In this document: positions 1 to 38,001 of the stretch, one piece after another
Layout of the letters: every line of letters begins with the position of its first letter
Numbering within the stretch: the first letter of the stretch is position 1
IMG/VR virus record: IMGVR_UViG_3300029543_000199
DNA length: 38,001 bases
Reading direction: 5' to 3' (one strand)
Source of the DNA: a virus
Lineage: Duplodnaviria; Heunggongvirae; Uroviricota; Caudoviricetes
The notes under the pieces: generated by a model
Databases searched by the model: none
The model's input: only the letters and a program-made list of their open reading frames with translations
Told to the model about the DNA's origin: nothing
Made by a program: the position numbers and the translations under genes

Positions 1-516
1 TTAATGCTTTGTCTTTGCTTTTGCATTTTTCACGTATGTAGCAGTACCATCAAATTTGTGTTTATACTGTTCCGGTGGCTGTTTAGGCAACGCACGTATT
101 TCATCCATAAGACCTTCTACGAATGAGTTGCCATGCTCATGCTGATATATTAAGAATCTACGCTCTAAGCATTCCATAGAGTAGTCATCAATCCACCCCT
201 GCTCATACACGAAGAAATGATGACGTTCTGTTACATAAGCCTTGATACTTTCCTTGTCAGACTCAATCAGCATAGCAATACTGTCATTGATTTTGTCTAC
301 AGAATTATTCGTATCTTCTTTAGCTTCTTTCAGCTCATCTACATCTTCTTTAATCGTGTTAATCTCTTCTCGTTCATCATGGTCTTTATCATAGTATTTG
401 CGGACACGATCACAAGCCCAGTCGATAAAAGACACTACCCCCTTAACAGCAAGACACAGGATAACTGTGTACATGATAATATCTGTGGGAGAATAGTTTG
501 TAAGTAATTTTTCCAT
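1..516 (-). CDS. Membrane-anchored coiled-coil protein of the lysis region (holin-like/unknown)
   Basis: One N-terminal hydrophobic segment (IIMYTVILCLAVKGVVSFI) followed by an acidic coiled coil. It lies directly downstream of the endolysin. Start moved to ATG 516 behind a GGAGGG RBS. Confidence 0.6.
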   Translation of the reverse strand: MEKLLTNYSPTDIIMYTVILCLAVKGVVSFIDWACDRVRKYYDKDHDEREEINTIKEDVDELKEAKEDTNNSVDKINDSIAMLIESDKESIKAYVTERHHFFVYEQGWIDDYSMECLERRFLIYQHEHGNSFVEGLMDEIRALPKQPPEQYKHKFDGTATYVKNAKAKTKH

Positions 517-552
517 ATTTCCCTCCAAAAGTTACATGCCGGAAATATGTAA

Positions 553-568
553 GGGCGGTTGTCCGCCC
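553..568 (-). terminator. GC hairpin after the endolysin stop
   Basis: gggcgg-ttgt-ccgccc, about 10 nt after the stop; weak U-tract. Confidence 0.4.
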
Positions 569-577
569 AAACATAGG

Positions 578-2170
578 TTACAGTTTTACGCAGTAATCAA
601 GAGAAACCCATCCGGCTCCGGATTTCAATTTACCCCAGCCCTTAGTAGAACCGGTTCCTGCTTTTTCTTCAATAATTGTGAATACGCCTTTGCCTGTATA
701 GGCTCCAGTCTTAGGATAGTTCGTACCTGCACCGGAACGAATTCTAAGGTCTGTAGCATCAATACGAACACGATACGGTACATTTGATTTACTTGCAGCT
801 GGCTTTGAGGAGGAGCCAGAAGTAGTAGAACCAATCGTACAATATGAAGCGTTCTCAAGATAAATCCATCCAGCACCAGATTTCAGCTTGCCCCATCCGT
901 TACTTACGGATGTGATAGTGAATGTGCCTTTTCCTGTCTGACCTACGATAGTTCCGTTAGGTGTCTTTCTGATATTGAGATCAGATACGATAACATTTAC
1001 CGTGAATGGAGTCGCAGGGAAAGATGAATTTGTCTTAGGCGGAGTTGTATTACCACCAGTATTCGTATCTGCGGAAGAACTTGTTCCAAGCAATGCATTG
1101 ACTCTATTAGCCAAATCTCCGTATCTTGAATACAGCCAGTCGCCAGGACAGCTCTTATTCGCAAAGAATCTATGAGCAGTTAATACCATCTCATTGCTCT
1201 TAGGTGTATACTCGAGAGCTGCTGTTTTACTTCCTTTCCAAACGAGTTTGTTCTTGCCATTTCTCTTACAGATATCAGCACAAAGCTTAATCAGTTTTTC
1301 ATAAACAGCATTATTCATTTCGTAAGGTTCGTTCATACCACTTGCGCACTCAATGGTAATTGCTCTCTGGTCATTTGCGTTGCTAGAAGAACACCAACTT
1401 CTATTGGCTTCATCTACGCAAAGTACGACACGACCGTCTTTCCCAATACCATAGTTGCAGCTTGCCTGTCTTGAAGAACTTGTAAAGCATCCACCGATAG
1501 ATTCGGCAGAGAGCTGTCCAACAACACAATGCGGCGTAATCCTGTCGATAGAGTGTGTTCTTTGTCCGCTATGATTAGGACTCTTTACCGCGCAATCTAC
1601 AAGTGAACTGTTTGTGTATCCCATAGTTTTACCTCCTTCTTGCTGATTTGTTTTTGAAGCAAATTTGTCATAATATACCTGTCCGTATGAAGCCCTCTTG
1701 CTCTGTACGGCAGAGCTTTGGTCTGCAGGGCGTTCGTACTGCAAGAGAACAGAATTCGATGCCTGCAGAACAGTAGTGGCGCTTCTCAGTACGGACATTA
1801 CTGTGCCGTAATTTTCACTCAGCTCTTTGTACATGAACTCAAGCTGCATTTCTAAATCGCCAATAGATGTTCCTTTTGAATGGCAAAATTCAAGCAGTGC
1901 CTGTTTTCTGCTCCAATAAGTCCACTGGCATAATCCGTATCCAGCACTATCACGCACGAAGTTTGTATATGTACCTGCGTCTACACCACTCGTGTATGAT
2001 GCGTCTGTATAGCCAAGTTTCTTTTCAAATGAATTCTGCAGGTTTGTGGAACTAAGCCCGCTCTCAGCGTAGATGTTTCCCATAAGCCCTGATGCTCCGC
2101 ATTTCGTCATTCCTTTGCTGATACAGAAATTCCAGATGCGTTCTTCATTCGTTGCTCCTGTTAATGCCAT
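578..2170 (-). CDS. Endolysin: phage-tail-lysozyme-like domain + N-acetylmuramoyl-L-alanine amidase (Amidase_2) + two SH3b-like domains
   Basis: N-terminal GLMGNIYAESG..GYGLCQWT..YERPAD. Amidase motifs ITPHC, ASCNYGIG, ITIEC, HRFFANKSCPG. Two C-terminal repeats L(N/R)IR...WGKLKSGAGW(I/V)xL. Confidence 0.9.
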   Translation of the reverse strand: MALTGATNEERIWNFCISKGMTKCGASGLMGNIYAESGLSSTNLQNSFEKKLGYTDASYTSGVDAGTYTNFVRDSAGYGLCQWTYWSRKQALLEFCHSKGTSIGDLEMQLEFMYKELSENYGTVMSVLRSATTVLQASNSVLLQYERPADQSSAVQSKRASYGQVYYDKFASKTNQQEGGKTMGYTNSSLVDCAVKSPNHSGQRTHSIDRITPHCVVGQLSAESIGGCFTSSSRQASCNYGIGKDGRVVLCVDEANRSWCSSSNANDQRAITIECASGMNEPYEMNNAVYEKLIKLCADICKRNGKNKLVWKGSKTAALEYTPKSNEMVLTAHRFFANKSCPGDWLYSRYGDLANRVNALLGTSSSADTNTGGNTTPPKTNSSFPATPFTVNVIVSDLNIRKTPNGTIVGQTGKGTFTITSVSNGWGKLKSGAGWIYLENASYCTIGSTTSGSSSKPAASKSNVPYRVRIDATDLRIRSGAGTNYPKTGAYTGKGVFTIIEEKAGTGSTKGWGKLKSGAGWVSLDYCVKL

Positions 2171-2217
2171 ATAGAAATCAAAACCCCTTTCGTAAATTAT
2201 TTAATTAGCTTAATAAG

Positions 2218-2598
2218 TTATGAAGCAGCTTCGTTTGTCTTAACAATCTCACGCAAAGTATCAAGTGCGCCATCGATTTGTTCATCGATATATTTAATCA
2301 GTGCATCCTGATCCACAACTTTTGTCAGAATCGGATACTCCTCATAAATCTGCTTGATTACCTGAGAGCGCTTGATAGAACCAGCCTTGCTCCATTCCTG
2401 CCAATCAACCTCAGCATCACTAATCATTTTCAGAATAGTGGTCTGAATCTGTTTCTTAGCAAGTTCAATTTTTTCTTCCTGACTCTTGGACATGTAGTCG
2501 TGAGTCTTCTTGATGATACCTACGATCAACCCGGCGCAAACAAGTATGCTTGTCCAGTTATCGTTGAGTATCTGTAAAAATTTCTGCAATCCTTCCAT
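2218..2598 (-). CDS. Putative holin-like protein
   Basis: Single N-terminal TM segment plus a helical cytoplasmic domain, immediately upstream of the endolysin. Confidence 0.55.
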   Translation of the reverse strand: MEGLQKFLQILNDNWTSILVCAGLIVGIIKKTHDYMSKSQEEKIELAKKQIQTTILKMISDAEVDWQEWSKAGSIKRSQVIKQIYEEYPILTKVVDQDALIKYIDEQIDGALDTLREIVKTNEAAS

Positions 2599-2603
2599 AG
2601 TGT

Positions 2604-2987
2604 TTACCCCTTTCCAGATTCCGAATTAGTTGTTTCATGCTCCTTCATTGCAGTTTCATACACGATTCCGCCTTCCGTGTTTTCTGCTTTTGATTTACTG
2701 TAGTATCCGAAGATGACAGGAGCAAGAGAAGCGACAATGCCAAGCAGAGCATAAGCCTGAGACAAATCACACAACCGATGTGATTCATACATGAACCATA
2801 TAGCAATGCAAAATACAAGAGCAACCATAGCCCAAAGAACCAATTTACTATTGGAGATTTTTCTTGAACTTTTTGGATGCCCTTTTGCCCGTTCCGCTTT
2901 TAATTTTCTTTGTCTTGCTTTGCTTTCATTATCGCGTTTGATTCGCAGCATTTCCGCATTGTATTCTTTTTCACTGATATACTTCAT
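2604..2987 (-). CDS. Putative holin (two TM segments)
   Basis: Two hydrophobic helices and a YYSKSKAEN motif; located in the lysis cassette. Confidence 0.55.
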   Translation of the reverse strand: MKYISEKEYNAEMLRIKRDNESKARQRKLKAERAKGHPKSSRKISNSKLVLWAMVALVFCIAIWFMYESHRLCDLSQAYALLGIVASLAPVIFGYYSKSKAENTEGGIVYETAMKEHETTNSESGKG

Positions 2988-3083
2988 TGTTTCACCACCT
3001 TTTTTGAAATACTATATACAGAGAATGAAATGATTAAATAAACTATATATAGTATTCTGACGATTATAAAACGTGAATTTGAT

Positions 3084-3293
3084 TTACTCTAACCCATATA
3101 ATAGACTTTGAAGCGGAGTAACATATTTACCGCTTTCATGTCTATATCCGTCTGGCGTTTTATAGATTGTATAACCGCCGCATATGTAGACAGTTCCGTC
3201 GGTATGATTACGCCATTCTGGTAGACCTAAATCTTCACATGTTATAGGTTGATTTGACCTACATTTGTCAAGAAATTCAGCATTACTTTGCAT
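3084..3293 (-). CDS. Hypothetical protein
   Basis: 69-aa ORF with a GAGGAGG RBS, overlapping the upstream stop. Confidence 0.5.
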   Translation of the reverse strand: MQSNAEFLDKCRSNQPITCEDLGLPEWRNHTDGTVYICGGYTIYKTPDGYRHESGKYVTPLQSLLYGLE

Positions 3294-3654
3294 TCATCGC
3301 CTCCTCAGTATAGTAAATAGCCGCAGGCTTGATTCCTTCATCGGTCGCGACATATATTTCTGGGATTCTTATAAGCAAATGCTTCAATACGGTATCTGAA
3401 AATGTTTTGCTAATACCTGGCTGAATAATAAGCTTATTTGCCTTTATGCCACGAGCTGAATCATTTGCATAAACAAATCGAACCATTGTACCATCTACCA
3501 GTTCGATCCAGCAGCCACAGCGTGATTTAATCATCTTGTTAATCATGTCATGCGGATATATATCCAGAACCTTGCTGAACATCTCGTCTCTCCACTCAAT
3601 ATCAGAATATACAATCAAAATTCGTTGTCTTAATATTGTAGTTAAATCGTTCAT
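3283..3654 (-). CDS. Hypothetical protein
   Basis: 123-aa ORF with an AAGGAG RBS and an ATGA overlap with the upstream gene. Confidence 0.6.
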   Translation of the reverse strand: MNDLTTILRQRILIVYSDIEWRDEMFSKVLDIYPHDMINKMIKSRCGCWIELVDGTMVRFVYANDSARGIKANKLIIQPGISKTFSDTVLKHLLIRIPEIYVATDEGIKPAAIYYTEEAMNAK

Positions 3655-4094
3655 TTCTTCTCCTTAAATTTCCATCGATAGTAAGGTTTTTCTTCTCCAA
3701 AAAACCAATATCTCTCATAATCATCAATCACGATCGCACATGCAGACAGGATTACCCATAGCAGCGAGAATGGTAGACATATCTGCCCAAGTAAATTAAA
3801 TGGCATGTTTGAATAATCCCATATGCCAAGTCCGAGCCACAGGTTTAAGATACATCCAGATATAAATTCGCCTGTTGTGACAATGCATGATCCTATGATT
3901 GCCTGTAACCATATCGGCGTGTCCATTGATAGAATCTCATTGATGAGACCAATACATATACCACAAACGCCAGCAAGAATAAACATGCTTACATGGCTAT
4001 AACCGCGCCATATGATTTCAATCAGATAGTATATAGACCCCATCACAGTGAAAAGTGAGAGATATTTAAGGCATAATGATAGAGCCTTTTTCAT
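3651..4094 (-). CDS. Four-TM membrane protein (CmpB/TMEM229-like putative permease family, common in phages)
   Basis: Four hydrophobic segments and a WDYSNMPFNLLGQICLPFS motif; GGAGG RBS. Confidence 0.7.
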   Translation of the reverse strand: MKKALSLCLKYLSLFTVMGSIYYLIEIIWRGYSHVSMFILAGVCGICIGLINEILSMDTPIWLQAIIGSCIVTTGEFISGCILNLWLGLGIWDYSNMPFNLLGQICLPFSLLWVILSACAIVIDDYERYWFFGEEKPYYRWKFKEKK

Positions 4095-4121
4095 ACCAAT
4101 AACCTCCGTTTAAATGTGATA

Positions 4122-4140
4122 GAGCCGGGTATACCGGCTC
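4122..4140. terminator. Perfect 7-bp hairpin (possible terminator or processing stem)
   Basis: gagccgg-gtata-ccggctc in the intergenic region. Confidence 0.4.
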
Positions 4141-4284
4141 ACCACACGAATTCTTATAACTTATTGATATAGGGTTCGTTGCCGATTGTACTTTTCTCCA
4201 TACTTAGCTTTTTGCTAATCCAACGATTGTCTCTTGTGTAAACACAAATCGTAGTCGGAACCTCCCAATCCCTATACACATATA

Positions 4285-4839
4285 TTAGTTTTCTTTCTGC
4301 GTCTGAGAATACAGCATTTTCAGGACTTCAGACTGATATGCTTCCGGAATATCAATGCCGTATTCTACAGCACAGATGTCATTGATATCCGTCATGCTCT
4401 CAATATAATCTCTCAGAGAATTGAAATATGTAGTCTGGAACTCAATGCGGTTTTCCATAGCTGTATTCAGAGCTACAACATCTTCCTTAGAGTAGAATTT
4501 GCAAGACTCACCATCGGCATGATATGGAAGTACGGTGATTCCTGCGTTTGCTCTATCGTTCAGCTTAGAAATCTTCAGCTGATCCGCAACTTCAAGGCTG
4601 AAGTGATGAGATTTCTTATCAGACAGTGTGATATCAAATCCCTGTGTAATCACTTCGTTGCAAGCAACGCTCATAGCCGCAATCTTTGCAGACTTCACAT
4701 CTTCAATATTGTCATTTGTTACGACGCCTGCTTTGATAAGCTGCGCCATTACATCGCCTTTGATTTTATCTGGCACCGCATCGAATTCTTTTTCACCGTT
4801 GTATACAATGTCTGTCCAAAAATTGATTAACTGAATCAT
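4285..4839 (-). CDS. Tail-fibre-associated protein (DUF4376-like)
   Basis: KSAKIAAMSVACNEVITQGF..HFSL..DQ..YHADGESCKFYS pattern, typical of genes downstream of fibre genes. Confidence 0.6.
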   Translation of the reverse strand: MIQLINFWTDIVYNGEKEFDAVPDKIKGDVMAQLIKAGVVTNDNIEDVKSAKIAAMSVACNEVITQGFDITLSDKKSHHFSLEVADQLKISKLNDRANAGITVLPYHADGESCKFYSKEDVVALNTAMENRIEFQTTYFNSLRDYIESMTDINDICAVEYGIDIPEAYQSEVLKMLYSQTQKEN

Positions 4840-4854
4840 ATAACACCCCTCCTC

Positions 4855-5127
4855 TTAAAGTAATGCGCTCAGTTCAATGATGCACTGTTTCATTTTTTCT
4901 GCTTCTGTCATTTCACGAATGATAAATCTTGTATGACCATCCTCGTTCCAGATATTTGTGCATGTCATATCTTTGTAGTCAACGCCACCAATGTTTACAT
5001 TGGATAAATTAGCGTCAGACAGAATCTCAATATTAACTGCATCGTCTGTGATATAGTTGTTGCCATTGATCGTGGCGTGAATCTCTGTTCCGTTTGCGAG
5101 GATAATATTGTAAATAGTATTTTCCAT
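4855..5127 (-). CDS. Small phage protein (fibre-associated, unknown)
   Basis: 90 aa; its GGAGG RBS and first 95 nt lie inside the RT ORF. Confidence 0.65.
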   Translation of the reverse strand: MENTIYNIILANGTEIHATINGNNYITDDAVNIEILSDANLSNVNIGGVDYKDMTCTNIWNEDGHTRFIIREMTEAEKMKQCIIELSALL

Positions 5128-6304
5128 CTATAAAACCTCCAAATAAGTCATAGTAAAGAAGATTTAAGTTATCACGTTGTATCTTACTCATAAGGTGGCA
5201 GTGACCACCCATCCAGGAGCGAAACATATTTTCTACTTCCTCCTGTGTACGTTCTCCATTCTTAACCTTGATGCTCAAAGCTTTGAGTTTACGTCTCATA
5301 TCAACAATTCTTTTCGGATTGATTTTCCTTATTACTCTACCTGTGTCAGTGAGAGAGTAGGAGATTTGAAGAAATCTATAGTAGTCTGATAGCTTTACTA
5401 TTCGTGTTTTCTTCCTGTTCAATGTCATTCCGAGTTCCGTTGCTTTAGCTGCAATCTTAGCCTCAAGCTCTACAAGATATTCTCTGCTCTGAGATATCAC
5501 ATAGCTATCATCCATATATCTGCCGTAGAATTTCTGACCTTCTACAATCTTGACAAAGTTATCTATTTGCGTTGGATAATATATTCCGATTATCTGCGAA
5601 CACTGATCTCCAATATTTACAGATTTACGCATATACTTTTCGCCTGTATGAGCGGACTTCGGAACATTCAATCTGTATTCTGCAGAATTGAAAGGTGTTT
5701 CCATGCAATGCTCATATTCTTCGTCGGTCATATATGAGACATCAATCTTGAAATTATCGAAGATTAAGTCCAATAACCATAGCGAAAACTCATCTGTAAC
5801 ATGCTTTGCAATTTCTTTATATGCAATATCATGTGGTATGTTATCGTAGAATTTACTGTAATCCATCAGTAAGATGTACCCGTCATTTCCGTGCTGGCGA
5901 TAGTATTTGTGTAGATGATATTCAAATCTTTCGCGACTGAAAGTAATTCCTTTTCCTTTGAGCGACGCTCCATTATCATAGACGAGATAAGAGAGTATGC
6001 TCGGAGCAAGAACATTATCGCAAAGAGAATGCCGGATTACTCTGTCTGACATTTGAAGACCAGTAATGGGTCTTGTCTTTCCTCTTTCGTTAATAATGAA
6101 TTCTGTCGAGGCTAATGAATGGTAGTTTCTGCTCTTTAAAGCAGCTTTACTTTTCACAATATGCGGAAGAAAATTCATTTCATATTTCTGAACCTGTGGT
6201 TTCCAGTCAGAATCTTTCTTAGCCGCTATATATGCGTGATAAAGTGAATTCAGATTATATACAACGTCACACTCATCTTCAAATTGTGTGTTTGTATTAG
6301 TCAT
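5033..6304 (-). CDS. DGR reverse transcriptase
   Basis: Motifs ERGKTRPI, DRVIRH, GASLKGKG, MDYSKFYDNIPH, IGDQCSQ (DGR-type GxxxSQ) and catalytic YGRYMDD; no maturase or endonuclease domain. Confidence 0.95.
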   Translation of the reverse strand: MTNTNTQFEDECDVVYNLNSLYHAYIAAKKDSDWKPQVQKYEMNFLPHIVKSKAALKSRNYHSLASTEFIINERGKTRPITGLQMSDRVIRHSLCDNVLAPSILSYLVYDNGASLKGKGITFSRERFEYHLHKYYRQHGNDGYILLMDYSKFYDNIPHDIAYKEIAKHVTDEFSLWLLDLIFDNFKIDVSYMTDEEYEHCMETPFNSAEYRLNVPKSAHTGEKYMRKSVNIGDQCSQIIGIYYPTQIDNFVKIVEGQKFYGRYMDDSYVISQSREYLVELEAKIAAKATELGMTLNRKKTRIVKLSDYYRFLQISYSLTDTGRVIRKINPKRIVDMRRKLKALSIKVKNGERTQEEVENMFRSWMGGHCHLMSKIQRDNLNLLYYDLFGGFIDGKYYLQYYPRKRNRDSRHDQWQQLYHRRCS

Positions 6305-6452
6305 TTCTTTCCAAAATTATTTGACGTTTGTAGCAATCAGTCGTAACGAATTGCATCGCCTTTGTCTTTTAGTGCATTCCTGCACACGGACAATTTCTCC
6401 TTTCTTCGTTTCTTGTATCTGCATATAGCATAGTTAAACAAGTGGAAGAAAT

Positions 6453-6565
6453 CGGACGAACACCATTAGAATTAGAAGCGTTGTTGTTGTTCGCATTACC
6501 GTTGTTGTTCACATTAGCGAAGTTAGTCGCACTCCTAACACCACGGAGCCAATAGTTGAAGCGAC
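6453..6565 (-). repeat. DGR template repeat (TR)
   Basis: 113-bp ungapped match to 7252-7364. Contains 13 AAC/AAT codons and 30 adenines on the sense strand; lies between avd and RT. Confidence 0.96.
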
Positions 6566-6606
6566 TAAACGGCACAAACATACAGAAATTGCCCGGATTA
6601 TTCTTC

Positions 6607-7158
6607 TTATGCTTTCACAGATTCTTTCTCTCTGTTTAAAATACTCTTACGAATTTTGTTGTCAGATTTTCTCCAACCTTTGATTAACGCCTGTTCTTGT
6701 ATAATCATATTTGTGATATTTTCATATTTTTCTATATTGACAGGCAGAGTGGTAATGATATACTGTAATTCTTGAATTAAGTTCTCGCAGTGACCAAGAG
6801 CTAAGTCCTGATGTATTCTGCGTTCATCACACTCACTAATGAATTGCGGACTAATTTCATTAGCTAGAAAAATTTCATGTACCATATCACGGGTAATTTG
6901 TATAATTGCTTTCTGCTCATCTGGTATAAACCATTCTACAAAAGCTTCATATCGCTCCTTGCGCTTAGCAATATTGCGATCATAACCGTCCTTTTGATTT
7001 TGACTCCATCCTGCGTATGCGTCTGGCTTAGGTTTTTCTTCATATTCCTTTAAACCAAACTGTCGCAAAGCAAGGTCTGTAATAACAGTTCTTACTTTAT
7101 ATGCATGATGCTCAACCTCGAATGGAGATGGCTTTCTATTTGCTTTCAGTACCGACAT
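6607..7158 (-). CDS. avd: DGR accessory variability determinant (Avd-like four-helix bundle)
   Basis: Located between target and TR; helical; begins MSVLKANRK and ends LIKGWRKSD. Start placed at ATG 7158 behind GGAGGG. Confidence 0.8.
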   Translation of the reverse strand: MSVLKANRKPSPFEVEHHAYKVRTVITDLALRQFGLKEYEEKPKPDAYAGWSQNQKDGYDRNIAKRKERYEAFVEWFIPDEQKAIIQITRDMVHEIFLANEISPQFISECDERRIHQDLALGHCENLIQELQYIITTLPVNIEKYENITNMIIQEQALIKGWRKSDNKIRKSILNREKESVKA

Positions 7159-7174
7159 CATTCCCTCCGTATTA

Positions 7175-7199
7175 CCCACCCACCTAAAGGTGGGATGGG
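7175..7199 (-). promoter_or_regulatory. GC-rich hairpin/cruciform downstream of VR (DGR target-recognition element)
   Basis: ccca-cccacc-taaa-ggtggg-(a)-tggg, 35-60 nt after the target stop codon. Confidence 0.7.
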
Positions 7200-7233
7200 A
7201 TTAAAGATATTGCTATGTATTTCTTGCTAACCT

Positions 7234-8166
7234 TTAATTAACGAAGAAAAACGGACGAACACCAATAGAATCAGAAGCGCTGCCGTAGTTCGCATAACCG
7301 CTGCCGTTCACACGAGCGAAGCCAGTCGCACCCCTAACACCACGGAGCCAATAGTTGAAGCGACGGTGAATATATTCAGGAGCGAGAGCGAACAGTGGGA
7401 ACTGAGAGTTGATACATCCAACTTCATATCCGCTATTAGCCCATACATTTGTTCCGTACACCATAACCTCAGACATCAGTTCAACTTTACAGTCATACCA
7501 AGCCCATCCAGAAGCCTGTCCGTTAGAGGTTGCGTTCGGAAGGATATCTCTGTAAGACATTACATGAGTAGAACCGAAGTCGTTCACAATCTTCTGAGTT
7601 GCCTGTGCAAGGTTGGTAGTTCTCATATCAGAATTTGCATATGCACCGGTTGTTGTATTTGCAGCAGAACCTTCCGTATACTGACCACTATCTGTATTGT
7701 GCATCTGTGCGTTATACAGAGCAGAGTCAGGAACGAGGCACATGCAGTTACCCATAGATGCGTTGTCTCCAATCTGTTTTCCAAGATTGAATCCAGCGAT
7801 TCGATATACAGTACCATTGATTGTAAGGTAATCACCTACATACAGGTCATCAAATGTACCTGCCTGAATAGCTTTAGACATCGCAGATGTGTAAGCTGTA
7901 CCTAAATTCTTACCTCTGAAAATAGAGTTGTGACCACCTGCATTGTTACGAGCAGCTCCTTTGTACAGTTCATTTACTGCATCCGGCAGAGACTTTGTTC
8001 CCTGATCCAGACCGAAAGTTTTACCTGTCAGCTTATTCAGTGTAGCTGTGGAAAGGTTGCCGAAAGTCACACCTTTAGTACCGTTCGCACCGTCAACTGG
8101 AAGTACATCAGAATCAGCGACAGCAGTAACAGCAGAAAGGTCTTTAATTCTTGTTGTATTTGCCAT
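7234..8166 (-). CDS. DGR target protein; probable receptor-binding/adhesin with C-terminal C-type-lectin-like variable domain
   Basis: The C-terminus YWLRG...GVRPFF is encoded by the VR. The gene lies directly downstream of the tail fibre gene. Confidence 0.9.
   Translation of the reverse strand: MANTTRIKDLSAVTAVADSDVLPVDGANGTKGVTFGNLSTATLNKLTGKTFGLDQGTKSLPDAVNELYKGAARNNAGGHNSIFRGKNLGTAYTSAMSKAIQAGTFDDLYVGDYLTINGTVYRIAGFNLGKQIGDNASMGNCMCLVPDSALYNAQMHNTDSGQYTEGSAANTTTGAYANSDMRTTNLAQATQKIVNDFGSTHVMSYRDILPNATSNGQASGWAWYDCKVELMSEVMVYGTNVWANSGYEVGCINSQFPLFALAPEYIHRRFNYWLRGVRGATGFARVNGSGYANYGSASDSIGVRPFFFVN
7252..7364 (-). repeat. DGR variable repeat (VR)
   Basis: Differs from TR at 15 positions, all TR adenines (11 A>G, 3 A>T, 1 A>C), giving 11 amino-acid changes. 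Confidence 0.96.
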
Positions 8167-8181
8167 AGTATATTCCTCCTC

Positions 8182-10098
8182 TTATATACCTAATTTCTTT
8201 TCGAGTTTCTCTATACGTTCGTTGAAACTCTGCATTTGCAGTTCATCGTATAGAATTCTGACCAATAAAAAATGAGTATACTCAATGCAGTAATACTCAT
8301 CTTCATCATCAGGATTAAGTTTTCTTGTTCCAAGCATCAGGAGTTTATCTTCAACTCCATGCCTAGCGAATGCATTTCTTAAATCTTGTGCTAGAATTCC
8401 AACGCATAACTCATCGTGGTCGTAGTCAGGTGCTGACATTCTAAACTGTTTGAAATGTACTTCTCCGACAGCTAGGATAATTTCCTTTGCTATCGGTTCA
8501 ATATCTCGTTTCATGCGAACATCCGAGAGAGTTCCGCTCCATGTCCCATCAAGGAATCCTTTCCCGTTTTCTGCTTTGATATGTATACCATCGGAGTTTG
8601 CATAGATGCGCCCACGTTTTCCTTGAGTTCCATTATTGTTATAGTACCAATCAGACCATCCATATCCACCAGGCGTATTTTCATTCATTAGATTTACGCC
8701 TTTAAAAATACGCATCAGCATAGCGCAATCAAAACCAGAGCGATTAGCGGTTTTCCCAAACGCAATACCATCGCCACCAGCTTTATAGTCCATAGTCGCG
8801 AAGCCGTTTGATAATGTCATTGTAGCGATGGCTTCACGACCTGCTTTATCTCGAATGATAACTCTGATATCGTATGCTTCAGTGTCCGAAACAGCGATAA
8901 CACGCGTGTCATTAAGAGATAATGAACTTGCACTAATATCTAGGTTTGTCCATGCGGATTGCCCTGCAATTCTGTATTGTAGAACAGGAGTAAGCGTGTT
9001 GCCGGATATACTACTTACGGAACCTTTGGCAACGATTTTAGCATGGTTTCCGGTATCGTCTGATACGAAATTACTGGTAGTTGTTCCAGTACCACGAGAT
9101 GCTGTGATAGAAGCGGATGGAAGGCTGTAATCGACTACAGTAACATCTAATGCAGCAGCTGCAGAACGACCTCTACTATCGGTAGCAGATACTTTTACAA
9201 CTTTTGTTCCGGTCTTCGTAAATGCATCGAATGTATACTCTGTTCCGCTTGATGCCGTTTTGTCTGACATATCAGTAACCGCTATTTTCAGTGTTTTAAT
9301 GGACGATCCATACACACCAGAAGCAGTAGGTTTTACCTTAACCCCAGAAAGCAACTTCGCATAACATCCAAATGTATTATTCGTATTGGAGAGCGATGCA
9401 ATATTGCATGTAGGAACTACGGATGCTGGGAGATAAGCAGTAACTGACACAGTTTTCGTACCAATCTTTGTGCCTCCATTCATCGTATCAACAGTGAATG
9501 TCAATGTTCCGCTTGTCGCATTCGGTATCTGACCAGCATATTTTGCTATCGTAAATCCATTCCATACTACGTTATCCACACAAGAGTTCGTTACGACTTC
9601 AGACTTATTTCCGAATGTAGCTGTGACCTTATGTGTGAAGCTCGCTTTCTTATTCATATGTATGATTATCTGGTCGCCCATGTTTACCGAAGATACGCTT
9701 GAAGGCCAGTTGTTTACTGAAGGCTGCGATGCTCTTGGTATGGTATCAAGAGACCAGCTACCGCTTCCATTTCCTGTACCATCCGCATAATAGTAAATAG
9801 CACTAGAGATACTTGCGGAAAAAGATTGCGTACCATTACTGTTATGATTTACAGTGACAGAACCACTACACAGTTTTCCTTTATATTGTTTCCATCGACC
9901 AGTGTTGTTATAAACTGTGCTTCCAGCAACAACTACCTTACAGGGTCCCGTCATGTACCATCCGGCACTACCGCCTATAGCTTCGACGGTGTAGTAGATT
10001 GTAGATGTATTTGCACCAACATTTTGCGAAGCCGTCCAGCTGAATTTCCAGCATCTTCCTTCGTATCCACCGGTCGTAAAACTTCCGCTTAAAGCCAT
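8182..10098 (-). CDS. Siphovirus tail fibre/minor tail protein (DUF859-like) with C-terminal intramolecular chaperone (peptidase S74-like)
   Basis: Beta-rich N-terminus with an LDTIPRAS motif and GIAFGK; SDVRMKRDI cleavage motif, GILAQD and a terminal coiled coil. Confidence 0.8.
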   Translation of the reverse strand: MALSGSFTTGGYEGRCWKFSWTASQNVGANTSTIYYTVEAIGGSAGWYMTGPCKVVVAGSTVYNNTGRWKQYKGKLCSGSVTVNHNSNGTQSFSASISSAIYYYADGTGNGSGSWSLDTIPRASQPSVNNWPSSVSSVNMGDQIIIHMNKKASFTHKVTATFGNKSEVVTNSCVDNVVWNGFTIAKYAGQIPNATSGTLTFTVDTMNGGTKIGTKTVSVTAYLPASVVPTCNIASLSNTNNTFGCYAKLLSGVKVKPTASGVYGSSIKTLKIAVTDMSDKTASSGTEYTFDAFTKTGTKVVKVSATDSRGRSAAAALDVTVVDYSLPSASITASRGTGTTTSNFVSDDTGNHAKIVAKGSVSSISGNTLTPVLQYRIAGQSAWTNLDISASSLSLNDTRVIAVSDTEAYDIRVIIRDKAGREAIATMTLSNGFATMDYKAGGDGIAFGKTANRSGFDCAMLMRIFKGVNLMNENTPGGYGWSDWYYNNNGTQGKRGRIYANSDGIHIKAENGKGFLDGTWSGTLSDVRMKRDIEPIAKEIILAVGEVHFKQFRMSAPDYDHDELCVGILAQDLRNAFARHGVEDKLLMLGTRKLNPDDEDEYYCIEYTHFLLVRILYDELQMQSFNERIEKLEKKLGI

Positions 10099-10127
10099 AC
10101 AATATCACCTCCTTTATGGCTAAGAAT

Positions 10128-13100
10128 TTATTGCCCCCCAAGGTACCTAAATGACAGGTTACCATTTGAACGTGGGATAAAGGCAAACTTTCCAAGTTGC
10201 AATCTGTCTAAGATTTCAGCATCCGTTACATACAGTTTATTGTTACTGAAATAAGCAACTTCGTCTGTTCCTTGGTAGAAACTTAACTTTTGCTCGCTCA
10301 ACAGCATAGATAACTGCATAGATGGGTCTTGACTTGAAATCTTTCTTGTAATACGCAGTCCGGCATCTTCCATAGAGAAACATTCGGTCGTTTGCTCTAT
10401 ACTTTCAATTCTGCCGTCTATAGCATCTACACGAACAATGTACGTATTGACATCAGTCTGAACCTTATCAACTTGCTGTTGTGTAGTAACACTGCTTTTT
10501 CGTATTTCTTCAATCCGACCACTCTCACCAACTAAGTCATCGAAATCCTTTCTATTTGCAACCACATTATTGATAACATCGGAAATGATTTTCTTCAGTT
10601 CCTCTGACATATCTCCAGTAATTTTGTCCGTGTAATCGGTTAAATCTTCCGGAGCAGGGTAGTAGTCTGTAGGACGATTTCCCTTTTCCAACTGAATATA
10701 GTCGATTGCATAGTAGTCATTATTGTTCATGTTGTCAGTGATTCTAAGTACGTTAGAAGTAATACCTACGCTACCAGTAGAGATAAGCTGACCAGACGAT
10801 GTAACGATGTTGTCACGAGCATCCGATACAAGATCAAACTCTGTATCTTCCAAAGTCAGAACTGTATAAACTTTGTTCCATCCAGATGTGAGCTGTATCT
10901 GTTGCATATCTGTTGTTTGCATTACACCATTTGTGTTTGCAAGACACACATTGATTGTCGTACTCTGACGAGAGTATACATTCATAGATACAGTCAATTT
11001 CGTACCAAGCTCTACAGCAACTAAGTTGTCGGTATACACTTCGTAGTAAACCGCTTTAGCCGCATTAGACCCAGTTCCGGATTTAACCTTGATTATTCGT
11101 TTTGCATCAACTTCGTCTTCGGAAATAGAATATACGCCGTCTGTTCCATAGTAATGGCAACCTTCGAGTTGGTTCGATTTCTTCAATAAGTTTCTCGCTC
11201 CGATAAGCATGTTTGAGCTATCTACTAAAATTGGTATTGTCTGGATGTCGAGCATGTTGTCATCTGTAGGAGTCTGGTTTGCCTTATGCATTTCTATCGT
11301 ATAGAATGTAGGCATTTCGCTTTCTCCGTAGATAGTAAAGCTCTGCTCCGCAACATTACCCGTAGAACTCAGAACTTCTTCGGTACGGTTATCGCTATAA
11401 GTCTTAGATATAACAAAACGGCATGGATAAACCTCTCTGTCGGCATCTCCATCCCGATAATATCCTCTGACTTTAATAGTGTCAGGCGTGATTATATTGT
11501 TTCCATCAATCTTTACAGTAGATGTATCTACCTCAAGGAAGTATGTTCTTCCTGCAACTCCGACATCTCCTTGCTTTGCATTTGTATACGTAACTGTAGA
11601 ATTCCCGTCAGAATACTGAACGGTTGTTCTAGTCCATAAATACATGCCGTCTGTGAGATCAGGTATTGTATCAGACCATTTGTTAGTTACGAATGTTCTT
11701 GATGAGTTATCCACGAGAGATAAACCACCGCTTGTAACAAGCTCTATTGATTCAGGAGGTGTAGTGCTTTTCTCAGTTGTTGCAATATACTCTACCTTCG
11801 TAGAAGTAATTTTTACATCGCTTCCTTTAATAAGAGTCCATGTATACTTTGATGGGTCGGTGCTGTCTGCCTCGATGTTATCTGTATACTGTCCGATGTA
11901 TTTCTTGTCGGTTCCGACAGTTGTATCGAATCCGGTTTTTCCATCGGCAGAATCTGCGTATGCAATATGGACATATCCATTTTCTCCGGCAGTTCCATTC
12001 TCACCGACATATTTAGACCACTTGTATGCACTTGCTTGAGTAGGAGCAGTAGAAGTGGTTGTGGACGCAGTACCAATGTATTTCGTAGCACTTGATGGTG
12101 TTTGCGTCATTCCAGTACCGTTTGCATCAGTAGCGTAGCGAATCCAAAGATATGACGACACTCCGTCGAAGTAATCGACTCCCTTGACAGGAGTTTTACC
12201 GTCAGCTCCTTTGATAAGAGACCATGCGTAATCCTTATAATTTCCGCTATCAGCTTGTATATTGTCAGAGTACACACCGATATATGTAGCGCCAGTAAAT
12301 TCAGATTTTGAGAATCCGTCTTTACCATCTGCACTTTTTGCGTATGCAAAATGTACATATCCATTCTTACCTGGAATACCATCTTCCCCGTCTTTACCAG
12401 CAAACTTAGACCATGTGTAAGAGCTTGCAGTATCTGGGTCTTTAATCACATCATTCACACAGATACCGATGTAATCTGATGGAACCTCAGATATCTGATT
12501 ATCAGTAGGATTTGGATAAGCAGAATATTTGATATGAACATAGTTGCTCGAACCATCTCTACCATCTCGCCCATTGATACCGTCAATACCGTCCGTACCG
12601 TCAATACCTTGTCTTGATACACTGTAAGTTACTGTTGAATGACCGTCAGAATAGTTGACAGTTGTTCTTGTCCAAAGATAAGAGCCTTCGATTACCTCCG
12701 GTATTGTTGTAAGCCACTTATTCGTAGCAATTTCGTTTCCGTTGTGATCCACAAGTATCTTTCCATCGCTGGTTGCCATAGAGTTAGCGTCAGGAGGAGT
12801 AGTACCGTTGTCACTCGGTATATACACAACCTCTGTAGATTCAATCGTTACGCTTGTTCCGTCTTCTCCTCGAATTTGAGACCATGCATATTTCTTATAG
12901 TCCGTACTGTCTTCTTTGATATTGTCCGTATATACACCGATATGCGTTGCGCCTTCATACTCAACTACGCTAAAGTTTACGCTACCGTCTGATGACTGTG
13001 CATATGCGAAGTGTACATAGCTATCTGTGCCATCTCGACCATTCGTTCCTGGCGTACCGTCTTTTCCGTCCTTACCATTGAATCTACTCCAAGTATAAGA

Positions 13101-16100
13101 ACTTGCTGTTGTTGGGTCATTGAGGTTAGTATCTACGCATATACCGATATAAGCAGCCGGAACCTCTGTCAGCATCTCGTCTGTTGGATTCTCGACCGGA
13201 CTATATTTGATATGTATATATGAAGATGTACCATCAACACCATCTCTACCAGGTATACCTTGAATACCCTGACCGCCATCAGCACCGGCTTTCAACTTTG
13301 CAATACGGAATTTCTTGCTGACAGATAACTTATCCATATAGATTAAATCAAATACGATCTCACCCATATTTGTAGTCAGATTCTTGATTGTATATCTATG
13401 AAGTGTCTTGTCCCATTCGCCTTCGATTCCACTTGTAGCAGTAATTGTCCATTTCAAATCGGATGATTTCGTAATGTCCGTACTGCCTGAGAATACAAGA
13501 ACGTCCGTGTAACAGTCAGCAAAATTTCCACCATTACCGTTTGAGTCTGTGGTTATTCCTATATATTCATTGGTAAGCTGAACGACAAGAGCAGCCGCTT
13601 CTTGCTTGATAGTCTTATCAATATAGGAACCAAGGTCATCGCTTGTTGTCATTTGGATGTGTCTGCCATTGATTTTGATATTTCCATCATCATCTACATA
13701 CACATATTTCGTATAAGAACCGTCTTCATTCTTACGCTGAAGTGTAAATAGATCCTTGTTTGTATCAGCAGCATCTGCAGTAATTGTCATTCCGTTCTGG
13801 TCAATTTTTACAGAACCAGAAGTGTTGTAAATACCGAGTTCGTTTCCGAGAATGATATTTCCTACAATTTTGTGTGCGATGATACCATAATCTTCTTTAT
13901 ACGTTCCAGTTTCCGGGTCATAGTAAATGTATTTACCGAGACCAGTCTTAACTGTTTTCCATCCATCATTGGTGTAATAAAATCCATGATTGATAATCTT
14001 TGTCTGCTCTGCACTATAGTCATCTCCGAATTCATTTTTTTCTCTCATTAAGAGACCGGACTCATCAACAACCATATTCTGATTATCGGCTGCATTGACA
14101 ATCTTCTTATTTGTCAGATTCAGACCGTTTTCAACCATATCCATAATCTGCTTATTGGCATTGTTTCCTTTATTAGCCTGATGCTGTACCATAGAGTATG
14201 ATGTAGCCATAGATTGAGCCTGTGCCAAAATACTTTGTGTATCTGACATATAGTCCAGTCCATATGTGACATCAGAGAACTCCACATCTAACTTATCAAG
14301 ATTGTCATAATCAATCTTATAAGAGGTAAGTCTCAGCTTATATACCACTCCATCAATTTCGATGTGAACCCAGTTACCGACCTCGAAATTAACCAGAAGA
14401 GGAGAGAATGTCGCATTTCCTTTAACAAGATAAAGCTGGTCATGAGTAACAATCTGAATGCCATCCAATGTTACGATTGGTATTGGTGATTCTTCTACGT
14501 CTTGTTCTTTAACCAGAAGGAAATTGTTAAGGTTGCAACTGATTGTATGCTGTAATGTTGCAGATTTTATGATTTCACGTTCTGCGTTTTTAACAAATTC
14601 TTTCGCCTGAGTGATAAGCTCAGTATCTGATAATCCGTCAGAGATGAAGTTATCATTCTGGTATGTATCGTCACGACGGAAAGAGCAGAATTCTACCCAC
14701 AGAGATTCTCCAAGGTATGTTCTAAGGTCGAGCTTATTTGCAATAGCCTGTCTCTGCTTTTCGATATAATCCAGAACTCCATCTGGGTTACTTCTTGTTC
14801 CTCTTAATTTCAGAACTTCGGCTTCACGCTCGCGTAACTCATCCTGAATCCATACACTGCGGTTGTAGTACGGTAGGTACATTGAAGTGTATAATTCGTT
14901 TTCAGGATCAGCAACGCCTTGCTGAATTAGGATATCCATGCATCCACGGGCGATACTTGCAAGAATGTTCAGGTTATCTACGCTGTAATAAGATAATGCC
15001 TGTTTGAATTCGGACTCACTCTTTTTGAACAGAGCAACGGTTCCGGTGGCATCAACCTCATTTTTCTTCATTGCCTTTTCAATCTGGCATTTAATGAAAT
15101 CAGGAGTTGCATCTGATACATATACAGTCAGCTCTGCAGATGTTGCTGTATCTTCGTCATCAGCATATCCTGTCAGTGTAATTGTTCCTTTCCATACCTT
15201 TGCTTCATAAACATTGCATTTAGCTGTAATCCGGTAAAGAGAAGTATCAATGAATACTTTTGCATAATTCTGGACTGCGGAAGTGACAGTAGCAGAAGAA
15301 GCAATATCTCCATTCTGGATACCAAGTGGTGACAATGCGCCGGATGTGAGTTTCGTGAGTTCCTTAGCTGCCGTTGTCTTTTCTCCATGCTCAGATGCAG
15401 GAGCGAGAGTTGTTTTCAACAGGCTGTAGAAATTCAAAGCAGAGTAATATAAATCTGTCAGTGCTGAATAACCTACGATAGGATACTTAACATTCACGAG
15501 AGTGTTATCATACAGTTTGTATTTGTTGATAAGTGCGTTGTATTCTGAGATAGCAGTAGATGGGATATCAATCTGCTTCTCATTTGAATATGACGCATAC
15601 TCTTTATCGTAAGCATTCAGTTTATCCTGTAACTCTTTTGACATATCTGAACGAACAGAATCGCTCAGATACCAGATATACTGGCTTCCGCTCGGATTGA
15701 TATTACGAATCGTTGCAGTCATCAAATCGTCCCCGGCTACAAGACGGAAACAGTTCTTTACACTGTCTTTGTTGGACGAATATGTAATATCACCAGCGAA
15801 ATTTTCATGACTAAGGAATATTCCGCTATCTGTTCCATATCCATAATTGATATTCGCAGACCCACACTTCGGGCATACTTTAGTTGTGAATGATCCACGC
15901 TCACCACATTCCATACATCTATCATTTAAGTCATATACAGAAATGGTACGGTGTATTTTTCCATCATTATTCGTATATTCGCCATACACGAACAAGCATT
16001 CAACCTCATTTGCGATATCATCAAATGCATCTTTTATACTCGAACCATCCCATGAGAATGTCCTTTGCAGATTCGCAATAGAAGAATCCACATGGACAAT

Positions 16101-16604
16101 CGTATAGTGAGATGCTTTGTCTTTTAAGATTCTATCCAAAGCAGAAGCTTCTGGATTCTTTGAGTCATAAATGATAGTAGGAGAGTAGTCATCTCTCGCA
16201 ATATCATCCTCTGTGTTTATTTCAACACCATTTAAGGTGAGCTGACCAAGCTCAGCCTCCTGTAAATGAACGCCCTGACAATGCTTGATTGTACAGTCAT
16301 TTTCATCAACTTCTACAGAAAGTTCATACCACGGATTAAATGAGGATGTATCCAAATGTGATATGTACACCAGTCTGAAATCTCTGATGTCATCCCATAA
16401 CTTGCATTCAATACCATCGACTTCCTTATATACATCGAAAGATATTTCAGCGGTTTCTACAAGGGCATTTGCATTTGTCAGTGATTGAACATTGTGAATA
16501 ATTCCCTGTTTGGTTCCGCCACGATAAGCAAGTACGAGGTCTGGTGTAATCGGCTGACCGTCAGGACTTATTTCAATAAGACCTCCGTATAAAGAAGTAT
16601 TCAC
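10128..16604 (-). CDS. Large tail-tip/host-specificity protein with collagen-like and YxHxxY repeats
   Basis: 2158 aa following Dit. Gly-X-Y runs, PblB/antireceptor-like repeats, a GARNLL...QLEKGNRPTDYYPAPED module and a C-terminal VAYFSNNKLYV motif. Confidence 0.85.
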   Translation of the reverse strand: MNTSLYGGLIEISPDGQPITPDLVLAYRGGTKQGIIHNVQSLTNANALVETAEISFDVYKEVDGIECKLWDDIRDFRLVYISHLDTSSFNPWYELSVEVDENDCTIKHCQGVHLQEAELGQLTLNGVEINTEDDIARDDYSPTIIYDSKNPEASALDRILKDKASHYTIVHVDSSIANLQRTFSWDGSSIKDAFDDIANEVECLFVYGEYTNNDGKIHRTISVYDLNDRCMECGERGSFTTKVCPKCGSANINYGYGTDSGIFLSHENFAGDITYSSNKDSVKNCFRLVAGDDLMTATIRNINPSGSQYIWYLSDSVRSDMSKELQDKLNAYDKEYASYSNEKQIDIPSTAISEYNALINKYKLYDNTLVNVKYPIVGYSALTDLYYSALNFYSLLKTTLAPASEHGEKTTAAKELTKLTSGALSPLGIQNGDIASSATVTSAVQNYAKVFIDTSLYRITAKCNVYEAKVWKGTITLTGYADDEDTATSAELTVYVSDATPDFIKCQIEKAMKKNEVDATGTVALFKKSESEFKQALSYYSVDNLNILASIARGCMDILIQQGVADPENELYTSMYLPYYNRSVWIQDELREREAEVLKLRGTRSNPDGVLDYIEKQRQAIANKLDLRTYLGESLWVEFCSFRRDDTYQNDNFISDGLSDTELITQAKEFVKNAEREIIKSATLQHTISCNLNNFLLVKEQDVEESPIPIVTLDGIQIVTHDQLYLVKGNATFSPLLVNFEVGNWVHIEIDGVVYKLRLTSYKIDYDNLDKLDVEFSDVTYGLDYMSDTQSILAQAQSMATSYSMVQHQANKGNNANKQIMDMVENGLNLTNKKIVNAADNQNMVVDESGLLMREKNEFGDDYSAEQTKIINHGFYYTNDGWKTVKTGLGKYIYYDPETGTYKEDYGIIAHKIVGNIILGNELGIYNTSGSVKIDQNGMTITADAADTNKDLFTLQRKNEDGSYTKYVYVDDDGNIKINGRHIQMTTSDDLGSYIDKTIKQEAAALVVQLTNEYIGITTDSNGNGGNFADCYTDVLVFSGSTDITKSSDLKWTITATSGIEGEWDKTLHRYTIKNLTTNMGEIVFDLIYMDKLSVSKKFRIAKLKAGADGGQGIQGIPGRDGVDGTSSYIHIKYSPVENPTDEMLTEVPAAYIGICVDTNLNDPTTASSYTWSRFNGKDGKDGTPGTNGRDGTDSYVHFAYAQSSDGSVNFSVVEYEGATHIGVYTDNIKEDSTDYKKYAWSQIRGEDGTSVTIESTEVVYIPSDNGTTPPDANSMATSDGKILVDHNGNEIATNKWLTTIPEVIEGSYLWTRTTVNYSDGHSTVTYSVSRQGIDGTDGIDGINGRDGRDGSSNYVHIKYSAYPNPTDNQISEVPSDYIGICVNDVIKDPDTASSYTWSKFAGKDGEDGIPGKNGYVHFAYAKSADGKDGFSKSEFTGATYIGVYSDNIQADSGNYKDYAWSLIKGADGKTPVKGVDYFDGVSSYLWIRYATDANGTGMTQTPSSATKYIGTASTTTSTAPTQASAYKWSKYVGENGTAGENGYVHIAYADSADGKTGFDTTVGTDKKYIGQYTDNIEADSTDPSKYTWTLIKGSDVKITSTKVEYIATTEKSTTPPESIELVTSGGLSLVDNSSRTFVTNKWSDTIPDLTDGMYLWTRTTVQYSDGNSTVTYTNAKQGDVGVAGRTYFLEVDTSTVKIDGNNIITPDTIKVRGYYRDGDADREVYPCRFVISKTYSDNRTEEVLSSTGNVAEQSFTIYGESEMPTFYTIEMHKANQTPTDDNMLDIQTIPILVDSSNMLIGARNLLKKSNQLEGCHYYGTDGVYSISEDEVDAKRIIKVKSGTGSNAAKAVYYEVYTDNLVAVELGTKLTVSMNVYSRQSTTINVCLANTNGVMQTTDMQQIQLTSGWNKVYTVLTLEDTEFDLVSDARDNIVTSSGQLISTGSVGITSNVLRITDNMNNNDYYAIDYIQLEKGNRPTDYYPAPEDLTDYTDKITGDMSEELKKIISDVINNVVANRKDFDDLVGESGRIEEIRKSSVTTQQQVDKVQTDVNTYIVRVDAIDGRIESIEQTTECFSMEDAGLRITRKISSQDPSMQLSMLLSEQKLSFYQGTDEVAYFSNNKLYVTDAEILDRLQLGKFAFIPRSNGNLSFRYLGGQ
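11560..13290 (-). repeat. Protein-level tandem repeats inside the tail-tip gene (boundaries approximate)
   Basis: About six [GxxGxxG-Y(V/I)H(I/F)xY...YIG...YxWS] units and two TTPP...YLWTRTTVxYSDG units. Confidence 0.75.
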
Positions 16605-17398
16605 GCAATCACCACCTTCGCAATCGGATTATATGAAATAGAGTATGTACAAGGGAGATTGAACGTCAGCTTGTTCAATGTATTGCCATACTCATTATTG
16701 ATTCTTATAAATTTGTAATTGAAATCATCTCCAAGCTCATGTGACTTATTGCTTGATAGTATTTGAAGGAGATGAGTAAATGTCAGTGTTTCACCGGAAG
16801 AACATCCTCTGACAACAGTCTCCCTTTTATCAAACTCATTCATAATCTTTAAGTCGCCAGCTGATTTCAAAGTTATCGTTATGTCGGGATAAATATATCC
16901 CTCATCGTCACTTGTATCGTCAATGCTTACAGTTCCATCTTTAGCTACAGACCCGCTGATATTTATTTTGTCTTTATATCCAAATGGAGCTGTAGCAGTG
17001 AATGTTAATTGAAATCCAACACAAACTGAGTCTGAATGAATCTCTTCTACATTGAATGTTCCGTTCCAGAAGATGCCTTCATAATCAATACCTCCGGCTC
17101 TGAATTCGGACGCTACTGGACTTTCCAGCCAACGCTTTAATGCAGCAGCTTCCTTTGGTGTTATTGCATTTCCGACATCATTTCCGAGTCTGCATATCGA
17201 CATCTCCGCTACAAGCGCACCGTCGTAGACTGAATATATAATAGGAAAGTATCTTCCACCGAACATTGATATTGATGTCAGCTCTCTTTGCGAATCTGTT
17301 GTAACATTTTCAACAGATCCAGAACCATCGAACTCACAGAGCATGTATCCATGATCGCTCAATGACTCACCTCTAAAAGTAAAATCGCATCTATCCAT
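16601..17398 (-). CDS. Distal tail protein (Dit)-like
   Basis: Lies between tape measure and tail-tip genes; FTFRGESLSDHG start, TATAPFGY and DDEGYIYPDITI motifs. Start at ATG 17398 after AGGAGGAGG. Confidence 0.75.
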   Translation of the reverse strand: MDRCDFTFRGESLSDHGYMLCEFDGSGSVENVTTDSQRELTSISMFGGRYFPIIYSVYDGALVAEMSICRLGNDVGNAITPKEAAALKRWLESPVASEFRAGGIDYEGIFWNGTFNVEEIHSDSVCVGFQLTFTATAPFGYKDKINISGSVAKDGTVSIDDTSDDEGYIYPDITITLKSAGDLKIMNEFDKRETVVRGCSSGETLTFTHLLQILSSNKSHELGDDFNYKFIRINNEYGNTLNKLTFNLPCTYSISYNPIAKVVIA

Positions 17399-17416
17399 GC
17401 GTCCTCCTCCTTTCAC

Positions 17417-17719
17417 TTATACTTTGAATTGCTTATTTAACTGATTGAATTTTTTCTCATAATCTTTGCGTATTTTCCGTATTGCAAATACAGCATCTTT
17501 ATATTGCTTTCTATACGCAATAGCTTCTTGAATGTTTTTATTCCATTCATTGCGAAGCGAATCTACACTTCCGATTATTTGCTCGTAGCGGGAGACTTTA
17601 TCTGAAAGCTCAGCATTCTCTGTATGCAAAGCTTTGTTTTCACTTTCAAGTTTTTTGTTTTTATCACGCAGGCTTTGAATTGTGCGTTCCTGCATTCTGA
17701 CTTTTCTATCTAAATTCAT
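17417..17719 (-). CDS. Basic coiled-coil protein
   Basis: Heptad pattern; start at ATG 17719 after GGAGGAAAAGGA. Confidence 0.65.
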   Translation of the reverse strand: MNLDRKVRMQERTIQSLRDKNKKLESENKALHTENAELSDKVSRYEQIIGSVDSLRNEWNKNIQEAIAYRKQYKDAVFAIRKIRKDYEKKFNQLNKQFKV

Positions 17720-17739
17720 ATCCTTTTCCTCCAATAGAA

Positions 17740-17767
17740 AGAGAGGCAACGATTAAATTGCCTCTCT
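17740..17767 (-). terminator. Intrinsic terminator after tape measure
   Basis: Perfect 10-bp stem AGAGAGGCAA/TTGCCTCTCT followed by TTCT. Confidence 0.7.
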
Positions 17768-17772
17768 AATTA

Positions 17773-20700
17773 CTACCATTGATATTTATTTTTTGATAAC
17801 TTGCTACCACCAGATAACTGGTCAACAGTCATAGAACGAATCATCTTTTCAAACTTTCCGTCCTTACGCATCTGATTCATAAAATCATTGTAGTCTTGTA
17901 CATGTTCTATCGGAATTGTTACCTGATAGGTGATGTCTCCGATATTTGTTTCTCTGCCTGATATTGGCGCACCAATTTTGGCAAGTTGTGATAACACATT
18001 CGCAGCACCATCGTCTCCTCCAAACAGTTCGCTCAAAGGATTGTTTCCGTCTGCGATACTCCTCATAGCATCTTTTAATGCAATAAAGTTTTGTGTATCT
18101 TTCGGGTTAAGAACCATTTCAGGTTCTGTAGGCGTACCATCAAGCCAAGCCATTCCGGTATAATCAGCCAGACCACCCTTCTTAAATGCACTGTAGTAAT
18201 ATTTAGAAAGATTGCTCTTTCCCGTACTTACCCAGTATCTATACAAATCTCCATTATTGGCGTGAGCATTGATGTAGCTCTGCACGGCAGCCGCGTTAGA
18301 TGCTCCGAATTTAGCGGTAAGACGTTTCTTTCTGTTTGGGTCATTTCCCCACCCAGATTTAGAACCGTAAATCCAGATAGCAGCAGCAACGCCACGTTTT
18401 ACATCCTCATTGAATTTCGGAGTATTGTTGGTTGGTTGCTTAGCAGGAGTATTTGCTTGTGTAGGTGGTTTTGCGGACGTATCCGTCTTCGTTGATGGAG
18501 TAGCAGAAGATATAGTTGAATCAGCCTTCTTATCACTTTCTTTTACCATAGCACCAATTTTGTATGCTATTTTTGTGATAACATCATTTACTGATGTCAT
18601 CTGTGTTAAGAAAGATTCTCCATATTTTGTAATGATGGAGCCTGCGCCACCCTCATTTGTCCAAATAGACTTCATTGCAGCGGTTAAATCGTAACCAACT
18701 TTATCACTCTGCGTTTGCAGTGTGGTACTGATATTGGCTGAATTCTGATTGATAGTGTTAATCATATCAGCCATTAAAGCATCGATGTTATCCAGGCGTT
18801 CATTTAGGATAGCTTCATACTCATCATACAGATTGTCGAGAAGCTTTTTCTGTTCACTGATATAGTGTTCATACTGAGTCTCCTCAAGATTATCCATAGC
18901 ATCAGCTAAGTCAACCTGAATTTTCTGTATGGTTGCTTTAGTCTCTTCTGAGTTGTCGCCGGAATAAGCAGCTAACTGTTTCTGAAGCTTAGAGATTTCT
19001 GATGTCTGTTCCTCAACCTTTTTCTGATAATCATACAGATCCTTGGCTGTATCCATAGCATCTGTATATCTATCAATCAAATCCTGTAATGCATCAAGCT
19101 CTTTTTCGATACCATCAGCAACAAGGTCTTTAATAGCCTGTTTCTCATCCTCTGCGGCAAGGATAGAATCACGTTGAGCCTCAAGTAAATCCTGACGATG
19201 CTCCAGAAGTTTCGTGTTGTTCGGGTCTTCTGCAATCTCGGCATTTAACTTCTTCAATTCCTCTGCATACTTATCAGCCTGAGCCATGTACACATTATAG
19301 TTCTGACCGTGAAGACCTAGCGTTGCCATTCCGGTATCAGTAAACTGTCCGTTATCGGTAAATAAGTTAGAGTTCTCCATTAAGTCGATCAGGAAGTCCG
19401 CCTCGTCAGTGATGTTACTGATTTGCTCCTGCAAGTAATCGAATCTATCCCACTTTGTCTCACGAATTGAGTTCTGGAATTTTACAAGAGCTGTTTCAGA
19501 TTCCTGGATTTTCTCCTTAACTCCGTTGATATCATTCTGCATGTCATACCATGCTTCGCTGCCTTCTTTGATTTCTCCAGAGTTGACAGCTTCCGACATA
19601 GACCGAACAAGTGAGTCAAGCTCTTTCTTCTGAATATCAATGTTTTGTTTCTCAACATTTTGCATTGCTTCGTAGAACTTAGTGCTTGCCATATATCCTC
19701 GTTCTTCAAGGTCATCTATGCCATTATCATACGTATTCGTGAGATGCTCTAAGAGACTGAGCTGGTTTTCAAAATCGTTTGAGAGATTATCGAATCTGTC
19801 TTTGTATAAGTTGGCGATTTCTTCGTGCAGATCCGCAACAGCGTCCTTCGCTTCAATAGCCTTCTCGTAAAAGTCCTGATAATCCTTAATCTTATCGGCG
19901 AGGTCTTCATCAGTAACAGTCGTGATTTCAATCGAACCGTCTCTGATTTTTCTAGCCCAAGATTCGTCAAGACCGAGAGAATTGGCTTTTGCCATATATC
20001 CCTCATACGCTCTGTTCTCTACATCAATCTTATTTGCAATAGCAGACATTTCAGAAACTAATGCACTATTACGTGTGCTAAGAGTCTTGAATGCACTATC
20101 AGCAGTTACTTTCAGTCTATCTATTGCTTCGGTCGCTCTATCGACAGCAATCGCAATAAGGTCAAATACTTCTTCAAATTCTTTTTCAGACGAAGAGGAG
20201 CTTGATTTAGATCCACTTGATTTCGATGACGAAGAACCTCTGGATGAACGAGATGAGCTTCCAGAACTTTTCTTCGATGAAGAAGATGGTTTTCTGCTTG
20301 TAGAAGATGAGCTTGGCTTATATGGTTTGTATCCGCCAGTAACCATCGCTGTACCGCTAACTAGAGCAGAAGCCCGTCCAGAAACATATCCGTTCTCAAG
20401 TAAGCTTTCGGTCTGCTTGTGATTGAATACGATTGCTCCTGCTGGTATATCTCTAAACTCCGCACCATTGTCTCCGACTGTATACCATCTGCCGGTTCGT
20501 GGGTCTACAACAATTTCGCGACCAAGTTCTCCAACAAGAGTGCTGCCGCCAGGTGCTGTTCCCCAGTCTCCGCCAGCTCTCGCAGTTCCGCCAGCATGAG
20601 CGGTACCGCTTACATTTGAACCAGTTTTTACATAGTTTACATACCGTGTAATCGTACTGAATGAGCTAGGGAGGTTTGCAGTATTAGCTATATAGTTTAC

Positions 20701-23700
20701 AGTTCGATTGATAGAAGAGAATGATTCGGGTAATAAGTCTGTCTTCGGGTCATAGATAACATCGCACTTCTTTGACTCAGGATTATACCCGTCTATTGCC
20801 GACGCATCGACATTTGCCTTCACATTTATAGTCTCCGCAGATAGTCCAGCGATAGATGTTTTGATGGAATCAACCGATGTTGAATCAATATTCAGCTTCG
20901 CTTTGATATCTGGAGAAATGCCTTCTATTTCAGAAGCCAGAGAATTTACTTTCGATTCAGCTTCAGATGTATCAGCACCGACTTTCTGTTTAATCTCAAG
21001 GTCGTTTGTTGCGTTCTGGAATTGCTGTAAAAGAGATATTGCGTTTCCAATTTCGCCTTCTACCTGAGATGTATCAACCCTCATTACATCAGGCTGTGAT
21101 AAAAGCTGCTTCTGAGTGAGGCAGTATTGAATAACAGCATTGGCATTATCAATACTTGACGCATCTACGTCAGGTCTGGCTTTTACGCCATCCATTTCTG
21201 CTATAGTTGCATCCAATGCATTTATCTGTTCTTCGGTCGTTGAAAGGTCAGAGACATCCATTTTGATTTTTAAATCGCTATTTCCGTCCATCTGTCTTAG
21301 AGATTCCGCAGCCTCATTAGCTTCTACAGCTAAATCGCCTATAGTCTTTACGGCTTCATCTCCCCAGTCGAAATTTGCACCTTTAAGCTGAAGCTCATCA
21401 AAGAATGCCTGAACAACACCTGATGATAAATTAAGACCTTCTGCAAAATCCTCCATCTTCTTGCCACCGAGGACTTTAAATCCATCGTCTTCACTGTATG
21501 ACATAAGACCTGCATCAACAGATTTCTGCAAGAACTTATCTACATCAAGTCCCTCTACAACTCCGTCATCATCAAATCTCAAATATTCTTTGAAATTTGC
21601 CATATATGATTCGATTGCACTAAGGTCTTCGCTATCTACAGAATCTGGAACGATGAAATCTACAGCTGCTTCAAATTTCTTTGAGCCAAAGTTTCCATAT
21701 ATATCTGAATTTGCGTCGTATGTGTCTCGAATTTGCTGTATAGCACTAACCGTATCATTTGCCATGTCGCCATAGTCTGATGCGCCTTGTGCGTTCAGCC
21801 AGTTCTGATATGCTCCGACAGCTTCCTGAATAGAAGCAGATAATAAATCATACTGAGCACAGTTATCTGCAATAGCACTATTTTCGGATAATAAGGCATC
21901 AATAGAAGCTTGAATACTTTCCGCAGTTTCTCCTTCTGCGAAGCTTGCGTCTTGCAACTGCTGACGATACTGTTCAATCTGTCTTGCATTCTCAAGGTAC
22001 TGAGCCTGTTCAAGCGCCTTGTTCGTGTTGTTTGTTGCAACCTGCTCTTCGGCTTTAGCCTTAGCAATCTCACGAACTTTCTCTGCATTTAACTGCATTG
22101 TACCATTGACATACTCAAGAGCACCTCTGTAATCTGCAAGTTCGTCTGAATTGAAATCTGCAAGAGATACAGACTTGCCGTTCTGCTGACTACTAAGAAC
22201 ACTCTGTACAGTTGTAAGACCATTAACAAGATTTTCAGCAGCAGTACGCATATCTGACATAGATACTGTTGTTTCTTCCATTCCTTCTACAGGCTCTCCA
22301 GAAACAACGCCGAGTTCAATAAGCATATTCGCGAGTGACTGCAGGCTCTCGGAAGATGTATCGCTGATTACACCTGCGTCAAGCGCAGCCTGTACCAATG
22401 CATTTATCTGTTCTTCGCCTTCCTGTACACCATCTGTTTCAAATGCATATATGAAATCTTTGTCATCCAGCTTTAAGTCTTTCAGTTCCTTCGCCGCATC
22501 TGCAATTTCTTTTGCTCCGTCTGACGTATCAATACCATTGACTGCATCCTTAAAATCATTCGCACTGATAGCAGCGGTGTTTAGCTGATCGCTAATTTCT
22601 GTGAATGAGTCAGCGTATCCGCTCATATCAGATTCCAGAAGTGATTGAACGGACTTATCTACAGCGTCAAAGTTTGTCTTTGCTTCAGCTATTTTGGATG
22701 AGTCTCCGCTCGCGAGAGCATCATTATATTCCTTTACCGCTTGGGAATAATCACGCATCCACTCAGCGGCTGTCTTAGAATCTCCGCTTTTGTCTTTATA
22801 TTCAGTTTTATCTCCGGCGATTTCAGCAGCTTTTGCCTGTTCATACACTTCCTGATATTTATCCAGAACTTTGTTTGCACTTTTTAGACCACTTTCTGCA
22901 TAACTGAATATATTGTCGAGCATCCAGTTCCCGCCAAGTTCATCTGATGCATTTCTGACATCTGTCATGAAATCATTCAGAGCGGCTTCTGCCTGTGTTG
23001 CGTCTCCTTTAAAGTAGAGCTGCAGCGTACCGTCTAATCCCTGCTGTGTTGTTATTAAATCTCCATATTTTTTCTGAGAGTTCTTAATCGCCTTTTTGAG
23101 AGCCTCAGACGCTTCGTCTCCCTCTGCATCATAAAACTGTCCAAGGTAATAGGTTCTGTTTTTCTCCATTTCCTTGGTTGCTTTGTTGATACCTTTTTGA
23201 TTCTCATTCAGATACTTATTTGCATCTGACTGGCTTAACTGATCCATCAGACCAATCTGCTCACGCAGTGATCCATTTACGAGGTCAATTCCGTCAGCCT
23301 GACTTCCATATGAATCTGTTAATGACTCCTGAATTGATAGAAGCTCTGATTTTGCCTGATATGCTTCTGATTCCGTAAGCGTACCGGATGCTAATTGATT
23401 CCTTAATTCTACAACTCTATTTTTATAATCTTCGATGGAACTGTTTGATTCCTTCCACGCATTACCAGCTTCTTGAGCAGCCTGAACCTGTTTTTGCATG
23501 TAGTTATCATATATTTTCCATCCAATGAATGCTGCGCCTACAAGTGCGATAATTCCTACAAGAGGTGCTAACGCACCGAATAAAGCAGTTGCTCCTGCGG
23601 CGACCGCACCGAATACTCCGGCTCCGCCTGCGAGTGCAGTTGACATAGCTTCAACCGCAATAGTTACTTGCGGAAACGCAGTTCCTAATGCTTGTATGAT

Positions 23701-23742
23701 GCTTGTAAGTGTTTTTGCTCCTTCGATACCTTTTATAGCAGA
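17773..23742 (-). CDS. Tape measure protein, exon 2 (1989 codons)
   Basis: The frame is open 32 codons upstream of ATG 23646 (SAIKGIEGAKTLTSIIQALG...) to the predicted 3' splice site. There is no RBS at 23646. Long helical Ala/Glu/Lys/Leu-rich sequence. Confidence 0.88.
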   Translation of the reverse strand, partial: SAIKGIEGAKTLTSIIQALGTAFPQVTIAVEAMSTALAGGAGVFGAVAAGATALFGALAPLVGIIALVGAAFIGWKIYDNYMQKQVQAAQEAGNAWKESNSSIEDYKNRVVELRNQLASGTLTESEAYQAKSELLSIQESLTDSYGSQADGIDLVNGSLREQIGLMDQLSQSDANKYLNENQKGINKATKEMEKNRTYYLGQFYDAEGDEASEALKKAIKNSQKKYGDLITTQQGLDGTLQLYFKGDATQAEAALNDFMTDVRNASDELGGNWMLDNIFSYAESGLKSANKVLDKYQEVYEQAKAAEIAGDKTEYKDKSGDSKTAAEWMRDYSQAVKEYNDALASGDSSKIAEAKTNFDAVDKSVQSLLESDMSGYADSFTEISDQLNTAAISANDFKDAVNGIDTSDGAKEIADAAKELKDLKLDDKDFIYAFETDGVQEGEEQINALVQAALDAGVISDTSSESLQSLANMLIELGVVSGEPVEGMEETTVSMSDMRTAAENLVNGLTTVQSVLSSQQNGKSVSLADFNSDELADYRGALEYVNGTMQLNAEKVREIAKAKAEEQVATNNTNKALEQAQYLENARQIEQYRQQLQDASFAEGETAESIQASIDALLSENSAIADNCAQYDLLSASIQEAVGAYQNWLNAQGASDYGDMANDTVSAIQQIRDTYDANSDIYGNFGSKKFEAAVDFIVPDSVDSEDLSAIESYMANFKEYLRFDDDGVVEGLDVDKFLQKSVDAGLMSYSEDDGFKVLGGKKMEDFAEGLNLSSGVVQAFFDELQLKGANFDWGDEAVKTIGDLAVEANEAAESLRQMDGNSDLKIKMDVSDLSTTEEQINALDATIAEMDGVKARPDVDASSIDNANAVIQYCLTQKQLLSQPDVMRVDTSQVEGEIGNAISLLQQFQNATNDLEIKQKVGADTSEAESKVNSLASEIEGISPDIKAKLNIDSTSVDSIKTSIAGLSAETINVKANVDASAIDGYNPESKKCDVIYDPKTDLLPESFSSINRTVNYIANTANLPSSFSTITRYVNYVKTGSNVSGTAHAGGTARAGGDWGTAPGGSTLVGELGREIVVDPRTGRWYTVGDNGAEFRDIPAGAIVFNHKQTESLLENGYVSGRASALVSGTAMVTGGYKPYKPSSSSTSRKPSSSSKKSSGSSSRSSRGSSSSKSSGSKSSSSSSEKEFEEVFDLIAIAVDRATEAIDRLKVTADSAFKTLSTRNSALVSEMSAIANKIDVENRAYEGYMAKANSLGLDESWARKIRDGSIEITTVTDEDLADKIKDYQDFYEKAIEAKDAVADLHEEIANLYKDRFDNLSNDFENQLSLLEHLTNTYDNGIDDLEERGYMASTKFYEAMQNVEKQNIDIQKKELDSLVRSMSEAVNSGEIKEGSEAWYDMQNDINGVKEKIQESETALVKFQNSIRETKWDRFDYLQEQISNITDEADFLIDLMENSNLFTDNGQFTDTGMATLGLHGQNYNVYMAQADKYAEELKKLNAEIAEDPNNTKLLEHRQDLLEAQRDSILAAEDEKQAIKDLVADGIEKELDALQDLIDRYTDAMDTAKDLYDYQKKVEEQTSEISKLQKQLAAYSGDNSEETKATIQKIQVDLADAMDNLEETQYEHYISEQKKLLDNLYDEYEAILNERLDNIDALMADMINTINQNSANISTTLQTQSDKVGYDLTAAMKSIWTNEGGAGSIITKYGESFLTQMTSVNDVITKIAYKIGAMVKESDKKADSTISSATPSTKTDTSAKPPTQANTPAKQPTNNTPKFNEDVKRGVAAAIWIYGSKSGWGNDPNRKKRLTAKFGASNAAAVQSYINAHANNGDLYRYWVSTGKSNLSKYYYSAFKKGGLADYTGMAWLDGTPTEPEMVLNPKDTQNFIALKDAMRSIADGNNPLSELFGGDDGAANVLSQLAKIGAPISGRETNIGDITYQVTIPIEHVQDYNDFMNQMRKDGKFEKMIRSMTVDQLSGGSKLSKNKYQW

Positions 23743-23745
23743 CTC

Positions 23746-23774
23746 TTTTCAAAGGCAATATCGTGTGGTATGAT
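23746..23774 (+). promoter_or_regulatory. SigmaA-type promoter of the intron-borne antisense gene
   Basis: TTTTCA (23746-23751), 17-bp spacer, extended -10 TGgTATGAT (23766-23774), then an AAAGGAG RBS at 23781-23787. Confidence 0.65.
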
Positions 23775-23796
23775 AGGTGAAAAGGAGAATAATCAT

Positions 23797-24306
23797 ATGT
23801 CACTTATTACATGTCCGGAATGCGGTGCTCGCATATCCGATAAAGCATCATGCTGTGTACGGTGTGGATACCCATTACAAGATGTGGATAAAACACCAGA
23901 TTTATATTATGTAAAGCGCATTGAAGATAAATGGGTGCTAGGCAAAGCAAGATCAATGCTTGCACAAACATACATTACAAATAAAAATTCATCCGAATAT
24001 TCAGATTATTCGATAATAGCATCTGGTATTACAAAAGATAGAGCCGATATACTGCTTGACTTCATTATTAAAAATAGAGGAGAAGCAGAAGTAGTACCGG
24101 ATGAAAATAGTAAATCTGTCAATCAGAAGATGATGGATTATATTGACATTAACTTCAATAAGAATGCGCCTGTAATGTGTCCGCGTTGCAAATCCACGCA
24201 GATCGTAACTGGTCAAAGAGGTTTCAGTCTAATAACAGGATTTATTGGAAGCAATAAGACTGTAAACCGTTGTTCCAAATGCGGTTACACATGGCAACCA
24301 AAGTAA
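23797..24306 (+). CDS. Zinc-ribbon protein (169 aa) encoded antisense inside the intron
   Basis: Four CxxC motifs (CPEC, CVRC, CPRC, CSKC) and a C-terminal GFSLITGFIGS segment. ATG 23797 has an RBS. It is the only well-supported plus-strand gene. Confidence 0.85.
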   Translation: MSLITCPECGARISDKASCCVRCGYPLQDVDKTPDLYYVKRIEDKWVLGKARSMLAQTYITNKNSSEYSDYSIIASGITKDRADILLDFIIKNRGEAEVVPDENSKSVNQKMMDYIDINFNKNAPVMCPRCKSTQIVTGQRGFSLITGFIGSNKTVNRCSKCGYTWQPK

Positions 24307-24738
24307 TATCTTCTTATCGACGCAGATATTGTGCGTACCACATTTAAAGTAGGAGATAAGTTCCCACTACACGAGGACTATACATTAAAAGTCGCTACAC
24401 TAGGCTGTAGCGGCTCAAAGGGTGGGTAGTCTCTGAAGATGAAGCTGTGAGTCTTCGTCCGGCTGATGTTATCCTATCCGTAGAAAATACTTCTACATGG
24501 CACTTAGGCTTACTATCACCATATACCATCCAATCATTTGTTTCTGCCTTTCGCAACATTCACGCTTATTGTTTCCAATTACGTTGTAGTATGATTGGTT
24601 TAACCAGTTTCCCAGCAATTACCCCTTCGTGTGATTTATTTTAAAACGCTCACCCATAGTCTTGGCTCATACCTCCATAACGGTACGTCCTTAACCATGC
24701 CGACCTCTGCCATAAAAGCAACCCATGATTTTGGGTTA

Positions 24739-26529
24739 AGCCACGTTCTTGATGACCTTGGCAAGTCCCAATCCTGCAAGAATTGTTCCTAATGATCCAA
24801 CGGTCTCAACGATTTTATCAATCGCTTCTACGATACCTTTAAGACCTTCGACGGCTCCTTTTGTAAAGTTTGAACTGATAAAATCAGAAGAAAGCTCCTG
24901 AAAGGCTGCTTTCAGTTCTCCGACCTTAGCCTTTGTGGTATCCATATATATATTGTTTGCTTCGGTAGCAATACCAGCAGAATCCATAGCACTTGAGTAT
25001 GCTCCGATAGCGTCTTTGATATTCGTGATTGTAGACATAATACCTGATGTATTACGAGTACCACCAAGAATCTCTGCGACACGAGATTGAGATACATCTT
25101 CCATGTTATCCCAAACCTCAGCCAACTGTACAAATATGTCGTACATGTCTTTATATGTGTTTTCATCTTTCATGATGTCAACGCCAGATAAAGCCTTGAT
25201 TTCTTCCCTGTACTTAGACAGACCCTGAGCTAATCCGTCTGTTTCTTCGCCCATTTCTTCAAGCTCTGTTGTAGCTCCTCGGATACGAGCACTGACTGTC
25301 TTCCACATTGTACCAGTGGTTTCTGCATTCTGAAGAGAAGCATTGGTAGCAGCAAAAAGAGCAGCACTCTTTTCAAAATCAGTTCCAGAAGCGTGGAGCG
25401 CAGCACCACCTCTCTGGAATGCAGCCATCAATTCTTCCGCTGAAATTGCGTATTCCTGACCGACCTTAACAAGTACATCTGATACATGCTCCGCATCATT
25501 AGCATCTAACTCGTATCCCTTTATAATAGAAGTAATACCAGTTGTTGCTGTGTCTACATCAGTATTACCAACGTTCGCCATGATATTTGCATACTTAGCA
25601 AGGTTGGAAGAATCACTCATGTTGTAACCAAGACGAGCAAAAGTTTCAATAGAAGATGCTACATCAGTTACGCTCTGTCCAAGCTCTTTTGCAAGTGCAA
25701 TGGATTTCGTAAGGAATGCTTCCATCTGAGAATCAGAGGCTCCCGTTACAATCTTAATCTGAGCCATAGCACTTTCAACTTCAACCGCAGCAGATACCAT
25801 CTGCTTTGCAGTTCTTACAGCAGTCATGATTACCTGTGTGATAGATAACCAAGATGCGAATTTGGTTGCTAAACCACCGAATCGATCTCCAAGTGTTTGG
25901 GTATTTTCACCAGCAGCTCTGATTGCAGCAGAAGACTCTGTAACAGTTGATTTGATACTACGGAATGAGTTCTCGAACTGTTCAGCAGATACAGTTCCGT
26001 TCATCAATCCAGACTTCAATGTTTCAAGCGCAGTAATCTGACCCTTTAATGCAGAATAATTATCACTGGATTTACCGCTTCTTGCGGCAGTCCATTTCTG
26101 TGTGTTGGCAGTAACCTGTCCAAGTAATGTGTTGACTTTATTTAAGGCATCGGTGTGCTTCTTTGTACCGGCTGCAAAAGTATCCTCACTTGCTTTTGCC
26201 TGTTTTGTCGCATCGGCGGCTTTCTTTGTAGCACTGGCATTTTCATTTTTTGCCTGCGTATTAGCTTTAATAGCAGCAGTGTCTTTTACCCAGATACCAG
26301 AGTTAGTCTTGGTATAGCCACCCATTGACTTCGCCGTATTCGCAGTTGCCGCAGCCTTAGTCATTGATTCAATCTGTTTCTTCATAGAAGACAGGGATGA
26401 ATCATCAAATTTAAGTTTTATTTTCGGTGGATTGGCGTTGACCTGAGAAACCAGACTGGTAATTCCTGCCTGAAATTCAGCATAACTCAACGAAGTATCC
26501 ACGCCGACTGTCAGTAAAATGTCAGCCAT
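24739..26529 (-). CDS. Tape measure protein, exon 1 (597 codons, TP901-family core)
   Basis: TP901-like core (VESAMAQIKIVTG, FARLGY, DVLVKVGQEYAIS, SARIRG); ends at the predicted 5' splice site GCT|TAA. Confidence 0.9.
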
Positions 26530-26561
26530 TTATTTATCTCACCGCCTTTTGAATATAAAGA

Positions 26562-26589
26562 AAAGGACTGGCTTATATACCAATCCTTT
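26562..26589 (-). terminator. Intrinsic terminator-like hairpin
   Basis: AAAGGATTGG-loop-CCAGTCCTTT followed by TCTTT. Confidence 0.6.
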
Positions 26590-26610
26590 CACTAAATGTT
26601 TACTATGTGT

Positions 26611-27159
26611 TTAAGAAAAAGCATCTCCAATAGAAATGTCTATGACATTATATTCAGACGCGTAATTACCCATAAAACTACTTACAGCATTATCTACGAA
26701 ATGAGCACCTGGTATTACAGTTCTACTCCATGTTTCGTGACCATGCCACATACCATGTACGGGTCTCATGGTATGATCCACACCATTATTTAAAAGTGCA
26801 GCTAAATTGTTGATTCCACCAAATCTTCCCGGGGCAAGTGATGGTCTACTTAAATCTCCGGTAAAGAATATTTCTATTGTGTATGTATTTGCTCCAACAG
26901 GAACAGCAGAAGAGTGGCTCAGTTCAGAAATAGCAGATGCAGCATCGGAACTAATTCCAGAACTACTGATTGAGTTCCTTAGAACCTCGATGAATTTTTC
27001 AGCAGCTTCTTCCGGCGTATGTGTTTTGCCACCAGATTTCAGTGTTATACTACCAAGCATAACTTTGGTTACCATATTATTTACCTTTGCCTGTCCTGCG
27101 TTGCTTCCCATATGAGCCTGAGCCTTTGCCATAATAGACTCCATATTGATTGAAGCCAT
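26611..27159 (-). CDS. Putative tail/neck morphogenesis protein
   Basis: 182 aa in the tail operon; function assigned by position only. Confidence 0.5.
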   Translation of the reverse strand: MASINMESIMAKAQAHMGSNAGQAKVNNMVTKVMLGSITLKSGGKTHTPEEAAEKFIEVLRNSISSSGISSDAASAISELSHSSAVPVGANTYTIEIFFTGDLSRPSLAPGRFGGINNLAALLNNGVDHTMRPVHGMWHGHETWSRTVIPGAHFVDNAVSSFMGNYASEYNVIDISIGDAFS

Positions 27160-27161
27160 GA

Positions 27162-27773
27162 TTATTTATCCCCTTTTGTCATCGGAACGACTTTATTCTT
27201 TCTGCTCTGAGATGCGAAAGCCTGTACAACCTTACCTTCGTCGATATCTCCACTGGAAACTGCGTTGATGAGCTTCGCAACATCATCTGTAGACACTCCG
27301 GCAAACATATTTTCCATGCTGCTTGTCAAATTTTCAAATTCCTGATTGAGACGATTCATCTGAGCATATACCATCTGTACATTCATCTGAGCCATATTAG
27401 AAATCTTACTTTCGATAGCATTGATAATCTCTCCAAACTGGCGACCTTCGATATGATTAAGAACCGCATCTACGATATCTGAATTATAGATAGCAGCGTA
27501 TCTCTCCGAGAGATCTTTTGGCAGATCAAAGTTAGCATACATCTCAAGCAAGCAGCTCTTGATTGCAAAGTCTTTTACTTCCGGCATATATTCGCCTTCT
27601 TCACTGAAACATGTTTTAACAACATAATCAACAAATTCGAGCATAACATTCATAGGTAACACTCTGTTTACAACAACTTCCATACCATTCCATTCAAATG
27701 ATGATGTTGGTTCTGCAATATTGCTAACGGCTTCCATCAGTGTTGCTGCGTCGATTCTATTCGCTTTTTCCAT
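27162..27773 (-). CDS. Hypothetical protein, possible tail assembly chaperone
   Basis: Acidic helical 203-aa protein between major tail and tape measure genes. Confidence 0.5.
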   Translation of the reverse strand: MEKANRIDAATLMEAVSNIAEPTSSFEWNGMEVVVNRVLPMNVMLEFVDYVVKTCFSEEGEYMPEVKDFAIKSCLLEMYANFDLPKDLSERYAAIYNSDIVDAVLNHIEGRQFGEIINAIESKISNMAQMNVQMVYAQMNRLNQEFENLTSSMENMFAGVSTDDVAKLINAVSSGDIDEGKVVQAFASQSRKNKVVPMTKGDK

Positions 27774-28245
27774 TATTCTGTTCCTCCATTTTCTCTTTCT
27801 TTGCTTTAAGTCTTTCTCTTTTTCGGATGGCTCTTTGTTGTTTTACGTACTCGTAAGAACGCCAGCCTCCGTCTATTCCGGATAGTGTCATCCATCTATA
27901 ATCCACATCCGGGTACCTGTACCAAAATAACTTTCGTTTAATGTTTGCAACTGAGTCAGGACATCCTTTGATATCAATAACAACCTGCGATCCGTCTCTA
28001 TATTCGATGAAAAAATCAGCGACATAAGTAATAGGGTGAACTGTTTTATCATCGTGTTTAAACTTTGGTTGTAACTCATATGGTTTCTGAAGCTCGACAT
28101 TGACCACATCGCCACTCTCCATTAAAGGGCAAAGCACATCACGATAATATTTCATCTCCATAATTGAATCGAATACGATGTCATTATAGGTACGCTGAGA
28201 AGTGTCTTTATCGACATTAAATTTTGTCCTTGCGATAATAATCAC
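27757..28245 (-). CDS. DUF1064-family PD-(D/E)xK endonuclease-like protein
   Basis: FDSxxE, LQKPYELQP, ITYVADF, VIDIKG and KRKLF motifs. Confidence 0.75.
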   Translation of the reverse strand: MIIIARTKFNVDKDTSQRTYNDIVFDSIMEMKYYRDVLCPLMESGDVVNVELQKPYELQPKFKHDDKTVHPITYVADFFIEYRDGSQVVIDIKGCPDSVANIKRKLFWYRYPDVDYRWMTLSGIDGGWRSYEYVKQQRAIRKRERLKAKKEKMEEQNNGKSE

Positions 28246-28258
28246 CTCATGAAAATAA

Positions 28259-28283
28259 GGCTACACCTTAAAAAGATGTAGCC
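28259..28283 (-). terminator. Intrinsic terminator
   Basis: GGCTACA/TGTAGCC stem followed by TTATTTT. Confidence 0.6.
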
Positions 28284-28301
28284 ATGTGCTATATTTAATT
28301 G

Positions 28302-28586
28302 TTACTCTGTATCTTCCTCATCGAAATCGTCCTCAAACCAAGAATCTTCCCCGTCGCATTCGTCGAGGTCGCTATAGTTCAAAGACGATTCAGCAGGCTT
28401 TTTGTTTGGAACTATTTGATTTGCATCTTCAGCCCGTGATGCCTCAATCTCTGCAAGGTAGATACTACCATGTTCGGGACAACACGCAACATCCTGATAC
28501 CGGAAGATACCATCTACTCGTCTAAGTGTGTGGCAGTATTCATATTCTTTACCACACACTTTACAAATTCTTGTAGCTGTAGGCAT
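28302..28586 (-). CDS. Small Cys-rich (zinc-finger-like) protein with acidic tail
   Basis: CKVCGKEYEYC...CCPEH; ATG 28586 after GGAAGGTGG. Confidence 0.7.
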   Translation of the reverse strand: MPTATRICKVCGKEYEYCHTLRRVDGIFRYQDVACCPEHGSIYLAEIEASRAEDANQIVPNKKPAESSLNYSDLDECDGEDSWFEDDFDEEDTE

Positions 28587-28675
28587 TATTCCCACCTTCC
28601 TAATTCCGTCACGAGACTCTTTGTAGTTTCATCTACAATAGTTTTACTGTCATTCGTGAACAATGCCTGCGCTCT
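28586..28675 (-). other. Putative 29-codon stop-readthrough extension of the major tail protein
   Basis: In frame after TGA-A: RAQALFTNDSKTIVDETTKSLVTELGRWE. Its TAA overlaps the next ATG (TAATG). Confidence 0.5.
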
Positions 28676-29467
28676 TCATTCAGCATCAGCTGTATTTACA
28701 CCGAACACAGTGTATGTCCACAGGGAACCGCCAGCACCGCAGGCACCAGCAAGAGATTCTGCCTCAAATGCATGAGCAGTCTGGTTCTCACCCATTTCAA
28801 GAGAGAACTCTCCAGAGAAGTCAGCTTTTGGGATGAAGAACTGAATTCTATATACGTTACCGCATTTGTCCTCTCCAAAAGCATCGATGTACAGAGTGCA
28901 TTTCTCAGAGTAAACATCGCTTTCATTATCCAAAACATCAGCTTTGATACGTCTCTTGTAATAAACGATAACTTCAGTGCCATCAGCTACATCTGTGTGG
29001 AATGTAAGAGCTTTTGTTCCAGGTGTATATGTAAATTTACCTGTTCCAGCCGTAGATGCCTGTACGAGTTCCTCTCCGACTGAACCATCCGCGTTACGAA
29101 TAAACAGCGCCTCGATTTCAGCTCCTGTTGTACCGATAGCTTTGTATTTTGTAGCAGTCTTATTACCAGACACAGTGAGATAGTCTGTCCACATTACTTC
29201 AGTGGCTTTGTTTTCAAATTTTCCACCAGTCTGAGCTTCAAGCAGTCCGCCAGACACGAGACCGTTTGTACCGCTGATAGTTACAGCCTTATTACGTTTC
29301 AGGTTAGACAGTTTGCGTCCGCCCTTACCAGTAATTTCTGTAGATTCCTGAGTATTTGCGATAGTTGCATTCTGCAGTTCATCCAGTGTGAATCTATAAT
29401 TACCAGTTACAAGGTCAAAGGCGGAGATTGTCTCAAGACTTGTGATAGTAATATCTTTGATATTCAT
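28676..29467 (-). CDS. Major tail (tube) protein
   Basis: 263 aa, Thr/Gly-rich beta protein downstream of the head-tail genes; strong GGAGG RBS. Confidence 0.75.
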   Translation of the reverse strand: MNIKDITITSLETISAFDLVTGNYRFTLDELQNATIANTQESTEITGKGGRKLSNLKRNKAVTISGTNGLVSGGLLEAQTGGKFENKATEVMWTDYLTVSGNKTATKYKAIGTTGAEIEALFIRNADGSVGEELVQASTAGTGKFTYTPGTKALTFHTDVADGTEVIVYYKRRIKADVLDNESDVYSEKCTLYIDAFGEDKCGNVYRIQFFIPKADFSGEFSLEMGENQTAHAFEAESLAGACGAGGSLWTYTVFGVNTADAE

Positions 29468-29488
29468 AATATTCCTCCTATTGTTTTA

Positions 29489-30211
29489 TTAGTGAACGAG
29501 CCAGTTCAAATCTTTCTGACTCAATTCTTTTGGATTTATTGTTCCGGTATATATACCGTACATTCTGTTGTCATAATCGGTCTTTTTAATAACCTGCCGA
29601 ACACTTTCATTGAATTGATAAATAGAAAGTTCTCTTGTCCCCTCAAAATCATATTTAAACTGTTCGGTATTAACCATTGCGATTATGAGAGATTCCAGCT
29701 GTGAATCTTCTTTGCGGTCTTTATGCCGCTTGAGTTTTTCACGAGCACGCCTTAACATATACTCTTTTGCTTCATCATTAGCAGGTCGTCTGTGATTCTT
29801 TTCTAGGTGGTGTAACTTCCGTAGAACAGAAGCCATCTGGCTGTGAATTGCTCTATCAATCGTGATGTCATGTTTTTCATCACGAATAATGAATTTTCCA
29901 TTCTGCGGACTGATTCCAATTTCAAAGCATGATAAATCCAAATCTCCAAACACGAGACTCAGGTCATATTTATCCATCTGCTTTAAATTTTCAAAAAGCA
30001 GTACAAATAATTGCCATGCATTGATTGTCGTAAAATCTATCCCAAGGTCATCAAGCTGCACCATGAAATCGATTGGCATAGCTGTTATAGCAGACACAAT
30101 ATTGTAATAAGTATCTTCGTTATCCAATACCTGTCCGACCGATGGGACTACTATACGGATGGAATCATTGATTTCGTAAGAATCACGATAGAGCAGATGT
30201 AAAGTTGACAT
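29489..30211 (-). CDS. Conserved phage tail-region protein
   Basis: 240 aa with an LSIYQFN...YGIYTG C-terminal motif; TAATG coupling. Confidence 0.6.
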   Translation of the reverse strand: MSTLHLLYRDSYEINDSIRIVVPSVGQVLDNEDTYYNIVSAITAMPIDFMVQLDDLGIDFTTINAWQLFVLLFENLKQMDKYDLSLVFGDLDLSCFEIGISPQNGKFIIRDEKHDITIDRAIHSQMASVLRKLHHLEKNHRRPANDEAKEYMLRRAREKLKRHKDRKEDSQLESLIIAMVNTEQFKYDFEGTRELSIYQFNESVRQVIKKTDYDNRMYGIYTGTINPKELSQKDLNWLVH

Positions 30212-30714
30212 TATCCCGTCTTACGATTTACGGGTATCGGTTTCTTCGGATTGTATTGCATGTTGAAATCCTTCGCATGGAAGGTCATAAGCTTTCCATT
30301 GAAGTCAGTCATCGGAGCAAATCTCTTTACTGCATATAGTTCAAGTTCTCCAAGACCATAGTTCCGACTTCCGTTAATCGTTTTTGCAATCTCTACGCAT
30401 AGCTTGTCTGTTCTAACACCACCACCGTTAGGTAGACGAAGTTTGCTTCTATGGGTAAAAACCCATATGTATAAGACCGGATATAGAAATGTCTTATTTG
30501 CAGTTGCCTCTTGTATATCTACATCGAAGCAAATAAATGTTTTGCCATGTTCGACCGTATCTGGGATATATTCACATGGAAACACTTGTGTATAAGCCAA
30601 CTCAGCAGCATCCTCTAATTCGATATCAGAATTCAGAAGAGATACGATATCCTTATTTGTCAGAATGTCGCCCATGAGCTGATTTTTGTAGTCGTAGAAT
30701 TCCTCTAACTGCAT
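30211..30714 (-). CDS. Putative tail terminator/completion protein
   Basis: Position and size; start ATG 30714 overlaps the upstream TAA. Confidence 0.55.
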   Translation of the reverse strand: MQLEEFYDYKNQLMGDILTNKDIVSLLNSDIELEDAAELAYTQVFPCEYIPDTVEHGKTFICFDVDIQEATANKTFLYPVLYIWVFTHRSKLRLPNGGGVRTDKLCVEIAKTINGSRNYGLGELELYAVKRFAPMTDFNGKLMTFHAKDFNMQYNPKKPIPVNRKTG

Positions 30715-31481
30715 TACAACCATCCCTTCTTACCGGTTCCTGATGATGTGTTGTTATCTTTATCATCTTTATTTCCGGTATCTGAATTTTCTTTCTTAGG
30801 AAAATGTAAATAATAATTTGCAATTCCCAACTCGAAATTATCATTATCTGTTGATACCACTTCCTGCAAAACGAAAGAGTATACGCCATGACCGTTATAG
30901 GTTTTTCCAACCTTTAGCGGCTTTGTAAGAAGATATGCATTCATCTTTAACGACTCAGGGTCGTCTATAAGAAATCTGCAATTACGTGAAAACTTCACTG
31001 TATCTGAATTGCGAGCAATCGTCATCGCTATACGTGAGTCTCCTCTGGTAACAAAGAAATCTTTATCTTCGTATTCTCCGGTAAGATATTTTGTTCCATC
31101 TTCAATGACACACCATTGCTCATGAATGATATGATCCTCATCAATCCATTTGAGAAGGAAGTTACACTGCAGGAGCTTCACCCTTGTTCGCAGTTCGTTG
31201 TTTGCATCTTTCTCCGTAATAAGCCAATGGTTGTCAGCCCATTCAACAAGACTTCCACACATAAAATCTTCACCTGGCAGAGAATGCATAATTTTTTCAT
31301 TTAAGTTGTCAGAGTCATCTATAATTACAGAACGTTCCTCTCCGTCAATCAGAACGCCGTGATAGGAGAGTGAGTCTCCAAGTTTTTCAGAAAGCCTTCT
31401 TGAAGTGCGGAAGAGCGCAGCTTCACGTTTTGTCTTACCCTGTACATATACACGGTTTTCATATGTATCCCATATTCCCAT
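30714..31481 (-). CDS. Putative head-closure/head-tail joining protein
   Basis: Position; start ATG 31481 after GAGGAGG. Confidence 0.55.
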   Translation of the reverse strand: MGIWDTYENRVYVQGKTKREAALFRTSRRLSEKLGDSLSYHGVLIDGEERSVIIDDSDNLNEKIMHSLPGEDFMCGSLVEWADNHWLITEKDANNELRTRVKLLQCNFLLKWIDEDHIIHEQWCVIEDGTKYLTGEYEDKDFFVTRGDSRIAMTIARNSDTVKFSRNCRFLIDDPESLKMNAYLLTKPLKVGKTYNGHGVYSFVLQEVVSTDNDNFELGIANYYLHFPKKENSDTGNKDDKDNNTSSGTGKKGWL

Positions 31482-31483
31482 GA

Positions 31484-31825
31484 CTATACCTCCTCGACAG
31501 TAAAATACTCTTCGAGTTTGTTGCATACAGATATAGCGTGGAATACCTCACGCCTCACATCACTTACTGTGCATTCCGGTGTATCAATTAAATACTCCAG
31601 AATAGCCATAAGTGTTAGATAGGATGAATTTACCTGTAATTCAGGCAGTAAACCCTTTCCTCCGATAAGTTCAACACGCAGGCTACGCATATATGTTGTC
31701 AATGACTCTTCTCCATTTTCTCGCATAGGGAGAATCTTAAAAAATCGATTTACGAGATCGTGGAAATAATTCTTTACGAGATTATTTCGGACTGTTTGTC
31801 CTGTTACTGTAACTACGCCACTCAT
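31484..31825 (-). CDS. Hypothetical phage protein
   Basis: 113 aa; ATGA overlap with the upstream gene. Confidence 0.6.
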   Translation of the reverse strand: MSGVVTVTGQTVRNNLVKNYFHDLVNRFFKILPMRENGEESLTTYMRSLRVELIGGKGLLPELQVNSSYLTLMAILEYLIDTPECTVSDVRREVFHAISVCNKLEEYFTVEEV

Positions 31826-32271
31826 AAGTGTAAGTCCGTCAAATCTCCAGTATTAAAGGAATACTCCCTGACCATTTGGGTGTAGTCCTTTTTAGCATCT
31901 GCATATGCGTTCCCTACACGCAAAAGCAGTTCAGCAGGAGAGTAGGTTGTGAAATCTTGCGTATTGATAGCATTTTCTAATAACTCCTGCCTGTATACAT
32001 ATGGTTTCAACCACTGCACAATCATTCCCTCAGAAATAATATCTGCAATTTCAATCAAGTCTTCTTCCGGAATGTCTACATCGAATTCTCTTATTTCGTC
32101 ATCAGATGTGGTTGATAAATCATATTGACAAATTTTCTTAAAACCGCTGATTGCTCGTTTCATGTAACCAGTGACAATGCTGTCTCTTTGAGATTTTTCA
32201 AGAGATAATAGGTCTCTTTCGGTTACCTTCTCCAGAAATGAGCCGATGAATACGTCATAAGAAACGCTCAT
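31822..32271 (-). CDS. Putative head-tail adaptor
   Basis: 149-aa helical protein downstream of capsid; DFTTYSPAELL motif. Confidence 0.55.
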   Translation of the reverse strand: MSVSYDVFIGSFLEKVTERDLLSLEKSQRDSIVTGYMKRAISGFKKICQYDLSTTSDDEIREFDVDIPEEDLIEIADIISEGMIVQWLKPYVYRQELLENAINTQDFTTYSPAELLLRVGNAYADAKKDYTQMVREYSFNTGDLTDLHL

Positions 32272-32282
32272 ACGAACCCCTC

Positions 32283-32861
32283 CTATCTATCACGCTCAAC
32301 CAGCTCAACTCCGAGAGACTCCTCCAGAGCAGTGATTGCTTTGTTGGAATCAATGGCACCATCTGCAATAAGAACTCTCGCTCTGTAAGCCACAGACTTT
32401 TTCTGACCATCTGACATATCACTGATTATTTCAGAGATTGTCTTCGCATCCTTCTGAAAGATTTCGTCAAAATCTTCAATACGTACTGCGTTACGGTAAA
32501 ATCTCTGTACACCGAGATAATCGACAATCCAGTCCTCATCGAACATAAACCAGTTATTTTCAAAGAACTTCTTATATGAATTTTTTGCGTTCTTCAATTC
32601 ACGAAGTTCCATTTCCTGTTCGGCACCAAACTGATCCCATACGAATCTTTCTCCAGTATGTTTGCTAACATATACCAGTCGTCCCTGAAAACCATTGCGA
32701 ACAGTTACATACTGTTCGGGGTCAATATCTTTTGGAACAATAGGTTTCACAGTTTTTTCAGCAGCCTTTTTAGTCCGAGTTTTTCTCTTTGGAGTTTCGG
32801 CAGCTACGGATTCTGTAACTGCATTCTGTTCCACAACCTGAGTTTCAGTTTTATCTTCCAT
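32283..32861 (-). CDS. Hypothetical phage protein
   Basis: 192 aa with an AAGGAG RBS, following the capsid gene. Confidence 0.65.
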   Translation of the reverse strand: MEDKTETQVVEQNAVTESVAAETPKRKTRTKKAAEKTVKPIVPKDIDPEQYVTVRNGFQGRLVYVSKHTGERFVWDQFGAEQEMELRELKNAKNSYKKFFENNWFMFDEDWIVDYLGVQRFYRNAVRIEDFDEIFQKDAKTISEIISDMSDGQKKSVAYRARVLIADGAIDSNKAITALEESLGVELVERDR

Positions 32862-32881
32862 AATTACTCCTTCCGTTCATG

Positions 32882-32906
32882 AACGGGAGCCATCACAGCT
32901 CCCGTT
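32882..32906 (-). terminator. Hairpin after the major capsid gene
   Basis: Perfect 9-bp stem AACGGGAGC/GCTCCCGTT; no long U-tract. Confidence 0.55.
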
Positions 32907-32921
32907 GTATTTTTACTGCGA

Positions 32922-33938
32922 TTACGCATTCATTTCGTAACGACCAACACCAGCGTTACCACCAGCAAGAACGATACCCATTCCGTATTTCTCGCCGTAC
33001 AGGTATTCCTGAGTGAAGTCTGCGTTGCTCATTGGGTCACCCATGAGAACGATCGGGCTTCCTTCGTATACGACTTTAATCGGCTTGTCATCACCAGCGA
33101 TGATAGTGATAACATCGTCATCGAATACGAACTCAGTGGAGCCTACTTTATGGCGCTGTGGAGCAGCTACTACAGGAGTTCCATAGAACTTACCATAGTA
33201 TCCCATATTGTAGAGATCGTCTTTAGCGCCATCATTCTGGATGGAAGCTTTCAGTTTACGCAGTGCTTTCTTTGTCCCGATGATTGTAGCCTGCTGTCCA
33301 TTGGCAGCTGCCTCTACGTGAGAGATCAGGTCTAACAGTTCATCCTCGTCATATGCACCTGCAACCGGGAAATATGTAGTACCACCGAACTGGTCAGCAG
33401 TAGCGCCACTCCACAGAGTGTAGATGTCATTCAGAAGTTTCTGACGGAAGGATTCAGATACTTTGTTGATGAAGTCGTTGAAGTCAACACGACCTGCAAG
33501 TACACGATTCAGCTCCTCATAAATTCTGACTGTCTTGAGAGAAGTCGGAATAGATGCCTCAGATACACCGCCGAGTCTCTGACGTCTGATACCCTGAGTA
33601 CCATCAGCCGCTTCAGAAACTACGAACAGATTTCTATCCTCAACGAGGAAGATGTTCTTATCACCTTCAGGAACATTACGAAAATCAACCAGAGCATTAA
33701 AGTATTCATCGCCCTGAAGACCCTCAACAACAGTTCTGCTCAGTGTTTCCTCCAGAAGAGAGAACAGACCTGCACACTTACCGTCTCTGATTTTCTTATA
33801 GTCCAGGACGGTGCTTCCGCCGTTAGCCTCGATCAGAGCCTGTCTGAGCAGCTCCTGAGACTGACCTACGGAATATTTTTCAACCTTGCCTTTGTAACCA
33901 TCAACAGCAAGTTTTACAATATCTTTAATTTCAGCCAT
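32922..33938 (-). CDS. Major capsid protein
   Basis: 338 aa after protease/scaffold and decoration genes; AAGGAGG RBS and a downstream hairpin. Confidence 0.8.
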   Translation of the reverse strand: MAEIKDIVKLAVDGYKGKVEKYSVGQSQELLRQALIEANGGSTVLDYKKIRDGKCAGLFSLLEETLSRTVVEGLQGDEYFNALVDFRNVPEGDKNIFLVEDRNLFVVSEAADGTQGIRRQRLGGVSEASIPTSLKTVRIYEELNRVLAGRVDFNDFINKVSESFRQKLLNDIYTLWSGATADQFGGTTYFPVAGAYDEDELLDLISHVEAAANGQQATIIGTKKALRKLKASIQNDGAKDDLYNMGYYGKFYGTPVVAAPQRHKVGSTEFVFDDDVITIIAGDDKPIKVVYEGSPIVLMGDPMSNADFTQEYLYGEKYGMGIVLAGGNAGVGRYEMNA

Positions 33939-33987
33939 TATAAAAATCCTCCTTGTAAATTATTTAGTTAGCATGACTGGCGATTCT

Positions 33988-34497
33988 TTAGTCAATCTTG
34001 ATAACGTAGTATGTGTATCTACCGGCGATTTCAACGTCGATAATCTTTCCAACAGTTGTTGCACCAGAAGTTGCAGATGCGGCAACATTCAGTTTTGTGC
34101 CAGCTGCAAGCTCTACAATATTTCCCTTTGCAGGGGATGCGAGACCTGTCAGAGCTTCTTTAGTTACGGAGAACATATTTCCGGAATGGAGTCTATATCC
34201 TCTGCAAGCCTTGCCAGCCGGGTTAATGAATTCATCCAGGTTACGGAGTCTTTCGTCATACGGTACTTCCGGTGCTGCAATCAGTACGACCTCGCGAATC
34301 GGTGTATCTTTTGCAACATCTTCTCCGAGGAATACCTCGCGTTCACCGTCCATAAGATCAGAAGCTTTCAGGACACTTCCGTTTTCAATTTCGGTAGCAG
34401 TATTTTTACCTGTACCCATGTATTTAACAGACACAAGTTCGCTACGAACATCAGTACCAGTCATGTTGTCTGTTCTAACAACGCCATATTTAGCCAT
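33988..34497 (-). CDS. Capsid decoration/stabilising protein
   Basis: 169-aa beta-rich protein (IENGSVL) between scaffold and capsid genes. Confidence 0.6.
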   Translation of the reverse strand: MAKYGVVRTDNMTGTDVRSELVSVKYMGTGKNTATEIENGSVLKASDLMDGEREVFLGEDVAKDTPIREVVLIAAPEVPYDERLRNLDEFINPAGKACRGYRLHSGNMFSVTKEALTGLASPAKGNIVELAAGTKLNVAASATSGATTVGKIIDVEIAGRYTYYVIKID

Positions 34498-34511
34498 AAA
34501 TTTTTACCTCC

Positions 34512-36086
34512 TTATTCTTTAGCAGAGAAGCCGTACTCCTCAAAAAGACCGCCATAAGGCTGGTCTGCTTTGTTATTTTCTGGTGTTTCGATAGGTAGTT
34601 TAGGAGCCTTCTGACTGAAATTCATTTTAGTCTGTATTCCACGTCTACCACGAATTGCATAGCATTTCTCCTCAAGAGCATCCAGTTCAAACTTCATGCA
34701 GTCAGCATCACAATCTGTCTTTAGATTTTCAAATGCTTCTACACCTACTAGGTCTTCAAATTTAGCGAATACTTCTGCAATTTCAGATTTACGAGCTTCC
34801 TCCATAGCAGCTGTTTCTGTATCAGCTTTAAACTTACGAAGTTCCTCAAGCTCTGCCTCCATAGAAGTAATCGTTTCAGATGCGTTCTGGTATTTTGCTT
34901 CAAATTCAGCAGAAGCAGCGAACTTGTCAGTGATTACCTGTTCCATCTGCTCAAATACCTGCGCAATAGGAGAAACCTGCTCGCCCTCATCAAAATCAAC
35001 GATTACATATTTCTTGCGCTTTTTGTTCTCAAAATCGATTTCAATACTGTCTCCGTTTGTCTTGTAAGAGAATCCATAGAGCAGCCAATCGGTTCTGTCC
35101 CAGCAGTAAACTTCCATAGCGTCAAAGTCACAATCTACAAAGAAATAGCGACTGCATTCGCCCCATTCACACTGGATTTTCTCTGCATCGAGTGCTCGCA
35201 TGATTTCATCAACGACATTACTTGTAAGGGCGAATTTATTTTTATCTATATCAACCTCTGGGTCAGACTTTTTGTCAGCCTCTGTGATTGCTTTGAATTT
35301 TTCTTCAAGCGCCTCAACAGTAAAATCATCAATGGAGAAATCAAGAGTATTAACATCAATGCCATACTTTTCAATTAAATTCTGTTTATCCAATCCTTTA
35401 CTTCCTCCTTCCATTGAGTATTTGTGTGAGTGTATATTGCCAGTCTCATCAGAGACAGTGACATCTTTAAAACTATCCTTTAGCTCAAGCATCATCTTAG
35501 AAAATTCCTGTTTGAAATCCTGTTTTGAAAATGCAAGAGATGCAGATTCATAGCACGGTTCAACACCGATCAATGCAAATGCTGTAAACTCAAAATCTTT
35601 GATACAGTAAATCCCATTGATGGTTTCACCATCCTTGACGGTAATTTCCATGCTTTGAGCTGTAATTCCATCTTTTTTGATTTTCCTATAAGCCTCCTGG
35701 CGCTTCCAGATCAAAACCTCAGCGCACAGATATTCGTTTACAGTACCGTCATCTTCCTCGACAGTTTCCCAGTATACTTTTGCCGTCTGCGGAACTACAC
35801 CAATCGGCTGTGTCAGATTCACAAGAATCAGACTACCGTCATCCTTACGGACAAGTTCCATATCATGACCGCCGAGAGTATCAGTCTCTCTGTCGTAATT
35901 GCATACAACCGGGCAGTTATAAATCGTTTTGATGCATCTCTCAAATACATCTTTAGAAATAGAACTGCCATTTCGGTTATCTCCTGTGTATGCGATACGG
36001 AGAATCCCGGAATCAAAAGAAGAGTTAATCTCGCATAAATCGGTTAAAGATGATGCATATGTAAGATTTAAAATCTCTGTTTTCAT
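34512..36086 (-). CDS. Prohead protease-scaffold fusion
   Basis: N-terminal YTGDNRNGS, GGHD, QSMEI, ALIGVEPCYESA; acidic coiled-coil C-terminal half. Confidence 0.75.
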   Translation of the reverse strand: MKTEILNLTYASSLTDLCEINSSFDSGILRIAYTGDNRNGSSISKDVFERCIKTIYNCPVVCNYDRETDTLGGHDMELVRKDDGSLILVNLTQPIGVVPQTAKVYWETVEEDDGTVNEYLCAEVLIWKRQEAYRKIKKDGITAQSMEITVKDGETINGIYCIKDFEFTAFALIGVEPCYESASLAFSKQDFKQEFSKMMLELKDSFKDVTVSDETGNIHSHKYSMEGGSKGLDKQNLIEKYGIDVNTLDFSIDDFTVEALEEKFKAITEADKKSDPEVDIDKNKFALTSNVVDEIMRALDAEKIQCEWGECSRYFFVDCDFDAMEVYCWDRTDWLLYGFSYKTNGDSIEIDFENKKRKKYVIVDFDEGEQVSPIAQVFEQMEQVITDKFAASAEFEAKYQNASETITSMEAELEELRKFKADTETAAMEEARKSEIAEVFAKFEDLVGVEAFENLKTDCDADCMKFELDALEEKCYAIRGRRGIQTKMNFSQKAPKLPIETPENNKADQPYGGLFEEYGFSAKE

Positions 36087-36109
36087 CTATAACCTCCGTA
36101 ATACAAAGA

Positions 36110-36131
36110 CCCGCATGATTATTCATGCGGG
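36110..36131 (-). terminator. Intrinsic terminator-like hairpin
   Basis: Perfect 9-bp stem CCCGCATGA/TCATGCGGG followed by TCTTTGT. Confidence 0.6.
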
Positions 36132-36308
36132 CTAAAAAGTCAAAATGTCTGAAAGAGCAAATGTTCCATCATTCATGGAGAAACATAATTCCTCTTTATT
36201 TTTAAAGACATATATCTTTTGGGTATTATCCGCTTTCAGCAGTGTGTATCCCTGTGACAGAAGAACGTCTCTATCCGACTCACTGAAAGCATATATGAAT
36301 TTTTTCAT
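36132..36308 (-). CDS. Small 58-aa protein missing from the ORF track
   Basis: MKKFIYAFSESDRDVLLSQGYTLLK...SDILTF, with an AGGCGGTG RBS; fills the portal-protease gap. Confidence 0.7.
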   Translation of the reverse strand: MKKFIYAFSESDRDVLLSQGYTLLKADNTQKIYVFKNKEELCFSMNDGTFALSDILTF

Positions 36309-36321
36309 GAATCATCACCGC

Positions 36322-37830
36322 CTATCCCCAATCAGAGCTTTGTTCTGAGGACTGTTCACCACTATCTGTCAAATCTGTTTCGTCTGACTGAGGTCTGCCA
36401 CCTTCATCTGTCGGCGCATCACTATCGATAGATGTGGTATTACCACTCATCTGTGTGGAACTCTGGATTGGTCTAAACATATCTTGCAGACCCATAACCT
36501 CTGTTTCAAGGAAACTCATAGCATCAAGCTCCGCTTGTCCAAGTCCCTGTGATGCTGCATACATTGCAATCGTAGGGAGTCCGTAGGAAGCGGCTTTGAG
36601 ATACGCATCGCCCATTTCTTTTCGGTTATATGGAGAAACATCCAGAAAAGTAACCTTAAAATTCTTTCCATAACTTTGAGCCTGTATAAATCTGTTTACA
36701 GCGTCTTCGATGCTTCGCACAATGCCGAACGTGAGACTCTGGTCAGCTTTTATAGATAATGAAAGAGCATTAGCAGATGCCTTTTCATTATTAAACAAAA
36801 GAGAAGATACGCCAGCAGATGTGAAAATATTCTGTTCAGCGTCTGCGATAGTATTAGTATCTCCGGTATTTGATTTCTCAAAGCCAATCTTTGTAATAGG
36901 CATCGGTGTAAGAATAGATCCAACCTCTTCAGGGAGAACAGAATCTAAGTTCTTCCAGAATTCTTTTGCCTTATTCAGATCAATACCCCAGTTGCCGTCT
37001 TTATCCATTGGGAGCGCCATTACAAGCATTGCATAGTTTTCCAGTGCTGTTTTTGTTAATTTCAGTTGCTTATAATCCTCAAGATCATACAGTTCTCTTA
37101 ATATACCGATGAATGGTGGTAAGGAATATGACAGAATATCATTGTTGACCTTGATAGCAAATGAGGTCGGAGAATCCAGCTCAAGCCATCTTGAAGTACG
37201 CTGCTTCTGATAAACTGCATACTTCGTTTTAAACTCCTGCGGATAAAACTCCAATAAAGCACTGTGCGAATCGAAGTATGAGAAGTCGAAAGATACATTT
37301 AATACGTTTCCTTCGATTGTGGATATAGCGCAATAATCACTCGGCAACTGTTGGATAGTGATATTGTCATTTGTTACCCACATAGTTCCGTAGAATGTAT
37401 CCTCTCGTAAGCAGACGGTTAGGATTTTCGGGAACTGAGTTTTAATGCTCATCGCAGACAGAGCATTTAATACCTTACGATAATTTCGGTTTATCGTTTT
37501 GGCATTGGTAGATTTAGGGTCAATCTTATACGGAGACACTACATATGCTAAATCAGACAGACTTGCAAAATACTGAATGATTCTTCTAAAATGAGAAGAA
37601 GCACCATATATATATGTAACAGCATTGCGAATCTGTTTCTCATATGTATATGGATTAGCAAGATATCCCTGTACATCCTCTTTTGAATACAAAGAAAATG
37701 TTGGGGTAGTAGTATTGTTATTAAGATCCCTGGTAATCAACCTGTTTAAAACAGCAAACTTACTAGAGATTCCTATCATACCGGAGAAATCTTTGACACT
37801 AGAATCTCCAACTTGCTTTTGTTCCGCCAT
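36322..37830 (-). CDS. Portal protein
   Basis: About 500 aa between terminase and protease; acidic tail with GGRP; start ATG 37830 after AAGGCGGTG. Confidence 0.8.
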   Translation of the reverse strand: MAEQKQVGDSSVKDFSGMIGISSKFAVLNRLITRDLNNNTTTPTFSLYSKEDVQGYLANPYTYEKQIRNAVTYIYGASSHFRRIIQYFASLSDLAYVVSPYKIDPKSTNAKTINRNYRKVLNALSAMSIKTQFPKILTVCLREDTFYGTMWVTNDNITIQQLPSDYCAISTIEGNVLNVSFDFSYFDSHSALLEFYPQEFKTKYAVYQKQRTSRWLELDSPTSFAIKVNNDILSYSLPPFIGILRELYDLEDYKQLKLTKTALENYAMLVMALPMDKDGNWGIDLNKAKEFWKNLDSVLPEEVGSILTPMPITKIGFEKSNTGDTNTIADAEQNIFTSAGVSSLLFNNEKASANALSLSIKADQSLTFGIVRSIEDAVNRFIQAQSYGKNFKVTFLDVSPYNRKEMGDAYLKAASYGLPTIAMYAASQGLGQAELDAMSFLETEVMGLQDMFRPIQSSTQMSGNTTSIDSDAPTDEGGRPQSDETDLTDSGEQSSEQSSDWG

Positions 37831-38001
37831 ATAATCCATTCACCGCCTTTCTTTTATAATTCGGAGCTTTGATGATGAACATATCGGACGCTCCATCTCC
37901 GAAACTCTGACGTTTGTTCATCTTATTTTCAATTTGCATAGCTACATAGTAGTTGTATGAAAGACTTGAGTATCTATCCTTACGCATTCCAGTACGTTCT
38001 G
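37799..38001 (-). CDS. Terminase large subunit, C-terminal end (truncated by window)
   Basis: RKDRYSSLSY motif; frame open to the window edge; upstream of portal. Confidence 0.7.
   Translation of the reverse strand, partial: ERTGMRKDRYSSLSYNYYVAMQIENKMNKRQSFGDGASDMFIIKAPNYKRKAVNGLYGGTKASWRF

Follow-up and report, generated by a model that had tools for sequence, protein, structure and literature searches.

On balance, the minus-strand stretch 24738..23743 of the window (the whole 38,001-nucleotide stretch of phage DNA that was analysed) is best read as a group I intron predicted to self-splice from the late mRNA of the tape-measure protein (TMP), and the antisense gene lodged in its P9 loop, hereafter the cargo, is likely to be an accessory gene with transcription of its own and not a homing nuclease. 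Phage group I introns are usually seen as selfish partnerships of ribozyme and homing nuclease, and introns in the TMP gene are already known; the unusual part is the conserved non-nuclease passenger. The elements on which the argument turns are the following, in window positions:

24739..26529, minus strand: TMP exon 1, 597 codons, final codons ...AAC GTG GCT, last nucleotide U
17773..23742, minus strand: TMP exon 2, 1989 codons plus stop, starting with UCUGC
24738..23743, minus strand: group I intron, 996 nt, first nucleotide 24738, terminal G 23743, delimited by intron-less alleles, P1/P10 and covariation
24739..24743, minus strand: 5' strand of P1 (exon UGGCU), whose partner is GGUCG (24705-24701); a U.G pair lies at the splice site
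24720..24737, minus strand: hairpin within the P1 loop (AACCC...GGGUU), both-side change in 3 of 6 pairs
24701..24710, minus strand: internal guide, consisting of GCAGA (P10 partner) and GGUCG (P1 partner) and matching the exon 2 start UCUGC
24668..24687, minus strand: P2 hairpin, both-side change in 4 of 6 pairs
24418..24627, minus strand: P3 (24627-24623/24422-24418), covarying, enclosing P4, an extended P5 and P6
24616-24612/24466-24462, minus strand: P4, both-side change in 1 pair
24460-24437, minus strand: P6, both-side change in 4 pairs
24375..24433, minus strand: P7 (24433-24427/24380-24375, in a pseudoknot with P3) and P8 (24416-24389, covarying)
24349..24367, minus strand: P9 hairpin, both-side change in 2 pairs
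24336..24342, minus strand: 5' strand UGUGGUA of the long-range helix P9.x, pairing with 23770-23764
24305..24330, minus strand: local hairpin AAUAUCU...AGAUAUU by the cargo stop codon, with variants in L008 and L010
23797..24306, plus strand: cargo gene, 169 aa, with a zinc ribbon, a bL12-CTD-like alpha/beta domain and a second zinc ribbon
23764..23770, minus strand: 3' strand UACCACA of P9.x, closing the cargo loop
23746..23788, plus strand: cargo promoter-like site (TTTTCA, 17 nt, TGgTATGAT; 23746-23774) and ribosome-binding site (RBS) AAGGAGA (23782-23788)

The interrupted gene can be followed on both sides of the intron. The upstream TMP ORF of the ORF list (26529..24736, minus strand, 597 aa) matches PF10145 in Pfam (E 1.4e-25) and covers positions 396-939 of phrog_4211 in PHROGs, while the downstream ORF (23646..17773, minus strand, 1957 aa) takes up the same profile at positions 1005-2603, with positions 939 and 1005 bordering the gap between the two. 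The exon 2 reading frame stays open upstream as far as ~23750, and the 32 open codons 5' of its in-frame ATG at 23646, which is preceded by no Shine-Dalgarno motif, align with intron-less TMPs. In the related loci L009 and L011 (78% aa identity in exon 1) the TMP is uninterrupted, with neither gap nor insertion across the junction, and taking the intron out of the window restores a continuous frame that is colinear to the codon with these homologues and that would encode a joined TMP of 2586 aa.

The boundaries at 24738 and 23743 agree with the L009/L011 alleles, with a U at position -1, with the terminal G and with P1/P10. The final U of the 5' exon pairs with a G of the guide in P1, and at the other end ...AAAAGAG is followed by UCUGC, which pairs as P10 with GCAGA, adjacent to the P1 partner on one guide. 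Both helices vary in step with the exons: the re-match is full in L055 (P1 UAAGU/GCUUA, P10 CAACU/AGUUG) and partial in L008/L010 (P10 UCUGU/ACAGA) and L050, and in L063, where P1 reads GUAGGU/GCCUAU, there are compensatory variants in P10 too. The second intron lineage, to which we return below, begins with the same P1-loop hairpin as the window intron.

Covariation within the core was counted on 10 sequences over helices P1ext, P2, P3, P4, the P5 extension, P6, P7, P8 and P9. Paired cells amounted to 95.4%, as against 34-43% with slid partners, and compensatory, both-side changes affected 34 of the 73 core pairs, as against 3-9 in the slid controls; the observed covariation score was attained by none of 500 shuffles. 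Such changes occurred in 2 pairs of P3, 13 pairs of the P5 extension and 5 of the 9 pairs of P8, and paired cells in P3, P4, P6 and P8 reached 100, 100, 95 and 100%, respectively, whereas P7 is invariant among the 10 sequences, so that covariation neither backs nor contradicts it. Compared by eye, the core elements look like the RF00028 consensus. The gap between P7 and the 3' strand of P3 measures 4 nt and contains no extra helices, which would suggest that the window intron belongs to a subgroup other than IA1/IA2. The minus-strand group I core that the original prediction had placed between two TMP-like ORFs is thus borne out by covariation and boundaries alike, and the intron-less TMP alleles that it had proposed to seek in related phages do exist.

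The Rfam model it had named as a check, by contrast, stayed silent: RF00028 gave no match in the window at the gathering threshold, relaxing this to E<=10 for 23300-25100 and for 24300-24760 brought up nothing either, and 20 related loci were equally without a match. We read this silence as low sensitivity of the model, which does detect three other introns in L002. Assembled contigs of 8 runs yielded neither a spliced junction nor an intron-less DNA form, such contigs being weak evidence either way. Two metatranscriptome contigs from one study span only 24402-24732 and 24390-24667, i.e. the ribozyme core with neither exons nor cargo, and give a weak hint at stable intron RNA.

The same intron element is present in L003-L008 and L010 at 89-100% identity and in the nearest record, G001, at 96%. 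The ribozyme retains 65-93% nt identity while its flanking exons retain only 25-54% aa identity, and it is 92% identical where the synonymous sites of the neighbouring gene approach saturation (pS 0.63). A strict scan for the R...S motif found the window-type core only in L043-L050.

What kind of protein does the passenger encode? The antisense four-CxxC gene of 169 aa in the P9 region, as originally predicted, lies at 23797..24306; it has 104 homologues, its four CxxC pairs are invariant among 60 family members, among which no D, E or H is invariant, and it is under strong purifying selection (dN/dS 0.05-0.08 at dS 0.55-1.5). Searches of Pfam, PHROGs, NCBIfam and PADLOC returned no nuclease family, zinc ribbons being the only matches, and in PADLOC and NCBIfam nothing reached the cut-off. 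The AF2 model (pLDDT 84.9) has no Foldseek match in the PDB at E<=1e-3, and there is no nuclease among the wide top 50 of VIA, although a missing match does not exclude a nuclease fold. The closest fold is the C-terminal domain (CTD) of L7/L12 from M. tuberculosis (VIA Z 5.8, below the safe level; rmsd 3.1 over 61 residues), followed by ClpS (Z 4.3-4.7); for the C-terminal ribbon there is a weak likeness to the GRF finger of NEIL3, which binds ssDNA (Z 4.0, rmsd 1.9, 38 residues). The family profile matches L7/L12 chains of the PDB at E 6e-4 to 0.01 (T. maritima L7/L12, E 6e-4), and PF00542 scores above its cut-off of 25.9 in 8 of 10 longer cargo relatives (27.6-65.1 bits), none of which contains a nuclease domain; the window protein itself misses PF00542 (not listed at E<=0.01). 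The likeness to L12, judged from fold and profile, is therefore suggestive of homology for the family and weak for the window member. A word search turned up neither fused nor longer forms of the cargo, and the longer forms retrieved by profile search add only bL12 domains.

The cargo sits 3' of P7/P9, in the loop of P9.x, and the RBS AAGGAGA precedes its ATG by 8 nt. That it has a promoter and RBS of its own, as originally proposed, is supported by this RBS and by an extended -10 kept in 4 of 6 lineages examined, with TGnTAnnAT preceding the gene in L046, L050 and L063; as a whole, the region has about as many promoter-like sites as chance would give (5 found, 4.6 expected). As to P9.x, variants occur in L046/47 (UCAUGGUA/UACCAUGA), L050 (UAUGGUA/UACCAUA) and L048 (AUGGUG/CACCAU), and the case for the helix is made from homologous position and these compensatory variants only, a generic best-helix search bridging the cargo loop not having risen above shuffled controls. 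P9.x puts the cargo in a terminal loop, and the cargo therefore need not disturb the ribozyme fold. Its 3' strand and the -10 element use the same bases, so that plus-strand transcription and minus-strand folding would be physically coupled. The hairpin beside the cargo stop likewise has compensatory variants (AUGUC/GACAU in L008, GUGUC/GGCAC in L010); on the plus strand it is not followed by a T-run. The window contains no lysogeny gene, and expression of the cargo in a lysogen, which had been suggested, is thus unsupported here.

Taken together in the preferred reading, these elements suggest the following course of events. Late minus-strand transcription would pass through TMP and the ribozyme would fold, upon which guanosine would attack after U 24739 and the exons would be joined into a single 2586-aa TMP; on RNA left unspliced, translation would halt at the TAA made by intron nucleotides 1-3. 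When late transcription is off, the predicted plus-strand promoter within the final 54 intron nucleotides may drive the cargo, whose product may, in what is the weakest step of the scheme, bind translation GTPases or the ribosome via its bL12-CTD-like domain.

The association of passenger and ribozyme extends well beyond the window. Of the 24 ribozyme copies that could be assessed, all 24 have an antisense cargo immediately 3' of the core, and no ORF-less or decayed copy is among them. In the same position of TMP, introns of a second ribozyme lineage (L063 type, 2776 nt) contain a member of this gene family and as many as three further antisense genes; in the L063-type cassette, which is antisense throughout, the cargo gene is joined by a DUF6173 gene and two ORFs of unknown kind. 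This constant co-occurrence and its recurrence at the TMP site in two ribozyme lineages argue that the association is old and selected, and the growth of the same slot into an antisense multi-gene cassette that the ribozyme serves as a splice-neutral harbour within an essential gene. The original picture of a neutral carrier for a moron-like gene holds in so far as the sister intron's slot contains an antisense accessory cassette; a random moron, however, is too weak an account of the 24 of 24 association and of the two lineages. More tentatively, TMP-site introns of large gut Bacillota phages may be heritable antisense expression platforms, in which the P9 loop holds a zinc-ribbon/bL12 gene (up to four genes in the sisters) under a promoter that shares bases with a ribozyme helix, and the zinc-ribbon protein might then be a factor of a new type, not a nuclease, by which the element is retained at this site or spread to it; we regard this wider proposal as possible rather than probable.

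Could the passenger be a mobility protein after all? It is unlikely, though worth weighing, that the zinc-ribbon protein is a non-canonical homing factor that cuts or nicks DNA, or that flags the intron-less TMP site so that recombination, or a nuclease of host or phage, can act on it, with the bL12-like domain as a variable adaptor. The terminal loop of P9 is the usual place of homing endonuclease genes, and full retention of an intact gene combined with loyalty of its family to one TMP site, in both lineages, is the pattern to be expected if the protein confers site-specific mobility, not if it is a passenger. A long minus-strand ORF faces the cargo-family gene head-to-head at 50 or more of the 79 loci; of 21 such ORFs tested, 8 are distal parts of TMP starting at phrog_4211 positions ~890-1020. 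The intron also coincides with mosaic breakpoints (between the window-like L043 and L046, which equals L008, identity is 92% in exon 1, 40% in the cargo and 39% in exon 2), and the family has members outside introns (L051-57, L080, L116 and L120), some of them (L051-54 and L057) free-standing upstream of TMP, as is the case with free-standing homing genes. The two ribbons are the conserved parts of the protein, and the C-terminal one has the weak likeness to the GRF finger given above. Such a factor would nevertheless lack any nuclease family, motif or fold that we could find, as well as an invariant acidic residue or His, and nuclease fusions occur in 0 of 10 longer relatives. Moreover, between the lineages the cargo has diverged far more (38-47% aa identity) than the ribozyme (72-82% nt identity), which implies that the two have not recently moved as one unit, and the neighbours of the cargo in the cassette are genes of accessory type. 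The original designation of the cargo as a non-nuclease gene is in keeping with all these searches.

Still less probable, in our estimation, is that the cargo acts on the intron or on TMP expression itself, either through its protein as a splicing cofactor (a maturase-like RNA binder) or through plus-strand transcription that would hold back splicing or TMP production until the late phase. Zinc ribbons often bind nucleic acid, cargo transcription heads into TMP and runs antisense to the ribozyme, the -10 element overlaps P9.x, and retention with the ribozyme is strict; yet family members also exist outside introns, and the central domain is bL12-like, which is not a known RNA-binding maturase fold. 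Finally, it is very improbable that there is no active intron, with TMP produced in the form of two polypeptides and the apparent ribozyme a relic or an intergenic structured RNA beside a divergent gene: the silent RF00028, the stop that closes exon 1, the ATG at 23646, the lack of junction reads in the assembled contigs and a TMP gap in L150 that holds minus-strand ORFs and no intron start would all fit, but P1/P10 that follow the exon sequences in each lineage, covarying core pairs, a ribozyme conserved next to near-saturated synonymous sites, open codons that align with intron-less TMPs upstream of that ATG and the missing Shine-Dalgarno motif before it all speak against it.

The original prediction knew of no description of the arrangement; two of its parts are in fact on record. 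Group I introns occur at three sites in prophage TMP genes of the Bacillus cereus group (TMP-IVS1/2/3; Tourasse and Kolsto 2008, PMC2504315), and these share with the window intron the location inside TMP, site-adapted P1/P10, different introns at one site and intron-less alleles; they differ in being reported as of the IA1 and IA2 types and as either without a complete homing endonuclease gene or with endonuclease genes, and the available parts of that paper describe no conserved antisense non-nuclease gene. A bottom-strand ORF is found in the capsid-gene group I intron of mycobacteriophage LittleE (Pope et al. 2013, PMC3706429), so that here, too, a structural gene of the virion is interrupted and the ORF is antisense; according to the parts available, that ORF resembles a LAGLIDADG homing endonuclease, whereas the window cargo has no nuclease signature and is conserved with its ribozyme across deep divergence. 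The classical mobile introns of the T4 td/I-TevI type are likewise of the self-splicing kind, interrupt essential phage genes and have their ORF, a sense-strand homing endonuclease gene, in a peripheral loop, but the window cargo is antisense, has its own promoter-like site and lacks GIY-YIG, HNH, LAGLIDADG and PD-(D/E)xK features (compared with PMC3706429 and PMC3984707 as far as these were available). In the literature covered, which has most subscription journals outside its scope and includes the available parts of PMC3984707 and PMC11835236, no account was found of a phage group I intron whose cargo is antisense and not a nuclease.

Two further systems touch on the passenger. IStrons combine a group I ribozyme with an IS200/605 element, and their non-homing-endonuclease cargo is neutralised by splicing (Tourasse et al. 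2014, PMC4227781, as available in part); they too have a ribozyme that renders such cargo harmless and that carries it in its 3' part, but theirs is a TnpA/TnpB transposon that confers mobility to many sites, in contrast to the one fixed TMP site, antisense cargo and own promoter-like site seen here. Neither the cargo nor any cassette gene of the relatives matched an IS200/605 transposase (TnpA/TnpB). Phage proteins with bL12 domains are of varied architecture and context and under purifying selection (Mizuno et al. 2019, PMC6375957), and share with the cargo both this selection and an embedded domain of the bL12 C-terminal type; in the available part of the text they come from phages of Proteobacteria, none is reported in an intron and a layout with flanking zinc ribbons goes unmentioned, the word 'zinc' occurring 0 times.

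It thus appears that this ribozyme has retained a different type of passenger through deep divergence, a gene on the opposite strand and with predicted transcription of its own, in a slot that can expand to several genes. If true, accessory genes would have a route by which to inhabit an essential late gene at no cost, and phage bL12-domain proteins would be tied to a defined genetic niche. Because introns of this kind are invisible to RF00028, split TMPs are likely mis-annotated in gut phage catalogues as two genes plus a hypothetical gene.

Several minor observations concern neighbouring and related sequences. The 4.8-kb TMP gap of L068-type phages (L150) was considered as a further intron and rejected, as it has no intron-like start and contains minus-strand ORFs. 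A DUF1064 gene (PD-(D/E)xK-like) at 27760-28245 accompanies the intron in the close relatives L004-L008 and L010, and the intron-less L009/L011 have none upstream of orf203; it was discarded as a general partner in collaborative homing, being found in 0 of 5 more distant intron-bearing records (6-77% complete). In favour of the intron, 91 phage records (Staphylococcus, Lactococcus, Enterococcus, Brochothrix and Listeria) contain non-coding DNA that matches the stretch ~24626-24500, corresponding to the P4-P5 module, and one of these matches, in phiIPLA-RODI, adjoins a truncated tail-tube CDS.

The tape-measure protein (TMP) gene is split in the window into two minus-strand ORFs with a gap of 1.09 kb between them, and this gap is largely filled by a group I intron that bears, on the opposite strand, a gene referred to here as the cargo:

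26529..24736, minus strand: TMP exon 1 ORF, 597 aa (PF10145; phrog_4211 profile positions 396-939)
24738..23743, minus strand: group I intron, 996 nt
23797..24306, plus strand: cargo gene, 169 aa, the sole convincing gene on the plus strand of the 38-kb window
23646..17773, minus strand: TMP exon 2 ORF, 1957 aa (phrog_4211 positions 1005-2603)

The intron boundaries are exactly those of the original prediction, and we hold the ribozyme part of the reading to be secure with very little doubt. In two related contigs, L009 and L011, which have intron-less TMP alleles with 78% identity in exon 1, the reading frame of TMP crosses the junction without a gap; its residues align one to one with window exon 1 as far as ...NVA and with exon 2 starting from SAIKG.... 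The exon 2 frame extends a further 32 codons upstream from its ATG without a stop, and the spliced TMP is predicted from the sequence to have 2586 residues. Exon 1 ends with U (24739) and the intron with G (23743). The guide (24710-24701) consists of GCAGA, which forms P10 with exon 2 bases 1-5, followed by GGUCG, which forms P1 with the last five bases of exon 1 and places a U.G at the splice site. These pairings track the exons in relatives: P10 is formed by UCUGU with ACAGA in L008 and L010 and by UCUGU with GCAGA in L050, and the wholly different exon ends of L055 (UAAGU, CAACU) are matched by GCUUA and AGUUG.

Covariation of the core was assessed in ten sequences, 65-93% identical, over the P1 hairpin, P2, P3, P4, the extended P5 domain, P6, P7 (the pseudoknot), P8 and P9. 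The proportion of paired cells is 95.4%, as against 34-43% with slid partners; 34 of the 73 pairs are changed on both sides (3-9 with slid partners), and none of 500 shuffles matched the covariation score. P7 itself is invariant across the ten sequences, so that the support comes from the other helices. Compared by eye, the core elements resemble the RF00028 consensus lines.

The original prediction had called for a match to Rfam RF00028 and formally counted its absence as a refutation; there was no match at the gathering threshold or at E<=10, even with only 461 nt as input. The same model is also silent on 20 related loci and misses homologous stretches in two staphylococcal phages, yet in one of those loci it detects three further introns. 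We consider the missing match outweighed by four independent lines, namely the intron-less alleles, the splice-site rules, the pairings that track the exons and the core covariation. About 125 nt of the P4-P5 region (~24626-24500) share 73-82% identity with non-coding DNA in 91 phage records (hosts Staphylococcus, Lactococcus, Enterococcus, Brochothrix and Listeria), the match in phiIPLA-RODI lying directly behind a truncated tail-tube CDS; this region seems to be a ribozyme module that is in wide reuse but escapes RF00028. Within it, a P5-extension piece of ~43 nt (24548-24590) is common to many otherwise unrelated contigs from several metagenomes.

On the RNA side, assembled contigs of eight public runs contained neither an exon-exon joint across the intron nor an intron-less DNA form. 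Two metatranscriptome contigs from one study span only 24402-24732 and 24390-24667, i.e. from the 5'-splice-site side (6 nt inside) to P8, with neither exons nor cargo; they fit a stable excised intron RNA, a weak hint.

How tightly is the cargo tied to the ribozyme? An exact 18-nt core motif retrieved 28 viral loci, 25 of which carry the ribozyme as judged by nhmmer; the other three are chance matches lacking it. The cargo family lies antisense, directly 3' of the core, in 24 of the 25, the remaining locus being cut by the contig end. Among 79 loci fetched for the cargo family, at least 50 are head-to-head with a minus-strand ORF of at least 400 aa. When 21 head-to-head ORFs were tested, eight proved to be distal parts of TMP starting at phrog_4211 positions ~890-1020, one a methyltransferase, and 12 had no family match, three of these being TMP exon 2 by context. 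Family members also occur free-standing: in L051-54 and L057 one lies two genes ahead of TMP, on the same strand. Several other TMPs of this phage group are interrupted more than once (L137, L143, L148, L036, L039, L040 and L042), some by two tandem ribozyme copies in one TMP (851-1102 and 1675-2101 in L148) and others by ~0.5-1.2 kb gaps, accompanied by frame changes, within the exon 1 region.

Between lineages, the ribozyme is 65-93% identical (nt), the cargo 38-54% (aa) and, in distant pairs, the exons 25-54% (aa). Between the window-like L043 and L046 (= L008), identity falls from 92% in exon 1 and 91% in the ribozyme to 40% in the cargo and 39% in exon 2, which indicates a mosaic breakpoint between ribozyme and cargo (window ~24300, in comparison with L008/L010). 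The conserved ribozyme may give divergent TMP halves an anchor for recombination.

The predicted placement of the cargo, antisense within the P9 region, is in keeping with a long-range helix, P9.x. Following P9 (24367-24349), UGUGGUA (24342-24336) can pair with UACCACA (23770-23764), 566 nt downstream, and the homologous place is occupied by UCAUGGUA/UACCAUGA in L046/47, UAUGGUA/UACCAUA in L050 and AUGGUG/CACCAU in L048, with compensatory change at three positions. When the best bridging helix was sought blindly, the result did not rise above shuffled controls, so the case for P9.x comes from positional homology and compensation. The helix would set the cargo in a terminal loop, where intron ORFs normally lie. 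Beside the cargo stop codon, a small hairpin covaries as well. Read on the plus strand, the TACCA bases of P9.x give TGGTATGAT, an extended -10 box, and the order upstream of the cargo is TTTTCA, 17 nt, the extended -10, AAGGAGA and ATG. In line with the claim that the cargo has its own promoter and RBS, TGnTAnnAT is conserved in L046, L050 and L063 (L048 and L055 have plain -10-like hexamers instead), but promoter-like sites, counted as such, are no more numerous in this region than chance would give.

Judged by its sequence, the cargo is a real gene, with dN/dS of 0.05-0.08 (four orthologue pairs, synonymous sites near saturation), 104 homologues in a word-indexed search and 376 clusters at E<=1e-30 in a profile search. 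It has four CxxC pairs, only its two ribbons being conserved, N-terminal CPECG...C..CG and C-terminal CP.CGS...RGFS..TGFIGSNKTVNRC.KCG..W.P, around a variable centre. The AlphaFold model (pLDDT 84.9) has a beta-alpha-beta-alpha-beta-alpha centre whose best structural matches are the L7/L12 C-terminal domain (Z 5.8) and ClpS (Z 4.3-4.7); the C-terminal ribbon matches GRF, NrdR and TFIIS/Rpb9-type ribbons at Z 3-4. By sequence, the family profile matches L7/L12 chains at E 6e-4 to 0.01, and eight of ten longer relatives pass the Pfam Ribosomal_L12 cut-off, some with two copies; the window's own cargo, a diverged version, falls below it. That the cargo is not a nuclease, as originally proposed, agrees with the lack of any nuclease among the top 50 structural matches, of a nuclease domain in the ten longer relatives and of an invariant D, E or H in the family.

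A second intron lineage interrupts TMP at the same place as in the window (L063, L064, L070, L071, L090 and L119), and its members open with the same hairpin as the window's intron (TRACCC...GGGTTA) and share ~360 nt of conserved non-coding RNA:

L063:2446-5221: L063 element, 2776 nt, with four antisense ORFs (a zinc-ribbon gene of the cargo family, a DUF6173 protein and two unknowns)

In L063, the exon end GUAGGU pairs with the guide, AAUGA followed by GCCUAU, over 6 bp with U.G at the site (P1), and the same guide pairs with the exon 2 start UCAUU over 5 bp (P10); the last intron base is G, and joining the exons gives a frame that continues like the intron-less allele. The zinc-ribbon gene is the one closest to the 3' splice site and has TGTTATAAT upstream. 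Relatives range from 1.6 to 2.8 kb in intron length. This element is likely a group I intron too, less secure than that of the window because its core was read by eye and with RNAalifold and shows only eight compensatory pairs. A 4.8-kb TMP gap in L150, in which features of the second-lineage type are absent, was set aside.

Precedents exist for single features. Group I introns in TMP have been in print since 2008 (PMC2504315), gut phages have been reported to be rich in introns (PMC12880540), and IStrons represent non-HEG cargo neutralised by a ribozyme (PMC4227781). A 2013 paper describes an antisense ORF within the intron of a phage structural gene (PMC3706429); that ORF is a LAGLIDADG, however, whereas no nuclease features were found in the window's cargo. 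Phage proteins with inserted bL12 domains are likewise published (PMC6375957), with zinc ribbons and introns unmentioned, at least in the main text. In our literature search we met no account of a phage group I intron with a conserved antisense gene that is not a nuclease.

What might such a gene do? We favour an independently transcribed accessory gene for which the intron is a splice-neutral harbour, given the lack of nuclease features, the bL12-type domain, the gene's own promoter and the accessory-type neighbours in expanded cassettes. The main rival, that the cargo is a new kind of mobility factor, draws on three observations: every assessable ribozyme copy retains the gene, the gene keeps to a single TMP site in both ribozyme lineages, and mosaic breakpoints are present. 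Intron mobility is not explained by the DUF1064/PD-(D/E)xK-like gene inserted among the tail genes (27760-28245, minus strand; PF06356, E 5e-29; phrog_190 'Holliday junction resolvase'), which tracks the intron only among close relatives: those bearing the intron have it, the intron-less L009/L011 lack it at this position, and it is missing from five distant records with the intron. The gene may encode a selfish nuclease of the free-standing type.

A Cys-rich protein of 97 aa whose tail is acidic (28305-28595, minus strand; no family match above cut-off) is encoded immediately upstream of the DUF1064 gene. The only other plus-strand ORF of the window (33973-34554; 194 aa) is Cys-rich, matches no family and is flanked on each side by a complete minus-strand structural gene; it is probably spurious. 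The remaining window is a minus-strand virion and lysis module, encoding the portal, structural proteins, TMP, a 2158-aa host-range protein, a diversity-generating retroelement and an endolysin, with no lysogeny gene within the 38 kb. The retroelement (5036-7179, minus strand) comprises a reverse transcriptase (phrog_1423, E 3e-58) and an Avd-like protein and is situated between tail-fibre-type genes.

Follow-up and report, generated by a model that had tools for sequence, protein, structure and literature searches.

The window, meaning the whole 38,001-nt stretch of phage DNA analyzed here, carries on its minus strand a phage structural module running from portal to endolysin. Elsewhere it contains a diversity-generating retroelement (5033-8166; reverse transcriptase 5033-6304), whose 117-nt repeat pair (6449-6565 and 7248-7364) shows 86% identity, the second copy lying at the 3' end of a 310-aa open reading frame. 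Within the structural module, two open reading frames, 26529-24736 and 23646-17773, match consecutive parts of phrog_4211 (positions 396-939 and 1005-2603, respectively), and between them a group I-type core and a plus-strand open reading frame of 169 aa are found. The insert is a group I intron of the self-splicing type that splits the phage tape-measure gene, with splicing predicted from the sequence. The split gene and its insert are organized as follows:

24739..26529, minus strand: tape-measure gene exon 1 (ends ...KNVA; PF10145; phrog_4211 positions 396-939)
23743..24738, minus strand: group I intron of 996 nt (stop codon at its start, terminal G at 23743)
24702..24718, minus strand: internal guide sequence (P10 arm 24718-24706, P1 arm 24705-24702)
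23797..24306, plus strand: antisense cargo gene of 169 aa (a CxxC ribbon at each end; middle domain often L7/L12-like in relatives)
17773..23742, minus strand: tape-measure gene exon 2 (starts SAIK...; first 13 nt form P10; phrog_4211 positions 1005-2603)

Intron data set and alignments

Pattern and protein scans yielded 91 loci scoring above 200 bits on the core profile, many of them representing the same contig repeatedly. Four loci had no parsed 3' end and were dropped; the remaining 87 were reduced to 25 distinct end types, which were assigned manually to 15 lineages. Alignment A2, which covers the 3' half, comprises 13 of the 15 lineages, without L186 and L212, which carry long inserts. 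Alignment A3 (core) likewise comprises 13 lineages, leaving out L190, which is missing its 5' part, and L043, whose core barely differs from that of L034. Loose R/S patterns retrieved generic group I introns only, none of which scored as a member of the window's intron family. Since the lineages are related to each other, the permutation counts given below are not equivalent to probabilities.

In L190, L194 and L206, host-like chromosomal genes replace the intron 5' part and the upstream tail genes, upstream of the P4 motif, and the intron 3' half, the promoter and a broken cargo gene are kept. These loci likely represent a prophage remnant broken inside the intron.

Intron boundaries and the host gene

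The 5' splice site falls after U24739. All 13 aligned lineages have the U.G splice-site pair, U24739.G24705, next to which the P1 pairs covary. All 25 parsed end types finish with a terminal G, which is part of the parsing rule. P10, formed between the start of exon 2 and the guide sequence, measures 5-13 bp in 14 of 14 lineages whose 5' end is intact; in the window it spans 13 bp, with a pair probability of 0.87-1.0 in a fold of the whole intron. An initial candidate for P1, with GCGUUUU near 24650, and terminal G candidates at 23756, 23750, 23739 and 23729 were dropped on the basis of the invariant junction motif and P10.

Joining the two exons gives a frame of 2586 aa with 0 internal stops. 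The intronless proteins P0004, P0005 and P0022 align without gaps over the splice junction, and three others (P0001-P0003) are 4 residues shorter there. In two close relatives, L006 and L007, the tape-measure frame is uninterrupted and the insert is absent. The phages are probably temperate, as an integrase was detected in 5 of 5 relatives tested, two of which are classed as proviruses.

RNA contigs from eight of 18 listed runs contained no splice joint and no ends, and 0 contigs spanned both junctions. In one study, the contigs of three runs map for the most part to the ribozyme core (24390-24732), as those of a stable excised intron fragment might; in a second study, three runs yielded short, dispersed pieces. 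Neither set is taken as evidence.

Ribozyme core and class

The core and its helices were assigned as follows:

24375..24627, minus strand: ribozyme core (P3, P4, P6, P7 and P8, with a large P5 extension)
24627-24623/24422-24418, minus strand: P3
24616-24612/24466-24462, minus strand: P4
24460-24453/24444-24437, minus strand: P6
24433-24427/24380-24375, minus strand: P7
24416-24407/24398-24389, minus strand: P8

P3, P4, P6, P7 and P8, together with a G-C guanosine-binding pair in P7, mark this core as group I. P3, P4 and P7 are fully paired, with double changes in P3 and P7, and P6 and P8 covary. Taken together, P1, P3, P4, P7, P9 and the P9-loop helix described below show pairing in 403 of 403 cells and double changes in 30 of them, a level attained in 0 of 500 shuffles. 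P7.1/P7.2, a mark of subgroup IA, is absent, the gap between P7 (24427) and P3 (24422) being only 4 nt. Rfam group I models gave no match at the gathering score or at E ≤ 5, and the P4-P5 region has blastn matches to 203 annotated phage records.

A two-pair P9.0 is common in group I introns but not obligatory. Here, the canonical form beside the terminal G is restricted to 3 of the 15 lineages, including the window; because it is mostly absent, P10 and the long-range helix H described below probably stand in for it. On the intron strand, terminator-like scores were obtained at 24719-24738 (P1-loop hairpin) and at 24393-24412 (P8).

The antisense cargo gene

All family cargo genes read belong to one zinc-ribbon family with variable middles, and 10 aligned proteins are 35-81% identical to that of the window. 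An L7/L12 C-terminal domain was detected in 6 of 10 cargo proteins and homing endonuclease Pfam families (GIY-YIG, HNH, LAGLIDADG) in 0 of 10. The cargo of L391 and L487 is without the N-terminal ribbon. PADLOC returned weak matches only (in 2 and 1 of the 10 proteins), and a protein atlas gave leads below 0.9 only. Of the components that define IStrons, that is an IS200/IS605 or IS607 transposase, a TnpB cargo and an IA2 core, the search recovered weak zinc-ribbon cross-matches only.

The first-pass annotation had proposed an exchangeable cargo slot. Exchange is apparent, but only within one cargo family: L034 and L043 have a common core with a different cargo allele and tail, and L186 and L212 contain additional DNA, with neither an empty slot nor an unrelated cargo among the family loci examined. 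It had also been suggested that antisense transcription toward the core could repress premature splicing. A plus-strand terminator between cargo and core was found neither in the window nor in 11 of the 15 lineages. A clear terminator-like hairpin with a U-run is present there in L391 and L487, and two other lineages have weak ones. With terminators absent in most lineages and present in some, read-through into the core is possible but not conserved; in a lysogen, the late transcript to be repressed would be expected to be scarce. The L391/L487 hairpin sits between the pseudoknot described below and the cargo stop and could work on both strands, and the late transcript may therefore need antitermination.

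A promoter-like site at a fixed position in the intron tail

Two elements upstream of the cargo gene were identified in the tail of the intron and beside it:

23746..23774, plus strand: sigma-70-type promoter-like site, TTTTCA-17-TGnTATGAT, facing the cargo (predicted start near 23781)
23782-23787, plus strand: purine-rich ribosome-binding site

The promoter-like site consists of TTTTCA (23746-23751), a 17-nt spacer, an extended TG (23766-23767) and TATGAT (23769-23774), exactly where the first-pass annotation had placed it, and its position is kept across 14 of the 15 lineages. In the window sequence alone, 1.5 kb contains 5 promoter-like sites compared with 4.5 ± 2.1 in shuffles, which is chance level; the site stands above chance because its position is fixed in relatives. 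In 13 of 15 lineages, a blind search for the best sigma-70 site in the last 55 nt of the intron placed the -35 element 2-5 nt away from the terminal G. At fixed geometry, a promoter score of at least 9 was reached in 14 of 15 lineages compared with 1.1% of 6189 control positions, in a test that is partly circular, the 2-5 nt window having been picked after the blind search result. In the 15th lineage, a promoter-like site lies 17 nt further into the intron.

A purine-rich ribosome-binding site followed by the cargo start is present in 15 of 15 lineages, as judged by eye, and in 14 of them is preceded at a conserved position by elements with sigma-70 -35/-10 spacing. The last ~32 nt of the intron thus contain, as had been claimed, an antisense promoter-like site, which is conserved in position, and this tail DNA is likely the promoter of the backward-facing cargo gene, at which transcription is presumed to start. 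A sense-strand promoter candidate at the 5' strand of helix H was dropped by eye, its -10 T not being conserved.

Predicted long-range pairing of the intron tail and the 3' domain

On the intron strand, the tail and the region after P7 contain the following elements:

24336..24342, minus strand: helix H 5' strand, UGUGGUA, just before the ACGCA/UGCGU hairpin
23764..23770, minus strand: helix H 3' strand, UACCACA, complement of the promoter's extended -10 region
24305..24336, minus strand: ACGCA/UGCGU hairpin with loop CAAUAUC (24331-24325) and its local partner, a predicted H-type pseudoknot
24349..24367, minus strand: P9 hairpin, whose loop CUUAUC (24360-24355) is predicted to pair with GAUAAG (24318-24313)
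24369..24374, minus strand: UCGUGU at the P9.0 position after P7, earlier proposed to pair with ACACGA; no conserved partner found
23756..23762, minus strand: GAUAUUG, distal complement of the hairpin loop, lineage-restricted

The idea that the tail pairs back to the core and loops out the cargo is retained in part. A conserved long-range helix (24342-24336/23770-23764) is predicted to surround the cargo, although its base pairs differ from those first proposed. Every long-range count made on alignment A2 is affected by a register shift at the 3' ends of L037 and L391. On this alignment, helix H is paired in 85.6% of 104 cells, 10 of them with both sides changed, compared with 26-54% for slid registers; 0 of 500 shuffles scored as high. 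Counted over the 15 lineages, with three anchors reset by hand and that of L037 chosen by its pairing, H comprises 6 or more contiguous pairs in each of them (109 of 120 positions), a result as high in 3 of 20000 partner permutations. The core of the helix, UGGUA/UACCA, is nearly invariant and its 3' strand is also constrained by the promoter, so that few independent changes underlie the covariation of H. Helix H persists in L037 and L487 despite loss of the TG extension, suggesting selection on the pairing apart from the promoter consensus.

The loop CAAUAUC of the ACGCA/UGCGU hairpin has a local complement, GAUAUU (24310-24305), 15 nt downstream of the loop. This local helix is paired in 84.7% of 59 cells and shows double changes in 10, a level matched in 0 of 500 shuffles and 0 of 20000 permutations. 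The P9-loop helix CUUAUC/GAUAAG, taken from a consensus fold, forms all 6 pairs in each of the 15 lineages (90 of 90; 8 of 20000 permutations), with four covarying pairs, and GAUAAG sits in the pseudoknot linker between the hairpin and GAUAUU. The 3' domain is accordingly drawn as a predicted double pseudoknot closed by H.

Interpretation and alternative readings

Intron anatomy, junction frame and the fixed promoter-like position are evident from the data, as is the covariation of helix H, P10 and the two pseudoknot helices. One DNA stretch likely has a double use, as antisense promoter and as an intron RNA helix with corrected partners. We assign a probability of about 0.68 to the whole explanation, in which the tail would be a likely promoter as DNA and, as intron RNA, the helix-H strand closing the cargo loop. 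In a lysogen, host polymerase would transcribe the cargo from the tail promoter, as a moron. During the lytic cycle, the core and the double-pseudoknot 3' domain of the late transcript would fold ahead of synthesis of the ~540-nt cargo. Helix H would then return the tail to a point ~20 nt short of the terminal G, and the 3' splice site would be fixed by the long P10.

The two pairings originally assigned to the tail overlap by 2 nt and underlie two alternative readings. ACACGA (23766-23761, 17 nt before the terminal G at 23743) and UCGUGU (24374-24369, minus strand, directly after P7) are present and exactly complementary, as the first-pass annotation had noted. As a cargo-closing helix, this pairing is not supported, with 6 of 6 pairs in only 2 of 15 lineages, the window and L201, where it survives a G.U change. 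It could nevertheless be a genuine extended P9.0 in this lineage, with private partners elsewhere and at least UCG/CGA stacking on H: its fold probability is ~0.8 in the isolated 3' domain, L043 has a 7-8-bp match of its own, and permutations did as well in 19 of 20000 cases when the hexamer after P7 was scored against the entire terminal segment and in 291 of 20000 for the fixed register by energy. However, on A2 it is paired in 60.3% of 78 cells from 13 lineages, as high in 59 of 500 shuffles, and sliding it by two columns gives an identical covariation score; it is broken in the close relative L003; its probability drops to 0.05 when P7 is added and to 0.0 when the whole intron is folded; and without the H strand the post-P7 pairing signal is gone (4745 of 20000). 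It also competes with H over three bases (ACA of ACACGA), so that both cannot fully form, and we consider an extended P9.0 quite improbable. The second pairing, between GAUAUUG (23762-23756) and the loop CAAUAUC (24331-24325), is likewise exact in the window and turned out weak across the family: in 4 of 15 lineages (window, L005, L034 and L037, with different loop sequences) the distal complement outscores shuffled tails (p < 0.05), whereas the local partner covaries better. A two-state docking would give it a role, the loop pairing locally and then swapping to distal GAUAUUG once the intron 3' end is made, a completion signal that would gate splicing. The distal element lies one base beyond helix H, and its pairing is the stronger one in the window (-7.3 vs -5.7 kcal/mol) and in L005. 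Yet the local pairing is stronger in 11 of 15 lineages, and in 11 of 15 the distal complement is no better than shuffled tails. On A2 the distal pairing reaches 56.3% of 71 cells (a level equalled in 23 of 500 shuffles, and its double changes in 85 of 500), its permutation counts are 952 and 2138 of 20000, its offset varies among lineages, and the L037 match draws on stem bases. Such a swap is therefore unlikely.

A third alternative is that the tail is only a promoter, that the upstream UGUGGUA is a short inverted repeat retained on other grounds, for example as a DNA-level cassette boundary, and that P10 alone finds the 3' splice site. This would fit the folding results, in which H is unfavoured without constraints (probability 0.0 in all three constructs, and 0.7 only in the 3'-domain construct with P9 and the hairpin forced), as given by a program that cannot form the pseudoknots flanking H. 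It would also fit the more remote introns that carry this cargo family, in which no obvious H was seen by eye, and the single G.U among the first six pairs of H in 15 lineages, because of which wobble does not fix the strand of H. What makes the promoter-only reading very unlikely is that H shows double changes at several positions, that the repeat adjoins a pseudoknot whose wobble pairs suit the intron strand only, that the intron is without a recombinase or transposase gene, and that 6-10 bp is short for a terminal repeat. The double-use explanation has a point against it in L190, which still has the helices without the intron 5' part. A stronger form, in which the extended -10 would be an obligatory helix of a double-pseudoknot cargo dock, so that promoter loss would be splicing loss, and a loop hand-over would delay the ribozyme until the cargo is transcribed, appears doubtful to about the same degree as the two-state docking.

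Comparison with known systems

Work of Michel et al. from 1992 reportedly found the core of the T4 sunY (nrdD) intron to be activated by its remote 3' splice junction. The window intron, as predicted, resembles sunY in that the open reading frame is looped from the 3' domain and the terminal nucleotides pair long-range with the ribozyme periphery. The long-range partner in sunY is reportedly a P7-extension loop, which is absent in the window intron. The sunY intron encodes its endonuclease on the sense strand (PMC2988022), in contrast to the antisense cargo of the window, and T4 introns contain promoters, according to the same source.

Group I introns TMP-IVS1-3 interrupt tape-measure genes of Bacillus cereus group prophages (PMC2504315) and share with the window intron the tape-measure host gene, a prophage setting, in-frame insertion, a stop codon at the start and P1/P10. 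They are described there as IA1/IA2 introns with a homing endonuclease or nothing, whereas in the window intron P7.1/P7.2 is missing, P5 bears a large extension, and the cargo is an antisense gene, not an endonuclease, preceded by a promoter-like site of its own. IStrons (PMC4227781) carry their cargo at the ribozyme 3' end, closed by an inverted-repeat stem, and the window intron is similar in its fixed cargo position and flanking inverted-repeat stem. An IStron is, however, a mobile IA2 intron with transposon cargo, unlike the window intron with no transposase and one fixed gene site. I-DirII of Didymium is an antisense open reading frame in a group I intron with its own promoter (PMC3073962), as predicted for the window cargo; it differs in lying in eukaryotic rDNA, in using a polymerase II promoter and in encoding a homing endonuclease, and the relevant passage does not present its promoter as a helix strand.

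A literature search covering few subscription journals returned nothing on the window's intron family and no promoter element acting as a covarying intron helix. Tape-measure introns, stem-closed 3' cargo, intron promoters and remote 3' junction pairing are already known singly, so the surprise is moderate. If true, the double use would mean a promoter locked by the RNA structure of the opposite strand, and would explain how a low-cost, lysogeny-expressed passenger gene is kept inside an essential late gene of a temperate phage. The double-pseudoknot 3' domain, missed by Rfam, would then be a new peripheral architecture of group I ribozymes.

Related introns and other inserts

L474, L478, L480, L483 and L513 belong to a sister subfamily of introns in which the 3' strand of P7 is a variant one and the same cargo family lies antisense; no helix H was obvious in these five by eye. 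In L469, L477, L510, L517, L529 and L533, cargo relatives lie antisense just before an apparent tape-measure exon with no core nearby, and the complement of the -35 element appears by eye to span the splice junction itself. Other inserts at approximately the same tape-measure site are found in L009-L012, L014-L018, L020-L021, L356, L404 and L405, where they consist of several kb of unrelated genes on both strands, including DUF262-like, TnpB-like and tandem lipoprotein-like genes (labels assigned by eye).

Follow-up and report, generated by a model that had tools for sequence, protein, structure and literature searches.

The td intron of phage T4 carries a stop codon right after its 5' splice site and an ORF in a peripheral loop, and it relies on P1/P10 guide pairing. 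Haugen and colleagues are said to have described nuclear rDNA group I introns, in eukaryotic nuclei, that hold antisense homing endonuclease genes of the His-Cys box type. The subgroups IA1 and IA2 were reportedly defined by Michel and Westhof in 1990 by the extra helices P7.1/P7.2 between P7 and P3'. In tape measure genes, the group I introns TMP-IVS1, IVS2, and IVS3a/b occupy three sites in prophages of the Bacillus cereus group; as set out in the part of that report available to us, they are of subclass IA1 or IA2, have P1 and P10 adapted to each site, and often lack a complete endonuclease gene (Tourasse and Kolstø 2008, PMC2504315).

The stretch of viral DNA analyzed here, called the window, is 38,001 nucleotides long and carries on its minus strand a tape measure gene that is split by a 996-nt insertion (24738..23743). 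Judged from its sequence and that of its relatives, this element is very probably a group I intron with exactly these splice sites.

The split tape measure gene and its uninterrupted homologues

The two parts of the gene were taken from the ORF list:

24739..26529, minus strand: exon 1, 597 codons, with the PhageMin_Tail domain inside
17773..23742, minus strand: exon 2, 1989 codons plus a stop codon

The gene was identified as a tape measure gene by its PhageMin_Tail domain, its great length, its alignment to annotated tape measure genes, and its position, with a DUF6558 tail protein gene downstream (such genes are expected between tail chaperone-like genes and that of the distal tail protein). 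The domain covers residues 279-488 of exon 1 (Pfam PF10145, E=1.4e-25). Exon 1 aligns up to its residue 589 with the uninterrupted 2528-aa tape measure gene of Brevibacillus phage Sundance, which continues on; the aligned part comprises residues 640-1083 of the Sundance protein, and exon 2 gives weak collinear matches to residues 1499-2211. Because of a TGA at 23751..23749, the open frame of exon 2 begins just two codons upstream of 23742; it extends to 17773. Its protein starts with SAIKGIEGAK, followed by a hydrophobic Ala/Gly-rich stretch and then by a long coiled-coil-like sequence. Joined, the 597 and 1989 codons keep the frame and give 2586 codons, with the junction ...KNVA/SAIKG... Elsewhere in the window, tail-fibre-like genes (DUF859/Peptidase_S74 at 8182..10098) have, a few kb away, a reverse transcriptase ORF of 423 aa (5033..6304, minus strand; RVT_1, E=5e-17) that could be part of a diversity-generating retroelement.

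At E<=1e-10, the end of exon 1 (residues 250-597) matches 823 proteins, 1046-2985 aa in length. The best of these is 86% identical, and the ten best are 2394-2938 aa long. The 80-aa head of exon 2 is rich in Ala and Gly, which made its local alignment to 60 of the 120 homologues listed noisy, and 12 homologues were instead read by eye. All 12 cross the junction into the QAL..FP motif and the hydrophobic stretch of exon 2. Homologue P0005 does so gapless, with QAL..FP at the same offset, while P0002-4 and P0006 differ by 3-4 residues in a variable linker; P0001-P0006 extend through exon 2. A tblastn search of the phage collection with the exon-2 head gave no match.

At the nucleotide level, 42 of the 58 metagenome loci returned were examined, the other 16 being near-duplicates or short pieces. 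The intron start was found at the homologous codon in 22 loci, which are 78-100% identical (19 with a clean stop and three with upstream frame breaks); 14 loci read on uninterrupted and six were unclear. In the nearest intron-less locus (L115, 77% identical), the last base of exon 1 is at 2503 and exon 2 follows from 2504-2506, with no indel. The original prediction had proposed an in-frame 597+1989 aa fusion and named alignment to uninterrupted homologues across NVA/SAIK as a check; the host gene proved collinear there, both in protein (P0005) and in nucleotides (L115), and the fusion is borne out to that extent.

In the closest record of the phage collection (MT837120, locus L003), which has no Rfam match, the tape measure ORF ends 51 codons past the homologous point. 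The same behavior was seen more widely, as the distant tape measure ORFs of L122, L123, L132, and L003 (about 5050-5201) stop 33-51 codons beyond the homologous intron site and end in an odd ...GAGEPIK... or ...GEPKMTGF... tail. These early stops may reflect a different interruption slightly downstream.

Guide pairing, predicted splice sites and ribozyme fold

The elements that define the predicted splice sites are the following:

24701..24718, minus strand: internal guide sequence, with 24718..24706 as the P10 strand and 24705..24701 as the P1 strand
24736..24738, minus strand: UAA, the first bases of the intron, which also stop the 597-codon ORF in frame; 5' splice site between 24739 and 24738
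23743..23743, minus strand: terminal G (omega G), a G in 8/8 aligned sequences; the 3' splice site lies between 23743 and 23742

In the RNA sense (24718..24701), the guide reads CUUUUAUGGCAGA followed directly by GGUCG. The latter (24705..24701) pairs with UGGCU of exon 1 (24743..24739) to form P1, whose five pairs (U-G, G-C, G-U, C-G, U-G) include three wobbles, with U24739-G24705 as the U-G at the 5' splice site. P10 is formed by CUUUUAUGGCAGA (24718..24706) and UCUGCUAUAAAAG of exon 2 (23742..23730), in 13 pairs of which one is G-U. P1 and P10 are contiguous and together make 18 unbroken guide-exon pairs. Relatives have UAA or UGA at the same place as the initial UAA, and 23742 is the sole in-frame exon-2 start preceded by G between the upstream TGA and 23739.

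When the first 80 nt of the intron were shuffled, none of 5000 sequences reached 18 pairs, the maximum being 15, which occurred once. Among 700 alternative 3' sites (24300..23601) tried against the fixed 5' site, 23742 ranked first, with 18 pairs against 13 for the runner-up. Pairing length alone is no general predictor, since in relatives an unanchored scan for the longest pairing landed on the in-frame site at just one of nine loci and was wrong at the other eight; it becomes predictive only with P1 as an anchor. In the P1-anchored scan, the longest P10 fell on a G-preceded site opening more than 640 in-frame codons in four of seven loci, with P10 of 13, 8, 6, and 20 bp; there was one tie, and L023 and L041 failed.

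The P1 strand tracks the exon it has to recognize. Across divergent tape measure genes, the exon/guide combinations are UGGCU/GGUCG, UGCU/GGCG, UAUCU/GGAUA, UAAGU/GCUUA, and UAGAU/GUCUA, so that P1 is re-matched to four other exon sequences (L026, L040, L041, L028), and in these variants a stop codon (UAA or UGA) always stands directly after the splice-site U. P10 ranges from 6 to 20 bp in relatives. Its eight exon-proximal pairs are 100% paired in all eight close sequences, and pairs 9-13 in five of the eight.

With these results, the earlier claim that the guide predicts both splice sites holds up against the shuffles, the 700 alternative sites, the covariation described below, and the uninterrupted homologues. 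The 5-bp P1 with its canonical U-G at 24739/24738, the initial UAA, and the final G at 23743 are read directly in the sequence, the U-G being kept, like the G, in 8/8 sequences. The 13-bp P10 with one G-U was likewise found as described. Relatives span 6 to 20 bp, with only the eight proximal pairs shared by all eight close sequences, and thus a long P10 is a trait of the family and no oddity of this copy.

Because the minimum free energy fold of the 431-nt core as a single sequence was not that of a group I intron, comparative analysis was used instead. The structure was drawn by hand on the window's own sequence, which by itself favors the drawn pairs over controls with slid partners; the count of compensatory pairs is therefore a stronger measure than the paired fraction. 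It was checked on two alignments. The first, A3, has eight sequences: the window, one Ruminococcus sp. MAG (L015), and six IMG/VR relatives whose exon 1 is 86-99% identical, all of these relatives containing the insertion. The second, A5, has 10 sequences, with the window, a close relative, five more divergent tape-measure introns, and two Staphylococcus stretches. The elements of the fold are:

24720..24737, minus strand: P1 extension, a hairpin (AACCCA/UGGGUU) that separates the guide from the 5' splice site; its 6 pairs form in each of the eight sequences
24699..24655, minus strand: P2 of 15 pairs; A3 shows 99% pairing, and A5 shows 10 pairs changed on both sides
24653..24631, minus strand: P2.1 hairpin, identified by eye
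24376..24627, minus strand: catalytic core, with the structure checked on A3 and A5
24627..24621 with 24423..24417, minus strand: P3, AAGGGGU/ACCCUUU
24616..24612 with 24466..24462, minus strand: P4, GCUGG/UCAGC
24598..24530, minus strand: P5 extension of about 70 nt, with two GAAA-loop hairpins
24460..24437, minus strand: P6
24431..24427 with 24380..24376, minus strand: P7, GACUA/UAGUC, strings equal to the RF00028 consensus
24412..24393, minus strand: P8, CGCUACA/UGUAGCG
24348..24368, minus strand: P9 hairpin AGUGGGA/UCCUACU; 7 pairs, 100% paired, one compensatory pair
24305..24330, minus strand: P9.1 hairpin AAUAUCU/AGAUAUU; 3 pairs changed on both sides
24336..24342, minus strand: 5' strand of a long-range helix, UGUGGUA, which closes the loop holding the antisense gene
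23764..23770, minus strand: 3' strand of this helix, UACCACA, 21 nt before the 3' splice site

In A3, 98.1% of the 926 cells are paired, compared with 35-44% with slid partners, and 13 pairs are changed on both sides, compared with 1-2 in the slid controls. Two of the pairs changed on both sides are in P10 (A-U to G-C and G-C to A-U, as the exon goes from SAIK to SVTK), where three further pairs are changed on one side. The long-range helix has seven pairs that are 100% paired in the eight sequences, two of them changed on both sides. P1, P3, P4, and P7 are invariant among these eight closest sequences, and their support from covariation thus comes only from the wider set, which is harder to align. 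In that set (A5), 82.7% of the cells are paired (34-40% slid) and 49 of the 90 pairs are changed on both sides (16-21 slid); each helix from P1 to P8 has one or more of these pairs, and P1 has two. All core helices are above the slid controls in A3 and A5. The P3/P7 pseudoknot is part of the fold supported by covariation, and P7 fits the G-C pair expected for guanosine binding. Between P7 and P3' lies only CCC (24426..24424), a 3-nt spacer that leaves no room for P7.1/P7.2, and the intron thus lacks the feature of subgroups IA1 and IA2.

Rfam does not recognize this ribozyme. RF00028 gave no match at gathering score on the whole window (cmscan), nor at E<=10 on 23500-24950 (1451 nt) or on the 426-nt core alone; the only Rfam rows returned there were chance miRNA/sRNA matches, which were discarded. 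The window nevertheless contains strings of the RF00028 consensus, namely AAUUGCUGGGAAA, UCAGAGACUA, GUAUAGUCC, UAAUUGCUGGGAAA, AUCAGCC, UUCAGAGACUA, and AUGUAUAGUCC. By blastn, 24628..24494 matches 91 phage records at 73-82% identity, mostly in unannotated gaps (69 Staphylococcus, 10 Lactococcus, 8 Enterococcus, 3 Brochothrix, and 1 Listeria). The matching stretch follows a short tail-tube CDS in phiIPLA-RODI (L001) and three tandem RF00028 matches (92.5, 61.4, and 36.3 bits) in PMBT8 (L002), and in both phages it is missed by RF00028 too.

Several of these neighborhoods deserve mention on their own account. In PMBT8 (1387-2621), the three tandem matches are followed by the core-like stretch as a fourth unit, unseen by Rfam, and in phiIPLA-RODI (2125-4262) a stretch of this kind stands between a 113-codon 'tail tube' CDS and the gene Ioh; these layouts suggest unannotated introns in tail genes. 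Two contigs in a run that is probably of DNA share only a 30-43-nt stretch of the core (window 24548..24590) and then diverge, so the same sample holds other elements with this conserved ribozyme segment. Among the relatives, L028 has a second, weaker core match upstream within exon 1 (4030-4271, E=7.5e-6), and the exon-1 region of L023 (3456-5370) is split between two ORFs (241 and 333 aa); each of these findings could indicate a second intron in the same gene.

The antisense gene in the intron loop

The loop in the P9 region holds an ORF on the opposite strand, on which the original prediction is silent:

23797..24306, plus strand: antisense passenger gene, 169 aa, in the P9-region loop
23746..23774, plus strand: promoter-like site upstream of the antisense gene, TTTTCA-17-TATGAT, in which TG precedes the -10; it overlaps a strand of the long-range helix

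The gene is preceded by AAAGGAG. In a scan for the promoter consensus, three sites were found against 3.3 expected from shuffles, which is not above chance; what speaks for the promoter-like site is its position, plus a TGnTAAAAT at the same place in the L009 clade. The -10-like sequence TGGTATGAT (window 23764..23774) is the complement of the helix strand UACCACA, and the L009 clade changes both, to TGGTAAAAT with UACCAUG. As site and strand change together, one stretch may serve both RNA structure and promoter.

The predicted protein has an N-terminal zinc ribbon, an alpha/beta middle domain, and a C-terminal zinc ribbon, with weak zinc-ribbon matches in Pfam. It is kept as a protein in all relatives, the copy of the L009 clade being only ~37% identical. 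In PHROGs it belongs to phrog_2546, of unknown function (E=3e-12), and none of the 104 homologous clusters of its family has a functional name; the lone source label in the family, TiaS (P0205), was set aside because the protein does not look like TiaS. The variable alpha/beta domain matches the ribosomal L12 C-terminal family in many members. Across 32 sequences of the family, only Cys, Pro, Gly, and Trp are found as invariant residues, with no invariant His, Asp, or Glu. The structure model (pLDDT 84) gave no match to the PDB at E<=0.001 in Foldseek and no nuclease fold among the matches, the Atlas structure search returned only zinc-ribbon/L12-like clusters of its own kind, and NCBIfam had nothing above cut-off. 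By Pfam, PHROGs, NCBIfam, residues, and PDB comparison, the protein belongs to none of the LAGLIDADG, GIY-YIG, HNH, His-Cys box, PD-(D/E)XK, or EDxHD families. With no endonuclease signature, we do not call it a homing endonuclease. The intron is therefore best seen as a predicted splicing-competent carrier of a passenger gene.

The association of this gene with the ribozyme is not confined to the window. In 17 of the 78 viral loci with a family member, a ribozyme core lies immediately beyond the end of the gene on the other strand, and these include tape measure genes only 26-40% identical to the present one. In about 12 other loci the gene lies upstream of the tape measure gene, in the sense orientation. 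L029-L032, L034-L036, L039, L086, and L087 show it between tail genes in just this position with no core detected, so the zinc-ribbon family occurs free-standing as well as housed in introns. Rfam found no introns in 20 further loci with the zinc-ribbon gene. At L038, L046, L059, and L069, a long minus-strand ORF ends beside the zinc-ribbon gene and is followed by plus-strand ORFs of 137-384 aa, with no core; the long ORF of L038 matches exon 2 at 30% and those of the other three give no match. These loci may represent larger cargo loads or true gene splits.

A more far-reaching reading, which we hold to be something of a long shot, is that the ribozyme lineage missed by Rfam and the zinc-ribbon/L12-like family have long been partners. 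The intron would then shelter an independently transcribed gene, possibly expressed from the prophage, within an essential late gene, and the antisense gene or its transcript would act in the spread of the element or in the timing of tape measure expression. If this were true, the protein would stand for a new, non-nuclease kind of intron-associated protein.

Proposed splicing, its alternatives, and comparison with known introns

Three metatranscriptome runs of one study each yielded one contig on the ribozyme core, at 100% identity. They cover 24402-24732, 24390-24667, and 24528-24695, and show only that the core is present in RNA libraries. No exon-exon joint occurs among the contigs of those three runs, which touch neither exon nor the antisense gene.

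In the mechanism we propose, the intron (24738..23743) would fold as a group I ribozyme and remove itself from the late mRNA. A guanosine would attack after U24739, the exons would then be ligated under the guidance of P10, and the long-range helix would bring the 3' end of the intron back to the core. The ligated 597 + 1989 codons would be translated as one tape measure protein of 2586 aa. As UAA follows exon 1, unspliced RNA should give only a 597-aa fragment, and with such truncation tail assembly would need splicing. The loop in the P9 region would meanwhile carry the opposite-strand zinc-ribbon gene, likely expressed from its own promoter.

One alternative explanation accepts a true group I intron and supposes that splicing in vivo needs a protein helper, which could come from the host or could be the antisense zinc-ribbon protein in the role of a maturase. 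The weak P1, with three of its five pairs wobble, would fit such a need, as would the fact that the gene stays with the ribozyme through divergence (30-37% protein identity, with the layout kept in 17 of the 78 loci). We consider it unlikely all the same, because the antisense gene cannot be translated from the intron RNA itself, the protein does not resemble known maturases, and members of the same family also lie upstream of tape measure genes as ordinary genes on the sense strand, where no intron core was detected. Alternatively, the element could be the relic of a dead ribozyme, leaving two polypeptides, one of 597 aa ending at the UAA and one of ~1957 aa from an ATG at 23646. An ATG ORF of that length does exist within exon 2 (17773..23646), RF00028 sees no group I intron, and spliced RNA is absent from the contigs of the three runs, all of them confined to the core. 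The frame, however, stays open for 32 codons upstream of this ATG, back to exactly the predicted 3' site, in alignment with the uninterrupted homologues, and no Shine-Dalgarno-like sequence is read upstream of the ATG. Moreover, compensatory changes keep the helices across clades, including P1 and P10, which pair with the exons, and this would be unexpected in a dead element; a relic is therefore very unlikely.

It could also be argued that there is no intron and that a small mobile cassette, bounded by a 13-bp inverted repeat, has split the gene. In form, 24718..24706 and 23742..23730 are indeed inverted repeats, and they flank an opposite-strand gene that has a promoter-like site. Yet the right arm sits in conserved coding sequence shared by homologues without the intron, the left arm is 20 nt inside the insertion, the repeat is 6-8 bp or 20 bp elsewhere, tracking the change in the exon, and the adjoining 430 nt have a covarying group I fold, all of which makes a cassette extremely improbable. 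A self-removing group I intron with these splice sites thus remains the reading we prefer.

On this preferred reading, gene callers would report a truncated 597-aa "minor tail protein" and an orphan ORF of ~1960 aa, where the predicted true product is a ruler of 2586 residues. Tape measure proteins follow a rule of about 0.15 nm of tail per residue, by which a tail near 390 nm is predicted. In gut phages and Staphylococcus phages alike, this ribozyme lineage will escape pipelines that rely on Rfam. The family also offers a natural series in which P1 and P10 have been re-tuned to differing exon sequences at one conserved site, and the intron loop houses a conserved opposite-strand gene that is not an endonuclease. 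How introns of this kind spread, and whether accessory genes use them as landing pads, are questions that follow from this.

Like the td intron of T4, the present intron has a stop at the 5' splice site, an ORF in a peripheral loop, and a P1/P10 guide, but here the ORF is antisense and without a nuclease motif, and P10 has 13 bp. With the nuclear rDNA introns it shares a protein gene opposite the ribozyme strand; it differs from them in that the ORF is of bacterial type, has no endonuclease features, and lies in a phage late operon. The stretches in the Staphylococcus phages of the Kayvirus and Sextaecvirus groups are 73-82% identical over the P4-P5 extension, have the same helices with compensatory changes, and are equally missed by Rfam, whereas they lie in other host genes and phages, and the ORF downstream in RODI, 'Ioh', is on the sense strand. 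As judged by titles and abstracts, no paper in the literature searched describes an ORF on the opposite strand of a group I intron from a phage or prophage.

The introns of the B. cereus group, in the part of the report available to us, are also group I introns with site-adapted P1/P10 guides in prophage tape measure genes (PMC2504315). These are of subclass IA1 or IA2, whereas the present intron has no room for P7.1/P7.2 and has a large P5 extension. The host genes are different as well, being SPbeta/Sundance-like tape measure genes of ~2500 aa in gut Clostridia-type phages and not those found in prophages from the B. cereus group. The present intron carries an antisense passenger gene, of which that same part of the report makes no mention for the B. 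cereus-group introns, and it escapes Rfam, unlike them. As far as these sources go, tape-measure group I introns are thus already known, and what differs here is the group of phages, the lack of room for P7.1/P7.2, the escape from Rfam, and the conserved antisense gene.
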